Shown here in pieces: positions 1 to 64,000 of a stretch of DNA of 64,000 nucleotides. Positions within the stretch are counted from its first letter, which is position 1. The number at the start of each line of letters is the position of its first letter. The notes below the pieces were generated by a model. That model was given only the letters and a program-made list of their open reading frames with translations, searched no databases and was not told where the DNA came from. This DNA is from Chlorokybus atmophyticus (taxonomy: Eukaryota > Plantae > Mesostigma and Chlorokybus algae). The stretch spans positions 1,284,744-1,348,743 of the forward strand of contig RHPI01002069.1 in assembly GCA_009103225.1 (NCBI GenBank), in the 5' to 3' direction. The position numbers and the translations under genes are program-made.

Positions 1-641
1 TCGTGTTGCAGTGTTGCAGCTTCATTCATATGCACCACAACCACTACTGCATGTCTTTGCATGAACGACAGTGTAGTCCATTGCAGACAGAACGTATGAC
101 TCGTGCGCTAACTGCACTCCATAGTATGCGTGCGTTTGGTAGGTGGAAGAAGGCGGGGGGTGGACAACTGTTGCACATGCAAGGTTAACTTGAAGAACGA
201 CCACTCTACTGCATGCAATGCGCAGCTCGCACCCACCCTCTGTGGCTGTAGGTGTCGTCGTGCCCTTCTTTCCCGTTGCCTGTGACTGTCATGACAACCT
301 GCTAGTCAGCACTTATGCAAGCCAGAGCAGCACTGCACAGCTGCACCGAGGGCAAGCAGCAGCTCCGTGGCCTCACCTGCGCGCGTGCCCCACTACGCAG
401 AGCATGCGCCCTCCCCCTCGTCCGTCTGGGACCAGGAAGGCTGCTGGCAGACCATGTGGACGACGACGTGAGCAAGGACGAGCACGGCACGGATGTTGCC
501 GCCGCCATGTTGACAGCTGGCAACAAGTACGTCACTGCCAAGTTGGACACTGAAGCTTACTACAGACCAGATGCCAGTGCTGCCACGTCGCCCCCCGCAC
601 AAAGGAAGGCACACACTGTGCGGCACAGTGATTTTGTTCAG

Positions 642-656
642 TTAGGGTTTTCCCGC
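642..656 (+). promoter_or_regulatory. Telo-box (TAGGGTTT) fused to a canonical E2F site (TTTCCCGC), ~210 bp upstream of the ATG at 868
   Basis: Sequence ttagggttttcccgc at 642-656; both motifs are established plant/green-algal promoter elements. Function is inferred. Confidence 0.5.
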
Positions 657-867
657 CCAAGCACAAGACGCACAAGTTTCAAACAGTGCAAACAACGGGC
701 GTATAAAACATTTGGGCAAGCTTGCGCTTAGCTTACTGCAGCTTGCTTGTGTTGCTCGTGTGTTGGCGGCGGCAGGCTTCTTAGTAGTCGTTGGAGAAGT
801 GGACCACTGTTTGCAGGTTAGAGAGTTGACAGCGTAGTGTTTGCCTGTGCAGCAACTGTGAGAGAAG

Positions 868-2361
868 ATGGTGCCAAGCCCTAAGAGGATGACACGCAGC
901 CGTACCCGTGGCCAGCACGCTGCTGCCGACAGCCATGGTAAGTTTGAGCTGAGCTGTCCATTGTATGATCTGTCATGGGGCTTGTATTGTCGAAGCAACC
1001 ACAAGACTACACAGTCGTGTGGTAGTGGCTGTCCAAAAAGTGGTTGTCTTGTTTGTCACCAGTCTGGCTGCAGTGCAGTAGGTGCCATGGCTGTAAGCCA
1101 GTGTGCAGCCTTGTGTTGTGTTTCACAAGCACAATGTCAGTCTCAGAACCGGTATTAGGCAGGACACGGATCGAGTCAAAGCTGTATATACTTGTCTTTG
1201 TTGTTCTGACTGAGTGCCAGCTCGCAGCTGATGAACCCATGTGTGCTTATGATCTGGCAGGAGAGGGAGTTGGATTTGTGGAGACGCCAGTGGTGCCAAC
1301 AAAGGCTAGGTCCGGCCTGCCTCGCACTCCCTACCCTCGCGGCCGCCTGGGTGTGGCGCAGCCCTTGGGCGATGTGACCAACAAGCCTGTGGAGGCTGCA
1401 GCAGCCGACAAGGCTCCTGCTGTCCCAAAGCCCTCATCGTCAGCAAAGGCCCCTGCTGCTGCCGCCATGTCTAACCATGACCGTCTGGCTGAGGCACTCG
1501 AGCAGCTGTTCCAAAAGCAGGAGGCTGCCGCCTCTGCTGTCAGCCAGGAGGAGCAAGAAGCTTGTGTTATGGAGCAAGAAGTGACTTCCACTGCATTCAT
1601 GTCCCCAGCATTCGGTAAGCAACGCTGGTGACGCCATTGAGATTGTTGTACATTGCTGAGTTGTATTGTTGCTGGCAGATGTGTCGCCAGCAGTTGGCAG
1701 GACGCCAGCTCCATCTCCAGACGATGCATTCGACACCATGTCAAACATGCCCGCAGTCTCAACACCTCCCGCTGCAGCACTTGTCGCAGAGAATGTGCGT
1801 GTTCGCAGCGTTGTCGTCAAGCTGGAAAGGCCTGTTGAGAACACTTTCATGGAATCCGCTGAGGTAAGCTAGCATCTTTTTTGATAACGCGTATCTATGC
1901 ACATGCTCACGCATGTGTCACCTCCGCTAACAATTCTACTTTTCTCTATTCAGGTGCAAGTTGATGCTGGGATTGTTGCAGAGCAACTGACCAAGAACGA
2001 GCAAAGGCTGCAGAACCTCAGAAGGCTTCTGGACTCTGATGTCGATTCGGATGCGGAAGAAGAGTTCTTCCCAGCGGAAGAGGAAGCTGTTGATGACGAA
2101 GCTTGTGAAGCAGACGACTGCGACGTGCAACAATATGAATGCAATGAAGAGTTTGACTGCAATGAGCTGTGCGCTGCTGTGGAGAGTCTCAATGTTGGTG
2201 AGGGCGTGGAGCCTCTCCGCGGTCTGCCTGTCCCGACTGGCAGCCACATTCGCTTTGATGAGGATGATGTGGGCAACACGGTTGTGGTGGAGAGCCCACG
2301 CAATGGCAAGGTGCGGCTGCGAGGGATGCCGATGGCAAGCGGCAAGCACATTCGCTACTGA
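868..2361 (+). CDS. Uncharacterised ~338-aa low-complexity protein, possibly cell-cycle related (4 predicted exons: 868-937, 1261-1614, 1679-1863, 1954-2361)
   Basis: GT-AG junctions join in frame (1017 nt). N-term MVPSPKR, many SP/TP sites, PLGDVTN motif, acidic DEEE tract, duplicated C-terminal LRG(L/M)PxxxGxHIR(F/Y) motif. Confidence 0.7.
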
Positions 2362-3327
2362 AACATTCTGCTGAATGCTACACTTGTCCCATTGCTGCCA
2401 AGTGGAAGCCGGCAGAAAAACTGTTTCTGCTATGTAAATTATCTGCGTTGCTGCCATGACATATCAAGTCGAGTCTATCTATTCTTTATAGTGGTACCCC
2501 CTTGTAGCTGTGGCTGAGTTTTTCAATGAATATATGCCGGTTTTCCTTTATCTGCACATCAAACAGCAACATAGCGTAGACGGTTGCAAAAACGACATCC
2601 CTGTACACTCAGTAAGCTGAGAAAACCACTACTGTATGTACAATAAGCTTGTAGGCAATGTGGATGTGTGTGCATTCACTGTCACAGGCACACATGGCAG
2701 ATGATTGGATGCTTGGATATATCAACATGTGCGTGCATGGGGTGCTAAGGTTGGTTGCACCGGCATGTGAGAGTGTCCGCGCCCATACACATACACACGC
2801 ATGCATGCGCACACACATGCATTTAAGCATGCACATGTTGACTGATCCAAGTGCACGGCATCACGCCCATTACTGTGAACGCTAAAGCGCTCAGATCTGG
2901 TTATGTATATTGCTCAAGTTGTGGTTGAAGATGTGCGCCCGCACACATGAGAATTTCATTCAGCAAGACTGCTGCAGCTTCCTTGCAGCAAGAAACGACC
3001 TCCTTGAACCTCGCGGAACAGAGGTGCCGTGCGCTGGGCTCTTATTGAAGAACCAGCAACACCAAAATGCAACTTGAGGATCATGCACAAGCATGAAACC
3101 CGGGTGGTCCCTTTCGGCATAGGCCTAGCTGCCTGCCAACATTGCTTTGTCTGCACAGCATGGGAAATGGCTGGGGATAGCAGCGTTGCTGCTCTAGCGA
3201 GCATGGAGCGAGTGCTAATGGGCTCAGTGGGTGTATGACGCAACCGCCATGCTTCCTCTTTCTCGTAAGAAGCTCAACACGGCAGCAAGCTGTGCAACGC
3301 ACTGGTGGTGCGTTCAGCAGCAAGGCG

Positions 3328-5286
3328 ATGACGTGGTCGTCGGGTGCGTGGGTCTTGGCGGCGCTGTGGACGTCGTTGTTGTCGGCGCAGGCGGCAACCC
3401 TGGACTTCGCTGATGGCACAGCGCCGTCGCCGCCGACTTGGCCGGACTCCTTTGAGGTGCGCTTCAACGAGGTGAGTCACTGCCACAGCAGGTTGACCAG
3501 CCTGCCTTGATGAGGATGAATGCGTTACCGCTGGTCTTCATGTTCATGCCTGTTTGTGTGCATGGCTGAGAGACCACCGAGACTTCCTAGCCGACATAAC
3601 AGCTGATTTGAATGAAAATGAACAATACTTGAGATTGCTTGGCTTGCTATGCTTTGACTGACGCCTGAAGCCCTGTGCGGTTTTCCCGTATTCCTGTATG
3701 CTCCTATGGAGTGTATTTTGCTTCAGCAACTTCTGACGCAGTGCATGCGTTCAAAGCAACCAGCATTTCAGATGACAATCATGTATAAGCGCGTTGGTGT
3801 GCATGCGCGCAACCTGTGTGTATGCTATTCCGTCCCTCTGGACCACAAGCTCAAAGCCGGTTGTTCAAGCTGTCTATGGGCTCCAACAATACTACAATTG
3901 CCAGACGGTGTTCGTGGCATTTCACACGACAGGCGTGTGGTTTTACGACTACGCCCATGGCCGGTCCCGCATGGATCGCGCTGATGGCTTCGCTGACCGC
4001 TACTGCGGGTACGCTTCACATGCTCACCCTTTGCAGCCATGCAGCAGCACGTCATGCATGCAGTTAGGTACTGATTGACTGCACTGGTGACTTCTGCTGA
4101 AGTTCTGATCCAATCCACCGCTTGCACTCGTGTGAGGAACTGGCTGGTCAGCATTGCATGCAAGCTCACATTGATCGGCACCATCAGTGTGTGTCCATGT
4201 TGACGTGACCGCGAGTGTGTGCGTGCGTGCAACTGTGCGCATGCGTGCTCTTGTGCGTGTGTCTCTGTGCCTGTGATTGCGTGCATGTGCAGGCAATGAC
4301 ATGCAAGCATGTGCACAAGACACTCTAAGCATTGCACACTTTTATCTTAGCATAACCTACAGCCAGCGCAACTCAACAGCAGTCATCCTAGCCGCCTTCA
4401 TGCATGGCCGAAGGCATGAACATCGAGTACGACAAACTGCACTCAGATCTCTGCTTGTGTGTGGATTTTATGCACATGCAGGATGGCGAGGCCGCTGCGC
4501 AGCACGCCGTGCACGCACCTAGTCCGCGACGGCGTGCGCTACCTGCTGTTCCCCGAGGGAGGCCCGCACCGGTCGTCAACGCCGCCGTGCTGCCGGTGCT
4601 GCGGTGCTGAAGCTGGCTGCGGTGTTGTGCGTCCCGACTGGCTTGCAGACGCCGTGTACGTGGGCCAAGACACCGTGCGTGGGATCACCTGCCACAAATG
4701 GTGAGACAATCAAAATTATCATACAAGTCTGTTTTCAGCGTGCACGCATGACAGTTGCAAGTTGATGGTTGTGTGTCTGCGTGCAGGAGCAAGAAAGGCT
4801 TGCAGCCCAACTACTACTGGGAGACTGAAGCTGGAGTGCCTGTAAAGTTGGCCATGGTGAGTAGTGGTTCTCACAGCGCATGAATTTGCAGCTTGCAATG
4901 TGGGTTCGAGGTTTGCTACCTTCACATAATGTGCATGGCGTAAATTATGCAACACTGTCTGGCACTGTGTGTGATGGTAGGTTCCGACCACAACTCAAGA
5001 CTTCAACCCAGCGAGTTTCCACGCTCGTCCAATGGAGGACTGGCTGTTTGAGCTGCCACCAGGGTGAGTATGTATTGGCAGTATGCTCCTGCAGTCGTCT
5101 GCAGTAGAGCACATGTCTCTTGCAGTAACAGCAAGGCATGAACAAACTGCCGTGCTGGTTGGAACCGTTGTTTTGTTTCATGTTGTTAAATGATCTGACA
5201 GTGGGTGCGACACACAATGCGGCGGCATCTGTAAGAAGCTGAGCAAGGCAGCTGCAGGCAGCACCGACTTATACGCATATGTTTAA
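3328..5286 (+). CDS. Secreted Cys-rich protein of the ependymin-like/At4g14100-like protist family (predicted exons ~3328-3471, 3907-4009, 4481-4701, 4787-4856, 4981-5063, 5202-5286)
   Basis: Signal-peptide-like N-term; motifs PTWPDSF, TTGVWFYDY..RMDR..G..DRYCG, TPCTHLV..G.RYL, CC.CC...GCG...PDWL, KGLQPNYY, LPPGGC..C; exons join in frame. Family name is from motif recall. Confidence 0.72.
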
Positions 5287-6252
5287 AGAGTTGAGGTATT
5301 ACAGGTATTAGAAGTTTTAGAGGTATCAGAGGTCTTTACGTGCTGCATGTGAGTCATGCGTTGAGAGCAAATTCGCTGGCCAAGCGGCAAGGCCGGATGG
5401 TTGTCCCAAAATGCTGCAAGTGGGCCTATACCTAACTTATAGAAAGGGGATCCCATTATTCACACTGGACACTTATTCTAACAGTTGATTGACACGTCAA
5501 CTGCATGCAGTAGGGTGAACACCCAATGCCCAGCATAAGTGCACTTCTGTGTTTCCCACACTGTAGTCTTTAGTGGTTTTGGAAGCTACCGGAACTTTCT
5601 TCTGTTCAGCCACGGAACTTCCTAGCACCCTTCCTTGTGTTGGGATCGCGCCAAGAACGACACGTGTCTGAGGGCGGCGTTGCCGGGCCAAACCACCACT
5701 GATGTGACGGTTCGGTTACGCTTCCGCCAACGATTGACTGTGTTTTGGTTCGCACATTCCGGACCGGAACACGCCAAACTTGGCGGCCAAAGTGTTCGTG
5801 TACGTCACTGCACTTCGTATTCGAGTTACGTCGGGCGCGCTGTCACAGCCCCGCCAAAAACCCCTCACTCCATCGACGGCCAGCGTCTCGCCGTAACTCT
5901 GACATCCGTCCTCTTGCTCAATATCGCTGATCGGACGGTCGGAAACCTCTGCGACAGCGTGGAGATAAGTCCCAAACGGGCCCGCCCGGACTGATGCGTA
6001 TATAAAGAGAGGGCAGCACACTAACAGCAGCCGCCATAGCTGCCAAGCTTTCACGGTGCTAACTTCTCTCGAAAGCTATTGCCTAGGCCGCCGGCAACTG
6101 TCGCTTCGGACGCCGACAACGCCAACAACATAGCCGACGACGACGACGTCCCCGCCCTCTCCCTTGCTGAGGGTTGTATACACACGTACACACTAAATAG
6201 CCGCAGATCCACCCGGCGATCGCTGAGCTTTAGGCAGGCTGTAGTTGCAGGC

Positions 6253-6265
6253 TAGGGTTTGGGCC
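6253..6265 (+). promoter_or_regulatory. Telo-box immediately followed by a site-II-like motif (TGGGCC) upstream of the GTE gene
   Basis: tagggtttgggcc at 6253-6265. Confidence 0.45.
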
Positions 6266-6630
6266 CGCCGCTAGCTGGCGAGGGTTTGAGGGTAGGCTGG
6301 TGTGCTGGAGGCGGAGCAGCTGGTGATGTGAAGGAGGAGCACAAGTAGCAGGAGCACAGATAGTGCGAGCCAGGGGCTGTGAGCTAGCTTGCCGCGGATC
6401 AGCAGACTGCGTCAGCTTGAACGTAAGTTGCGGCTGTGGCGTTGTGGTGGTCGGTGTTGGTGTCCGTGGTGGTGTCGGTGTGCACTGCTTGCTTTCTTGC
6501 TTGCTTGTTGTTTGCCTTTGCTGGCTCTTCTGCCGGCCGTTCTTGTCGTTTGTGGGGTATGCTGCCAGCTAGATATTAACATGTCGATTGTGATGGCAAA
6601 CAGCCAGCAGCAAGCAGGGCTGTCGGGGCT

Positions 6631-8538
6631 ATGGCGCCGGCTGTGGCTGAGGCGGCCGGCCCTTCAGCTGCTGGTGCGTCGTCAGGGGAGAAGCGGCCGC
6701 AGTTGCTCATCCGCCTGCCGGCGTCCGTGTTGACGGAGGTGGATGGGGGGCCTGCAACGGAGAGGGATCGGCGGCGGGCGTTGAAGCGAAAGCTGCGGGA
6801 GCTGCAGGCCTTGACTGGCAAAGTGGATGAGCGGTTGAAGTCGTCCTCTCCCTGTGCGCCGTCCGGGGATGAGCAGCCGACGCCTCTTCCAGAGCTTGTC
6901 TCCTCAGACTCGGCGGCAGCTGCACCCCACGTTCCGGCGGTCGAAGTCAATGACGCAGAGTCACGGGGGGAGGAGGACGGAGGAAGTCCAGCTATTGCGG
7001 GGGTGTCCAGTCGGGGTAGGAGGGCTGTGAAGCCCAACACTGCACACTCTGATTTCTTAGATTGGGATGGTGTGCAAGTCAAGGATGGCGTGGCGGCTGC
7101 ACCCCCCCAAAAGCTAGATGCCCGTTCGCGAAATTTGCTCAAGCAAGAGTGTGCGCCTCTGCTTGAGAGCCTGATGCAGAACAGGTTTGTCTGCTATGCA
7201 CCATGTGTTGTGCCCGGACTGCATCAGGTCAATGACTTTAGTATGCCATTGGTTTGGTCAAGGCAGGTAGTTCCTTTGTGTGCTTGCTTACAATCGAACA
7301 GTCAAACTTGGGTTGGGTTTTGTTAGCCGCTTTTATGTAGCATCTTCCCAGCCCTTGTGTCTCGCCTGAGCTTTTCTTGGGTTTTTGGTATGTGGCACGA
7401 GCTGCGCTGACCTGGCAAACATTGTCAAGGTGGGCGTGGGTTTTCAACTCGCCCGTCGATGTCGAAGGCATGGGGTTGCATGATTACCCACTGATCATCA
7501 AGCACCCTATGGACCTGGGCACCATCAACTCTCGCCTCTCTTACGCGCGGTACAACTCCCCTGCAGCCTTTGCTGCTGATGTTCGGCTGGTCTTTTCCAA
7601 CGCCAGGCTGTACAACGCTCCTGGAACTGATGTGTACACCATGGCAACCAACCTCTCCGCGGAGTTTGAGCGCCAGTGGCGTTCCCTGCAGCCTCGACTG
7701 GCACAGCTATTAGAAGACCAGCCAGTTGCTTCCCCAAGAGCTCACCCTGCTCCTGTCAAGCACGAGCGCGCAAGGGAGCACAGAGAGGAGCCAAAGCAGC
7801 TCAAGGAGCATCCTGCGGAGCCCAGGGAGCAGCACGTACAGCCCAAGGAGCACAAAGAGAAGCCACGCAAGGAAAAATCCCACAAAAAGCAATCCCCTCC
7901 GCCCTCCCCTCCGGACTCCCCTGCTCCCAAAGCCAAGACGCCACGCGTGCGCCCACCCCCGCCTGAGAGGAAACCTGGATCAGCTATGCCCGCCAAGGAC
8001 AAGGAGTGGCTTCTCAAGCATCTTGACCGAGTGCCTGCAGACCGCGCACATCGTGTTGTGGAGATTGTCACCTCGCGCCATCCTCATCTTGCCCAGCAGA
8101 ATGAGTCTGAGTACGAGCTGGATATCTCGGAGCTCAGCGATGCCACACTCTGGGAGCTGCACAGGTGCCTGTTTGTTTCTGTGATTTGTACCCAATTCAA
8201 GTTTGTGGTCATTGTATTGATTGCTGGCTCTGGGGCTGCACAGGTTTGTCACCAACTGCATGAAGTCGCTGTCCAAGTGGCGAAAGCGCAAGCTTGGCAT
8301 TCCCATCACAAACTCCCGCCGCCCGCCTGCTTCATCTTCTCGCCGACCCTCCAAGAGGCGCGCGTATGACGATGATGAGGACCTGGACATTGGTGACGAG
8401 CTGCCCGAGCCGCGCCCACAACGAGCAGTTGTTGAGAGGGAGCGGCGGCCAGCCGATTCTGACCTCAGCTCATCCAGCAGTGACTCTGATTCCGGCTCAG
8501 ACAGCAGTTCAAGTGACTCCTCAGACAATGACTCGTAG
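6631..8538 (+). CDS. BET/GTE-family protein (bromodomain + extra-terminal domain), 3 predicted coding exons (~6631-7184, ~7430-8164, ~8246-8538)
   Basis: Bromodomain WAWVFNSPVD...LHDYPLIIKHPMDLGTI...F..DVRLVFSNARLYN; ET domain DKEWLLKHLDRV...EYELDISELSDATLWELHRFV; Ser/Asp-rich tail. Confidence 0.92.
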
Positions 8539-9789
8539 TGCAGTGTCTGTATGTACAGTTATTGTGCAGTGCACTACGGTGCCGCTCTGGGCTGTCAAAT
8601 TTGACTTATATACAGCAATGTTGGACTGGACAAATAGTAGTTACCCTGCCCCACACTCCCTTTATCAACTGAACTCATCATTGCATTTAGTACTGTGACC
8701 ATAGCAGTTGGTGATGTGCTTATGCTAAATATTGTGTATAATGAATAGAATGCGAGGATTGTGGCATGCATGAGAGTGTGACGCACACATGCATGAGCAG
8801 TCCACTCACCACTCTATGAAGCACTCTCATTAACCGCTGGGCTGCTAACCTAGCTGCTACCTACCTTCTCTACTGCCCATACCCATTAGGCATGCATGCA
8901 TGCGTGCGTCATCACCTGCACATGCGCCTTGGTCAGCGGCCTTCTTGCAGTAGCAGCGGCTACATCAGCAGCAGGACTCGACGGACTATTCCTTCCGCTT
9001 CACCCACACCCCCGCCATCTCCGCCAGCCTCCTACTGCCGTCTTGTCAACCGCCGGCTTAGGGTTTTGTCAGTACACACACGCATGCATGTACGGCACGC
9101 ACGGAAACTCCCTCTGCGGCGGTGCATGTCGTGGTTGTGTGCTCCTACTTTGACGACATGGGCAGACTTCGCTGCTCCCCATGTACTTTCACTTGTGGCT
9201 TCGTCTTGGGCATTGCTATGCATGGCTAGTTGGGTGGGCACCAACTCTCGATATCAAGCAGGCAACTAGCACGCATACGATTAATTACAGACGTACAGTG
9301 GGAACCAGTCATGTCCATGGCTATGCCTAAGCGCACACATCACAGCAACAACGTCCAGCACAGAGCCAGGTGACAGCGGCGCACACTAGCACGCTAGCAC
9401 GCAGGCAACTACACATGCAGGGTGTGTGTGTGAGGCGAAAACGTGTTTGATGGGAGGTTTATGACACGCGGTGTGCTGCCTTGTGAACATGCATGGTGTG
9501 ATGGCGAGGGACTTCACTGTGTGCAACACGACACAGCATGCACAACACAGTGCCGCCAGCAGCTGCATGCCACCAGCCAGCGCCATATGCGACATGCCAC
9601 ACCCTCATACGCAACCACCGTGCTGAACTATGTTCACCACCTACATGTACTCTACCACTACAACTACCCCACCCTGTCAGTCATGCATGCATGCAATCCT
9701 CAGAGGCAGTCACCTGCACATCGCCGTTGTACTGGGTAGGCAGCTGCATGTGTTCATATTTCCACACAGATAGCAGTTGCAACAGAGTG

Positions 9790-11105
9790 TAAGCAGATGG
9801 CGATGGCGGAACATGGTACACCATTTCACCCCATTGGTATCCACCTTGCTCAGCTGGTCTCTTGTACGAGTATGCAATGCCATATTGCAATATGTAGCAG
9901 GGCCTGCAAGCCAGTTGAATTTCAGTCCTTCCTGATGCGTAAACATGGAGTGGCTGCGACATGAGCTGCTATTGTTATTGCATTTGTATTTTCACACCGG
10001 CTTGCTGTAGGATGAGCCAGTGCAGGAAGTCATGAAACGACATTGCACATGTATTAGGGCCTGGGTTGAGAAGCCGATGTGGTGAATGTGTATATGAATT
10101 TGTTCTAACGCTGTCCCCACTCAACATGACATTAAAACAGCAACCACAAGCAGAAGCATAGGGCTGTTGGCCCAAGCCCGTGTTGAAGTGTGTGCCAATT
10201 CAGACACTGCACATGCCCGAACTCACCCCCCCATTCTTTGTTGAATCGCACGCCCCACATTACTAGTCAATGATTTTGATAACAGATACTAATCCAAACC
10301 ACACTCGTAAACACCACACCCTTGGATACACGACAATAATCACCTGCAACATGTTGGGAGTGCCATTGGTGTCAAGTCAACACCATCACAATCAAGCATT
10401 GCAAGGTATCCCTAACAAGACCGAAATTGCAACGCTTATTGATGACACCCAGATGGCTGTGTCGCCCATATTTATAGCAGCCAGAGCAGTGCCAAGCATT
10501 TTAGCCCCAACAGAGTAGCGGCCAGAGAGGTACACAAACATCGCCTTACAACGCCACTCTACTCTGCTAATCCTGATGGTGCACACTCACCCACTGGCAG
10601 GCTGTGCATGCCAGCGTATTCCAGCAACAGCTCCGCCTTCTGCAAACAGTTAACCAATACAGTGAATCACTCCCTTGGGTCTGACTTATTGATTGAATTA
10701 CTTGTGAAGCCCAACACGTCATCACACTGACTTTTGTTGCAGGGCGTTGAGGCAATCGGCAAAGCCCCACTTGGTGGCGTCCAGCTTGTCGGTGTCGCAT
10801 TGCTCGAGTCACCGTGATGCTTGCACAGACACTGTCATAGGCGCGATGCCTATGTGCATGTGCGTGTGTACGCATGCATATGTGGGCGCATGTGTTGAGC
10901 TGGACGAGTCAGTTGCGCACTCATACCTTGATCCGGGATGGCTTTCTGCTGTACTAGTTTTGAGAAATCCATACCTCTGTGGTGATTCAAGTATCTACTG
11001 TCACTCATGCGTCCTTGTACCTGTTTGGACCGCTCGACAGCCTATTTGCCTCCTCGTGCTCCCGCACAAGCTCTTCCCTCAACGCGCCCTCCTTCTCCTC
11101 CAGTC
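9790..11105 (-). CDS. Probable multi-exon gene of unknown function (exon structure unresolved)
   Basis: Several GC3-rich minus-strand segments bounded by GT/AG, e.g. LEEKEGALREELVREHEEANRL (~11105-11021), EQCDTDKLDATKWGFADCLNALQQ (~10810-10737), AMFVYLSGRYSVGAKMLGTALAAINMGDTAIW (~10535-10448). I could not assemble a single model. Confidence 0.35.
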
Positions 11106-11205
11106 AGGTGGGGCAGAACAAGCACTTACGTAGAGTAGTGTCCAATATACACAACACTGTAGGTGCAGTATTATGCACCAATATCACAGCAACAGCGTGA
11201 AGGAC

Positions 11206-11551
11206 GCTTGCAGACCAGCACACAAACACAGCAGCAGCACCACATAACCATGCACATACAGATGTGCATATTTATGTGGTTCAATGGTACGTCCCATGAC
11301 CCTGAAGTCCACGACTTCCTGCAAGGCAGACAATCCATCACAGACAATCCAATATCGGATTGTCTCGCTTGCAGACCAGCACACAAACACAGCAGCAGCA
11401 CCACATAAACATGCACATACAGATGTGCATGTTTATGTGGTGCAATGGTACGTCCCATGACCCTGAAGTGCATGACTTCCTGCAAGGCAGACAATCCATC
11501 ACAGACAATCCAAAATCGGATTGTCTGTGATGGATTGTCTGCCTTGCAGGA
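11206..11551. repeat. 161-bp tandem duplication ending in a perfect 34-bp inverted repeat (11478-11511 / 11518-11551, 6-nt loop)
   Basis: Units start at 11206 and 11367. Arms tcctgcaaggcagacaatccatcacagacaatcc and ggattgtctgtgatggattgtctgccttgcagga are exact reverse complements. Confidence 0.95.
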
Positions 11552-11607
11552 ATACAGCAACGAAGAGTGCAATAGGAATTGTAGCTAAGCTGGTGGGTAG
11601 TCTGAAG

Positions 11608-14024
11608 CTAGGCAGCCTTTTCAAGGACAGATGCAAGAGCATCCTGCTGCCGCTGCTGCCTGAGGGCATCAATGACCTCGTCCAGCCTGTCTCCAGCGAG
11701 CACCTCATCAATCCCATGCACAGTGAGATTGACGCGATGATCAGTCACGCGGCCCTGAGGGAAGTTGTAGGTGCGAATACGCTCGGAACGATCGCCCGAG
11801 ACCAAAAGAGACGACCGTGCTTCCTGTCGTGTCTTCTCTCGCTTCCGCTGCTCAGCGTCGTATAGCCGCGCCTGCATCACATAACAAGTGGCACAAACTC
11901 AGGCTACCAGCATCAATCAGTTTGGTCAGAACCAGTCAGCTTGTCAAGTTGACGCCTGTTCAGAAGGTAGTGGGGTTGGTGAATTTTTCACATGTGCATC
12001 AGCAGCAATGTATGTTATGCGCAACCGAACCGCATCTCAACTGCACGACAAACATGTGCAGCAATAGTGACTTGCTCAGACATGCAAGCTCGGAGACCCA
12101 GTAAGGGCAATGTCTGAATGGAAGGGCACAACTTACTCATAGCCCATTGTTGGTACCAACCTGAAGGACTCGCAGGGCCTTGGCTTTGTTTTTATGCTGC
12201 GAGCGCTCGTCTTGGATGGCAACAACCAACCCAGTGGGCAAATGGGTAACTCGCACAGCGCTATTTGTTGTGTTCACATGCTGCAGTACAGAGAGAGTAA
12301 GTACCGTTATGGCAATTCACGGAAAGACATGCGTGCGCACTGGCAAGACGAAAGCAGCGCACTCTGCTTGCGCTGAATGCCACACACACATGATGAGCAA
12401 TAATAGACGCCATACCTGGCCACCAGCACCGCTTGCGCGATACACGTCGATCCTCAGGTCCTCATCTCGGATGTCACAAGCCTGTGCCTGGTCAGGCTCG
12501 GGCAGCACGACCACGCTGGCAGCTGAAGTGTGGACGCGGCCTGAGGTCTCTGTAGAAGGCACCCGCTGTACACGATGCACTCCACTCTCCAATCGCAACA
12601 AGCCGTAGGGGCCAGGAGACGCGGCGTTGCTTTGCCGTGCACGCACACCCGCTGTTGCCTCCTGAGCTTAAGGAGATGTGTTTCAGTGCCAATGCACGTA
12701 GAGCAACACCACACCACAGGAAAGCGCTTGCTCTCATAGCTGGATTGTGTGGTTGTTGGTCAATCTGTTACCAGATCGTACTGGGCAACGCCATACTGGC
12801 ATCTGTGACCGCAGGCAACCAACATGTTTGGGAGAATCATCTGCATTGGCACCAACCTTGCAACCACCAAGGTCGGTATCGGTCAACTCCAGCAGCTCCC
12901 ATTTCCAGCCTTGGCGCTCACAGTACAGCTGATACATGCGCAACAAGTCCATGGCAAACAGCGCTGCCTCGTCGCCGCCTGTGCCAGCGCGTACCTGATA
13001 AAGGTTGTACACAGTGAGCAAGACACTGGTAACAGCAATTGCCAACAACCTAATAAACGGCAACATGATTGAGCCAGCATTGCGTAATGTTGCAACTGAA
13101 CAAAGCTCGACTGCCAAGTGAGAACTGACATCACTTTCAAACCTCAACAACGGCAGCTCTGCTGTCATCATCGTCTGGCGGTATGAGCAGGGAAAGCAAC
13201 TGCGACTCGCATGCGCTGACCGCCTTGGCAGCTGCTCGAGCCTCGTCTTCCGCAAGCTGTCGGACATCGCTGTCCTCCTTGCCGTCACGAGCGACCGCCT
13301 CCCATTCCGCCGCAGCTGCTATCAGCCTGCGTCTCTCCGCAGCAGCCTCCACAACGCCGGCCACCCCGGCGAGCTCCCGCTGCGTCTCAGCCAATGCCGC
13401 AAAACTGGACCCAGTTGCCTGAATCCATCAACACAAGCATTTGTACTTGCAGGTTCGCGCGTATGAGATAAGTTGAAAGCACAACCCGTGTCGGATTGCA
13501 GAGGAGGTGACATGTGCTGATCACATTCAACGCTTGAACCATGCAATTAGGCGCATGCACAGCGTCACTTGACTTTTGTAACATGAGAAGCTTGGCAATA
13601 AGCCTTGCAGACTAATATTGGATACTGCACCATGCAGCGCACAACCGCTGTCATGCTGACAAGTTGCACATACGATGACCCTCCGCACGAATGCAAGTGT
13701 CCTAAGCCTCTGGTCAAACCGCATTCATCTGGAGGTGACGGAGTGGAGTTGCTTGCAGATTGGCATGAACAAAACCTGATCGGAGGGTGCATGCAGTGAA
13801 GACCACACAACCAATTCAGATACCAAAGCACCACAACCTCAGACAGGCAAGGCGCGCACCTGTTGCAGAACAACAGCTTGCAACGCAGCGTGGCGAGCCT
13901 CCACGGCCGCGATGCGCACTTCAGCCGCTAGCGGCAGCTTGCTACGTATATTCGACGCAGTCGCAGCCGCAGACAACGCCCGCCGCACCGTCAGCCTCAA
14001 CCTTCCCGCCGCCGCCCACGCCAT
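11608..14024 (-). CDS. prfA: Organellar (probably mitochondrial) peptide chain release factor 1, bacterial-type RF1
   Basis: [35 protein letters not shown] (PxT anticodon-like loop), RASGAGGQ|HVN (GGQ), [33 protein letters not shown]; Arg/Ala-rich transit-peptide-like N-term from the ATG at 14024. Confidence 0.93.
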
Positions 14025-14064
14025 GCACACCAGCGAGAACACCGACGTTCTAAAGGTAACCTAG

Positions 14065-14074
14065 TTAGGGTTTT
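14065..14074. promoter_or_regulatory. Telo-box in the divergent RF1/NEK promoter region
   Basis: ttagggtttt ~40 bp upstream of the RF1 ATG. Confidence 0.45.
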
Positions 14075-14896
14075 GGCTGATTGAACTCTCGACCCGGAAA
14101 TGGCACAATCCAAATCGTTACATCTGGATTCACAGTACGTCAAAAGGTGCCAATCTTCGCATGTCCGCGTTGCATGCATGATGGAACTTGCATCGGATCC
14201 TGCTGCGGCCGTTACCACGTAGCCATGGCGCGAAATGCCGCCCAGCTTGCAGCAGAACAAGTCCGCCCCCAAGACGGTGAATGTTGTGAAAAAATGCTTT
14301 GCTGACCGAATTCTCGGAGAAATGCAAGGCGGCTCGACCGGCGCTGAACCTCAGAAAACGAGGGCACCCCATGCCTCATCTCGTCGCTGGGATCTGCTGA
14401 TTGCATGAGTACCAAGCGTTAGACCGTGGTGCACTGTAACTGTCTGCTTCCCTTTTTGTCGGCACTCTGCTCATTCGTACGCTGTACTGCACTTTTCCGC
14501 GTGTGCTGCGGCAGCACTGCTGCCGCCGGTACCGTACGAGCGTTGCCACAGGGTCTGCCCCGCGGCTCCGCGGCCTGTTGCCCGGCTGCTACTTGCTTGT
14601 GGGCGTGTAGGCGTGGCGGACGGCGGCGGAGGTGGTGGGGGCTGTGCTGTGGTGCAGGCGGGGTTAGCTGAGGTGGGCGTTCGGTAGGGTTTGGTTAGGC
14701 GGCGTGGGTGATGGGTGGCGGCGTCCGGGACTGTGTGGGCTGGCTGTGAGGTGGGAGGAGTGCTGGGGCATGGGATCGGCTGTCGGCGAGATGGGCGGGG
14801 GGTGTTCTTGAGGGCCGGCGAAGGAGGGGGGGGTGGAGGAGGGCGGGGGGCCGGTCTGGGGTCCTCCCCCCGCCCCCCGCAGGTGGACTGGACGCT

Positions 14897-17800
14897 ATGG
14901 ACAAGTACTCTGTCGTGTCGCAGCTTGGGCAGGGGGCGCAGGGAAGGGTGTTCCTCGCCAAGGAGCGAGATGCTGCTCCAGGCTTGGACGTCAACGTCGT
15001 CATCAAGGTGATTCCCGTGCCTGCTGGGGAGGATGAAAGGACCGCCTGCTTGCGAGAGGCCATGACGATGGGTGGCTTGCACCATCCCGCCATTGTCCGC
15101 TGCAAGGTGGGTATCTCGCTTGCTTGTTCTTAAGTTTGATTGTGCTCTCCGGGCACCTGAATGTGGTAGTTGCGGTAATTCATTAGGGTTTGTTCGATAA
15201 GTGTGCACCCTGAGTAAGTGTATACCTCCTTGGATTGCAGGAAAGTTTCCTGGACGAAGACAACAACTTGTGCATTGGTAAGCTTCCCTACCTTTGTCAG
15301 TTCCTTCATCTTTGACCGCTGCGTTATCATTGGCCGTGGGTGCTTTCATTCACTACTACTGTCTGCAACAGTCATGGAGCATTGCAATGGTGGTGACCTT
15401 GCTACGCTGATGGAGAAGCGTTTTGAAGCGGATGAAAGGTGCATGCTTATGCTCCTTGAAGTACTTCCCGTTGCAAGCTGTGCTGCAATGTTACGTCAAG
15501 CACCATGTGCCAGCACTTGTCCCGCATTGTTATGTCGTGTCATCCTTGCGTTTTCTGTTGATGTTGTGACATCGTGTTCAGCCCTCAGGCACGTTCAAGC
15601 ACTCAGCATTAGCTACACAGCAGCTCGAATCTTGCGATTACACACAATGGGAGTAGTACTGAAGTTAACCATGGACATGTGTCACGTACTCTCTGCAGGT
15701 TTCCAGAAGCGCAGGTTGTGCAGTGGTTTGCGCAGCTTGCATTGGCCTTGGAGTATATGCACAAGCAAGGCGTCCTTCATCGTGACTTGAAGGTACTGGT
15801 CTGCACGTCCAGTGGCTGCACACTCAGTGCCTATTTGGCGGACGCCCATACTTAGATGCAGGCAAATGCCGATAGCGCACAGCTTTATGGGATGGCACTT
15901 GGAGTTGTTGAGCAGGACGCTTGCCATTATCAACGATGTGCCAAATGCCTTGTGGCTAAGCTGACTGTGCTTCTGTGGTGCAGTCTGAAAACGTTTTTCT
16001 TCGCGATATTGGGGATGGAAGGGTCATTGCTCAACTTGGGGTACGCTTCTTTTGCGTAAACTCACTGCCTCCCGTTTCAAATCAGTCGACAGGCTGTTAA
16101 CTGCAACAGTATGTTAAAAACAAAGAATCCCATACGCTGTTATGACAGTTTTCTTTTGCAGGATTTTGGCATTGCTCGCCTTCTGGACGGGCCAACAGAT
16201 CTGGCGCGTACCTTTGTTGGCACTCCCTATTACATGAGCCCAGAGATATTTTTGGGAGAGCCTTACAGCTTCAAGTCAGGTGCATGGTTGGGTCGCTGTC
16301 ACAGATGTTTCAGTATACGTTCCTGCTTCATGGTGAGCGCAACTCACAAGCATGGACTGACTGAGGATAGTTACGCAGATGTTTGGGCAATCGGCTGTGT
16401 GATGTATGAGATGCTTACCCTGCGCCATGCTTTTGAAGCCGCCAACCTGAATAACCTGGCGATGAAGGTCATACAGGGAAAGTATGTGCCTATGCCATCA
16501 CAGTACAGCAAAGATCTGACAGATGCAGTGACCAGCATGCTGGTCAAGGACCCTTCTACTCGGCCGTCAGCAGCTGAGCTGCTTGCTTTGCCAGTGATAA
16601 GGTGCAGTTCTTGCGCTGTGTGTATGGGTTCACTGGTGTACAATGTGCCTCACTCTTTTGGGTGGTCTTGCAGAAGTCATGCTGCGTCGTTCCTAGCAAG
16701 CTTCAATAGCCCAACACCTACTGAGGTTTCTACACCTGTGGAGGTCTCAATAGGCACACTGTTACCATGTCGCATGGATTGTAAGACAATCCTTCAGCAT
16801 CATATCAAAGACCAACAAGCAAGGCTAAGCTTTCAAGAGTTTTCGCGCCTCAGGCGCAACATTTCCGAGGATATGTTATCCAATCTTGCAGGTAAGCTCG
16901 CGCTCAGCAAGTCACCTTAGCGGAACCATGGACGTCCATGGCTGGTGAACTCTCAAAAATCTGAGGCGCTTGTTGCGAATTGTTTCTGGCAGACAAGGTG
17001 CGCTTGTCCAGTGCTCGTGAGAGCTTGCCTTCAGCGGGTTTGCTCCCTGATGTACATACCTCTAGCAGTGCCATTGGCAACTCCAAGGTGTCACTTAATC
17101 ACAGCACAAACGCTTACTTGCGCGCACAGCAGCCCCCTTTGCATCAGGACGGCCCGCATGCTCCTCGGCCCATGGGGCCACTGCTGCCTGCAGTTCACAC
17201 TACACACGCACCCAGCCATCTCCGCCCTCGTCGCCGCAGCTCTACATCAGACCTTCTGGCTGCGAGCAACATGGAAGCTTTGTCCAGGTCGCCCGAACAA
17301 GTGCCACGACAGGACAATGTTAGAGTCTCTTTCCAGTCTCCAGGGCAGTCCGCTCCGGCAGGAAAATACAGCAGCCCCGACAGCCGGTTGCAACGTAGCA
17401 CATCTGGAGAAGTGACGGTGGACTCCCGCAACCTGATTGAGGGGCGGCGTGCAAGGCTTCTTCGATATGGCATCAGGCGGCCGCCTCCAGAGTTGACAGA
17501 CCTTCACCATCGGCCACTGGATTCCATGCACGAGTCTTTCCATCGTCTTCGTGGCGGTGACGGCGATGGCCACTTGTCGGATACTCCGTCGTATGAGGAC
17601 GACATGACATTACGCCGGAGTCTTCGAGGAAGGCACATTATGGACAGGCTGCCAGACCAGTCAATGGTCAGCCAGAGCATGGTTGACAACAGTTTACATG
17701 GCGGCATGGGCGATATATCAGGTAGATCTGACTACACACCAGGTCAGCTTCGACCGGTGGACAGGCGTGCACCTGGCGTGCTGGCGGAGGAGGGGTTGTC

Positions 17801-19162
17801 TCGCAGTCGGTCCCCTGAAGTGGAGCAGTTGCTGCTGCGCCGGCCTCGGCGCCGAAGCTCCGCATCAGACATATCTGTTGTGATACCGCATCAGTCTGGC
17901 TCCAGGCCACATGCTGTCCCCCCAGCCATCGCAGAAGAGCGACCAGTCATTGGGCTTGCGCAAAAGATGGCTGCGGCTCATGCTCGTGTTCGTCGCCACA
18001 GTGAAGCAGCGCTTGTAGCAAATGAAGCTGCCAGGCGGGATGCTGTGCGATCATACAATATGCAACGAGAGCTTGACAATGGGCAACAGGTAGGTTGATG
18101 GGTTCTGACAATGCAGAACAGATTACATGGCTGGGTTGTTGCATTCGTGGTAACAATGTTTCTGCCACAGGCTAGGTCAGTGGACACCCATTCAGAAGCA
18201 CCACCCAACTTGTATACTAGTGAGTGCCAGCCCTCCGGGTTTGTGCCACGCAATAACAGCCTGGAACGCTTGCGGTTGCGTCGCCACAGCATGGCTGTCG
18301 GCGATCGGCTTCGTTCTGAGGCTGTTAGTGCCAGCTTGGCGGCAGACATCCATGAGCACGATGGTGCCAACACTGATTCCATGGGAGGTAAGCATTGCAG
18401 TTGTTATACCAGAGCTCGTGTTGTGCTGCGCGGATGACATCCAGCCTGCTGACTGGAGTTTACAGGCATGGTGGCAAGGGAACACATGCATTCTGTCAGC
18501 ACTAAGTCAAGCAGTCTTCGCATGGCTTCTGTGGAAGAAGATGAGGTTGGGACAGACCGTAGATGGACCAGTGAAGGGCCAGCTCGGCGCGTAGATTTGT
18601 TCAGCTTGGTGCCTCGCACTTCTGTGGTCCGCATGGAGGCCGGGCTGCCTCCCATGCCAAACGGGCATGATAGAAGAGAACAAGCCCTCAGGAGTTCACA
18701 GGTGAAGGCAATCAGCGTTGCACTTTTGGGATTATATGTGGTTGCATGACTGATGTTGTGCGTGCACAGGAATATGCTGCTGTGGACAGCATTGAGATGG
18801 GACCACTCCCCATTGAACGGCCTTCACGCCCCCACTGGCAGCGTCCCAAGTCCTTGGCCACAGGCCCGGACAGTGGGGCGTTTGATGCGCCTATGTACAG
18901 CTCAAAGGCGTCGCAGCTGCTATCATCTCCTGTGCATCGCAGCAGTCACTTGCACAGCCAGGCAGTTCTGCCGGATATGAAACCATTGAGGCTGCCAGAA
19001 CTTCAGCACTCAGCCCGTCAGCGTGCTGTGTACATACTTGACGACGGTGATCGCAATGGCAGTCCGTCCAGGAGCCCTATCATGCCACAGCTTGATGCAA
19101 GCCCGGTTAGCAGGGCGCGCGTCCTGCTGACTCCTCTGGTCACCACAAAGCACAGTATTTGA
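14897..19162 (+). CDS. NIMA-related Ser/Thr protein kinase (NEK) with a long disordered C-terminal tail, multi-exon
   Basis: MDKYSVVSQLGQGAQGRV, VIKVI, VMEHCNGGDL, WFAQLALALEYMH..VLHRDLK, SENVFL, DFGIARLL..LARTFVGTPYYMSPE, YSFKS|DVWAIGC..YEM.TLRHAF. The 3' exon structure is less certain. Confidence 0.9.
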
Positions 19163-20862
19163 TACGCATCGCGTTCGTCATGTACCTTTGAGGGTACTTT
19201 CTTTTCAGTCATTGTAGAGGCACCACGTCAGCTTGTAGTTCAGCCAGGCATAGTTATACATATCCGTGGTATGTTGGTAGGCTCTGTGTTCAGTTGCACG
19301 CTTGTTGAGTTGTTGTGCAGTCTGTATTGACTTCCATTGTGTTAACATATCTCGCCAAAAATAATGCTTGCTCTCAATTTGCATTGCTGGTGAATACTGG
19401 TCAATACTGCCTGACGGTTAGTTGCCTAGTCAGCTAATTGCGATTAAATACCATTGCTGAAGTGGGTGGGATGTATAAAAAGGCTGAAGAACGTACCAAG
19501 CAAGTCATCAGCTTCTCATTATTCCGAGGCATTGCATTGCTCTGTCATAGGTATTGGGCATGATCATAAACCAGTATGTGTTCACACTGCACGCCACATT
19601 GTATGTACATCGGTGTTTGAAAACACTTTACTCATTTTTAAACTCCTAAGTCACAAAATGCGTTGACTGAATGTTGTGCATTAGCGTTTCGACGGCAAAA
19701 CGGCGACCATAGTCACACTGCCCACTACTATCTCAATATGCACATGCACATGCAAGTTCAATTCATCAAAGATGCTACCATGCCTTTCATGTCGGTGCAA
19801 TAGTGATTACTACTGGCAATCATTGACTATGGTTGTACACATATGTGAGCGGAATGTTGATTGGCGGGGAAGCTCAGCGCCCCATTAAAGCGCAACCCTA
19901 TATAGGTGTCTTAGCAGGGGCTTGAGCGAGCCCTTTGCAATTGTGTTTGTTGGCTTGGTTGCTTGCCGTACTCAACCCAACGTCACCGACTCAGCTCTCG
20001 GCATTTAGCACCAGCGTGTGAACAAAATGTGTGCAAGTACATCATCTTTGCTAGATGATGATTGTACTGCTTCGAAGCAAACTATGCAAAGTCTATGCCT
20101 TTACATGAGTAACATTTCTTATATCATTACTTATGTTCAACCATGGCATCATGGCAAATGCCGTGTCTGCATTGGTTACGTATATAGGCTTGGATATGAT
20201 AGGTTTTAATTAGGCATGCTGCAATTCGGTGAGACAGCGCATGCAAGCGCAGCCTCTCCAACTTGAACTCATGTGTTTCAAACACCAACAAAGCTGCACA
20301 ATCACATTGAGCTTTTGCTAAGACGATGGCTTTGTGCCTCCAGCGTACACACGTACCTACGGGTGGTTGGGAGAGCCCTTTGAAATGCAAGCTGGAGAGT
20401 GCGTAGCATCGTGGGTCTCCCATTATTACTTCAATATTCTGCGATGTTTCGCTGCGCTAGGGTCTCCCATCATACACGCATGAAACACCTCACACGTACG
20501 TTTGAGCGCATACAATTACACACACTGCCAGCAGCCATCTACGCTAGGGTAGCAACCGTCTCTACGGTTGGTGGCCTGTTGCCCTACCTGGTATTGCCGC
20601 CATTGCGGCCGCACCTCCCTTCATGGTTGCCTTAAGCCATGGCAATTGTGCCCGCTACAGCACACATACCACTTGCTCGGTGAGCACTGAGTCGGAGGCC
20701 ATTTCACACGGCTTCCAATTTATACAAATTTTCACAGCGTTTTTATTGCGTTAAGCCATTCGGTTCTTTTCTCAGATAATGATTGTGTCTCAATGTGCAC
20801 AAGCCACTGCTGTAGTGGCATTGGCGGCGTATGATGAATCACTTAATGCTTTACAGATTTAG

Positions 20863-20932
20863 AAGGTTTGGAATGAAAGGCGCAGTGTGACGTCAGGAAT
20901 GACGTCACACTGCGCCATTCATTTCAAACCTT
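20863..20932. repeat. 33-bp inverted repeat (2 mismatches, GGAA loop) with a TGACGTCA palindrome in each arm
   Basis: aaggtttggaatgaaaggcgcagtgtgacgtca-ggaa-tgacgtcacactgcgccattcatttcaaacctt. Confidence 0.9.
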
Positions 20933-22084
20933 ATCAAGTGCAAGCGCGTAGTGTGTGCTGTATGCAATACGTCACGTTGCAAATGTTGACTGGCAATTAC
21001 GCAAGACAACACATTATGTATAGTTCTTAAAGTAGTCATGAACAACGACATCAACAACTTACAAACCACCGGACTCTGGTGGATCGTAGACTGTTGAAGT
21101 CCTGGGCTAGGGCATACGCTATCCGATCAACCTGGCATCAAACTTGCTGTAGAATGTGAACTTGCTGGCCCGCAAGGCTTTTGCTACATCAATGAATACA
21201 CATGCCGTGTGCTTGATGATAAAACCATATAAACTTGTTGTACATCTTGTAATGCACTACAAACGTTAACATACATGTGTGTTGCAGGAAGCATCCTCTC
21301 CAAAAACAATGCATGGGACCGTTGGGCAGGATCATAGACTTCGAGCAACAACAATTATTGCTTACATGGTGCAACTGCACAATCAGCAAGGTCACATGCA
21401 TCATATTGCATATTTTTTACGCATAAGCCGATGTGCATTTATGTTGTATTATCTAAAGTTTTTCATCTTCGAATTAATTGTGACTTTATGATTAATGTAC
21501 ACGAAATATTGAGTAATAAACATACCACTAATAGCTTTTCGCCATCCACAAAACTCGTCTCCTGAAGAGCCATCACATTGCTTCAGGATCATCACCCGTG
21601 GCTGCAAACACAATTGTGCTTTGGATCTTTTACTTCTTCACACGGACCGCAGTTACTCCCTAAAAACATGCCACAGTGAGGACTTAATGTCACAAACAAT
21701 CATTCATACTATTGATTGATATTGTGGATTGGCGTTGAGAATATGATGTGGTCCATAATGGTCAATTCATAACATATTAAAATTGAATGCAAAATAACCT
21801 CGGTAAACTACATCACCTTGCCACAAGCCACAAGTGAATCTCGTTTAAGTTGGTGATGACATAAGGCTTGGGACTGCCACGCTTTTCAATCCATTGCTGC
21901 CTGTTTGCGTAAAACTTGTCCCATCCATGGCTGTTCCGTGCAGGGCAACCAAAATTGCACACTCCAACTGTGCAAGCGCATTCAGGTGCACAGCAAGCAC
22001 GGTGCTATGCTTGGGGAAACGAGAACAACAAGCTTTGTACAAACCCAATTCCCTTACAAGTACCTAGCACCCACGCCCCGTACT

Positions 22085-23827
22085 TCATGGTACCATCATG
22101 TCGATGTGCTCATCATCTTCCTCCTCCTCCTCGTCCTCGTCCTCCTCTTCCTCTCCTTCTTCCTCCTCCTCTTCCTCCTCGTCATCTTCTTCTTCCTCCT
22201 CAGACTCACTGCCGTGCTCTTCACCATGCATGCGAGGGGTTTCAAGGCCGCTTGCGTGGTCCAAGACTTCGCGCAGCAAGGCCTCGCCCTCCGCACTGTC
22301 GCTTGGGCGTGAGGCGCCCTGCCCTAAACTGCGACGCTGTCTAGGCATGGAGCCGCGAAGCAGCATTTCGCATGCGAACTCCTCATTGTTACCGGCAAGC
22401 CGCAGCGCGTCTTCCGCGTCTTCACGGGCAAATCCCATTTCCACCAGCTGATCCACAGCCTGCAATGCGCAACCGAGTGCCAAGTGTGCCGCACGTTCAG
22501 CCAAACATGACAGCTGTATTCAATAGCAAGAATCCACTGTAAGCACGCAAGACCCACAAGTCACTGGTGCTTGCCATGTGTACTTGAGTACCTGTGGATT
22601 GGGTGACGAGGAGGCCAAGCGTCCGAGCACTAGCGGGCGATGCTGTTGAGCTATCGTCCTCAGCTGTTCCTCAGTGAGAGGCGCATCAACATCTGGATCC
22701 AACTCGTGTTCCTGCAACCAGACATAACAGAGGTTTCATCTGAAGCTACAGGAACAGCAAAGTGGCAGCACGGCAAAGCCAGCTCCCAGTCATTGTGAAT
22801 ATAAGAAGCCTTGGCACCTACCAGCATCCACTCCATAGCGGCATTAATGTTCCCGCGGCAAAGCTGGAGGGCCTTGCGTGCTCGCGCTTCAGCAAATCCC
22901 ATATCCGTGAGCTGGGTGACAACGGCAGGGTCTGGTTCTGGCACAGTCCCAGGTTCGCCCTCCTGATCACCTGGTCAATGCAGTGGTTCAGCTACAAACA
23001 ACAGACAGCAGAGCGCTTCGCGCTGTTCATGTCAGTCAGTGCAATAGTCTCCACCTGATGCGCCTGGCATGCTATCCAGGCCCAAGACCGTTGAGACTAA
23101 GCTCTGCAACTGGGTGGCAAGAGACAGTCCCGGAACCATTCTTCCAAGAGCAAGGTTGCGTTCCTCCGCGGTTTCCTCGGCTGCTGCAACATTATGCAAT
23201 GCTACATTAAGCAACGCTGCGGGCAACCGCAATTTCACAAGCTCAATCCATGCAGGTGACAACAACCTTCAGCTGTTTCCATATTCGCTGCGTCAGGCGC
23301 AGCATCTCCGCCTCTTCGAGCACGCATCTCAGCAGCCAGAGCAATGCCGATGTCTTCTGCACCGGGAGGTGGCGTCATGTCTTTCGTCGGAGGAGGCGCA
23401 GGAGGCCTTGCGCTCAAGAGAATGACACAGTCTGAAACATGGAGAGTTTGTAAGCTATGGACCCCAAGCATGGTGTGTAGGAGCTACCACGATCAAGCCC
23501 CAGAAGGAGATGTGTGCTTCAACTCGTAACATGGCAATGCTCCATTGACAGACCAGCAAACACATACCTCCAGATCCGACACCGCAGCTGGTGAGTAGTG
23601 TCCCGCGTGGCAGCACTTTGCCGGCATGTACAAGTCGAGACATTGTGGCTGAAGCACCTTCCGTGTGTTTCGCATACAGCGCCTCCAAACCTGTGACGTA
23701 CAGTGATGGTGGCTTCGAGGTGACGTGTTCCTGATGGCATGCATGCGCACCCACCTTCAACTGTAACGTCAGCAGGGACGTCCATGTCCCTGGCCGGGCC
23801 ACGCAATGGCCGAACAAGCAGCTTCAT
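22085..23827 (-). CDS. UBL-UBA-UBA protein resembling UBAC1/KPC2, with an acidic C-terminal tail
   Basis: Ubiquitin-like N-term (MKLLVRPLRG...RLVHAGKVL); UBA1 QLTDMGFAEARARKALQL...AAMEWML|EHELDPDVDAPL; UBA2 PNPQ|AVDQLVEMGFAREDAEDALRLAGNNEEFACEMLL; poly-E/D tail. Confidence 0.8.
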
Positions 23828-24259
23828 TTTAAGCTAGCTCCGCAACTCAACCCTAAACCAACAGCAGACGACAGGTCAGCCAGATCGCTTAGCTACCTGA
23901 CATATCACGCTGCTCCTTGAGGCACAACGGCTATGACAAAGAGCACCGTTTGAAGCATGCATGTACTTGCTACTAGTCCAGGGGTCCAGCACGAATACTC
24001 AACAACAAAAGAGCAAGCGCCTTAAAACGTGCGCTGATAGTCCGCTAATATGCTATAAGTTGAGTCTGCCTCATGAACCAAGTTGAGTAGGAGCATGTAT
24101 GCAACTCAGGAAATCGCCCAAACAACTCAGCCGCAGCTGCAAATTCACACAGCTCTTTAGACTGGGCGCACGCAACACCTTCCGCTCAGTGCAACCGTCG
24201 CTTTGTACGTATAGTTTGCCAGGACAGAATCAAAACAAAAACACCAACAACCACCTCAC

Positions 24260-24929
24260 CCCTGCGTCCGCCGATGTCAGCAACCAACTCGGCCTGCGTG
24301 TCCGCCTCCTCCCGCTGCCGCCCCCTCGCCCTCCGCTTGTCAGCAAAAGCCTGCTCCACTGTGCCGCTGCTGCGGACTACAGGCAGCAGTGCGCACAGCT
24401 GGATGCGATTTTGCTGTAAGGCAGTCCCAACGCAACTCCGTGAGATGGTGGCAAGCTAGGCGATGTGGGCTTTGGCGGCGTTGGTGAGCTTGTCGTCATG
24501 GTCGGTGCCGTTGTCAGCTGATTGCCCTTCTCTTGCTGTCTATCGGCTGCTCAGCCCAGCAGCAAGCTATGACAGGCTGTCGAGCAAGAACAAATTCAGT
24601 GCTTACATCTTTGCTGTGGCCGCTAACAGCAAGGCTGGCATTGCTGAGCGTAGTTCGTTGCTAGGCTGGTGATTGTTTGTTTGTCTGTCTAGCTGTTGTT
24701 GCAGAAGCCAACAGAGCTCCTGCTGGACGGCATCGCTCATGTGCCAACTGCGAGAGGTTGAAAGGGGTTGGCAAGACCAATTCGCTGTTTACGCAGGAAG
24801 GTCAACAAGTTTTAGTCCAACATTGCCGTCACATATTATCAGCGCATTCCTTGCATATGCTACGTTGAGTTCATTGATAGCGGTTTGTGTGTCGTAGTCG
24901 CGCAATGTTGTCGTTCCATACAAAGCCAT
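24260..24929 (-). pseudogene. Possible decayed reading frame (~220 codons) broken only by TAA/TAG stops
   Basis: Frame from ATG 24929 to a GTGAGG donor near 24260 has stops at 24789, 24603, 24567, 24540 and 24456 (all TAR, no TGA). No family recognised. Confidence 0.3.
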
Positions 24930-27900
24930 CCCTCAAGTGCTCTCCACAAACTGATGGAGTTGTGTGTTTCAGCGCCACATTGCATGGCAAGAAAACTGCT
25001 ATTACACATAACTGTTTATTGTAGTCCGTTTGCTCACAAGGGTAAGCAGTTTCAAGATTGTGGCATACAAGCTTATGAGTGCCGTGATTCAACATGCAAG
25101 CAACACAATCTAGATTTTGCAACACTCATATTGCTTTATCAATTGATGAGCGATGTATAGGCATTCCAATATGTCCGATGCATGATAGTGCAGCACCACA
25201 AGCTTAGCAAGCACACGCAGCACACATCGGCATCCACATCAGCAAATTACAATCAATATGGGTCGGGGGACCTAGCTAAGCTATGTGCGTGCAACTTCAC
25301 AAGCAATGTTAGCTTGATAAGTGTGTGCCTTGCTTGTATAAAAGACAATGGCACCTGCGTGAGACAAGGCGCATGCGCAGGTGATTGCCGGACACGCATG
25401 CTGGTGTGACTAGCGGGGTAGGGGCTTGGTGTGTTAGGTAGAGTTGGCAGCCTGGTGGTGAACTGCTAGTGTACTGTTAACGTTGTTGGGCACGTGTTAA
25501 TTACATATCGACGCGAACTATTGCCATGTTGTTTTGATTGCAATATTAACTAAAGGAGTGGAGGTAGTAAGTACGAGCGTTGCCATTCACTGCTGCTCGG
25601 AAAGCCGATGTTTATTATCCACTGCAAACCGCACATAAAAGCATGAGACATCGGGTAAACAGCAGCGAATAGCCTTGCGCATAACGTCGCAATTGCTTTC
25701 ACATAAATAAGCTGGCATAGCATCTTGTTCATCATTGGTGTCATTGCTTGAACCGACAACTCTGATGTGGAGCTCGGCCGCTTTCGAAGTTATTGTCGAG
25801 GTTGTTGGGGACATCTACCTTGCTGAAAGCAGGTTTTAAAACATGGAGGTCGCTTTGCAGCGTGCCGAAGGCACAATTGATGAAGTGGAGGTGGCTTTGT
25901 TGCAAGAGGCTGCATCTCTGAACGCCACGATCAGCAACCCTACTGTGGCATTGAAAGATGCGCAGATAGCGCATCTCGAGCTTATGGGGCTCATAAGCAA
26001 CCACCGGCTCCATCTGCTAGTTACTTACTTAAGGGCTTGAAGTATGTTAAACATGCGCGGCCTGCTAGGTATCTTGGTTTTGAATTGTTACCATTGCGTT
26101 CAATGAATTTTAACATCTTTGCTTTCAATGTTTTCGTAGAGTTTGATTTCGAGTGCAAAGAGAAGTTTTTGATGATGGAGTTCAGCACAACGTGAATTCG
26201 TTTGAACATCTTGAAGGCATACCTTCAAACGGATGATGGCGCAGTGATGAGGCGTTGTGTGCAGCAAAACAAATTGGGCCAAGAAGAAGGGAAAGAAAGT
26301 GAAATATAACAAGCTTAAAGTTTTAGCTTAAGAGTGAGGTTAACACAAAAAACCAACACCAATACGTGTTTCTGCCGTGGAGTGTGGCTACAAGAGAAAA
26401 GCGTGCAATAGGGAGCCAGCTATGTTTCTGTTATTACTGCTTGATAGCGATTTTAGCGAAATTGTAGCTTATATCGTGCGCTTGCGGAGTACAAACGGAG
26501 TACAAACGAAGGCATGTAAAAGACACGGTCACTGCATCTGTGCGTTATTGTAAATGTAGTGACTGTTTACATTACTGTTCGGAGTGTTTTGGACCTCCAT
26601 TGGCCTACGCTGCGAGGTTGTAAGCCGCGCTTAAGCGTATACTTAACGCCGCGCATGAGGTGAGAATGCCAACGAGGGCAGTTATGAAGGCTATAACTAT
26701 TAACATCTATTCAATGCGTATTTGAAGTTATTGCGTGGTTGTACTGTATTTGCACCAGGCTTGCTTGAATAGGCTAGCAGCAACAGCTGCAGCTGAAAAG
26801 GATGACCAAGCGGAGCTGAACAGCTTTGTGAACATTAATGCAATCATTTGGGCAATATTAGCAAAGCTGCAGGCGATATTAAAGCGGTGCTTAATACAAA
26901 GTCACAAGCAAGTGTCTTATGTCAAACACTATCAGATGTGTAGTACCCAATCACGCATACACACAGGTGCAGCACAGGTCTGATGCCCTTTGTTTGTGTA
27001 CATCATCTCGATGCCGTTGTTACTAGAAATACATATTTGCTCAAGTTATTACAAATGGAAAGCCTTTCCCTCATCTGTCGCGATGTGACAAATTATGAAA
27101 AGGCTTTTTTTTCAAACCCACGTTGCAGACAAATGGTGGACATTTACTACAACATGCTAACAATCCATGACATCATGGCATAATTATGATTCAATAAGTG
27201 ACATGACAGCAATAGCTGTAAAGCATGCTACTTTCTTCCATGCATGCTCATCCATACATTTATGCCCACCTTCCCCTCGCTCCCTCCTCTGCATCGCAAT
27301 TCTCGAGCGAAATTGCCCCCGATACTCTCATCTCGCTTTTTCCTCGTGCATAACTTTAACAATCAATGGCAATAAAGCCATTACTATCCGTAAACATTTT
27401 TAAGGTGCGTCGTACATAGGTAGGACAGCACACCGGTATGTTGATTTCACGTAAAGTTAGCATTTGTGAAGTACTTCAAGGTTCTTCAGCGGCTTGTAAT
27501 TTACTAACGTGTGTACTATCATGTAATGACTTACATTACAATGGCAATCCGGCACCCTTTTCCTAACTCATTAACCCCATGAACCGTGGTTTGAGCAAGG
27601 GCTGGCATAGGGCTGTGTGGGGACAACGTGGGTCACGTTACCAATTTGGATGAACGTGCCACGCTGGCTGTGGGTGCACGCGCAGCAATGCCATGATTCT
27701 GCTCTGCACGGAAGGCTGCAGCCAATCCGGCTCAGCCAGCGGAGGTCCGCCGCTCCGGATGTAAATCTCGGCTCCAAGCCAGGACCGGTCAAGGCGCGCG
27801 CCGCGACCCCAACGCGTCCACCACACACGGGCATCCAACCTCCTGGCGGCGCTGCTTGGGCTGCCGTCGCAGTTAACCAAGTTCTTTAGCCACCTATGCC

Positions 27901-28295
27901 AGATAGAAGGATATGTTTGTCCTGGATCTATAAATCTGCTGATTTTGTGTGAAAGACTGACTCTACTACCCAGGTAGAGTCCTGTCACTCCGTTAGCACT
28001 TGACGACGATGGCTGGCATCAGCTTCGGGCCAGCGGGTCAAAGTTGCACAGATGCCGGCGAATGGCCGGTCACCGAGAGCGGGAAAGTGACCAAACCGCC
28101 GCCGCCGCCGCCGCCGCCGTTAGCTTTGTGGCGGCGTTGTCGAGTCGCTCAGGGGGGAAGGGCGAGGAAAGACGTGGACAGGCGGCGGCGGGGGTGTGGA
28201 GGTGGTCGGAGGTGGAAGCAGCGAGCTTGAGGGGGAAGTCAGAAACCAGGCGCAGGGGTGAGGGGGCGCCCGGGAGCACAGGCAGCTGCTTGTAA

Positions 28296-32373
<4,078 letters not shown>

Positions 32374-32505
32374 GTTCCACCCACAAGCCGACATTGGCTT
32401 GTTTCTTGATCGAGAGTGTGTTTGCTGTTTGACGAAGAGTATAGGGAAAAGCTGCTGTAAGCGGTCTAAGTGTTCACTGCCAAGCTTGTTTCAAAATGCG
32501 CTCCC

Positions 32506-32832
32506 NNNNNNNNNNNNNNNNNNNNNNNNNNNNNNNNNNNNNNNNNNNNNNNNNNNNNNNNNNNNNNNNNNNNNNNNNNNNNNNNNNNNNNNNNNNNNNN
32601 NNNNNNNNNNNNNNNNNNNNNNNNNNNNNNNNNNNNNNNNNNNNNNNNNNNNNNNNNNNNNNNNNNNNNNNNNNNNNNNNNNNNNNNNNNNNNNNNNNNN
32701 NNNNNNNNNNNNNNNNNNNNNNNNNNNNNNNNNNNNNNNNNNNNNNNNNNNNNNNNNNNNNNNNNNNNNNNNNNNNNNNNNNNNNNNNNNNNNNNNNNNN
32801 NNNNNNNNNNNNNNNNNNNNNNNNNNNNNNNN
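32506..32832. other. Assembly gap (N run)
   Basis: Run of n. Confidence 1.
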
Positions 32833-34347
32833 CCCACACACCCCTTCTGCTGCTTGTGATGGAGTGTTTCAAGTTGAGAGCAAGAGACGCATAATACTTG
32901 TTGCTGTGCTGTCACCCTTGGCCAAAGATATCAACACTACATACAACACTACATACAAATGTATCTGGGCATACCACAATGCCAATTGATTGCTATGCAA
33001 CGCATGCATGCAGTCGTGCCATTGTCCATCCATAGGCCTGGACTGAGGATGCATGCGGGCACCCCTTTTACGCATACCTTGCAGTCATAGTAGCTGACCC
33101 TTTGTATACCCACAAGCCACAATGCAGCCATATGCAGCAGCGCGCAACACAGCATACCCCTTGTTTACACACGGCGATGGTATAGCACCCACACAAATCC
33201 CTGTCAGATCTTTTGTGCAGCCCCGCACATGTCCTGTACACGACCATGACTGCGAACATATGGCTGCGATTGATGAGGGAGTACACGACATTCATGCATG
33301 TCCATGCTGTGCAGAAATCGATGGAAACCTAAGAATGCAGCGGGGCTGAGAGTGACGGCAGTTTCGTAGAGGCGAGGGGCAGTCGGCTGATCGTCTCCGC
33401 CATGTGTGATCGGCACTAATGCAGATACGGCAGTGTGGCAGGTAAACCGCGACCATGCACACACACCCTTGCCTGCAGGTTCAGGTTCAGCCGACTGGTC
33501 CTTGCTATGGCGGTACGTCGTCATTGTTGGACTTGCCCTTAGTTGCACTTGGTGACTTGCATTCAGCCCCTAGCTAAGCCCTCTTGTGATTATAGCCGCG
33601 GTGCTGGGATGGGGTCCTGTAGCGCAAGGCCCTCCGACCACTGAGGCAGACGACGCAGTTGCTTGGCATGACGGGGTGTGTGTGTTGGATTGTGTTGATT
33701 GTGCACGGTTGAGCAGGGTGACAGTTAGGTATGGTGACAGCGCTGACAGCGAACGCTTGCATGTCGATAATAATAGAGGCGTCATTGTGCAGCTCTGGGT
33801 GGGTGGGTGGCTGGCTGTACGTTAAGGACTGCAGTGTGTTGCCATGTGTGCTTGCATATAAGGCATTGTGTGTAGCATGTAATGTAAGTGTACATCAAAT
33901 GCAGGACATGCATGTATTGCCTTGCTTGCTAGCTTGTGTGTGCGTGTGACTGTTGGCTACTGTGAGCACGGACCGCATGCTTGCTTGCATTCTTGCAAGT
34001 CAGCTAAGAGGCCCGAGGCGTTTTCACTGCGTCCCGAATAATGACAACTAGGGTGTGCATTTAGACCGGTGGTGACGTGAGCAGCGGTCACCGCGCGATG
34101 TCCATGCTTATGTGTAGCTGACTCTGTCGGCGTCATCGGGCGTTATCGCCGACGATGTTGGGAGGCCACCGTCGACTGCTGTTGTCGTCATGACGGTTGT
34201 ATCCGTATTGAAGCGCGCGAATGTGTGAGTTTTGAAAATGGGTTTGCACAGTGCTTGCGTGGGGCAGCTGCAAGCCCGGGCTTGGTTGTGCACCTGTGTG
34301 TGATAGGTGGCGGCGGCGGCTTGGTGGTGTTTGTGTCGGTTTAGGTC

Positions 34348-35344
34348 GTGGCTGCGTTGATGGATAGCCAGGGTGTGGGTGAGGGGGGGGAATTTGATGG
34401 CGAGCAGGTGGGTAGCATACATGTTGAGGCCACCCAAGGCGAGGGTTGTGGAGAAGCTGCAGACAAACCGGGGGAGGCTTCGCAGGCCGCCGAAGGGCGA
34501 GGGCGCAGGCCGAGGCCTGCTGCTGGGTCTGGTGCCACGTCGCCAGGTGACGTGGCAAAACACAAGAAGCGGAAGGTGCAGCAGAAAAACGCCTCTCAGA
34601 AGTATCGTGACAGTCGCAAGAATGTGATAGAGGCTCTCAGGGCGGATCTCAACCTGTCTGACGGGTTGAACGACAGCGAGGTGCTGAAGGCTGTTGCGAC
34701 TTCTGGACGCTGTTGGCGGTTGAATCCAGACCGGCGTACACTTCAGATGCTGCCGGTGAGTATAGTCGGTTGTGTTGTGCATCTGTTCTGGCAGGCACTG
34801 CGTATGGATTGATGGATGTATAGTGTGTGTCGTTTGGTCTCTCAATTTGACCATTGCGCAGGGTATCCATCCAGAGTGGCGACTGCCTGGCTCTCAAGGA
34901 GTGGGCGAAGACACCGCAAGGCGTGATTACACCCCGTATATTAGTCCACCTCTCGGCAGTACATATGTGGTAAGTGCTGTTGTGTGTTGTTGACTGGTGT
35001 ACGTGTACATGGCACTGGCGCAGCTTTGTGTTCAAGTGTTGAGGTGTTATTGACGTGTGCGTGCTGCGTGCTTGTGCCAGAGTGTACGCAGTGACAATCA
35101 GGAGAACATTGACCCTGCTACAAACATTGGCAATGGGTGTAGGCCTGCTGCGCCAAGCAGTTCGCATCACGGCAATCACGCTGCAAGACCTTTCGAGTCC
35201 CACATGCAAGGGTCGATGACGTCGCAGAGTTGTGACAACAGTGTGCAGCACGCATCGCAAGCATCTCAACAGCAGACCACTAGCAGACTGCCGCAGTATG
35301 GTACACCCAGGGCTCCTTTTGTCCGTCATTACCCTTACCCTTAG
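34348..35344 (+). CDS. 5' exons of the Academ element: basic bZIP/bHLH-like module (exons ~34348-34755, 34861-34969, ~35092-35300 or -35344)
   Basis: KHKKRKVQQKNASQKYRDSRKNVIEALRADLNLSDGLNDSEVLKAV; GT-AG introns. It may end at TAG 35342-35344 or splice on into the transposase. Confidence 0.55.
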
Positions 35345-35806
35345 TACCATGGCTAGGCAGTTGACTGAAATGTGCATGCTATGTGACTGCTAGGTAATGA
35401 GACGGCCAGTCCTGCAAGAAGGGGTGTGCCCTTGTTCAACATGAACGTTTGTGCGGACAACTTGTCCTCAGTGCAGGTCAGCTTTGTAGGGGTGTGCACT
35501 CTTGTCTCCCGTGACGTGTTATGTCATTTGGCAAATGCTTCGGTGCAAGTGGCAAAACTGTTGTGTGCATAGCGTACCATGCTCTACACACTCTCACCAG
35601 CCCATGCGCGTTCTAACTAAATCACTATCGCCCCACGAGTGTGAAAATCAGCGTGTGATATACTGCACATGCAATCCGCCTATTCATGTTATGCTAGTTG
35701 TGTAGCCAGTGTTGCATGGTCTTGTGCTCACATTCTTAGGTCTTGTGCTCACATGTTTAGGTCAGAGTTGTGCAACTGTGTTTGAGACCGGACTTGCCGT
35801 ATGCAG

Positions 35807-38800
35807 GATGTGCTGGCTGCATGGGAGTCTGATAGGTGCGGTTTGATGCGGCAAGTAGAAGATGCACTTAATGCCTTGGGGGCTGCGGAAATGGACAACC
35901 TGAACTTGCAGCATGCATTACATGAATGGGAGGTGAGGAGTGCGGGGCAGCATGCATCCGGGGGACAGCAACCGCATAAAAGTCCAGACTGTGGAGCATG
36001 CAACAATGATACCGAGCGAACATCGAGGAATCCAGTATTACAAAGGGAAGACCAACGGACGCATGAGCAGCTGCATGCAACTGTCTGTAGGCTAGAGGGT
36101 GAGCTTCTGGCTGCGCGAGCAGCTACTAGAAACAATGTGGAGGAGATGGATCGCCAGCGACTGGTGGCAGGCGAGCGAATTGACGGGGAGCGGCAACGGT
36201 TGTTGGCACTTGTGCAGCTGTGTGAGACTGAGCTGCGTGACTTGCAAGTTCGGTTCGACAGCTGCCAGCAAGACACAGAGGTGAGTATGAACCTACTGAT
36301 CTGTGCAAGTGTCTACAGCTGAGAGTGCTTGCTTGGCAGCGTGTGCAGCGCGAGAGTGAAGCTGCAGGGTCGCGCGTAGCACAGTCAGTGGAGGATGTGA
36401 GGGATCTGAAAAAACGGGAGGCACTTGCACTGGCCAAGGTGTTGCAGCTCGAGCACGACTGCTGCTGCAAGCAAGAAGTCATTGATGTGAGTGCAAGTGT
36501 TGTTGAGGTGGCCACACCTCTCATTTCTGTCAATCACAGTACAATGCTTGAGTGTGACCACGTGCAGGGCCTGCAGCGTGATCTGTCCGAAGCTGAAGAT
36601 GATGTGCGAGTGATGCATGGAAGAATGCAAGAGGCTGAGCAGATGCATGCACAAAGCACAGCACAAGTGTCGCAGCTGGAGGGTGAGGTCAACAGATTAC
36701 AGGATGCTCTCGATGCCCTGAGGCACACACCTGGTCAAGGTATGCCTGCGTGGCAGCAGCAGGCCTCGCGCCAAGAGGAGCATCTGTTATTGTTGAGGGA
36801 TGTAGCGGGAGGGTGCAGGGTGGGGGACTTGCCTGCAGAACCCTTGCGCTACATTGCGATGCAGCTGTCTGTTGCTGCTCATGTGAAAATGAGTGACGTT
36901 GGAGCGTTGTACAAGCTCAGTCATCATCAGAGAGGCAACCTGGTACGTACCGCGAGGCGTGTTCTGCAAGGAGCGCTCTTTGTAGTTACTGGGTCCAAGA
37001 GGTATGGGACGTTACTCATGAGGAGTTGGATGGACCCAGTTGCCTGCATGCTGGGGGTGGTGCAGCACGGGATTGAAGATCAGAGGGACGAGCAGGAGGC
37101 ATTGCCAGCACGCACCTTGGTGTACATCAGGCAGTTGGTAAAAGAGGAGGCGGCGAGGAGGTGCGAGTTTAACAGCAAGACTTGTGCCGATGAACGGTTT
37201 CTGGACGAAGAAAGAGAGCTGGGTGGTTGCCACCCAGATCTGCTGCGACTGTTCGAGGTCATGACGGGAACGTTGCCAACCTGCGCCGACCTACGGAACT
37301 GGCAGAGAGTCAAGCATCTGAGAGCTGTGTACCTACTGAGCTCTGTCATCTACACAAGGAACTCGCATGCGTACTCTCGCCTGCATGCCTCCCTGGGGGA
37401 AGCTGTCAGGTCCTTTGGTGGTTCACCTAAGCTGCAAACGCTGCTCAACAGACTTGGCGTATGCATCAGCACTGCTACGCTGGACCGCCACTCTATGTCA
37501 CGCGAATTTGAGGCTGGCAAAAACCCATGTCCTGTGCAACTTGGAGGCCAGGAACTAGTGGTGGCCAGCATAGATAACTGGGATTTCAGATGCGCAGGCC
37601 AGTTGCGCTTCAATGGGCGACCAGATCAGGACTTGCACTGTACGACCACATAGGTGGTTGTGCCACGGCCAACACAGCAGGCAGCAGCTCAGATGCATGA
37701 GGTGCCAGCTCAGAGATTCAGGACGCTGGCGGAAGCAGGCATTGAAGGACCTACCCGAGCCGAGGTGCCAATCCATCTCCCGAGACCGCGCACACACATT
37801 ACTCCACCCACAAGCGAGACAATTACTGTCAAGACAGATGCCGAGGATGCAAGAATGTGCAGCTTTCAGGTTGCATTGCACAACACTGTGTGGAAGAGGG
37901 CGGCTATGCGTGAGCTGCAGGAGAACAAGCTGAAGAACGTGCTCGCGTACCTGCTTGGTGCTGGCGAGTCACAGCACCCCAGCCATGTCTACTATATGCC
38001 ACTCCTCCCTTTCAACCCGGACAAGCCTGACCATCTGAAACTGGCGCTCCTAAAGCTGAAAGAGCACGTGAAGGTGGAAGAGTCAGGCTGCAAGATTCTC
38101 GTGGCTGGTGATCAAAAGACATTCAGCGTGATGCAATCATTAAAGCACACAGAACCTGGCTACTGGGACTGGCTTTTACCACTACCTGGTGACTGGCACG
38201 CTCTTTACAACCTCCTACCTGTATTGTTCAAGGTCTACTGGGACGCTGGATTGGATGAGATGGCTGTGTGCGTAGGCGTGCCGAGCAGTACAGCACGCAA
38301 TATGCTGGCTGAAGGGACAAACTGGAAGCGCATGCATGCGTACCTGCTGGAGTGCTGGGAGGCACTATACCGCTACCAGCTCCGTCTCTTCTTGGAGGCT
38401 CACCCAAATGTTAGCGAGGAACTTGGTATACCCAATGTGGCTGACATCAATCTCACAAATCACAGGCACTGCGCTGAGTTCTTCGCTTATGGATCTGCAC
38501 GTACAGAACAGGACGCCACATGGGCAATGTGGTGGAATTTCACCACAAGGGATGCAGCAGCATACCTGGCGCTCTACTTTGCTCTACGCACCAGCCAGTG
38601 GGATTTGAGGGTGGCAACATACAAGACACTGTCACCGCTGTCTTTCGCATGGGATCGCCCCCACTACCAGCGCCTGATCAGTCAGCATCTAGTGTACATC
38701 GTTCAAATGCCACCAGACATTCTGCAACAACTACAACAAGGGGCTTTCACCATTAGCGTGACTGGCAAGGGTGCAAGCAGTGTGGGATTAGATGAGGCAC

Positions 38801-41100
38801 ACGAGATGCTGATTAATAAGGACTTAAAGGCAACGTTGACTCGTCCCAATCCAGACTATTTGACACGCCGTACAGCTCATCTCTCCCATGCAGCTGTCCC
38901 AGTGAAGCGTCTATGGCATCTTCAGCGCATCAAAGATGGCCCACCAAACACACCTGCACTAGTTGTCCCCAGCGATAAGACGTGCATCACAGTGAAGGCA
39001 ATGGTGTCAATGCTGGAGACTGCAGCCGTTCTCACCGTGGTTAGAGATGAAAGGCTCGTGCATCTGATCAATGGAAGAGAGGCCAGCCCCGCGGCTGCCT
39101 CTGACTTGAGCAAACACTATGCAGTTGGACAGGACCAGTTTGAGCTGTATGTGAAGTGCGTGCACAGCAACGAGATGTCTGGGCACAACATTGGCAGGCG
39201 CTTTTGCCTGAAAACAATGCAAGCCAAGAAACTGGTGATCAACAAGGGTAGGGCATTGCGGTGCATCAAAAAAACCAAGACACTTATCTTGAAAAAGCTG
39301 GCAAAGTCTGGGGCGCCAGTGGATACCGTTATGGCATCATACCAAGCGATACCCATGGCTATCTTCGCGGAAGATGGCAGCATGCGCAAGGGGGACAAGT
39401 CCAAGTTTCTCACGCTACTCAGCAAGGGATGCCCAGCCTCTGAGCTGCTCAGACATCCAGTTGGCGTGCAAGCAATCATTGCGGAGGGAATGTTCTTCAT
39501 CAACAAGGGTCCAAGCACTGGTGTGCTCAACATGAGGGATTACCTGCTGCAAACAGTGCGCACCTGCCTGCTGCCAAGGTTGTACAACCCCAGCGTGCAA
39601 TCATTGCACGTGGTGTTCGATGATCCTGCCCATGCAAGTGGTGTCAAGTCCAGCTTGCAAGCGACCAGAGACAGTGGCGTTAGCAGGTCAGGCAGAAGCA
39701 TGACACTGGAAACAGAGGTGCCACGATCGTGGCGCGATCTGCTGGCTGACAGATCACTTAAGCGCAGCTTGTGCAGCCTCATGACGGAGCACATACCCGA
39801 GATGGTGGCCCCGTATCTGAGACCAGGGCAGACATTCATCATGGCTGGTGGGTCGGATTCTCCTGCATACAAAGACCTCGCCCGAGGTGTAACCCTCATG
39901 ACAGACGGATTGAGCTTCTTTGTGACTGATGCCTTCAAGTGCAACCATGCCGAGGCCGACAGCAGAGTGTGGCTGCATGCACATCGGTGTGACTACAGTT
40001 CCGTGCTCATCTACTCACCTGACACAGACGTCGCCATCATTGGGATGGCAGCCATTGAGCAATGGCAAACACCACAAAGGAGGTTGTACATTCAGCTGGC
40101 GCAGACAGGCCACTGCACCGCCAAGGCTCCGTTCTTGGACTTGAGTGCCCTGTACATGCACCTGGCACAAGTTCCACAGCTTAGACACATCCCACCAGAC
40201 CTGCGGGCCAGATTTTTGCTGTTGTTCTTTGCAGGAACAGGGTGCGACTATACTAGCTACTTCGCTGGCATTAGCAAGCCGTTCTTCTGGTCGGATGTCC
40301 TTGCTAGAGAGACAGAATTTATCATAGGGGGGGCTGACCTCCATGAAGCGACATGCTCCGCAGTGCTTCTCAGGTTGATCGGCTGTGCATACTTTGCGAA
40401 GCACAAGGCCATGTTTCCCGCCTACAACAGCGCAGCCAGCATCTTCTTCGACACCAATGGTGTTGCCGCTTGCAACGCAGACCCTGAAGCTCTGCGCGAG
40501 TGGCTGCACATTATCGCACAGGGCATATGGGAGAAGACTGCGGATAGCAAAGAAGACATGCCCTCACCGACCGCTCTTGAGCTACATGCACGGAGGAGCC
40601 TTTGGGTTGTCAGCATGTGGCTGCAGTGCTGCACTGCCCAAGTGGAGCAGCCACCACTGACACAGTATGGCTATGTTCACCAGGAAGGTTTGTACAAAGC
40701 GCAGATGGACACTGAGGAGAGCATGCAGGCCGCCAAAACAAGGGCACAGCTTCTGCTGCACGGGTGCAACTGCAAGAAGAATGCATGCAGAACACGCCAA
40801 TGCAAATGCAGAAAGAATGGCAGCAAGTGTGGCCAAAGTTGCGGCTGCCTCAACTGCCAGAACCTGGAGGACATACCCACACCAGCGCATGATTCAACAC
40901 CAACACCACCTGATGTGGAGGAGGGGACGGACGATGACTCTACCAGTTCACAGAGTGACGAGGAGGAAGATGAAGACCACATATCGCCGACGAGCAGGTT
41001 GGAGGAGGAGGACCAGGATGGTACACACGACGATGACGACAACACTATGGACGTGCATGCATGGCTCAACTCCATTCAGGATGCAGACATTGCTTGGTAG
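35807..41100 (+). pseudogene. Academ transposase-XPG-like-Cys-rich polyprotein, interrupted by one in-frame TAG (37651-37653)
   Basis: ORFs 36325-37653 and 37654-41100 are in the same frame. ASIDNWDF (37573), VAGDQKT (38110), LPGDWH, GLDEAHEMLINKD (38791); XPG/PIN-like NHAEADSR, SPDTDV, GCDYTSYFAGISK; PSPTALELHARR; C-terminal CNCK..C....C.C.....C...C.C..C.N; N-terminal coiled coil. Confidence 0.82.
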
Positions 41101-41619
41101 AATGAGCTAACAGTCTCGTGACAGAATAACACACTTGGTTGTACAATTGCGACACACACAGGTGTCTACCTGCATGCAACCCAACACGATGTGCAAGATG
41201 TATTGCCAATGCCAATGCACGGTGCCATCCTGCATGCATGCACTGACTCTCTGCACACAACACAAGCGAACTGACTCTGCACACACAAGCCATATGTACA
41301 AATCAGCTGCGACACCACACACAAGACCGAACTAACCATAAGCAGCACACTGTTGTCTAGTTGCCAGGCAGCTGCACAAACTCGGGTGCACCATGAACAG
41401 GGCAGAAGCAAGGTGCCTTGGGCAGTGGCGGCAGCACCACCATGCCAGGTTGCATGTACCCGCTAGGCCCCCTTGCAAGATCAAGCCATGCCAGACGCTG
41501 CCCTGCGCACAGAGCACTGATAATTCAGAACTCAAACACACACAGTAATCACAGGAAGGCACTATGCAAGTTGACTGAGAGAGACCACACAGACCTGCTC
41601 CAGGATCGTCACCCATCTG

Positions 41620-41845
41620 CCAGCATGCCCGCGAATTCGGCACACCACGCACAAGATGTTCCACGCACACGATGTCAGGCAATATGGGCCCATAGGCATC
41701 AGCACGCGGCTCTTCCGCATGTCGGGTCAAGGCGAGCTCGAAACTGTTGCAGAACTGGATGTGCAGCGCCTCGAGCTCACCGCCTTTCATCTCACGAGGA
41801 TACACCATCACGCCTTTCAGGGTCACCTGGCTCATAAAGACGAGA
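41620..41845 (-). CDS. Possible exon of a further, inward-facing gene in the right arm of the Academ element
   Basis: GC3-rich frame MSQVTLKGVMVYPREMKGGELEALHIQFCNSFELALTRHAEEPRADAYGPILPDIVCVEHL within ORF 41332-42258; no family recognised. Confidence 0.3.
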
Positions 41846-42742
41846 CCCGCAGCATCCAACAAGATAACAGCAATTAAGCATAGCAGTCCACCAGCCGAGA
41901 TAATGCAAACACACACAGCTGGGCCGCAGCACCTGCCGCATGGCGGGGAAGCAGAAGTTTGTGTCGCGCTCCACAGGGTAGGCTGGCGGCACTCTCTCCT
42001 CGCCACCACCAGCATCCTTGAACCCACCCCCAAACGGAGGCGCCCCACGCCCATCTCTTCCGCCGCCCATAAAACAGTGTATAGGCATCCCGCGCCCCCG
42101 CGCGCCCCCTTCATTGCGACCAGAGCTGCTAGGCACACCACCTCTACCGCCCTCGCCGACGCCCGCCATGCCGCCACCGCCTCTACCCACCACCACAGCA
42201 ACAAGCTGCACAACCTGCTGCACACTGGCGCCAAAACCCTCGCCCGCGGGGTCGACATGCGTTGACGTCGATCGAAGGCGACATGTCAGTGTTTTGACGC
42301 CTTATCACCGACGGTGATAACGTCAACACAGCGCTGCCTGCAACGACAAAAGCGGCCTGCGTCGATGCCTGCAGTCGCCAGCACAGGCCATCAGCAGTCA
42401 CGTTTCACGCGCGATGACGTCAGCAGCCTGAGCTTGACATCACCCAGCCGGACGCAATGAACGCCTTAAGGGTTTGTAGCCATGGGTGGTAGCACAAAGT
42501 GCAAGTGAGTGGTTAATCTTAGTAATGGTAATATGGCAGTGTGCCAGGCTCCACAGCAGCACGCCAAGCAAGGGCAGGTAGCAGCAAGTTGCGGCGCCTC
42601 ACCTTTACAAGCAGCGCCACAATGAGCAAGTTGCTTACGTGTGCAATGCATGCCCAACAAGGTGGGGCTGTACCGGTAGTGATTGGTAGGGTAGGCGAGC
42701 CTGGGAGTTGTTTGTGCATCGGCGTTTGGTAGGTGTCCAACG

Positions 42743-42760
42743 TATATATATATATATATA
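42743..42760. repeat. (TA)n microsatellite
   Basis: Direct reading; followed by an n. Confidence 0.95.
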
Positions 42761-43046
42761 NTTGACGATGACACGCAGCGCGTCTTGCATCGTCTCGGAG
42801 AGGAACTTCTTCCGGCCTTTGTGAAGAATAGCCATTATCTTCTTCTCCCAATGCTTTTCCCTTTCCTCCCGCTGAAGTTCAAGCGATACAGCCTACCGGG
42901 TAAAAGCTTTCTTTGTGGCAGCGAGGCCAAGTGTCTGAGCTTGGTGCGCCTCGACAGTCTTGGTGTAGATGGCGGCCATTGTCTCCTGCAAACACTGGTA
43001 ACAAGTTAGGGCTCTGTGTGGAATGTTTGGTGGCCTACATGGCAAC

Positions 43047-43047
<1 letters not shown>

Positions 43048-43104
<57 letters not shown>
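43048..43104. repeat. (TA)n microsatellite, ~28 units
   Basis: Direct reading. Confidence 0.97.
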
Positions 43105-43114
<10 letters not shown>

Positions 43115-44290
43115 ATATAGTCGAGGAGAGTAGTGTGCAACGCATGTGGAACGTGTGCGAAGCACCAATAACATGCCGCAAATATTGCATCACGTACTTG
43201 ATACACCGATGTACCTAACTCGCATACGAGCTGCTTAACAAGCAAGCTCAAGCTGATTGAGCTTGCCCCTTGAAGGAGCCAGTGGTGTAGACAACCACCT
43301 TGCCATTTTTATACACCAGCAACATGCAAAGCAAATGATAGATTAGGCTAGGGCCAAGATAGAGCTTTACACTTAGATTGCTTTAAGGCAACTAGACACT
43401 AAGTTAGACCCTCATGGACGGGAGTAGGCAGCGGGCTTGGCAAGACGCAACAACAACAACCTGCGGAGCGCATGGACATATATACGAGTTGTATATATGC
43501 AGCACAAATACATGATGCGTGCGGTTGAGTCCATTATTTATCACTTGTTGGAATTGCATCTATGCATCATGACACCATGTTAAAGTTGATTGTTGGCTGC
43601 ATGTTAATTGGCCATTGATAGGTGTATGACTTACATGCTATTATAGCGAAATTGGTATCGGCTCATCGCTGGCTGATTCACTACAATAAGCATTAATGTT
43701 GTTACCACTCTCGTATGCATCAATTTAATTATGTGCGTATACTTGTGTGTTGCTCTTGCCAAATGCTTACACGCTTGCTTGCTACTGGTCCATGCATGGA
43801 TCCATGCATGTACCATTATATATGAATATGTTGCAGCAACAACGCATATAGATTTGATGCATTATGTATTGTAGTAAGCGCTTCGTGCTTAAAATTGATA
43901 TGTATATGTAACCACACTTGAATCACGATTTTATAAATCATGTGCATTAAGCATACATGTCATGGGAATCATTTATATACACACTACTTGTGCCAATACT
44001 GGCACGGGGCGCTTAGGCACTATGTGTATGATTGCACATAATATGATGTTCACTTCATTTATTAATATGTACAACAAAAACATTGATCTCTCATTTTTCC
44101 TCATATAATAATAATGGTGATTATGTGTTGCAATTTACGCAACAACCATATATATTGTGATGTCGCAAAATCCTCGGTCAAAGTAGCGGCCAAAAAGTTT
44201 TATTTCGTACTTACTCGGCCATGCAATGCATTCTTAATAAGCTTGATTTCAAAACCACTAGGATGCATAAGTATTGCAGAAAAAGTTTTT

Positions 44291-44339
44291 GTCCAGTTTT
44301 GTAAAGCGGCCAGCCATTCGCCGCTTTACAAAATTGGAC
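44291..44339. repeat. 20-bp inverted repeat (1 mismatch, 9-nt loop) in an AT-rich segment
   Basis: gtccagttttgtaaagcggc / gccgctttacaaaattggac. Confidence 0.9.
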
Positions 44340-44623
44340 TAAAGCCAAAGTTGTTCCGACAAAGATGTCGTGGCATTAACATATTAAAAACACCCATATT
44401 GCCATTAGTGCATGTGTGACTCCATTGGCAAATGCTCTTAGTATAATATTAACACAATAGCACTTATGAGTGTATATATTCATAATATCGTAATTATAAA
44501 GTACAACAAGCATGTTAGAAAAACGTAAAAACTGCAATACCAAAATGACTCGGTGAAGTTTGTGTGACATGTGGGTACAAACCTGGTACCCATGGTCATA
44601 ATGAAAATTGCAGTAAAAGTGTA

Positions 44624-44670
44624 CATACAATAGCATTGTTATTTAATGAAAATAACAATGCTATTGTATG
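44624..44670. repeat. Perfect 21-bp inverted repeat (5-nt loop)
   Basis: catacaatagcattgttattt / aaataacaatgctattgtatg. Confidence 0.92.
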
Positions 44671-45245
44671 CGTGAAACACATAAGATTTGCGTGATTGAT
44701 GTCGCATGTGGGTCATGCAACACTGCTACCTTGCAGCACATGGCCTACGGGTTCGAGATTGTCATGCTCACAGCATGAGCCACATTTGGATGGACGACGT
44801 GCATCTTTTTGCAACGAAGCCGCCAGCTCCCCGCTTTTAGCCGGGAAAGGGTATCGTGGACCAATCCGCAGCGCTCTGCATTTTGCTGCAGCACGGATGA
44901 CGTCGGATTGGCAGCCAGGCAACCAACATTGGTCAGGTCAACTTGGCCCAACCTAACCACATGACTCGATGGAGGGCAATAAGGGCCTCTTTATAGCAGA
45001 ATGTAACAGAATCTACTGGTGTGCAGCCTGTCATAGTTAATTGAGGTGCATCAACTGTTGATGCATCTCACTTGTTGATCAACTGTTCCCTAGGTGTAGG
45101 GTAGGTGTTCCTCTATGTTCCTAGTCCAGGGATATTTGCAATAGGAATGCCGCGCTACATTTTGCGGAGGAGGAAGCAGGAACGGCGGTCAGGCTAACCG
45201 ACGGTCTTGACCGGTATGCTGACCGTGCCACGCGCGCAATCCAGC

Positions 45246-45253
45246 TAGGGTTT
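45246..45253 (+). promoter_or_regulatory. Telo-box upstream of the bHLH gene (second near-copy ttagggtt at ~45329)
   Basis: tagggttt ~120 bp before ATG 45371. Confidence 0.45.
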
Positions 45254-45370
45254 GAGTCCAGGCGGCAAGCAGGGTGGCGACCGGGCTGGCGTCGTCGACG
45301 GGGTGAGCCGCGGGTTTGGCTGGAGGGATTAGGGTTGTAGGGGGGGGCGGGGCCGTCGGTCAGCTTGGGC

Positions 45371-46579
45371 ATGGCGTCCCCGCCGGCGGCCAAGCAGTGG
45401 CTGAGTTTTCTCAACGACAACGCTCTGCTGGACGTGGAGGAGGCGCCCGCCACCAACCCCTTTTTCTGGTGTAGCGGCGGAGGGGCCGCTGGTGCTGGTA
45501 GTGCGGGGGTTGTCAGCGCTGGGAAGAGGCGGAGAGAGGACGAGAAGAGCGAGGAGCTATGTGGGGTAGCTGCAGGGGTGTCCGCGCACGGCCTCAAGAG
45601 CAAAGCTTGCCGTGAGAAGGAGCGGCGTGGCCGGCTGAACGAGCGCTTTGAGGAGCTTGCGGTTGCGGTAGATCCCGGCCGCCCGCCCAAGACAGACCGT
45701 GCGGCCGTGCTCGCTGACGCCGTCCGGGTCGTTGAGGCCCTTAGGGAGGATGTTAGGCAGTTGCGGGAGGCCAATGTGCGACTTATGGACGCCAATCGCG
45801 ACCTCAAGGTGTGTCCACCTTGTCATACAGAATATTAAACACATACGTCGTCTACCATTTTGCCGCTGGTTTTCTTGGCCGCGGGTCAACAGCGTTGGTC
45901 TTTCTGTGGAGGTTGTTGTGCTTTGTTCTGTAGCCGTCTTTGTTCGTCGCTGCATTTATGTACGGCTTTTTTGGCCATGGGACAACAGCACATGTCGCTT
46001 GATAAAGGCTGTCTGGCTTCGTCCTGTCCCCGTTGTTACGTTGTCCATCGTTGCCATAGCTTTATGTAGCGGTAGTTGGGTTCAATCGCAGTTATATCGG
46101 CGTGGTGCTGAATGGCCACTTGCTGGCCAATCAGCAACTTGGTCAGTGCGCTGGTGCAAAGGCAAATGCACTTTGCTAATTGCATCCAGTCGAAATTTCT
46201 TGGCTGCTGCGCCTGTTTGTAAGCAGCTGCTGGACGAGAAATGTCTGTGCTCTCTGTTTGGGCATTTGCGTGTCCGTGTGCGCATTGGATGCAACAGTAG
46301 TAAAGTCAAGTCCGTTTTCAGGCTGAGAAGAATGAGCTGCGAGACGAAAAGGCAGCACTCAAGGCCGAGAAGGTTCGACTGGACCATCAATTAAAGCAAT
46401 GGTCGGCTATGGCACCGCCCGGTGCTGCAGCCGCAGCGGCGGCAGCGGCAGCCCCTCCTGGTGTTCCAACACACAAAACGCAACCGATGATCATGCCGAT
46501 GCCCATGGCGTGGCACTGGTTACCACCGCAGATACTGGATACATCACAAGATCATGTACTGCGCCCTCCCGTTGCTTAA
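45371..46579 (+). CDS. bHLH-ZIP transcription factor of plant subgroup IVc (ILR3/bHLH105-like); exons 45371-45808 and 46322-46579
   Basis: KACREKERRGRLNERFEEL...DPGRPPKTDRAAVLADAVRVV, zipper AEKNELRDEKAALKAEK, C-terminus WLPPQILDTSQDHVLRPPVA*. Confidence 0.93.
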
Positions 46580-47836
46580 GCATGCCTACGTTGAGCACAG
46601 ATGCCCATCTTGAGCAGCGACTGGCAACCCCGCCAGTCCTGCTGAGCCCTGCACATCAGCTTCGCATTGAACGTTGGGTCGCCACGTATCGCTATCCGTG
46701 TAAGCGTTGTATGTAATTATGTTCCAGGAGCACGAGGTTGCGTGGCCATAGCATGGCTCTGTTAGAGCAGTTTGCTGGTTTTGTTGTCTCGCGCACCAAT
46801 GAATGCTCTACACAATGTTCAGTTTCTGTACTGGATTGTGTTTTTCTGCTCTGTGCTGTGCTCGTGCTACCTCCGGTTGAGTGGGTGAGAGGGTGCGCCT
46901 GGCAGCAGCAAGTGTCTGTCTTATGTTTTTGTCATCAAATGCTGAATCTGAACTGATGGGAATGTCTGAAGAGTGGTGAAGCCGCTTGCATGGCCTGGCG
47001 CACAGTAATAGTGCGTACATTGCGTGTTGATGTACACTTCAAGGCTGTGTGTGCATGGTGTGAAACTCCTCACCACTTGTGCACTTGCAATTGTCTCAAC
47101 TGAATGCTTCCATTTCAACCGGTTCAAGCACAACTTACACAAGAAATGCAAACAATTTTTGCGTCCATGTTTGAAGCAGGCACTAGCTATTTCGCATGCA
47201 TCTGACATGTGCTATGGTCTAGCGCCCAGCACAACATGACACAATGTAATTACACCCCCGCTGCCACTGCATCATCATTGCACACATGCGTTGCATACAT
47301 GCATACACAAAGCTAGGCTAGCTGTGAAATAGGAAAGGCTATACCCCCTGGTGTGATAGGTTTGATGGTTATGCGTGTGTTTTGCTTGACAGTAGATAGG
47401 GTGCATGTTTTTACCATACCTCATGTTATCAAGCAAAGAGATGCAACAAAGATGCCAAGCATGACACACAGCAGCAGCAATTAGATTAAGCAAATGTTCG
47501 GGGGGGGCCCAGAGCAGCGCTAGATACACCGCAAGCTAGACTTGAATAACAGGCAGGGGCGAGGTAGCACGCAGCAGCAGCGTTATGTTTGCTGACGTCA
47601 TATATATATAATTGAGTGACCTATAAGTGACAATCGCATTTCACTTGTTTTACATCAGCACGTCTGCGTTACATTCCAGCGCGCGCAAGCACCCGCCATG
47701 ATAGCACTGACCGCGGCAACAGTTCACGCAGGGTCCTCGGGCACTTATACGATGTGCAGCATGTTGCTGTGTAAGAATGCAGCGTACAAGTAATTGGTAT
47801 GCGTTACCCACCCAAACCAAGTACAGTGTAGTGCTA

Positions 47837-48302
47837 CAGTCTACCCCCGTTAAAAAACTTCGCTTTAAGGGAATAACCCCGTTAAGATTATCGTTTTGCG
47901 AAAGACCGATTGTTTTACAGGCAATATCTTCGGTTAGTGGAATAGTCTTGTACGGAATAAGACTAAAGAGAAGGCTTGAAATTATAAGTGGGTCAGTCTT
48001 ATAATGGGGGAATACCTTGTTAACAGAATAACTATTTTGCTGATATTAGGATTAAACAACACCTTCAATAATACATGCCATGTATGATATTATATAATAT
48101 ATACAGGAAGTATAAATTTCATTTTTGCCACGTCAGCATATGATGACGTGGCTTAAGATTATCAGTCAATACCCCCATTAACAGAATATATATTCTTTAA
48201 ACGGTAAAAGAATATATATTCTTATCAACGCCAAGAGAATAACCCCGTTAGTGGAATGAAAAGCTGAAGGATAAACGTGATTCTTGTAACGGGGGTAGAC
48301 TG
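47837..48302. mobile_element. Tc1/mariner-pogo-type MITE (466 bp) with TA TSD
   Basis: TA|CAGTCTACCCCCGTTA ... TAACGGGGGTAGACTG|TA; AT-rich non-coding interior; homologous to the ends at 54036 and 62353. Confidence 0.9.
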
Positions 48303-48582
48303 TACTGGTACCGATCGCAGTGTGCACATGCCCGGAATCCAAATTCCACCCAACGCCCTCGCAAATGGGATTTTGGAATCGGGCTATGGCGGATTCTGAG
48401 GCTTTGGGCGGCCGGTTCGAAATTCAGGCTGTTGGGTCAGAAACGGCACTGTTGAAGGCGGCGGCGGCGGCCCCCGGCCGCGTTAGCTCGTAGTCGATCA
48501 TTTAATAGAGGTGAACAGATACAATGTACAGTTTTTCCTGCCAACCTTTGCCTGCCCCTCCCTCTCCCCCCGCCTCTGCTTC

Positions 48583-48815
48583 NNNNNNNNNNNNNNNNNN
48601 NNNNNNNNNNNNNNNNNNNNNNNNNNNNNNNNNNNNNNNNNNNNNNNNNNNNNNNNNNNNNNNNNNNNNNNNNNNNNNNNNNNNNNNNNNNNNNNNNNNN
48701 NNNNNNNNNNNNNNNNNNNNNNNNNNNNNNNNNNNNNNNNNNNNNNNNNNNNNNNNNNNNNNNNNNNNNNNNNNNNNNNNNNNNNNNNNNNNNNNNNNNN
48801 NNNNNNNNNNNNNNN
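48583..48815. other. Assembly gap (N run)
   Basis: Run of n. Confidence 1.
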
Positions 48816-50390
48816 GCCCGCGCCTTCTCTCACGCTACCTCTGATATTCTTTCATATTTTTCCACTCTGCTATCTATTGCCTTCCTGTCCCCCGCCTCTT
48901 CTCTCTCTCTCTCTCTCTCGCTCTGCGCCGTCTCTCTGCAATCCCCTGCCTGTGTATCTAGGAGACAAGCATGCAAAGTTTTTCATGCACACATGCATAA
49001 GCTTAATGCGCTCTGCGTTTGTGTGCATGCGTACGCATGCGTGCGTATGTGCATCCTACCATTACATATGCACTTGCACGCAGATGCTAGCACGCACATG
49101 CTGGCACGCAAGCACGGCCCAGCTGCTGATGTTACTGCCGACGTCGTTGCCGCCAACAACTCTTTCTGAGAGAACTGCAGGGCTCCCGTGCACAATGTTC
49201 TCGTGGATCTGTGCGGGCCCCTTGACGTTAGCTCCGCAGCCATGGAGCAGTACCTCAGCTATGAGCAACTTGTGAACCACCGTTGTTCAGGCAAGTGGAG
49301 TGTGTCTGCAAGCATGCAGGTACGCGCGCATGCGCGCGTGCACACGCTTGCTGCGTGTACATGTGTCCGTGGTGCGTGCGTTTGTGCGCCTGTGTGAGCG
49401 CTCGCACACTCACATAGGCATCAGCAAACATGTACAGGCTGGCTTTGCTGCACGCACACACGCACGCACGCACATGGCAAAACATACACACTTGCACGCA
49501 GATGCTGCCGTGCAAGCATGCATGTGTGTGCATGCGTGCGTGCATGAGTGCGTCATCCATATACAGCATCATATACAACATGCGCACTGGCACGCAGATG
49601 CTGGCACGCAAGCACGAACCAGCTGCTAATGTTGTTGCTGTTGTTATCGTTGTCGTTGTCGTTGTCGCCAACAACTTTGCATTAGCCCATGGCACAACAA
49701 GCTGACGATTGCGCTGTTCTACACAGGAGACAAGAGGCAGAACCACAGCCAGAACTTGAGTGCTCTCTTCTCTCGGTTGAGTTTGTCACTAGAGACTAGT
49801 CACAAGAGGAATCAACGAAACATGCAGTTCAGCCTCCATCCAACAAGTAGGCAGCTTGTGGTTAAGGTAGCACAACTATGCACACAGGCCTGGCTGGCAC
49901 AATCTGTGAGACACAACAGCGCCGCCGGCAACCATTGCATGCTATGCTGCTTGCTGTGCTGGTGTCCGGGATTGCACCCTTTTCGCTGTTTGCGCTTTCT
50001 GTAGGACAGCATCAGCCTGCTCGGTGCCGTGCTTGGTGCCACGGTGAGCAAACTCATTGGCGACATACGAGCGCTTGCCGTAATGAGCCATAATGGGCTG
50101 CCAACGTAGTCTAGGCTCATCATGCAGATCGGCCACAACCCCTTGCAGCGACTTGAGTAACCTTTGAGCCAGCTGCAGCTTGTCCGCCAATGAACAACCT
50201 GAGGTCACGTTGGTAAAGCAACCCGAGATATGAACACCAATGTTGTTCACAACCCAGCAAACATGTCGCAAGATGGTGATGTCCTCGGGCTGCAAAGTAG
50301 GCTGAAATGTCACGCCTTCTGCACCAGATGGGGACCACCTTTTAAGACAAGGCTCGGTGGCATCAGCACGAGGTGGGGAAATGACGGCAC

Positions 50391-52560
50391 TTAAAACCTC
50401 AAAAAGTAACGGATGTCCGTGAACGGTCGGATACTCCAGCGTTGGTACCCTCCAGTCATCAAGGCTGCAGCGCGTATATGCTTACAAATCAGCAACGGAC
50501 CTTCTCGCCCGATATTCTCCAGCCAAAAGGCAGCGCAAGTACATGTGTGCAGCGTCGAATTGAGCTCGTAGCCGGTCAGATGACGCCTAGAAGTGAGGAA
50601 GAACAAGCCGAACACGAGATCCTCCACGTGAAGCCGATTCTCGTCGCCGCAGAGTTCAGCCACCAGCTCCTCAGCCGCAATGTGTTTCCAGCGTGACTAG
50701 ATCACAAAACGTCCCTTGTACCCGTGGCACCCCGTTTCGCGATCGCATCGGCGCTCGGCAAGTATGCACATGCCATCGTGTATGGTAATCAATGCCTCAT
50801 CCAAACGCTTTGGCATGCGTCCATTGAAGAATTTGGATGAATGCTTCAATTGCCGACAATGGCTGTCGCTATAGTTATCGCAACGCACGCGACACACCTG
50901 GCGATGTGACTCTGGCGGCACATACGCATCCACCCACATGTCCTTACAAGAGTCCCAAAAACTCTATAAAGCACGCACGCAGCTCGGCAAACTGCGTTGC
51001 TCCATACGTGACAAGGAACTGCTCTTTCAACGTGTGGTATTGATCTACCGATGTTGTAAGCCGCATCCGATCGAATGTGGTTCGGATGGTGCACCGCACC
51101 TCATCGTCATCTGCGCTATATGCGCGCTTGGATGCTGTATGTCGGCGAGATATGTCTGCACAGCAACAGTACAACTCAATGTTCCTAGCATGACCATAAG
51201 AGGTATTGGTTTGATTGTTGCGTACATTCAACATGGCGTACCAGTTGCTTGAATGCGGTGTGCTATCAACCATTCATTGATAGCCTTCTTTTGATGCCAC
51301 CAACATAACCTCTACACTGCGACCGTATCAAAGAGTTGCCTTGCGTACAACTCGCGTAGGGCTTAATGGTGGCAGCATCCTGCAACAGTACAGCCACACA
51401 CACGGTAAATATGTGCGCACATGCATGGATATAAACACATAGACACGCACACGCACATGGCGCAAGTTGGTGCAGCTATGCACGCAGACATGCATGCACG
51501 CACACGCATGCAGCTGATGCAGGCATGTAGCTACGCACACGCACGCATGCATGCTCGCACGAAGCTGGTGCGGACGGACGCGAACATGCACACGCACATG
51601 TGCATGCATATGATCTGGCGAATACATGCGCACATACAAGTGTGCGTGACGCATGACCTGCAAGTACATGACAACATGCACCTTGTCCATCATCCAGCCC
51701 TTAGGGTCCAGTTCTGGGTTTGCCCTCTTCAATTATAGCAATGCTTTCCCCAATAACGCCGCTCTCCTATTTGATGTGAAAATGTGTGCGATTGGGAAGC
51801 CGGTATCATCTTCCTAACGGAGGGACTCACGTATCAATGTACTTGTTGCATGCAAGTGCACACACACAACCATACACCACGCTCACTTACTTGATAGCAA
51901 GAACGGCATACAGAGCGAAGCCGTATTGGCTGGTACCAAATGTTGCGTCAATACTCAATACATGGGTCCCAAATGCAGCTGCCATTCTGTGTTGTGCCTC
52001 GCTTTGACAAACCAGTATTCATGAAGTCTTTGTTGCGAATGGTTTGCGGCTGGTAGTACTTGACGCATGTGGGGTGCTGATTCACCCATTCAAACACCGA
52101 GCGAGCATCATCTGCGTGCAGCCTTTTGCACTTGTTCAAGCAGTTATAAATCCATTGCACCTGCCACAGCAAACCATGTAGGTTAGGCCATGCAAAACGA
52201 TGTAAGCTACTACATTGACAACATCAGCACCACTAACATAACAAGTAGGTAACGAATCTACCTGCTATTCTTTTGCAAACCATCATGCATTGCTGCGGTC
52301 TTTGAAACCAAGCCCCTCAGCATATGTGCGCGCATCACGGTACGACTGAGACCACATGCTTTTGCCTTTCTTGGCCCATCTCGTGATCAGCAAGACCAGC
52401 TGCGGATGCAACCTTGAACGGTGCTACTGACTGTCGTGATTGTGCTGCGCGCAATACTCCACCACTGCCTGACCATCAGCCTCACCCGGTTTCACAAGAA
52501 ACAACACCGGACACCCAGTAACATGACAAGTATAACATTCGTATCGGAGCCATCGCTGCA
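50391..52560 (-). pseudogene. Degenerate MULE transposase (WRKY/GCM1-type Zn finger, DDE core, SWIM finger)
   Basis: GCPVLFLV...VVEYCAQHNH (~52430-52530), RLHADDARSVFEWV, IDATFGTSQYGFALYAV (~51910-51955), GFPIAHIFTSN...PKGWMMDK, DNYSDSHCRQLKH...RLD, CTC...CKHI (~50480-50550); internal stops and frameshifts. Confidence 0.85.
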
Positions 52561-53345
52561 ATCCTTGCCACTGCCGCGATCAGTTTGCAACCTGAAGCCA
52601 TCCATGTCCTGCATTGACGCTAATAAAGTTGGCACTTCGCTAACTGGCATTTGCATTTGAGGACGACACGATGGATAGGCACTGCCCATGCCATCTTCGC
52701 CCCAATGCACAGCCTTGCCGCTGCTTCAGACACTTGTGTGACTAACGGCAGGCAGCACACTTGATGATGGATGACATGTCACAGCTTGCAAGCCTGTGCT
52801 TGGCACACAGCCATCCAGGGTTTTGCTGGCTCTCTGTAGCTGGTGGAGCAAACCTTGTCTTTATAATGATTGCAAATCTGCGTGCATATGCACATACACG
52901 TTGACTTTGAGAAGTAATACTACTGAAGTCTTCACTACTAGTATCAAAACAAGACTTGTCACTATACACTCACTTGCAAATGGCTGGTCAACATGCTCAT
53001 CCTCATGTTGCGACATTGTCGCCGTCATTGCAGCTGCACATGAAACCACTGTTAGTGTTAATGCCATCGTGCTGTGCATGCCAGGAGTGACAGTAAGGTT
53101 GATCTCAAACACACAGATACACAAACATGCACACAGGCGCACAGGCATAGATAGATACACACGCACCGTTGCGCGCAAGTATGCACACACTCTCATGTAT
53201 GTGCGAGTGCGTGCGCAGGCAAGCGCACGCGCATAGGCACACAGACATTCAGACAAAGGCATTTCCTACAGCACATCACTCTGCACAACACAGCACTGAC
53301 ATAAACACACATCCCCCGAGCGCATGCACACCCACTAACAACAAC

Positions 53346-53349
<4 letters not shown>

Positions 53350-53433
<84 letters not shown>

Positions 53434-53585
53434 NNNNNNNNNNNNNNNNNNNNNNNNNNNNNNNNNNNNNNNNNNNNNNNNNNNNNNNNNNNNNNNNNNN
53501 NNNNNNNNNNNNNNNNNNNNNNNNNNNNNNNNNNNNNNNNNNNNNNNNNNNNNNNNNNNNNNNNNNNNNNNNNNNNNNNNNNNNN
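53350..53585. repeat. (GA)n microsatellite (53350-53433) running into an assembly gap (53434-53585)
   Basis: Direct reading. Confidence 0.95.
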
Positions 53586-55771
53586 GGGGAGGGGGGGGGA
53601 AGGGCTAGGCAGGAGAGAGGCAAGGAAGGCACACAGTGGCATAAACTGAGCAGATAGAGCATGGCGCAGGAGCTGAGGAGCAGCGGTGTGCGTGAGTGTA
53701 AAAGCGGGGGCCTGTAAAATGTTTACCTGCGCCGCCGCCGCCACCAGTTCTTGTTAGCTAGAGGGCCATGCGATGCAAATAGCTACACCAGCAGCGGCCG
53801 CCGCCGCCGCCGCCGCCGCTACCATCACCACCGGCGCCGCCGCCAATGCCGCTGACTCTGACGCAACGGCCCAACAAGCAAATTGCCCGCCCAAGCTCAA
53901 ATCTGCCGGAAAAGGGATTTTCAAACCCCCAATTGCAAGTTTTTGAGTTTTGGGGTTTCGGGCTGGGGTACAGCGCGATCGATACTGGTACGCAGTGCCT
54001 GCGTACCGGAAGCAGTCGGAAGCGGAACGTCACGGCAGTCTTCCCTCGTTAAGAGAATCACGTTTATCCTTACCCATTTCATTCCACTAACGGGGGTATT
54101 CTCTTAGTGTTTATGAGAAGATATTCTCTTACCGCCAAGAGCATATTTATGCTCTTAAAAAGGTTACCGCCAGAAACATGCATGTGCGTGTTAGAGAATA
54201 CATATGTTGTTAGCGAGGTGCCTGCAAAAAACATGCTCATAGGCACGATAACCATGTTATTGTGCAAGATGTGCAAGAGTATGTATGTTATCCACATGTG
54301 TGTAACATATATAGTGTTGTACCAGGGTCTGAAGGCTTACGCATGGGCCACACGTTTTGCCCATGTCCGCACGTACCCGCATGTGCGCATGTGTGCGCAT
54401 ACATATATGTATACAAAAGAAGTATGATATCATTGTGCTTAAGCTAACAAATGTGCGCACATACCACTTGCTCATTATGTGCTAGTATTTATCATGCAGA
54501 TCAACATCACAAACACATGCATTACAATCACCAATCACTGGTTCATGTGATACATGCTATCGCTACTCTACTGTAACGGAGTGCTATCGCTATGCGGTTC
54601 CCCTCCCTTATTTAATTTGAAATAAGGGTCCCAACGGGATAAACACAGCCATTAGAGTTGTATTAGGGCCTGTATAGGCCCTAATAAGGTGTTATGTTAT
54701 GTAACACCGATATCGACTTGAGACATGAGTCTAAAGTGGATATCGGCCGCATGGCGATGCTGCCAACGCAGCGACCGCCATAGTCTTTCGATCCCCTAGC
54801 TGCCAGCGGCGGCGGCGGCGATGTGGCTGTGGTTGGTGGTGTTTGGGTAGGGGATTTAAGGGGGCGGTAGCACCCCCCTTTCTTACATTTTGTATCGGAG
54901 CGAGGGCGTGGGGGCCTGGGGGGGCGGCGACGGCTTTGGCGGCGGCGGGGCGCAGAGGCGGCAGTCGACACTGCTCAGTGCCAACGTCAGGCCGGCGGCC
55001 TGGCAGCCGCTACCCACTAGGGTGGGTAGTGGTAGTTGTTAGCTAGGTGTTGTTGTTGTATAGTTGTATAATTGTATAGTTGCTGCTGTTGGTGTAGCCT
55101 AGCCTAGCCTTGCCTTGCCTTGCTTGCTTGGCCTAGCCTAGCTTGCCTGGCCTAGCCTAGCTTCTTAGTGTGAAGGGGAGGCGGCCACTCAGGCAGCCTC
55201 AAGTATTGCATCTCAGCACGTCACTTGTATCTAAATTACAATATTACTTGTGACTGTGCTAGTGGTTGGGGCTGCCACCACGTGGATTCGTGGTGGTGTA
55301 AGGGGGGGTTGTGGTTGTTTACACTTCTCCCACCCCAAGAAAGCAGTCTATGGCCAACTTGGGCTGTTTTGGCCGCCATTCAGTGCGATAGGGCCGCCAG
55401 AATCATTCTGGGCGTTCGATATCAAACCCTCGACTCAGGACTTGTTGATATTGGCCTGTAGGGCTGATTCAACGAGAGTTTGGCACCTTTTGTGTCATTT
55501 ACAATTGTGAGTTGAGCAGGGTTGTACAAAGTGAAAACTTTAAGTTGTTGTAGCTTGTGAACCGTCGCGTGGATTTGCGTGCGGTTTGTTTACAAGCGAG
55601 TATCTTGTTGAGAGGTGTTGGGCATGCATTTTACGTGCTGTTCAACCCAAGTATAGCACCTTAAGATCAACGAGAAAGAAACAACAAATTTTGACACGTT
55701 TAGAGTGCACAACTCATGTGCTTGTGCACTCGTGCACTTGCAAATTTCTTGACGGCTTGTCTCCTTGGCAG

Positions 55772-57228
55772 ATGTCTCACCAAGGAGAGGAAGGAGGGAT
55801 GTATCCCGTACCTGAGGATTCATCCTATGAGCCATCAAGTGATGAGGAAGTGAAGCACTCAGAAACGAGTGGTGGTTACACTGTCAGTGAGGAGGAAGAA
55901 GCCAAGTCCAAGAGTGGTGAAGCTTCTTTAAAGAAGTCCTCTCATGATGATCAACCAATGGACGCTCAGAGCACTATCGGGGCGGCCATAGCGAAGTACG
56001 CATCAGAGCGTGAAGCACTTCTTGCTGCACACCCCCAGCTTCGCAAGGAAGTGTGGGATGAATGGGCGCAGCAAGTGCGTAACGCATATAAGACGGACTT
56101 CGCGGCACTCCTGCGCGCAAGCAAGAAGATGGTGATTCGCATGATTGAGCACGAGTTGACGCGTAATGTACCGCAACTCATGCGCACAGATCCGGCAGTG
56201 GCCACTCTTATGGCTACTTATGACAAACCAGGCCCGTGTCCAGGCCAGAGGATGGCGTTCGAGGCTCTCACCTTATTGACGGTGGAAACTCAGAAGCGTT
56301 GCAAGGACCTCTTCTGGTATTTAGGGCCTGAGTTGGAGGAGAAGTTAGCTCGAGAAGTGCGCTTGACTGCACACCTCGATGCTATGCAGTCCGAGTTGGT
56401 GGCATTACGCCAGCAGGTGGCAGCGGCTACTACTACTGTAGCAGGGACATCAGTTAGCCTACCCGTCACAGCGCTGAACAAGCCCGAGAAGTTCAAGCCC
56501 AATGGGGCTGTCAATATTCATGATTGGGTGGTGAATGTAAAGCGGTACTTGGCTGCACTTCAGCGACCAGTTAGTGAGCATACATCTGTTGCTGAGTTGC
56601 TCATGCCACCTGACGCTTTGGCCGAGTGGGCGCGTCAAACAGAGGATAGTGCTTCCAAGACTGTGGAGGCATTGTTTCAGTTCTTGCTGGAGCGCTATTG
56701 TGGCATGGACCCGGCTACTGCTGCTGGCAACAAGCTTACCAAGCTGCGACAGAATGGTCGGGCGGCTTCAGTGTACTTGCAGGAGCTTCAGGCACTTGTT
56801 GGCCGTGTCAACAGTGGGCTCATGCCCATAGACAAGGCTGATCAGTTTGACCAGTACAAGCGCGGCTGGGATGCGCGCTTGCGCGACCAATTGCAGTACA
56901 ACACGTCGACGGGGCAACCGTGGGTTCCCGCGGACCTCGCAATTTTGCAGAGGTTGAGTGTGTATCTGTTCAATGACGATGCTGCGGCTGTGCACGACAA
57001 GTCACAGGTGGTGGCTTCACTGAACTGGCAGTCAAGCCACATGGGGGAGGGGGGAAGCGGTTCCCTCCACCAAGTGCGCATACGGCGAAAAAGGCCAAAA
57101 CCTCATACAAACTTGCGAGTGGTGCTACGCCTATTGCAGCACGCGCCTGCTACGTGTGCCATCAGCCAGGTCACATTGCGAAGAACTGCCCAACCAAGGG
57201 AAAGGGCAAGGCCAAGAAGGTTGAATAG
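55772..57228 (+). pseudogene. gag with CCHC zinc knuckle (frameshift near the G-run at ~57041-57055)
   Basis: KPEKFKPNG...DWVVNVKRY, KLTKLRQNG..AS.Y..E, CYVCHQPGHIAKNC (57148-57189). Confidence 0.8.
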
Positions 57229-60131
57229 GATTACGTCGTGACTGATGTACCTTCATATAGTGGCCAGTTGCTAGTGTTACCTACAGCAAACTGGTTTGAT
57301 GAATTGTCTCGTGTACATGTAATGACACATGCATGGCAAGCACATGATAAGCTGCCACTTTTTGATAGTGAAAAAGTGGATGACCAGGCTTGTGTGCTAG
57401 TGCATGTAGAATTTAACATGCTAACTTAGTGTTGAACAGAAGTTTTGCGCGTTGTGTGAGTTACAAAATAAACACACGACACTGAGTGTGGTTGTCATGG
57501 TGCCCAAGTATCATGGACCGTGGCTAAAGCTTACTCGGGGGGGAACTGTGTTAAAACAATTCACGAAGCGTAAGACGGGGACAGTGCGGTTGTCAGCAAT
57601 ATTGATTAACCCACGCATTAGTCATGGAATCTTGGCTACCTTTCAAGGGCAAGTAGTACCTTGATTGTGGACCTTCACAGGCACGGCACATGGTATTACT
57701 AGCTCGTTCTTGGTTGACACCGGGGCAACGCATAATCTCGTTGAAGATAAATGGGTTATGCGCAATAAGATAGCGTGTAAACCCTCAGCCTTCTCAGCGG
57801 CTGGTGCTAGAAGTGCGTTACCATTAGAAGGTAAAATCAAGTTGAAAGTTAAGATTGGTAGTTATCAAGCCAATTCAACGCTCATCGTGGTACCCATTGA
57901 CATAGCTGGTGTTAATGTGGTATTTGGCCAAGAATAGCAAGATCAAGTGTCTATGACATTAGATACTGCTGCACGGCTGTGCACAGTAAAGAAGGGGCGT
58001 AAGCGCATCACTTTGTCCGTGCAGGGGTCGCATAGCTTGGAATACAAGCAAACAGACCCTGCGTTACTTATGGCTTCAAGTAAAGCGTGCGTTACGTAAA
58101 AACACACCTGCTTTTTTAATGCAGTTAACGTCAAGTGATGATGTAGTGCCTGGCAATACAAAAGGTGTGGCGGACATCATTGTAAAACTTTAGGATGTGT
58201 TCTCAGATGAGTTGCCGGGCTTGCCCCCTGATCGAGGTGTCGAACACACAATACCTTTAATTCCTAATAGTGAGCCTCCATTTCGGCATATATATAGGTT
58301 GAGCCCTCGTGAGAGAGAAGAAATGGAGACACAGATAAAAGAGTTATTGGAAAAGGGATTGATTGAATCAAGTTCTTCACCCTTTGGCGCACCCATATTG
58401 TTTGTCATGAAAAAGAATGAGAAGTTGCGCATGTCTGTGGATTACCGTGCTCTGAACAAGATCACGATAAAGAACAGATACCCGTTGCCAAGGATTGATG
58501 ATGTGTTTGACAAGTTGTCAGGGAATGCGTATTTTAGTACGCTAGACTTGACAAGCGGCTATCATCAAATCCGGATTCATCCTTCCGATGTCTATAAGAC
58601 AGCATTCAGGACACCTACGGGTCATTATCAATACAAAGTGTTACCTTTCGGATTGATTAATGCACCCGCTGTGTTTCAGAACGAAATGAATAAATATTTT
58701 GGTGATATGCTTGGTCAACATGTCATGATATACTTGGATGACATCATTGTCTTCAGTAAAAGAAAGGAAGAACATAGGCAACACTTGGAAGCGGTGTTTG
58801 CAAGATTGCGCAAGCATCGTTTGTTGGCAAATCTCACCAAGTGTGATTTTTGTAAAACGGAGTTGCCCTTTCTTGGTCACATTGTGAGTGGTGCGGGTAT
58901 CAAACCTGACCCTCGCAAAGTGCAGATTGTGAAGGAGTGGCCCCAACCTCAGAATATCCATCAACTAAGGTCGTTTCTAGGGTTGACAAACTACTTTCGC
59001 AAGTTCATGATGAGGTACTCGACAGTTGTCATACCTTTGAAACTGTTGCGTAAAGATGCCCCGTTCACTTGGACAACAGCACAAGAAGCTGCTATGCAAA
59101 AGGTGAAGTTGGTTTTAACATCGGCGCCGGTGTTATCATTGCCAAATTGGGACAAACACTTTACAGTGGTCAGTGACGCATCAACACTTGGATGTGGTGC
59201 AATACTGTTGCAAGATGGTAGACCTTGTGCTTATGAGAGTAGGAAGTTCATTCCTGCAGAGGTGAACTACACTACGACAGAGCAAGAACTATTGGGTATA
59301 GTTGATGCTCTTGAGACATGGAGATGTTACTTAGAGGGTGTTCAGTTCACTGTTGTGACTGACAGCCCGTTGGTGTATTTCTCAACACAGTAAAACTTGT
59401 CGAGACGACAAGCACGTTGGAATAAGTTTTTGTCCAGGTTCACCTTTGATTGGGTGTATCGGCCGGGCAGAACCAATGTGGCTGACCCTTTGAGTCGCTG
59501 CCCGTCATTACTGGCGGTGATGCGCGCGCAATTACTCGCGACACGCAGCACATTGTCTCCCGATGATGAGTTTGTGCAAACTGTTGTACATGGGTACACT
59601 TTAGACCCGTGGTTTTCTAATGCAGACAACTTACAAAAGTTTGGCAAATGTGACAATCTGTATTACATGAGCAACAGTTTGATGATACCTGATCATGCTG
59701 AACTGCGTGTAAAATGCATAGCGGACGTACATGATCTACCTTACGCTGGGCACTTTGGTAGTCGCAAGACCACTAAGGCAGCGCAACAGTTGTATTGGTG
59801 GCCATCGTTGCTTGCTGATGTGAAGCGGTATGTGGACACGTGTGTTAAATGTCAACGTGACAAACCGTTACGTCAAAAGCCCGCTGGGCTACTGCGACCG
59901 TTACCAGTTCCTGACAGTAAGTGGGAAAGTGTGAGTATGGACCTTATTACTGAGCTCCTTGAGACAGCGTTGGGTCATACTGCGGTTGCAATGTTTGGGG
60001 ATCGTTTGACCAAAATGGTTCACATTGTTTCTTGCCGTACAGAGATAGGCTCCCGTGATCTAACGATGGTTTTTGTCACTTCAGTGTTTAAGTTGCATGG
60101 CTTGCCTCGCAACATTGTCTCTGGCCGTGAC

Positions 60132-60225
<94 letters not shown>

Positions 60226-60985
60226 NCTCAATTTTGGAAGTCGCTATGCAACTTCCTGCAGATACGGCAGCATATGAGTACCGCTTATCATCCGCAGACT
60301 GATGGTCAGACTGAACGCGCCAATCAAGTGATTGAGGAAAACATTCGGCATTATGTAAGTCCGCATCAGTCTGATTGGGATATTCATCTTCCAATGGCTG
60401 AGTTCGCGATTAACAATGCATGGCAAGAGAGCGTGCAGGAAACTCCGTTTTTCTTAGATTACGGTCCACTAAGTCTTGCGAGTATTAAGTTGCCAGCTAA
60501 CGACTTGACTCGCGTGCCTGCAGCGCGCGAGATGGCTGCGCCCATGCAAGACAGGTTAGCATTGGCAAAAAGCTGTCTGCGCGCAGCGCAAGACAGACCG
60601 AGAGCCCAAGCTGATAAGCATCGTAGGCAGGCCGACTATGATGTGGGCAATTCGGTGCTTTTGAGCATTAAAAACATATCCGTCAAGGGAGTGGGTACCC
60701 GAAAGTTTTTCCCTCGCTGGATAGGCCCTTTTAAAGTGGTTGATCGGGTCAGCACTCACGCGTATCGTTTAGAGTTACCACATTCCATACGTATACATAA
60801 TGTGTTTCATGTGAGTGTACTGAAACCGAACCGTTCAGACGGTCGGGTTCAACCTCCTCCACCCCCTGTCGCAGTGGATGGCGATGATACTTTCGAGTAC
60901 GAGGTGGAAACAATCCTGAGTCACCCGTAAGCCCCGACGCGGACGCGCGCCAACTTACGTTAGTTAAGTGGAAAGGGTATGGTGT
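57229..60985 (+). pseudogene. pol: aspartic protease, RT, RNase H, integrase, partial chromodomain; several stops and frameshifts
   Basis: LVDTGATHNLV; KLRMSVDYRALN, YPLPRIDD, LPFGLINAPAVFQ, YLDDIIVFS; SDAS..GCGAILLQ, YTTTEQELL; HD...GHFG...CVKC, SMDLI, AYHPQTDGQTER, WIGPFKV; YEVETILSH..LVKWKGYG. Confidence 0.92.
60133..60226. other. Poly-C tract ending in an n inside integrase; probably an assembly/sequencing artefact
   Basis: ~93 C plus n replacing the short conserved segment between IVSGRD and FWKSL. Confidence 0.7.
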
Positions 60986-61888
60986 GTACAACGAAGTCCT
61001 GTATGCGAGTTTGATGCCCAACGTCATGGATTCGATGCTTGATGACCACATTACGCAGCTAACGTAATGTGAGCTGATGATGCTCTGAGATGGGGCAGTC
61101 ATTGATAGCGATGAATGCCTCCACACCATTTGAAAACCCCATGCACTCTGCCACCGTGACGCGCGGCGACACAACTTCCTCGCAATCATCTATAACACAA
61201 CTCCATGTGAACACTTGGTCATAAACATGCATGCATGCACCCATATGCGTGTACAATCAACTACATGTCCTCACCATCGGCCTCAACAGACTCATCGTCA
61301 GCAGCAGGCTCAGAAAGCCCAACGCTTTCCAGAATGTCCTCATCACTGGGACCAGCCTCGGTTTGGACGGTGTCATCCGCATGCACGAACTCATCTGGTG
61401 ACAGTATCTCTGTGCTTGGAATGGAGAGACGCTGCATGATGTCCCCAATCTCCCGCACAACAGCATGCTCTCGTGCGTCAGTGTCGCGAGTGGGCGCGTG
61501 CCAGAATGCTGGGGTGATGCCACTCTTCCTCCAACAGTTCTTCATGGTGGTGTCGGTGAGCTCGTTGTACGCCTCGCGACACTATATGATTGCCTCCCTA
61601 AGCTGCACCTTCACTTTGCTCAGGTCGGCTGTGGGGTCGGCATCATATTATTCCAACAAGTGTGCAACAAGCTTCCTCTTGTACCTGCCACACAAGGGAG
61701 AACGCATTACAAACTCTGACAAACAAGGCACTCTGCTTGATAGCTAACTTCAACTTGGTCTTCATGTTGGCAATGAAGTCCGCTTGCTTGACGGTGGAGT
61801 TGGCGCACATCTCATCATACAACTCAAGAATGCGCTTCCTATCCTTTAATGTGATGTTGCTACGTTTGAGAGGCTGTTGGGATGACAT
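60985..61888 (-). pseudogene. Internally deleted pogo/Tigger transposase (N-terminal HTH start + C-terminal end; DDE core missing)
   Basis: MSSQQPLKRSNITLKDRKRILEL (CENP-B/Tigger-type HTH start); YKRKLVAHLL...LREAII*CREAYNELTDTTMKNCWRKSGI; acidic tail; C-terminal QTRIQDF. Confidence 0.8.
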
Positions 61889-62420
61889 GATGCCCTAACA
61901 GAACATGAACACCCTCAGTACATGAGCACAGTCACAACACGACAATGACACGCACATGTGAGCACACCTCACACACCTTAAGAGAAGCGCCTCACAAGCT
62001 TGATTCAACTACGCCCCCATCAGGACTTGCAACGCTACCGTTCTACACCTATTTCTCCCACTGCCGCCGCCCCACGCGCCGCCGCCGCCAAGGCTTGCTC
62101 TGCGAGTGCGAGGCGGCTTCCACGCACAAGCACACTTGTGCCTGCGCACAAGCGCGCTTGTGCGCTTTGAGACAGCTGCTACCCCGATAAGAGAATATAA
62201 GCACCGGCTTTTTACGATTAAAAAGCTAGTCTTATTACGTATGAGAATATTCTCTTGAGCAGCAGTATTTGCTTGTTGAACGATTGGTCTTTTAAATCAT
62301 GATGTTAACGGGGTTATTCTCTTAAATCGAAGTCTCTTAACGGGGGAAGACTGTAGCACTACTTGGTTTTGGATACACATCGCATGTACACACCGCATAC
62401 CGATCCAACGTGCGGCACCC

Positions 62421-62913
62421 ATGTTAGACACACAGTCACTAAGCACAGCGTCAGACGAGCTGTACCGGCAGAGGATCGGCGTCCCCATGAGCAATAATGC
62501 CGGCGTGCACACGCGGCGAATGGCAATCTGCTTACATACGAGTTGGAAGCTGTACGCAAGCTGCGTGGTCGCGGGGCAATCTGCTGGCCAGATGTGCACA
62601 TGGCATTCTGCGCCACATGGATGACTTGTTTGTGGCAAACGTGCCAGAGCTGCAGCATTGCCTGCACAGAGACCCAATGGCGCTAGGAGATAATTTGTAT
62701 TCGAGAGACACTTTGACAGTGACGAGCACAGCAGTGAGGTCAACGGTGCCGCTCTTGAATCTCGGCGTCTTTCAGACGGCGGACGGTCTATGTACGAAGC
62801 TGTTTTGCAAGCAGGTTATAGAGATGTTCAGCGCCACTCCTCGCCATCGCGCACCGCTGCCAGATTCTAATATACCCCGCAGCATCAAGCTGGGGTCGTG
62901 GAATCGCAGTACA
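62421..62913 (+). pseudogene. Penelope-like element reverse-transcriptase fragment (Naiad/Chlamys-like signature)
   Basis: LYRQRIGVPMSNN...AN..LLTYE, RHMDDLFVAN.P, LLNLGV...LCTKLFCK, P.PDSNIP..IKLG; frameshifted; bounded on both sides by TA-flanked pogo ends. Confidence 0.72.
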
Positions 62914-62915
62914 TA

Positions 62916-64000
62916 CAATCTACCCTCGATATAAGAGCCACGTTTATGCGAGCCCTTTTGGCTCTTTCTTCAAATAAGAGCATGTGCTGTTACCTCAAAA
63001 TAAGAGCATGTGCTTTGATAATAAAAGAACCTCGTAATAAGAGTTATAGCTCTTATTACGAGATAACCTTGAAGTAGGATCAGTGGCTTTTGTGACGGGG
63101 TAGCAGCGGTGCATCATCAGTGTGTGCATGTGACTGTCACTGTGCTGTGATGGTGTGCGTGTCAGTGTATGGCAATGTGCGTGCATGTAACTGTGTTGAG
63201 TGTGAGTATGTCCGTGTGCGTGTTTACATAATTCCGTATTAGTCGTGCAGCATGCACTTGTGTGCGAGTGTGTGCGTGACTATGCGTGAGTGTGCTGGAT
63301 TTTGCGTCCGTGACTCTGTATGTCAGTGTGTGTAAGTGTGCGTGCATGTGAGTCTGCGTGCATGCACCCTCATATAATGCAATTACTTTTCCCATGGTCG
63401 GCATGCAACACTAGCTAGCACAAGCATGTAAGAAGCAAGCATACAACATGTGCGTCAATGCGTAAAAGGCATGAATGTCACTCTGCTGCATGCGTGTAAC
63501 ATTTGCCACTACCATCCTCATAGCCTTCTTCTTGAAGTGCTCAAGCCATGCAATGTCGCTTGCACTGAAGATTTCCAAGTTATCCGCCGTAAACACCTCC
63601 AACTTCCTCGCGCACTCCATTGCAATAGCAACAGACTCCGGTGTGATATCGTGAACATTAATGTCCCCATCAGCAATAATGTCAGGGGCAACATCCACAT
63701 CAGCCGTCACAGGCTCATGCATGTCCAACAGCTCATCAGGGGTTAACTCTGCCTCCACAAGCTGTTCACCTGGCATGTTGATGTACTCAGCTAAAACCAT
63801 GTCATCGATACCCAACTTGCTAATCAGCTCAGCCAACGCTTTGCACTCAGCATCTGCGATCTTCTGCATCGTCGTGGCAGCTCTTGCCACACTCTCATCA
63901 ACACTGCGAGTGGCGGAATACCAACCAAATGGCCATAAGTTAGCTTGAACAAAGCAGTTCTTAAAGATATATGCGTCCTTTTCTCCCAAACAGCTAATGA
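62916..64000 (-). mobile_element. 3' end of a second pogo/Tigger-like element (continues past the window)
   Basis: TA|CAATCTACCCTCGATATAAGAG terminus, subterminal aaataagagcatgtgct direct repeats and a 13-bp hairpin (63031-63062); transposase C-term FKNCFVQANL...acidic tail...MQQSDIHAFY at 63411-63989. Confidence 0.7.

Follow-up and report, generated by a model that had tools for sequence, protein, structure and literature searches.

In a window of 64,000 nucleotides from Chlorokybus atmophyticus, the left part (34348–36720) of an AcademX-type DNA transposon located at 34009–42466 appears to hold two separate things: a spliced orphan gene for a putative nuclear accessory protein (34360–35344) and a transposase gene that most likely starts from its own ATG at 35801. 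We favour this reading with moderate confidence.

The element appears to be delimited by a TAAG duplication (34005–34008 on the left, 42467–42470 on the right) directly outside two termini that both start AGGC. On the forward strand, the left terminus runs from 34009 (duplication and terminus together, 34005–34035), and the right terminus, ...GGACGCAATGAACGCCT, ends at 42466 (with its duplication, 42447–42470). All observations on the element are of one copy, with no empty site, and blastn and tblastn found no further copies within the window. The ends form a short, imperfect inverted repeat, AGGC[CCGAGGC]GTT[TT]CA(C/T)TGCGTCC; with the two ends held fixed, its match has a p of about 0.004, and it has no significance when searched region-wide. 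A search for long inverted repeats gave microsatellite matches only. So delimited, the element contains the ATG of the small gene 351 bp inside its left end. AcademX belongs to the Academ superfamily (Kapitonov and Jurka 2010; Kojima 2020, as cited in PMC10045372), and target-site duplications of 3–4 bp have been reported for it (PMC10045372). An Rfam scan of 33500–36200 gave no match.

The small gene opens within the ORF 34348–34812, which carries the peptide KRKVQQKNASQKYRDSRKNVIEAL...SEVLKAV and has its first ATG at 34360. Its three exons, all on the forward strand, are joined by GT..AG introns in RNA contigs, and we conclude that they make up a real spliced transcript. Exon 1 (34360–34755) has 132 codons, with RNA coverage from about 34420 and an RNA-confirmed donor at 34755|34756; intron 1 (34756–34861; 106 nt, GTGAGT..GCAG, phase 0) is removed at the joint 34755|34862 in an X1 contig. 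Exon 2 (34862–34969; 36 codons) is covered by the X1 RNA contig, and intron 2 (34970–35080; 111 nt, GTAAGT..CCAG, phase 0) is removed there at the joint 34969|35081. Exon 3 (35081–35344, within the ORF 35057–35344) encodes a low-complexity Ser/Gln/His-rich tail without a Pfam family; it is covered by RNA to 35271 and stays open to the TAG at 35342–35344. The frame is thus open across two phase-0 introns and, absent further splicing, gives a protein of 255 aa. Expression of this transcript is low (depth 4.8), and because its contig ends at 35271 at this low depth, the transcript may run on into the transposase.

Position 35786 is where the frame of the transposase becomes open, and ORF and frame analysis gives a probable first coding exon at 35801–36280 (exon 5, forward strand), coiled-coil-like, for which a word search among proteins of 95–303 aa found no relatives. 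The rest of the N-terminal region (36340–37650) is, from about 36990, homologous by phmmer to the Academ-type N-terminal part and ends in an IDNWD motif. In local phmmer comparisons with 53 homologues this region reached E-values down to 5e-15, with weak Pfam coiled-coil matches besides, and upstream of about 36990 there was no similarity to these 53. Sense introns predicted at 36281–36339 and 36487–36567 have good site scores and were not seen in RNA. The body of the protein (37654–41100; 1148 codons) comprises a DUF6589 DDE-type region, a FEN/XPG-like 5'-nuclease and a C-terminal Tesmin/LIN54-type CXC domain. The evidence comes from Pfam (DUF6589, 1.6e-8; TCR, 1.4e-4), from the 53 homologues of the body (some 30% identity, with E as low as 6e-100), whose invariant columns are all kept in the present copy, from a LIN54 match to the C-terminal domain (E 1.6e-4) and from Foldseek, which gave the nuclease domain a probability of 1.00 to XRN2, mycobacterial FEN, EXO1, Rad2 and FEN1; by sequence the nuclease domain matched EXO1 at E 0.74 only. 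The architecture of this downstream ORF, with transposase, XPG-like nuclease and Cys-rich parts, is confirmed. We take the 53 homologues to be Academ elements from their architecture and from prior knowledge. Starting at ATG 35801, the protein would have about 1,720 codons, compared with 1,700–1,790 aa for the long homologues, and adding exons 1–4 would make it longer than every homologue. The transposase gene proper most likely begins at this ATG, with the coiled-coil region first. The ORFs 36325–37653 and 37654–41100 are a single frame split by an in-frame TAG at 37651–37653 on the forward strand, and an unspliced X3 contig (37495–37784) has the same letters; the TAG could lie in an unrecognised sense intron.

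In the small protein, residues 1–61 of exon 1 are Gly/Glu/Ala-rich and predicted to be disordered. They are followed by a module (residues 62–131; 34543–34752, forward strand) predicted by AF2 to form a basic helix (62–97), a loop, a second helix (105–114, SEVLKAVATS) and a beta-hairpin (118–131). A basic stretch, KHKKRKV..., resembling an NLS of the SV40 type begins at residue 67. The fold is based on one single-sequence AlphaFold (AF2) model of moderate confidence, with pLDDT 75–83 across residues 81–120 without any alignment, and exons were searched and folded singly. An unbiased VIA-align comparison with 48,161 PDB chains placed bHLH domains at 17 of the 20 top matches, with Z of 3.7–5.1, values that chance arrangements of small helical pieces can also reach. 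The best structural neighbours were 8osj_M (Z 5.1, with 52 residues superposed at an rmsd of 2.4 A) and 8ott_M (Z 5.1); BZR1 reached Z 4.5 and, as 5zd4, was the best Foldseek match for the module, at E about 1. Prediction of a homodimer from two copies of residues 59–132 gave 0.02 against a mark of 0.32, a score that is evidence neither way.

Searches by sequence found no family for this protein. The 132-aa exon-1 product had no relatives among 1.84 billion representative proteins in an exhaustive phmmer search, none in the ESM Atlas by features or by shape, and only noise, including de novo beta-trefoils, in phmmer against PDB sequences. For the module, a phmmer search of the whole set of PDB sequences, with E allowed up to 10, listed neither 5zd4 nor 7vn2 and matched no solved bHLH or BZR1 chain; in Pfam there was no match to HLH (PF00010) or BES1_N (PF05687), nor to bZIP_1, bZIP_2 or bZIP_Maf even at E up to 10. 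That Pfam scan did report HLH, at 3.3e-7, in a neighbouring host gene (45365–45835).

The module had been described as bZIP/bHLH-like, a description that survives in part. It is like a bZIP in its Lys/Arg-rich helix and a loose N/Q-x7-R spacing; however, the basic part is followed directly by a helix-breaking SDGLNDS, residue 97 is the last of the helix, and exon 1 has no L-x6-L-x6-L run, with hydrophobic residues at no more than 3 of 8 a/d positions in the best case. Because it lacks leucine heptads the module is not a bZIP, and with no zipper and no Pfam match we rejected this reading. What stands is a basic stretch heading a predicted helix-loop-helix whose nearest structures are bHLH domains and BZR1; assignment to any transcription factor family by sequence does not. 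Checking the fold with AlphaFold and Foldseek gave a predicted helix-loop-helix and hairpin and no closer a match than E about 1, and 'bHLH-like' is only a weak lead because Z is only 3.7–5.1. The likeness to bHLH and BES1/BZR1 (PDB 5zd4) domains would lie in the predicted topology of basic helix, loop and helix. In BZR1, too, a hairpin follows the helix-loop-helix, and BZR1 and the module have in common a short motif of the EVLKA type where helix 2 begins; the two conserved Cys positions of BZR1 appear to be Leu and Ala in the module. Unlike these families, the module matches neither their Pfam models nor their solved chains, and its basic stretch, KHKKRKVQQKNASQKYRDSRKN, is without any Glu, the conserved residue that in bHLH proteins recognises the E-box together with His/Arg. 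BES1/BZR1 proteins are plant atypical bHLH proteins with conserved Cys63 and Cys73 in the DNA-binding domain (PMC12668046). The E-box CACGTG is depleted in the window (8 observed, about 27 expected). TGACGTG occurs 14 times window-wide against 10.6 expected, with a local cluster noticed post hoc.

The initial annotation had proposed that small gene and transposase are one alternatively spliced unit, in which intron retention at 35301 would yield a short DNA-binding regulator, and the joints 35300>35394 and 35476>35807 a fusion of the module to a protein with coiled-coil, transposase, XPG-like nuclease and CXC regions. We consider this improbable. The peptide motif, splice sites, reading frames and TAG 35342–35344 are all where they had been placed: a GT at 35301, an 83-nt segment at 35394–35476 and an AG ending at 35806 would define introns 35301–35393 and 35477–35806 (together 35301–35806, forward strand), and read-through of the donor at 35301 does reach the TAG. 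Arithmetic and translation also bear out that the joints keep the frame (...PQY-G|NETASPARR...SSVQ|DVLAAWES...). In addition, GTAC-type donors are used elsewhere at the locus, there is neither a gap in coding orientation nor a green-algal TGTAA signal between the two parts, and similar alternative splicing is generally known for En/Spm and the P element. Nevertheless, exon 3 can be joined to exon 5 in frame and without stops by 31 GT..AG paths with one intron and 2,815 with two, and with so many in-frame paths the keeping of the frame tells no more than chance would. Scores for the four proposed sites are 3.1/1.2 and 4.9/4.0, so that both donors and both acceptors fall under every site of the locus's 13 RNA-confirmed introns (donors 6.1–11.9, acceptors 4.6–11.3), values that are somewhat inflated because the splice matrix was built from these same introns. 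Neither proposed joint is in any RNA contig, only the first two introns being confirmed; as the contigs leave 35272–36013 uncovered, they show neither the two joints nor intron retention. The homologues show no similarity upstream of about 36990 and are shorter than the fusion, the transposase frame has its own ATG, and in the present copy the TAG at 37651 breaks the long frame, which argues against an intact, very large fusion protein. On poly(A) addition in the sense genes TGTAA gives no information, as neither stop codon has one after it.

The small gene might also be functionless, consisting of a lineage-specific or captured host 5' exon and a de novo ORF transcribed from a promoter at the left end, its helix-loop-helix look an artefact of a basic amphipathic stretch. 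We regard this as possible, if rather doubtful. It would fit with the absence of relatives anywhere, with disorder or low complexity over more than half of the protein, with low expression and weak structural Z values, and with an X3 contig (depth 781) that has only 34121–34219 and 34341–34432 in common with the gene, that is, the 5' UTR and first 24 codons, which suggests a mosaic origin. On the other hand, 255 codons are open across two spliced introns, the structured part reaches its pLDDT without an alignment, and its nearest structures among all the chains tested are almost all of one DNA-binding fold. Far less probable is that the small gene is a host gene adjoining the element. The short, imperfect ends, not significant region-wide, leave room for this, but the TAAG directly outside both AGGC-starting ends fits AcademX duplications (PMC10045372), base composition changes near 33600–34000, and no other organism has a homologue of the gene. 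Going by the duplication and the ends, the small gene probably lies inside the element, rather than beyond its boundary as the initial annotation had allowed.

We therefore return to the reading of two separate genes, in which the small one would encode an element-borne accessory protein of the nucleus. Its predicted layout is a disordered acidic, Gly-rich head, then a basic helix of 36 residues that opens with an NLS-type motif (KHKKRKV), followed by a loop, another, shorter helix, a hairpin and a low-complexity tail; it may bind DNA or dimerise via a degenerate helix-loop-helix of the bHLH/BZR1 type. That the protein enters the nucleus, binds DNA or has any part in transposition, and that the two genes are translated separately, is what we infer. 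The transposons of the Academ superfamily are known to carry a single gene, and we know of no extra upstream gene described for AcademX. The Chlorokybus element is like AcademX in its large single transposase with a DDE-type region (DUF6589), FEN/XPG-like nuclease and Cys-rich C-terminus, and in its apparent short inverted ends and 4-bp duplication; it differs in the upstream three-exon orphan gene and, from the 53 homologues, in a long coiled-coil N-terminus without similarity to theirs. PIF/Harbinger elements encode a Myb-like ORF1 beside the transposase, and En/Spm makes TnpA and TnpD by alternative splicing. By analogy, the role of the small protein would resemble that of the DNA-binding second proteins of these elements; in our working model it is likewise a small nuclear, possibly DNA-binding protein beside the catalytic protein or spliced from its unit. 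By sequence and by family the small gene is unrelated to theirs, and its DNA binding and any interaction with the transposase are putative. If the reading is true, an Academ element with a second nuclear protein of this helix-loop-helix-like kind would have a candidate for recognising its ends or for regulation, comparable to Harbinger or En/Spm. Such a protein would also offer a possible route for transposons to seed plant-type transcription factor domains. The evidence at present supports only an expressed orphan gene and a weak fold prediction.

Over the transposase, the RNA data contain antisense RNA only: in X1 the contig of exons 1–3 is sense and all transposase contigs are antisense-spliced. 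Contigs of X1, X2 and X3, from two studies, trace a spliced minus-strand RNA over 36014–39900 with minus-strand consensus sites, and it truly begins further out than 39900, with a 5' end at or past about 41216. Its introns are 36262–36332 (GC-AG), 36465–36730, 36875–36950, 37051–37115, 37299–37374 (alternative), 37638–37754, 38056–38218, 38495–38565, 38954–39035, 39445–39543 (alternative end 39563) and 39626–39796. The transcript is abundant, exceeds the sense RNA, has at least 11 introns and spans more than 5 kb of genome; a TGTAA 24 nt before its shared 3' end is a likely poly(A) signal. A coding function was rejected for the known part, which has 22–35 stops per frame after splicing, and the minus-strand ORFs at 41335–42258 and their neighbours have no Pfam family. 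We also discarded frame-keeping at the antisense introns 36262–36332 and 37638–37754 as a signal: it is trivial, the ORFs 36325–37653 and 37654–41100 being one frame, and it fails at the other introns.

Known antisense transcripts of transposons include the products of the LINE-1 antisense promoter and siRNA precursor transcripts, which are similar in that RNA of the opposite strand crosses a transposon ORF. The Chlorokybus RNA differs from these in being a long transcript with canonical introns and a likely TGTAA signal, present above the sense level. One could imagine two-layer self-regulation, in which a DNA-binding accessory gene of plant type (BZR1/bHLH-like), carried by this AcademX element itself, targets or regulates the element, and its transposase is checked by the intron-rich polyadenylated antisense RNA from the other end. 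We think this scheme unlikely, and to our knowledge nothing of the kind has been described for the Academ superfamily. Independently of it, the spliced antisense RNA offers a useful way into the control of transposons in a basal (early-diverging) streptophyte alga.

The peptide in which a bZIP/bHLH-like basic module had been recognized lies, as reported, within an ORF at 34348–34812 (+), in which exon 1 of the small gene begins at ATG 34360, has 132 codons and is followed by the donor GTGAGT at 34756. For the same organism, three transcriptome-like runs (X1, X2 and X3, from two studies) supplied contigs, which we placed on 34000–39900; such contigs can prove presence, not absence. A contig of depth 4.8 carries the joints 34755|34862 and 34969|35081, both GT..AG, and exons 1, 2 and 3 (34360–34755, 34862–34969 and 35081–35344) are therefore real, spliced plus-strand RNA in the frame proposed by the initial annotation. 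This contig ends at 35271, and 35272–36013 is without contig cover in all three runs, so that neither the further junctions proposed (35300>35394 and 35476>35807) nor intron retention is demonstrated by RNA. An X3 contig of depth 781, 90–95% alike, matches only 34121–34219 and 34341–34432 (the 5′ UTR plus the opening 24 codons of exon 1); it is without 34220–34340 and runs into unlike sequence on both sides, and therefore comes from a highly expressed paralogous piece elsewhere in the genome.

The GT at 35301, the segment 35394–35476 (exon 4) and the AG ending at 35806 all exist and give the frame described (...PQY-G|NETASP...SSVQ|DVLAAWES), and TAG 35342–35344 terminates the frame if 35301 is left unspliced. 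Nevertheless, the in-frame link from exon 3 to exon 5, the start of the transposase frame, is no more than chance. Enumeration of GT..AG pairs between them yielded 31 stop-free, in-frame paths with one intron and 2,815 with two. Exons were searched separately and joined only locally to count frames and stops. In a small position matrix made from 13 RNA-confirmed introns, the confirmed donors scored 6.1–11.9 and acceptors 4.6–11.3, and the proposed sites scored below all of them (3.1 and 1.2 for donor and acceptor of the first intron, 4.9 and 4.0 for the second), a gap somewhat overstated because the confirmed sites were self-scored. The exon-5 frame does not open before 35786; its ATG at 35801 lies five bases ahead of the proposed acceptor, and a gene that begins at this ATG comprises about 1,720 codons, comparable to the long homologues (1,700–1,790 aa).

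The ORFs 36325–37653 and 37654–41100 form a single frame interrupted by TAG 37651–37653. In Pfam, the transposase body hits DUF6589 and the Tesmin/TSO1 CXC domain. We found 53 homologues of it, at about 30% identity; several are named CXC-domain proteins (mussels, sponges, annelids). Each invariant column of an alignment of 16 sequences is conserved in this copy. Profile search found EXO1 at E 0.74 only; an AlphaFold model built on the alignment (mean pLDDT 70) gave Foldseek probability 1.00 to XRN2, flap endonucleases, EXO1, Rad2 and FEN1. Homologue similarity starts only at about 36990, which makes both the coiled coil and the 5′ exons lineage-specific. The C-terminal Cys-rich domain at 40759–40863 (residues 1036–1070 of the second ORF) is of the Tesmin/LIN54 CXC type (LIN54 CXC domain, E 1.6e-4 by profile search), a known DNA-binding fold, so that even without the 5′ module the transposase includes a candidate domain for DNA binding. 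The lone TAG divides an otherwise fully conserved 1,590-codon frame, and an unspliced X3 contig has the same letters.

In X1, X2 and X3 alike, the joints found from 36014 onward skip stretches that start with CT and finish with AC when read on the plus strand; these are therefore minus-strand GT–AG introns (one GC–AG) with sites of good consensus, for example GTGTGTGC...TTGCAG and GTACGTAC...GAGCAG. In these contigs the transposase region thus appears as abundant spliced antisense RNA, spanning 36014 to beyond 39900 (−) and the whole transposase ORF in the three runs of both studies, with one contig extending at least 1.3 kb past 39900. At least 11 introns and two alternative sites were counted in this RNA. 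Its shared 3′ end falls at 36014–36027, 24 nt downstream of a TGTAA, and it contains no long ORF; its depth in X1 (37–84) is 8–17 times that of the sense exon 1–3 contig. Apart from this RNA, the transposase region is covered only in X3, by a handful of unspliced pieces of low depth, and no sense splicing of transposase exons was seen in the contigs of the three runs. Downstream of the transposase stop and short of the element's right end, 41335–42258 holds minus-strand ORFs, one of 308 codons and others Gly/Arg-rich, none with a Pfam family; this region could be the first-exon region of the antisense RNA.

Judged by its sequence, the module (residues 62–131 of the exon-1 product) belongs to no known group. 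At E 0.001, phmmer returned zero matches among 1.84 billion cluster representatives, PDB sequences gave noise only and the ESM Atlas nothing; up to E 10 there was no bZIP, HLH or BES1_N match in Pfam, a library that does detect HLH (3.3e-7) in the host gene at 45365–45835. A bZIP identity was rejected: no run of Leu heptads is present, no more than 3/8 a/d positions hold a hydrophobic residue, and the basic part is followed by SDGLNDS. The Glu that reads the E-box in bHLH proteins is missing. KHKKRKV, which opens the basic stretch, we take to be the core of an SV40-type nuclear localization signal, and such a signal is the simplest reading of the stretch.

Single-sequence AlphaFold, with no alignment behind it, predicts residues 1–61 of the exon-1 product as disordered, followed by helices 62–97 and 105–114 and a hairpin at 118–131 (pLDDT 75–83 across 81–120). 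Foldseek found nothing significant with this model, its top row being BZR1 (5zd4; E about 1, 24% identity). Independent structure alignment against 48,161 PDB representatives placed bHLH domains in 17 of the 20 best rows, among them CLOCK–BMAL1, MYC–MAX, AhR–ARNT, Ino2–Ino4, Ascl1–E12, SCL–E47, TWIST1–TCF4, TYE7, NeuroD1–E47, NPAS4–ARNT, MyoD–E47, USF2, Mad–Max, Max, Cbf1 and SREBP, as near-complete domains at rmsd 2.2–3.3 Å. The enrichment of the predicted model for a single fold is striking, but Z is only 3.7–5.1, a range where the tool warns of a common arrangement, which these matches may represent. BZR1 gives Z 4.5. It has an EVLKA-type motif opening its second helix and then a Trp-containing hairpin, as the module presumably does; the module would probably be without the two conserved BZR1 cysteines. 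These cysteines have been described (PMC12668046). Homodimer prediction of the module gave no verdict.

AcademX transposons are reported to encode a nuclease and make 3–4 bp duplications (PMC10045372). The gene downstream of the small gene, in which the transposase is followed by an XPG/FEN-like nuclease and then by a Cys-rich domain, fits this group. In the one copy studied, TAAG stands at 34005–34008 and 42467–42470, and AGGC opens both ends, followed by an imperfect inverted repeat that is unusual for that fixed end pair (p about 0.004) and without significance when searched region-wide. The element is probably 34009–42466, which places the ATG of the small gene 351 bp inside; that this gene is a flanking host gene is very improbable. 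Alternative splicing of the 5′ exons to the transposase, which would use sites that exist and keep the frame, also seems improbable to us, given the weakness of those sites, the many equivalent paths and the transposase's own ATG. The main rival is a captured or de novo ORF without function, with which the sharing of only two short segments between the depth-781 contig and the locus agrees; we regard it as possible, though doubtful. Our preferred reading, about which we are evenly poised, is a separate, expressed, element-borne orphan gene adjoining a transposase gene that would start at 35801. The orphan product would probably be nuclear, and may bind DNA or a partner through a degenerate helix–loop–helix.

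TGACGTG occurs four times (34073, 34548, 35051 and 35512, all +) at 461–503 bp spacing in the element's left 1.5 kb, a cluster noticed post hoc that may be chance (14 observed in the window, 10.6 expected), as may three TGACGT sites, likewise noticed post hoc, grouped at 42263–42420 close to the right end. Just right of the element (43045–43119 and 42742–42761) are microsatellites of the (TA)n and (TG)n types, together with one N; N runs, which are assembly gaps, lie at 32506–32832, 48583–48815 and 53434–53585. The exon at 45365–45835 (+), in a host gene 3 kb right of the element, is a genuine plant-type bHLH exon (bHLH_IRO3, 3.9e-6) and has no sequence relationship to the exon-1 module.
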